A stretch of 63,278 nt of DNA, the filler included, from Collodictyon triciliatum (lineage: Eukaryota): assembly GCA_043381765.1 (NCBI GenBank). It is 8 parts of 8 records of this genome, joined end to end, with 100 filler letters (N's around TTAATTAATTAA, not from the genome) between each part and the next. Parts side by side here need not be neighbours in the genome. Positions count along the whole stretch, not along the records: positions 49,932 to 58,148 come from JBHJMP010003527.1; 7 more parts are not named here. One strand, written 5' to 3'. Positions 1-63,278 of the stretch are shown here, in pieces. Numbering within the stretch: position 1 is the stretch's first letter; every line of letters starts with the position of its first letter. The notes below the pieces were generated by a model. It saw only the letters and a program-made list of their open reading frames with translations. It was not told the origin of the DNA and did not search any database. The translations under genes were made by a program, and so were the position numbers.

Positions 1-41898: not shown

Positions 41899-43767
41899 AT
41901 GAGTACTGCAGTTGAGCAGGACAGCTTTGAAGGACCAGACATATCCATCACGTCCACATGCCTTGCTTGTGGCAATATCCCGCCTGCTTCTAGCTCAGCT
42001 TCACCCCCGGAGAAAAGAGAAACCAAGCCGAGCAACCCAGAGCCGGAACAACGGTCTTTTCTTCACGTCTTCGATTGTGGACATCGCCTATGCCACAGCT
42101 GCAAAACCCAATGGGAGCAGATTATGAAGCTGCTTGACGAGGCTGCCTTTGTCTGTCCGTTCTGCGGCGTGGCGGTTTCCTCGGCTGCAGATCCGCATCA
42201 ACTGCAGGTATATGTGGCCGCATCACCGCCAAAAGAGACAACAAAAATCATGCGATGCGATGTGAAGAGTCCGTCTCGATTGGATGTCAGGAGCGGCGTG
42301 GCGTTGGCGTATGAAGCAGTGGAGAGGACGATGGGAGACTGGTTGTGTCGGTGTAAAGAGAAAAAAGTTCAAATCAGGTGCAATGAATGTAAAAGTTTCC
42401 TTTGTGAAGAGTGTCATAATCTGCACCAGAAGTTTATCATCACGAAAGAGCATGTCATTAGGTATATTTTTCCTCTCTCATTCGATACCTATTTGAAAAC
42501 ATATTCGATAATCAGATGGAACTTTAGCAGAGACCGATATGTAAACATTTGCATCTGGAAACTTTTTTTATTATTATTATTATTATTATTAACTCCTGTC
42601 GATTTTACATATACATGATTAGTATTGTGAAGTGTATTGTTTCCCGGGTCATTTACCTACTGATTAACTGGGATACCATTTTATACTAGCAAATACACTG
42701 ATTTTGAAAGCTCATCTTTCGATAATTGGAAGCCTTCATGTTTTTTTCACTTGGACAGACCTTGGGAAAGACTCTCCTTCAACCCCGATGGCCAGATATA
42801 TGAGTTGTGTGAGGAATGCGCAAGAGAAAGCTGTGTTGGTTGGCCAATGGTCTCAAAATCAGAATTCTTCAAGACAAACGCCTGTGCGCTCACAACAACC
42901 AGCAATAGAATCCAAAAAAATATAACTCTCATCACAGAAAATGAAAACGCAGCAAGAAATGCATTGTACAGGGTACTTCATTCAATGCTTTAATCAATAG
43001 AATTCATTTTCATCTATAATTCATATAATAGCCTAATCATAACATATTTTGCAGAGTGACAGGGCCTATGGAAACATGTTTTTGGAGTTGAGAAATAATC
43101 TAATGAGAGAGGCAACCTCGCTTTCGCATCAAAAAGATGAAGCAATTGAGCGGGTATTTCGTAATCCTTATAAAACTAGTAGATTGAAATACATCATCAG
43201 TCATAATTTTTCTATCCCGTAAAAGTAAAGATATTTTAGAAATATCAGATCATATAACATGGAATGACTTTTCATGCACTACAGTACTGTGTTTGGTGTT
43301 TAGAAGCTTCTCTTTGGTAATAGGTCCGTATGATTGATAAATCTCTCGAAGAGCGCGCTATATTATTAGATGAAATGAAGAAGCGCGACCTACTTTATCT
43401 TGAAATGATTTCATTTTTAGAAGATAATCCCCACATCGATGTATCTCCTCATGGTCTGATGGTTTTTTGCAAGTTACTGGAAGAGTCAAAATCGAGTGAT
43501 ATATTATCAGACATTTCTCTGGTCCACCAAACTACCAGCACGCAGCGTGAAGGCGTCGCAGTTGACTCAATTCTCGGAGAATACATGGACCGAGTGATTG
43601 CCACTACTTCGGAGCCATATACAGCCCCGTCATATTTACTTGACTCTATATACCCGCCAACAAATGAAGCGCTCCAGGACAAGTCACAATTGAATTCACC
43701 TTCGAATGATTATCCAGACATGGCGCACAGCGAATCGAAGTATCCGCCATTGGAAGACGACACATGA
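41899..43767 (+). CDS. TRIM/RBCC-like protein: RING-HC, B-box, degenerate second B-box, coiled coil; 4 exons
   Basis: RING CLAC..CGHRLCHSC..CPFC; B-box CRC..CNECKSFLCEECHNLH..KEH; exon 2 (42690-42972) CFFH..LCEEC; helical exons 3-4 end at TGA 43767. Confidence 0.8.
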
Positions 43768-44168
43768 CAGTCCTTGCATATCTCACGGAAGGATGGCTGA
43801 TGCTGCAAAATGTGAAGCTACAGACACTAGTTACCGTTGTAGTTGAAGTCTGAAATCTGTCAACAAGCAGTATAAATAAGAGTACGAAAGACATCTAAAA
43901 AAACTGTCTAGATTAGTTTTGAAGTATTTGTTGCTTAACTATTTCGTATCGAGTGAGTAGTCGACAACAGGAGATATAATGATAATAATGAGGCATATCC
44001 AACGCTATCCTGTGTAATATGGTATGCACATATAATGGAATAAATTGTTTATGTGAAAAAAGGTAGCTCTTCTTGAACAGGGCTACCCAAGCGAAAAACT
44101 TTATTCACCCTTCCTGCTCCATTAGTTCAAGTAATTTTCTTTGGCTGATATTATTTGCTTGTCCCTCG

Positions 44169-49831
<5,663 letters not shown>

Positions 49832-50983
49832 NNNNNNNNNNNNNNNNNNNNNNNNNNNNNNNNNNNNNNNNNNNNTTAATTAATTAANNNNNNNNNNNNN
49901 NNNNNNNNNNNNNNNNNNNNNNNNNNNNNNNTTTTTTAAAATTTTTTTTTTGTAAAACCCATATTCTTTTTTTTTTTTTTTTTTTTTTTTGTTGGTGAAA
50001 TATCTGTCGCTGCTTGTGCTTTTAACATAATAATGGATATCTTATCAAACCATTTCTGTTCTTTTTGTAAAAGGTCGATTGGTTTTTTAGCATCTTAAGG
50101 TGGCTTTGTATGAACTAATGTGGTACACTTTGCGCAAGGCGCTCATACTTCTGCTCGCATTAGTTTCGGGAATTTTGTATTTTGTTCAAGGTATTCGGTT
50201 GGAAATGATATTAATTCAACTTCGGCCAAGTGTGACAGCAGCATATGATTATTTTTACAACAATCGCCACCGTCCTGCGTGCATCAGAGACCCAGAGCCA
50301 GAATTAAGTACATCACAACCCAACAATCTGCTGAGTGAGGTGTTGTTGAAACTACAACACAGATGACTTCTGCATGTAGTGCAATTCTGCCACCCGTGCT
50401 TAGAAAGAAAAAAANNNNNNNNNNNNNNNNNNNNNNNNNNNNNNNNNNNNNNNNNNNNNNNNNNNNNNNNNNNNNNNNNNNNNNNNNNNNNNNNNNNNNN
50501 NNNNNNNNNNNNNNNNNNNNNNNNNNNNNNNNNNNNNNNNNNNAGAGAATGGAAAAGAGAGAATGGAAAAGAGAGAATGGAAAAGAAAAAGGAAAAAAGT
50601 CGTGGCTCATTGTCTTCCTTTATTGCCACACCATTTAGTCGATGTATTGAAATGCGAGTGATAACACTTTATTTTCATCATAAAATGGGAGCATTGGTCA
50701 TGAAGCAAACAAGGAAAAGAGGAAAAACTCCCAGCGATGATTATTTTTCTGATGTGTGTCGCAAAGAAAAAAAAAACTTCCGCAGAGCGAAAACTGTCGT
50801 AGAAAAGGTATTGCCATATCGAAAGGAGTAGTTGGCTTTCATTCATACTTCGAGTGAGATGGAAAAAATAAAGGACATATGATAGGAAGAAAATAGCGAG
50901 ATGTCAACAGAAGAGTTTTGTTGTAATTCTGTATTGAAGTGCAATCCAGTAATGAAGCTTCATTACTAGAAAATTCTAGCGAC

Positions 50984-53900
50984 CTATTCTGATAATTCAA
51001 AGGTCTCAACGGATGGCACAACCTTAATAAATGATTATTGTTAATTATTTGTGTTGTGTTGTGATTATTAAGTGAGTTTTGCCTTTACATATTCAGATAG
51101 CTTTTATCTGCATCGTGGATATAAATAAACTAATTTGACAGTGTATCCCATCTTAGACTAAATTAACTCTCGACCCTGAGATTATATTTTCAATCGAATG
51201 AAATGAGAGAAAGAGACAGACTCGATGAAAAATATTCTGAAAGATAACACGACTGCTATTTCATTACGTGGGGATATAACTCCAGTTTACGAATTTGTTC
51301 AAAATCAGGGGTTTCCGTGTCATTCCAACAAGGAAGGTTTGTCATACCAAGGGGTGCTATCCTAATACTAGACTTCCCTGTTCTATTTCTAATTTGCAAG
51401 CAACGAAGTTCAACCAGGGCTGTAATTTCGACAGGAAGTTCCCGAATCTGCACCGAGGAGAAAGAAATAATAAGAATATACCTCAAAATCGGTAAAGGAA
51501 AATATCACTTGAATGTAATCATCTTGCTTTTGGGTATCCATTTTCATGCTTAATTCGATTCGAATAAAGGGGGGGGGAAAGAAGCTCAATTCGATTCAAA
51601 GTTTTTGACATCGGATGTAGACAACCAAACCATATTGTCGCGGATGTCTAGATGCACAAGCTTCGATAAAGTCGATATCATAGGGGGCATATAATTTATC
51701 TAGATTTTAAGTTCTTTTTCTTTAAAAAAAAAACATTAGTAGTTCAGCCTTGGAAATAAAATAATTGCACCATTGTATCAAAATGTCGATGAAGAAAACC
51801 ACACCAACCGATGGAATTTTAGTGCAACTTCATTTTTGTAATTATATTATAAATCAAAGAGTAATAGTAGTGATAATAATTAAATTTTCAATTAAAAACA
51901 GAACAGAAGAATTGAAATGGAAATAATGAAAAGAAGATAAAAGAGAAAGAAAAAACGAACCAAATTGTCAGACAAGTTCAACACCAATAACTCAACCAAT
52001 GTGAAGCATGCATCGGGAAGAGATGTGAGCTTTTTTTTTTTAAAAAAAAAAGGGTTAATCGAGAGAACTACGATAACTATCATACAAAAATTGTAAAATA
52101 AAACTGACAACAGTATAATGAAACCATATAGGAAAATAATTCACCGCATTAGAATGCAAGTACAGTACTTGAAGATGCGTCAAAAATTGCAATGAATCTG
52201 GGACTTCTGAAAGTTTCATATTGGCCATCGATAAAGACTTACGACCTCGTAAGGCGTGAAACGTTGGATGATAGCAATAAGGTATCATGTCAACATTTTG
52301 ATTTCCATACATGAGATATTGTGTGGATAAGGGGCACAAATAAAAATTTTCATCTGCTTCTTTCTTGGTATTTATTAGTCCATGTAACAAAGATAGAACA
52401 CGGTCAGATAGGGAATATGCTGTTGCCATCTGCTGCTCATTCATAGAAAGAAAGTCAGCCATTCGAAATGTCTCCTTCTGGTGCGCTATTAAGTCACTTA
52501 AATCGAAGAAATCATTATCTCGAAGCCATTCCACCACCTCACCCTTATACATCGATTCCAAAGGAGAATATTGTACTGGGAGCAATTGGTTCATTTTTTC
52601 GTGTGAGATTTTGACGTTGCTGGACACCAACGCACTAATATACTCAAGTATTTGTTGTAAAGATGGCCGGAGTTTGTAATTTTGCCTCCAACACGCCTTG
52701 ATTAAGTGCTCTAATCCATCTGGCGTTTCATTGGGTAGTTCAGGTCTTAATCCCTTGATCGATAGGCTCTGTGGGTATGCTTCGTTTCGAAAAGGCTCGA
52801 CCCCAGAAAACATGTACCAAACCAGCATTCCCAAAGCATACACATTGCTCAGTTCCCCGCGATGGCCATAGCTACCTCCCCCATCCTCGTACATATCCAT
52901 GATGTCATAGTAGTAAGGCATACATGAAACTTCATGGATCTCTGGTGCTTGCCAGTTTGAAGTCCCGCCTTGTTTCCATTCCCCAAACTTTGTTGGTAGA
53001 TTAGAACCGATCTTATCAAGGCCACAGAAACTGACGATTCCAAAGTCTACAATTTTTACAGTTTCATCGATAACCATAATATTGTCATCCTTCAAATCTT
53101 CATGGAATAAGTTTTTGGAATGCATGAATATGAGAGCTTCGCATATTTGTTTTGTAAAAGAAATAATCTGGAATAACTTTGGTTTGATATTTTTCTTTTC
53201 TATCATAGTTTTTAATGAAATACCAGCATTCTCCATAACCATGTAAAAGTCATCGTCCTTGCGGTATATGCCAAATAGATTTACTATATTTTCGCATTCC
53301 CTGCATTCGTGCAGATACTTGGTCTCAAGTATGATCGATTGAATTATCTCGCTAATAGATTGCTCTCTACTCTCCTTAACTGTTTGTATTTTCACAACAG
53401 CGTTTTTCTTCTGATGAGGTAGAGTTGTATAGACTCGACCATATGTCCCCTTCCCAACATACTCTATAAGCTCTATTTTTTCGTTCATCCATAAACCCTC
53501 AAACTGACTCAAATCATGGTCAATCGATATTAGTTCGAGGGCAGTTCCGGGTTTTTGCAATTCCTTGGACTTTTTTACCTTCATCGCAGAGGTAAATCTC
53601 TTGGAAATACCTACATCAAATAAATAGGTGATTTGGCTATTAAGGAATAAAAAAAAAATGTATCATAACATTTTACTTAAATATATGGTTCTCAGAAAAT
53701 ACATGTTGAAAAAAAAAAGACCTTGTTCTAGATAAACGCGTCCTTGCTTTACTACACTGACTTCTAGATGGTGTTTTTTGGTGCATATTTTCAATTCTGA
53801 GTCATTTAATTTCGCCGATGATTCGATATGGCCATCTAAATGGTTAGATCGGCAAACTGGGCATTCGAATCGGTAGGAAATGATAAATTTTGGCCGAATA

Positions 53901-54863
53901 GATGCAATTTGTTTAATAAGGGAAGAAAGAACATCAAAAATTCGAACAATTTTGGTTGTTTGATGTATCTCGTTATCATATTTCCTAATTCTGACAGAAA
54001 TTTTAGCTTTTTGGATGTGGTACAGCACAAGAAATTCATTTCCTGGGGTAAGCTGGATTTCATTCATTTCAGCCTTGTAAAAAGCATCCAGGTGTATAAA
54101 TGCCACATCTCTGAAAAATTGATCGTCATACTGAACTCCAACTTGAGCCTCTTTTGTCAAACGTAGCGCTTGTATGATGACGTTGCTTTTATCAGAAAGC
54201 TGGAGTTCTCCATCAGTCATTATTTCTACAGATGTTTCAGAAATACAATTGGACTCTGGTTTTTCATTCCACAGTGGTCCAATATTTGAGCAATCGCTCA
54301 TCAACGAGGGAAAGGCAATGCATTCTCGGTTGAATTGAATTCCAAGGCCAAAATGGTCAAATATTTGAAGAATTGTTTTAAATACATATTCATCTAATTC
54401 TGTACTCAATTCTTGCTTGATTTGCTCGTTTAGCTTCTTTAGCAAAATAATACCACTTGTGCCCTTTCCTATTCCTTTGAAGCTGAAGACGCAACGAAAT
54501 ACGTTGATGAGAAACAGCGGGTCAAGAAATATGACATCCCTGGCGTTTTCAAATGATGAATACCAAACAACCGAGCCCAGGTCATGAAGGAATTTAAGAG
54601 CACTTTCGCACTCATTTCTGTCTATTCCCAACTGTTTTTCAGCAAAAATGTAAGTGTCATCCATTCTTTCGTACTTTAAAATTTGACCTTTTGAATCCAG
54701 ATATTCTTTCAGACCAATATATGACCTTGGGGTTTCTTTGTTCATGTTATCGAGCCTCATCATTCCTTCATATATTACTTTTTTCAGATTATTAATATTT
54801 CTTCCATTCTTGTTGCTCACCCTTAATTCTGTATTGAAAAATATATGGCGGGCTTTTTCATCG

Positions 54864-54944
<81 letters not shown>

Positions 54945-56339
54945 TTCCACCTCGATTCGCTGAATTTCTTTTTGCATCTCTAGCTTATGTACAGCGTTTT
55001 GGCAATCTTTGTGAGTACCAGCTATAATAATTTTTGAGCCGGGAGCAAAGTCATCAAGCATTTTGACCCAACGGTTGAGGTTATTTTTATCTTTGCTTTG
55101 ATCAAGTCTATATAAAATCAAAACCAGAGCTCCTGATGACAAAAAAAATGGATGCGTTACTTGAAACTCTTCTTGTCCTCCAAAGTCCCATATTCGCATA
55201 GATATCTTCGTTTTGAAAAATCCTCCCATCACTGATTCATCGATATCGACATGAGCGATGCCATCGGTGCGCTTTCTTTCATTGTCTGTTGTGCTTTTGA
55301 AAAAGAAAGACTTTTGTATGATTGATTGGAGGAGGGTTGTTTTTCCAGCCTCTCCCTCACCAAGTAACAGGAGTCTTCCTTGAGTCCATTTCACAAGTCC
55401 ATTCATAGAGTTTGCAAGGAAGTCAAAGGCAGTCTCAGAGCCATGGACTATGACGTTTTCAGGTATATTTTTGATTGGATTCCTATTGATATTCAGTCCA
55501 CTGCGAAGATATTTCATATTGGCGATGTAAGGAGGTATGATACGAATCTACATGGAAAATGATTAAGCAAAAGCAAAATTAAAATTAATTGAAAGGAAGA
55601 ATAAAAAAATGTAAAATTAAAATTACATGATGGTATTTGGTTTTTTTTTTAAAAAAAAAGAAAAGAAAACCTTGTTGTTAGATAAGTTCAGTTTCTGTAG
55701 ATTTACAAGGTTGACAAGGACATCAGGGATGTGTAAAATCTAAATGTATAATGTGATTTAAGGGTTTGACAATAGGCTAAAACATCACATTTACTACTTC
55801 TAAGAAAACATGAAATGTTCTTCGAAAGAAAATGAAGTTTATCATGAATACCTTGTTATTGGAAATATCTAGCATCATCATCAGAGTCAAGGTGCAGATG
55901 GATGTAGGAAATATTTCAAAATTTAAAGAGATTTTCATCATTAATATTTCTGCTATAACACTCCATGATTTTATTATTTATGGAATGTTTAAAGAATACC
56001 TTATTGCAGCTGATGCTGAGATATGTGAGATTTTTCAAGTGGGTAATGTTTGTTGGAAGTATGGAAATCCCAAGGCCAAAAAAGTTGAGAGATTGGAAAT
56101 TAATTTGATCCTCGGTTGGTACCCACTCAGGTGTCATAATATTACTGTCCTGTTTCATTCATACCATAGCAATAGATAAATAGATAGATAAATAGATAGA
56201 TAAATAGATAGATAAATAGATAGATAAATAGATAGATAAATAGATAGATAAATAGATAGATAAATAGATAGATAAATAGATAGATAAATAGATAGATAAA
56301 TAGATAGATAAATAGATAGATAAATAGATAAATAGATAG

Positions 56340-56370
<31 letters not shown>

Positions 56371-56692
56371 GATAAATAGATAGATAGATAAATAAAGATA
56401 AATAAATAGATAAATAAATAGATAAATAAATAAATGATTGACAAAGATAACAATCAGTTTAACCGAATATTAGAATTTTTATAATTATATACAGGAACTT
56501 CATAGAGCATCAATTTATTAATTTGATCTCTGTCATCGGACTCGTCCCAGCAAGGAAGACTTGAAATTCCACGTGGTGCTCTCTGAATGTTAACTTCACC
56601 CTCCCAATCTATGAGAAGCATCTTCAGATTTGTGAGGGATGTGATTTGCGGTGGAAGCTCCTCCATCTGTTCCAACATCGATTAATATCCAT

Positions 56693-56736
<44 letters not shown>

Positions 56737-57245
56737 TTCATAATCCCATCTTTTTTTTTCCTTTATTCGATTCAAAGATTCATAATCCCATCTTAAATGA
56801 AAATAGGATGGAAAAGTATAGAAAGAAAAGAAAAGATAAAAAGAAAATTAGGAAGAAAACTGACCGGATTCAAGTAAATATTTAGTTCTGCGAGGCCGGT
56901 TAAGTGGGATATCTCTGGCGGTAATGAAGAGAGCAAGTTGTAAGACAAAACAAGAGCTGAGAGGCTGATCAGACAGGATATTTCTGGCGGTAAGGAAGAC
57001 AGCTCATTGTTTTCGACATGCAAGTCTTCAAGGATCTCCAAACGCGATAGTTCTGCCGGCAAGGATGACAATCGATTGCCTGTGAGATTTAAGAAGCTCA
57101 AGCGAGACAGAACGAAGACACCAGGAGGCACAAACGTTAATTTTCTGGATGAGAGATCAAGCTCTGAGCAGCTTTGAAGAGTGGGTATGTCGGGGTCTCC
57201 GGTGAGTCTTCGTAGCTTCTCGAGATCCGCTAGATCATCAGACAT
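50984..57245 (-). CDS. Roco protein: LRR-Roc-COR-kinase-(SAM-like)-LRR
   Basis: Exons 56865-57245, 56493-56666, 56000-56149, (55852-55920), 55671-55739, 53722-55547, 52145-53610, 51961-52029, 51631-51699, 51268-51447, 50984-51022. Roc motifs GEGEAGKT, RTDGI, IWDFGGQEEF, GTHKD; COR motifs LKFLHDLGSVVWY and IFLDPLFL; kinase motifs GKGTYG, VVK, HEDLKDDN, DFG, APE. One frameshift at the 76-T run 54866-54941, probably an assembly error. Confidence 0.9.
51548..51601 (+). mobile_element. Possible degenerate/nested copy of the micro-element in a Roco intron
   Basis: GCT(T/C)AATTCGATTC direct repeat (51548-51561, 51584-51597) flanks GAATAAAGG-G7-AAAGAA; the right copy ends TTCGATTCAAAG. Confidence 0.45.
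56174..56430. repeat. (ATAG/ATAA)n intronic microsatellite
   Basis: Directly visible. Confidence 0.95.
56736..56794 (-). mobile_element. Micro-insertion copy 3 in Roco intron 1, 17-bp TSD ATTCATAATCCCATCTT
   Basis: Perfect direct repeat at 56736-56752 and 56778-56794 flanks T-run + CCTTTATTCGATTCAAAG. Confidence 0.9.
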
Positions 57246-58020
57246 CGGGAATAGAAAAGAAGCTCGGCACTGGGGCTGGAGGTGGTTTCTAGGTTGAAAG
57301 TTTCCTCCATCTTAATTCTTTTTCTTTTTCTTATTCTTATTCTTTTTCTTTTTCTTTTTCTTTTTCTTTTTCTTTTTTTCTCTTTTTCTTTTTCTATTCC
57401 TATTTCTTTCATTTTGTAAAAGAAAATAAAATAGCTCAGCGTGGCCAGCGCGTTAGTCTGTCACAAAACACGTAATGGCCTTCGGTTGCGTTGAGGTGGG
57501 ATGGATGTCATAAAGACCGTACATAATATTCTAACAATATTTATTTTGACTAATAATGTGAATGAATACCCGCAATATATAAGAAATATATAATTTTATT
57601 TAATTTTCCGCATTTGATAAATCGACACCAGCCGTCATGGAGCCTTTGTTCTGGAGCGAGAAATCAGGCGACTAATTGCGGCACACGCCCGATTATTTTA
57701 CCATAAGAAGGATTCGTTGAGCCAATCTTCTGGTTGATTCAATGATTATTCATTTAGTATTTCTTTAATTAGATTTCATACGAAACTTTATCTATTTTAA
57801 TCGAAGTAATCCCGTTTTTGTTGTTTTGCTCGTGTCGCACACAATTGTGGAATAGCCTTTGAGACACTCTTCTTGTGCGACGCGGCTCATGTTGTGAAGG
57901 AGACGGGCGACCCTTCAATAACCGAGAAAAGATTTCTTTAAAAAGGGTGCTACCATTGTGGTTCTAGTGGGTGGGGTGTGACGAAGGACTAAGTGATGGC
58001 GGTGTTGATGGCCGTCGTTC

Positions 58021-58148
58021 ATTCTCTCTATTCTCTTCATTCTCTTCATTCTCTTCATTCTCTTCATTCTCTTCATTCTCTTCATTCTCTTCATTCTCTT
58101 CATTCTCTTCATTCTCTTCATTCTCTTCATTCTCTTCATTCTCTTCAT
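58021..58148. repeat. (TTCTCTTCA)n repeat at contig end
   Basis: Directly visible. Confidence 0.95.
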
Positions 58149-59347
58149 NNNNNNNNNNNNNNNNNNNNNNNNNNNNNNNNNNNNNNNNNNNNTTAATTAA
58201 TTAANNNNNNNNNNNNNNNNNNNNNNNNNNNNNNNNNNNNNNNNNNNNATAAAATAAAATAAAATAAAATAAAATAAAATAAAATAAAATAAAATAAAAT
58301 AAAATAAAATAAAATAAAATAAAATAAAATAAAATAAAATAAAACAAAATGAAATGACAATTAAAATAAAATGATAAAATGAAAATTAAACAAAACAAAA
58401 CAAAACGACAATTAAAATAAAATGAAATAAAGTAAATCAACAATAAGGAATTCTTTGCGATAAAACGAGTGAAAGTCTCTATTCCATGTCTCGTATATGC
58501 ATGAAACGTAACATCGGCATCGACCGGTGATGCAAGTCGGCGAGACGTACCGGAAGGAAGCTTGCAGGGTTTTCCTTGACGGATTAAATCCTTGATTATG
58601 CTCTCATCAGTCGGGCTGTCTTGCGACTCCTTCCTTCGAACTCGTCTCTAAGAGATTAGAATGGAAATAAATAACATCTTGAGGGAACATGATAAAAAAA
58701 ATAACGACTGCCTTTTGAGATAAATGACTCATTTTATCAACGGATGCAATCGAACCTTATTACTCCACGAGTTGTTTCTTTTCTTCAGACTGATGACATA
58801 GTTGCAAATGATAGTCAATAATGTAGGGTTTCTTCTGCTGATTTGAATTCCAAACTGAAGTGGTTGGTCCAGGACACTGGCTCGCATTCTGTTTTTGAAA
58901 AGCAGAGTAAACGACACGCATGCCTTACATGCGACGATACGGCAATCATACAAACCTAATATTTTCTTCCGACGGCGCCATCAAGATTCTGGCAAAATCT
59001 TCAGGAAAGCTCTTTGAACTCTAAATATCATATAACGTTTTATGCAACCAACCTATGTAAAATCATCGCCAGCGCATACTTATGACACAAACGAGTCACG
59101 TGTAACAAATATATTACGCTTATCGGGCTTTGTCTGGAGTTGGGGAATGTTTGCTCGATTTTGAACGGATTATGCGCAACAATAGGTGATTGTGCATGGA
59201 CTGAAATGTTCCGGTCATGGCCAGCTAAGCTCAGTGGGTCTGAAACGAATCGCGCGCTCTTTGATTTGAATCCAGATAAGCAGACATACGATAAAAAGGA
59301 AAATGTAAGTATAGTGAAAAAGGTGTTCATCAAAACAACAACAAAAA

Positions 59348-59610
59348 ATATAATAAATATAATAAATATAATAAATATAATAAATATAATAAATATAATA
59401 AATATAATAAATATAATAAATATAATAAATATAATAAATATAATAAATATAATAAATATAATAAATATAATAAATATAATAAATATAATTGATATCAAAA
59501 TATAATAAATATAACAAATATAAAAAAATATAAAAAATATAAAAAATATAAAAATATAATAAATATAAAAATATAATAAATATAAAAATATAAAAATATA
59601 ATAATAATAA
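59348..59610. repeat. (ATATAATAA)n AT-only repeat
   Basis: Directly visible. Confidence 0.95.
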
Positions 59611-60111
59611 CAATAATCAATTTTATAAGGAAATCAAAAGAATAGTGGACAGTATAGAAAACATAATAATCTTGAGCAAGCGCACAGGATATTGATCGAT
59701 GACAAGAAGTAAATAAGTTGATTCGTTGGCTCACCAGTGGAAAGTTTTCCTCGCTGTGCCCAAAATACTGACTTCTTTCCTATATTATTTAATTAAAAAA
59801 AAGTAGTTATTACACAAAACATCTGTGCTGAAACCAAGACATTATAAGCTTTAACACAGCAATAAGGGAAGGACACAAATAAGAAGAAAACAAAAAGACA
59901 ATCTATCAAAAATATCAAAGTAGGAGACCACGCACGATTTCTGCCGACATGAGCAAAGGCTTCGCGCTTTCCAGCACGTTAACATCTTACGTTTTAATGT
60001 AATACGCATGTTATTTTTAATCGAGCACTTTTCCACATGTTTCAATAAAGCATTCGTATCAGCAGTGTAAGTATAATATGAAGACAAATGGCATTTAAAA
60101 TAAAGTCTTGA

Positions 60112-60846
60112 TTAATCACCCAAGAGAGAAGAATGATGCGGAGTGTTCCACTCGCCGTGCATGCCCTTCATATCGGTAGAGGCAGAAGACGAATCGCCAG
60201 ATGACTGTCCGCGGAATGCGGTGCCTCTGGGATGGAGATTAGTCGCCATGGCGGAAAAGTCGCCCTCCGCCCCACCTTCCCCAGCCTCTTCGGGACATGC
60301 GCCTTTGGTCAGGATGCTTCATACAAATGTGTAGGAATTTTAATGTCTATAGAAAAAAACCCAAAAAACCCCCCAAAAAAACCCCAAAACCCAAAAAAGA
60401 AAAAGAAAAAGAAAAAGAAAAAGAAAAAGAAAAAGAAAAAGAAAAAGAAAAAGAAAAAGAAAAAGAAAAGAGAAAAAGAAAAGAAAAAAGAATAAGAGCA
60501 AACATTACAAATAATGATAAAATAAACAACCAAAAAATGAAACAAAAACAAAAGAGAAAAGCAAACTGAGAAAAAGGCGTACAAAAATGGAATGAAAAAT
60601 AAAGAAAAACCAAAATAACATGAGGGAAAAACAGATGCTTTAACCGGACTATCGGTTGTTGGAATGAAACCTAAGGAATGATGGCTGAGCAGGATAGATC
60701 TTTGGCAGCGGTGCGACATCTGGGATGTTCTGCGGGTCGAAGCGAATAGGGTTGCTATCAAACGGTGCCTCTGCTTTATCATCTGCGCGCTGCTTTGCTC
60801 GATACCGCATCGGAGGCTTTGCCGCGTCATTATGGCGTTGGCTCAT
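60112..60846 (-). CDS. Small hypothetical protein (~126 aa, two exons 60671-60846 and 60112-60316)
   Basis: Two GC-richer islands joined by a GT..AG intron in matching phase 2; 381 nt in total from ATG to TAA. No recognisable domain. Confidence 0.4.
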
Positions 60847-62555
60847 TCCTTGCTTTTCTCCAAATTCTCTCCTTATCTCTTTCCCCCTTTTTTCTTTCTT
60901 TTTTCCCTTCGCGTTCTGCTGCTATTGTGTTAGATGGATGATTCGATGGTTTGTCATTCGATCATTCGATCACTCGATCGTTCGATTACTCGAATACTCA
61001 TTGTTATGCTTACCTTTTCTTTATTTTTTTTTGTTTTGTTTTGTATTGTATTGCTTTGATTTGTTTTTGTATTGTTTCGTATTGCTTTGATTTGTTTTTC
61101 AGAGAGGGGGATGGGCGGCGATCTGAGGGAGATTCCGATTGAACAGGAAGCAAAGGACGTGGGGGGTGGATTAGTTGTGGCGCTGTTTGGACGAGACGCA
61201 CACAATTATGAAAAAAAAAAAAAAAAAAAAAAGAGAGAGAGAAAACCAGACGCACGAAAGGTAGAACATTATGATTGCCGTGCGATGTTTGTCGGCTTGT
61301 GATGCGAATTGAAAGGCAGACTTTCCCCGCTGCGATTCATTATATTTTATTTTGATTTATTTTTTCAATTGCGATTATCGAAACTAAGAAAGAAAGGAAA
61401 GGAAAGGAAAGGAATCGGATCGAAAGGAACCGAAGGCCATGAAAGGTGGGATATTGCTTTTGTGTTGGAGAGACGAGAGGCTGCAAGAAAAGAAGGAAGA
61501 GAGTGGCTCATTTGAAAACTTGAAATCGGGAGATGTCGTTGCATAGAATCCTGTTGCTTCTTGCGTTCTTCCAGACGACGAGCTTCAATTATGAATTCGC
61601 CAAGCCTTTTTCCTTTCGGGAAGATTTCTGTGGCGCTATTGCCGATTTTTGAAAATTTTCGGGAATAGGAGGACTCCCAAACAATCCCGATATGGATTAA
61701 TCGTCGATCGATCTGAAATTTCATTTACAAAAAAAGATAAAGGTTGTCAATTAATGGTGTGGTGCGCCCGATTTCGTCCACATATCAAGTAGATATTCGT
61801 TTTTACAGTCCCGATGCGGACTTAAAGGATACTTACAGAAATGGTGCACTTGAGAGCGTTTCAGGAAACAGACAACGGCTATAAGAGCGTCCTGGGCTTA
61901 TGCAAGGTTCCGTAAAATATTTGTTGTGCAGCCCTATTGTGGAATATGAGTGGTCATATGAATCCGGATTCAATGGATGGTATATTATAAGTATCTGGAT
62001 TCCGAAGCGACCAGTTTCCGAGACATAAAATCGCTTTGCTGTGAGTTTCCCAACAAGCAGGTTAAAAAATCGTGGGCGACAAAGCAATCACAAACCCCGC
62101 CGCAGCCCCAAAGCTCCCCGCAGACTCAGCGACTCATTTTCTCACCAAGGAATGCAAGGGCCGCCAAGGACGAAAGGGTTGGGTATTCCGTGCGGTGGCA
62201 GCGTGTTCATGCCGGATAGTATCGTCGGTCTCGCTCGGCCAGGAAACAAAAGTCCAAAACGCTCCAAAGGTGTCGCAGCTTCTCTAACAAAGTCTCCCAT
62301 CAAAGGCTGCACAAAGAAAATGGCAGGTTTGTTGGGTTTTGTTTTCTTCGTATGCCTGGTGTAGTTAAAATGACTTTTATATATCTGTGCGTATGCGACT
62401 GGCACACATTTTGGTGTATTTGATTGCTTTCTTCGTCGGGAACATCGCAGAGAGAAAAGGCACTGTAGATTTTGCTGAACAGGGAGGCAGGAAACACTTT
62501 AGTATCGATCAAAGTTATATGGCCATCACGGAATTTGTCAGCAATGTGGTAACCC

Positions 62556-62618
<63 letters not shown>

Positions 62619-63278
62619 TTATTATATTGGAGAGGCGTGCCAACATCTTCACCATCCTGCACAAAATTGAAAGGAAGAATAAAAAAAAAAATTATTGGAG
62701 AGGCGAGCAGAACGGAGTGGCTTCTATCACTATACAGTTTTTCTTATTCAACAAGATCGCCACAAATTTATCCAGACTAACTATAAAAATCGACTTCTTT
62801 AAACATATGCATGCAGTTTGACATCAGCAAGATTCTATGCATCGATAATATATGGAGAAAGGTTGGCCTTTTTACCCAGACGGATAATTTCTTTAAATTG
62901 GCTTTCGATGATAGAAAAAAACCTATAATGTAGAGTAAAACATAAAACTGACAAAACCGTGCATGCAGCCATTCCTTTTCAATATGAAATGTTTTAGGTA
63001 CACTCAGGATGTGAGCCGCAGAATACAAAGTCGCTCGACAAACCGATATTTTATAGAGAAGATTTTCGTCAGGCATATTCTGTAAACTCAAATCTAACCA
63101 CGGAGGTTGAGGCTCAACCTATCGATTATGTTTGTGAAAAACTTGCGCCTATTTAAAACTCATACGTTTTAAATCTTTCCATTTCCTTACCCTTTTTTTT
63201 TTTTTTTTTAATTTTTTTGGTGTTTTAACAAAAATATCAATTTATTTTTTAGTATTTTAATTTTTTTATATAAAAAAA

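What the first reader, a model, noticed from the sequence alone, without database searches (positions are those of the whole stretch)
56736..56794. An 18-nt + poly(A) micro-retroelement with target-site duplications, recurring in three unrelated contigs
Seen: (T)n-CCTTTATTCGATTCAAAG (minus strand CTTTGAATCGAATAAAGG-(A)8-10, containing AATAAA just before the tail) occurs identically at 37619-37647, ~49552-49577 and ~56751-56777. Each copy sits between a different direct repeat: 14 bp TTGGACAGATAAAT, 16 bp GTA(A/G)TTAAGGAAAGTT, and 17 bp ATTCATAATCCCATCTT. All three begin at exactly the same base. Established: a poly(A) tail plus variable 10-20 bp TSDs is the signature of target-primed reverse transcription by LINE machinery. 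Inference: this is either an ultra-short non-autonomous retroposon, far shorter than typical SINEs, templated by a discrete ~18-nt polyadenylated RNA, or a LINE/SINE 3' end that truncates at a fixed point rather than randomly. Three copies in ~63 kb of unlinked contigs suggest a high genome-wide copy number. Two of the three lie in introns of LRR genes, in sense orientation.
Basis: partly seen in the sequence, partly recalled or inferred. Interest (0 to 1): 0.88.

Follow-up and report, generated by a model that had tools for sequence, protein, structure and literature searches.

The report
Fixed 18-base LINE-tail retro-insertions
A short insert, the last 18 bases of a LINE retrotransposon plus a poly(A) tail, has been pasted repeatedly into this protist-like genome and is always cut off at the same base, which ordinary LINE copying does not explain.

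Summary
Three identical copies of (T)n-CCTTTATTCGATTCAAAG sit between different 14-17 bp direct repeats, in three separate N-delimited pieces of the window. I found a fourth, older copy with a decayed 16-bp duplication at 26675-26729. A fifth copy at 40751-40773 matches 17 of 18 bases, has a short tail and has no duplication.

A polarity-aware scan found 5 tailed, duplication-flanked short inserts and 0 in the wrong-polarity control. The target sites read T-rich|A. Together these point to target-primed reverse transcription.

The source is probably a LINE. One metagenome contig, L008, carries the same T10 + 18-mer. On its opposite strand this follows an open reading frame with the zf-RVT domain and about 75 nt of 3' UTR. 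Remote full-length relatives of that frame have an endonuclease, a reverse transcriptase and zf-RVT.

All five window copies start at the same base (±1), and none is longer or shorter. The cause is unresolved; no RNA structure explains it. A genome-wide count, the partner LINE in this genome and any RNA evidence could not be obtained.

Verdict: a new variant of a known kind, and moderately interesting.

The parts
37605..37661 (-). Micro-insert 1. On the + strand: 14-bp duplication (37605-37618), A, T10 (37620-37629), the 18-mer (37630-37647), 14-bp duplication (37648-37661).
   Evidence: It lies about 230 nt downstream of the + strand ORF that ends at 37375 and is antisense to it.
49538..49593 (-). 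Micro-insert 2: 16-bp duplication (15 of 16 bases match), T6, the 18-mer (49560-49577). It sits about 10 nt inside a putative intron of a minus-strand LRR-like gene, in sense orientation.
56736..56794 (-). Micro-insert 3, the reported one: 17-bp duplication (21 bp if the AAAG microhomology is counted), T7, the 18-mer (56760-56777). It lies in an intron of the minus-strand LRR-Roc-COR-kinase gene, in sense orientation, next to an A39 run (56696-56734).
26675..26729 (-). Older micro-insert: AGCACACCAATATGAT / AGCACACTTATATGAT (14 of 16 bases match), tail TTTTC, body GTTTTATTCGATTCAAAT (15 of 18). The 5' boundary is the same as in the exact copies.
40751..40773 (-). A copy matching 17 of 18 bases (CCTTCATTCGATTCAAAG), preceded by TTTTA, with no detectable duplication. 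Similarity to the other copies stops at the same base.
51545..51601 (-). Two direct partial copies (GCTTAATTCGATTCGAATAAAG and GCTCAATTCGATTCAAAG) separated by a G-rich spacer, with no tail and no duplication. They lie in a likely intron of the same minus-strand gene. Unexplained.
1589..1651 (-). A different short tailed insert: 16-bp duplication (14 of 16 match), T9, and a 22-nt body that ends in GGAATAAAGCC on the minus strand.
62625..62705 (+). A different short tailed insert in plus sense: 13-bp duplication TATTGGAGAGGCG, a 43-nt body ending in AAGAAT, then A11.

Best explanation
These are target-primed reverse-transcription insertions made by an endonuclease-bearing (APE-type, L1-like) LINE. 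Each insert consists only of the last 18 nt of the LINE RNA (CTTTGAATCGAATAAAGG, which holds its AATAAA signal) plus the poly(A) tail.

Shown: the tail polarity, independent duplications of 14-17 bp, T-rich|A target sites, and the identity of the 18-mer + tail to the 3' end of an RT-family open reading frame's 3' UTR in contig L008.

Inferred: the reverse transcriptase primes on the poly(A) tail and copies 18 nt. The cDNA then ends at a fixed point. Either the template is a discrete 3' fragment of the LINE RNA (cut or trimmed to what the bound enzyme protects), or the enzyme has a strong stop or template jump at that position. Which of these holds is not known.
For: Three exact copies and one decayed copy have different flanking duplications that abut the same first base. 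A fifth copy (17 of 18 bases) ends at the same base.

Among 23 window matches to the 18-mer with up to 5 mismatches, only 5 have a flanking repeat score of 8 or more. Four of those are this family and one is the 22-nt insert at 1589-1651.

A polarity-aware scan of 294 homopolymer runs found 5 tailed, duplication-flanked inserts. The same runs read in the wrong polarity gave 0.

In sense orientation the targets read TTT|AAGA, TTC|AACT, TAT|AATT and TTTT|ATCA (read). This resembles the L1 endonuclease preference TT|AAAA, which I recall rather than take from a call.

Of 35 metagenome loci holding the exact 18-mer, only L008 also has the T-run. Its opposite strand encodes an open frame matching zf-RVT (E=1.5e-7, 32.4 bits against a cut-off of 27.5). 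That frame is followed by a stop, about 75 nt, the 18-mer and A10.

A profile of this frame and its 6 relatives reaches proteins of 1226-1275 aa. All 4 that were scanned have Exo_endo_phos and RVT_1, and 3 of the 4 have a weak zf-RVT match.

No copy in the window extends beyond 18 nt into the L008 UTR. No shorter tailed prefix with a duplication was found.
Against: - L008 is a single 1157-nt metagenome contig, and it is not shown to come from the window's organism.
- No second long copy could be obtained.
- No RT or endonuclease domain was found in the 34 window ORFs scanned. Twenty-seven of these came from the 93 frames of at least 100 aa listed. tblastn with the L008 frame found nothing better than E=2.4.
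- A fixed 5' end is not what LINE truncation normally gives, and nothing in the sequence explains it. The last 159 nt of the L008 transcript fold no better than shuffles (z=-0.51). The 18-mer is predicted to be unstructured. No tRNA-like or Rfam element was found.
- The copy at 40751-40773 has no duplication, and the partial copies at 51545-51601 have no tail.
- The sample is 5 copies.
Confidence: 0.62

Rival explanations
1. A discrete small RNA with its own gene, unrelated to the LINE, is polyadenylated and copied in trans by LINE machinery. On this reading it would be a true 18-nt non-autonomous retroposon. The L008 arrangement would be a chimera formed by template switching, or a capture of this module by the LINE.
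For: All five copies share one 5' end. The copy at 40751-40773 has no duplication and only a short interrupted tail (TTTTA), so it could be a source locus. In L008 the base composition switches exactly at the 18-mer boundary.
Against: Eighteen nucleotides cannot hold an internal Pol III promoter. No tRNA, 7SL, 5S or other Rfam family was found at or near any copy. The 40756 copy carries AATGAA instead of AATAAA, and its surroundings fold no better than shuffles (z=-0.13). The L008 junction has no duplication around the 18-mer, so it is not a nested insertion.
Confidence: 0.15
2. The 18-mer is a spliced leader or common 5' leader. Either the plus-strand reading ends in AG, or the minus-strand reading is followed by GT at 40756. 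Its genomic copies would then be relics of retroposed trans-spliced RNAs.
For: The plus-strand reading ends in ...CAAAG and follows a pyrimidine run. On the minus strand, the copy at 40756 is followed by GTAAAAG. Short spliced leaders exist in other eukaryotes (passages of PMC6053224).
Against: The variable-length run, the duplications and the T-rich|A targets fit a poly(A) tail on the minus strand, not a leader on the plus strand. In L008 the 18-mer follows a LINE 3' UTR on the coding strand. No copy is followed by a structured, Sm-site-bearing intron. The ATG next to the 51553 copy lies inside a gene's likely intron. The only rhizarian leader I read about is unrelated in sequence.
Confidence: 0.04
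3. The inserts are an assembly, library or adapter artefact, or ordinary randomly truncated LINE ends that happen to look alike.
For: The assembly is fragmented and rich in homopolymers and microsatellites. Raw reads of the source were not available.
Against: An adapter cannot create different flanking duplications. One copy is old, with a mutated body and mutated duplication. An independent metagenome assembly holds the same T10 + 18-mer. Five independent copies ending at one base out of at least 93 possible UTR positions cannot be chance.
Confidence: 0.03

Closest known systems
5'-truncated ('dead on arrival') copies of L1-like, APE-endonuclease LINEs
   Same: Poly(A) tail, duplications of variable length (13-17 bp here), T-rich|A target, and identity to the 3' end of an RT-family element.
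   Different: Truncation points of LINE copies are normally scattered and the copies are hundreds of bases long (my recollection). Here 5 of 5 copies stop at the same base, 18 nt from the tail, and none is longer.
SINEs that share the 3' tail of a partner LINE. The eel UnaL2/UnaSINE1 pair is the example I recall; no paper was read for it.
   Same: A discrete unit with a constant 5' end whose 3' end equals a LINE's 3' end. It is non-coding and presumably mobilised by the LINE's enzyme.
   Different: It has no Pol III-derived head and no room for one. At 18 nt it is far below the roughly 70-nt lower end of SINE lengths, which I also recall. How it would be transcribed as a unit is unknown.
Short processed-RNA retrocopies made in trans by LINE machinery (processed pseudogene fragments, and the U6/L1 chimeras named in a listing title, PMC4476161)
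   Same: The two other tailed inserts in the window, with bodies of 22 and 43 nt, look like such one-off events.
   Different: The 18-mer family recurs with the same body five times, which one-off retrocopies do not do.

Membership tests
Insertion made by an APE-type (L1-like) LINE through target-primed reverse transcription | A 3' poly(A) tail of variable length on one defined strand | tested here: met
   Net tails are 10, 6 and 7, and 4-5 in the two older copies. All lie on the minus strand.
Insertion made by an APE-type (L1-like) LINE through target-primed reverse transcription | Target-site duplications of variable length and sequence directly abutting the insert | tested here: met
   Four of 5 copies have duplications of 14-17 bp. 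The wrong-polarity control gave 0. One copy (40751-40773) has none.
Insertion made by an APE-type (L1-like) LINE through target-primed reverse transcription | T-rich|A-rich nick site | tested here: inconclusive
   The four sites read TTT|AAGA, TTC|AACT, TAT|AATT and TTTT|ATCA. Four sites in a genome that is 65% A+T are too few for a test.
Insertion made by an APE-type (L1-like) LINE through target-primed reverse transcription | The body is identical to the 3' end of an RT-encoding element | tested here: met
   L008 has a zf-RVT open frame, about 75 nt, the 18-mer and A10. Remote full-length relatives have Exo_endo_phos and RVT_1. This rests on one contig of unproven organismal origin.
Insertion made by an APE-type (L1-like) LINE through target-primed reverse transcription | An autonomous partner element present in the same genome | not testable with these tools
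   No genome is held. The window ORFs scanned hold no RT or endonuclease domain, and tblastn found nothing.
Insertion made by an APE-type (L1-like) LINE through target-primed reverse transcription | Scattered 5' truncation points | tested here: not met
   Five of 5 copies end at the same base (±1). None is longer or shorter.
SINE | A head derived from tRNA, 7SL or 5S RNA with an internal Pol III promoter | tested here: not met
   The body is only 18 nt. Rfam found no family in the window at gathering thresholds. ARAGORN's only call in the window is at 55618-55706, away from all copies.
SINE | A discrete unit with a constant 5' end and the partner LINE's 3' tail | tested here: met
Spliced-leader RNA gene or relic leader | A leader followed by a GT donor, a structured intron and an Sm site in a gene copy; and the leader present on mRNA 5' ends | tested here: not met
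   Only the 40756 copy is followed by GT. Its fold is no better than shuffles (z=-0.13) and it has no Rfam match. Presence on mRNA 5' ends could not be tested, because no RNA run was available.

The most novel reading that the evidence does not exclude
The 18 nt plus poly(A) form a self-sufficient retrotransposition unit. On this reading a discrete 18-nt polyadenylated RNA is the real template. It would be processed from the LINE's 3' end or left as the stretch that the bound reverse transcriptase protects from decay. It would be the shortest recurrent retroposon known. It would also show that this LINE's enzyme needs no more than 18 nt plus the tail, and that it seeds AATAAA signals in sense orientation inside introns across the genome.
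Probability: 0.3. Interest if true: 0.75.

Novelty: new variant of a known kind. Interest (0 to 1): 0.55.

Why it matters
LINE copies are expected to be cut off at scattered points. A family that always stops 18 nt from the tail would mark a defined step in target-primed reverse transcription: a template end, a strong stop or an enzyme footprint. That would give a natural read-out of how much 3' sequence a LINE enzyme needs.

It would also extend the lower size limit of recurrent retroposons well below that of SINEs. Each copy carries AATAAA, and at least two lie in sense orientation in introns, so a high copy number could affect premature polyadenylation of host genes. None of this is yet shown beyond five copies in 62.5 kb.

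Tried and rejected
- Whole-genome census: no genome is held for this window.
- Sequencing runs: no RNA holder was listed. Two freshwater-metagenome runs hold small shares of the stretch (0.12 and 0.06), and two further runs of one study were added. Laying all four on 49932-58148 placed 21, 17, 4 and 3 records, with no joints. No listed piece spanned the insert, so nothing was learnt about empty sites or read support.
- Other collections: scans of genome contigs and viral contigs with T5 + the 18-mer gave 0 hits each.
- Chance hits: 34 of the 35 metagenome loci holding the 18-mer have no T-run and unrelated contexts.
- Longer relatives by word search: none.
- A structure that would stop the enzyme or be recognised by it: the folds of the L008 3' end and of the 18-mer are unremarkable. 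No tRNA-like element. The Rfam E-value scan of L008 gave only two weak lncRNA matches.
- Spliced-leader RNA gene at 40756: not supported.
- Paralogous empty sites inside the window: only self matches for sites 1 and 2. The rest of the output was swamped by homopolymers.
- Literature: a full-text search for the motif on both strands found one unrelated paper holding the 13-mer (listing only). Three searches for fixed or extreme LINE truncation and for the shortest SINEs returned no title or abstract start describing such a family (listings only). A search on one candidate organism name gave 7 listings. Of these I read passages of PMC6053224 only. Supplements were not consulted.
- Organism: I guessed at it but could not verify the guess, so I do not name it.

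Full report
**What is there**

The window is not one stretch of genome. It is eight pieces (seven of about 8.2 kb and a last one of about 5 kb) joined by N44-TTAATTAATTAA-N44 spacers. It is about 35% G+C.

It encodes protist-like multidomain proteins. These include a 2041-aa NACHT-pentapeptide-WD40 frame, a WD40/Ephrin_rec_like frame, and a minus-strand LRR-Roc-COR-kinase gene. The best relatives of the kinase are unnamed EukProt transcriptome proteins at 46% identity. No whole genome is held for the window.

CCTTTATTCGATTCAAAG occurs exactly three times, at 37630, 49560 and 56760, all on the + strand. Allowing up to 3 mismatches gave 9 matches where 0.32 were expected, and 0 of 100 shuffles reached 9. 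Each exact copy follows a T-run and lies between a direct repeat that differs from site to site. The repeats are 14 bp, 16 bp (15 of 16 matching) and 17 bp. The observation therefore stands.

**More copies**

The 13-base core occurs six times with up to 1 mismatch, always on the + strand.

I scored flanking repeats around all 23 window matches to the 18-mer with up to 5 mismatches. Five stood out, and the rest scored 0 or below. They are:
- the three exact copies;
- an older copy at 26675-26729, with a 16-bp repeat matching at 14 of 16, tail TTTTC, and a body matching 15 of 18;
- a different insert at 1589-1651, with a 16-bp repeat matching at 14 of 16, T9, and a 22-nt body.

A fifth family member at 40751-40773 matches 17 of 18 bases. 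It has a short TTTTA tail and no repeat. Two tail-less partial copies lie side by side at 51545-51601, inside a likely intron of the LRR-Roc-COR-kinase gene. I cannot explain them.

**Is it target-primed reverse transcription?**

I scanned every homopolymer run of 6 or more for the layout repeat | run | body | repeat.
- In the polarity expected for a poly(A) tail, 5 of 294 runs qualified. These were the three exact copies, the 22-nt insert, and a plus-sense 43-nt insert at 62625-62705.
- Reading the same 294 runs in the wrong polarity gave 0.

In sense (minus-strand) orientation the four family targets read TTT|AAGA, TTC|AACT, TAT|AATT and TTTT|ATCA. This resembles the TT|AAAA preference of L1 endonuclease, which I recall rather than take from a call. 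Four sites in an A+T-rich genome are too few to test it.

The different repeats and flanks show that the copies are independent insertions. The decayed copy shows that the family has a history in the genome.

**Where the 18-mer comes from**

One scan of public metagenome contigs with the exact 18-mer returned 35 loci. Thirty-four are unrelated chance matches without a T-run. One, L008 (1157 nt), has T10 + the 18-mer.

On its opposite strand L008 carries an open frame running off the contig end. That frame matches Pfam zf-RVT (E=1.5e-7, 32.4 bits against a cut-off of 27.5).

Alignment with its six relatives shows that the L008 frame is shifted once. Those relatives are 59-99% identical by BLASTP and all come from short ENA, JGI or Logan contigs. 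The frame continues in a second reading frame to a stop at L008 205-207. From there the order is about 75 nt of 3' UTR, the 18-mer (129-112), A10 (111-102), and then A+T-rich flank. No repeat brackets the 18-mer in L008, so it is not a nested micro-insert.

A profile search over 1.84 billion representatives found 50 proteins at E ≤ 0.001. They include frames of 964-1339 aa that match at their C-termini. All four that I scanned have Exo_endo_phos and RVT_1. Three have a weak zf-RVT match.

The 18-mer + tail is therefore the 3' end of an endonuclease/RT LINE, at least in that contig.

**The odd part**

Nothing in the window matches the L008 UTR beyond the 18-mer. No shorter tailed prefix with a repeat exists. 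All five tailed copies lose similarity to one another and to L008 at the same base. One more base is ambiguous in two copies, and site 3 has a 4-base microhomology.

If truncation were random over even the 93-nt UTR, four further copies hitting the endpoint of the first would have odds near 1e-8.

I looked for a cause and found none:
- The last 159 nt of the L008 transcript fold no better than shuffles (z=-0.51).
- The 18-mer alone is predicted to be unstructured.
- There is no tRNA-like element.
- There is no Rfam family.

The remaining possibilities are all inferences. One is a discrete 3' RNA fragment, either cleaved or trimmed back to what the tail-bound enzyme protects. The other is a strong stop or template jump at nucleotide 18.

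**Rivals**

- A spliced-leader reading was attractive at first, because the + strand ends in AG after a pyrimidine run and the 40756 copy is followed by GT on the minus strand. It fails on tail polarity, on the L008 context and on the lack of any spliced-leader-RNA-like structure. The one rhizarian leader I read about is unrelated in sequence (passages of PMC6053224).
- An independent small-RNA gene cannot be excluded, but it has no promoter-bearing head.
- An artefact is excluded by the differing repeats, the decayed copy and the independent contig.

**Limits**

- L008 is one contig of unproven origin.
- No RT was found among the 34 window ORFs scanned. Twenty-seven of these came from the 93 frames of at least 100 aa.
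- Copy number, empty sites and RNA evidence could not be obtained.
- The literature searches showed no description of such a family, but I saw only listings and no supplements.

**Verdict**

This is a real, recurrent product of target-primed reverse transcription. It is best read as a LINE 3' tail with a fixed 18-nt boundary. It is a new variant of a known kind and moderately interesting. Interest would rise if a genome-wide census and RNA data show a discrete template.

Noticed in passing
window 1525-1565, 8325-8399, 26034-26114, 44801-44894, 54866-54941, 56696-56734: Very long pure A or T runs of 39-94 bases. None has a flanking repeat in the scan. The run at 54866-54941 reads as a poly-lysine stretch inside the minus-strand open frame between the Roc and COR segments.
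   Followed up: partly
window 1589-1651 and 62625-62705: Two other short poly(A)-tailed, repeat-flanked inserts with unrelated bodies of 22 and 43 nt. Each is unique in the window, and both end near a GAATAAA-like signal.
   Followed up: partly
window 55618-55706: ARAGORN calls an 89-nt 'tRNA-Stop' with anticodon tta. The Rfam gathering scan found no tRNA in the window, so this is probably a false call in A+T-rich sequence.
   Followed up: no
window 1461-7700: An uninterrupted frame of about 2040-2080 aa combining NACHT, pentapeptide repeats and WD40 propellers.
   Followed up: no
window piece ends, e.g. 8200-8224, 16648-16750, 41480-41511, 58000-58148: Many pieces begin or end in microsatellites or homopolymers. 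This suggests that assembly breaks at simple repeats.
   Followed up: no
window 49538-49577: At site 2 the left repeat starts with GT and the insert ends in AG on the + strand. Repeat plus insert therefore form a 40-nt GT...AG unit. The host gene is on the other strand, so this is probably coincidence.
   Followed up: no
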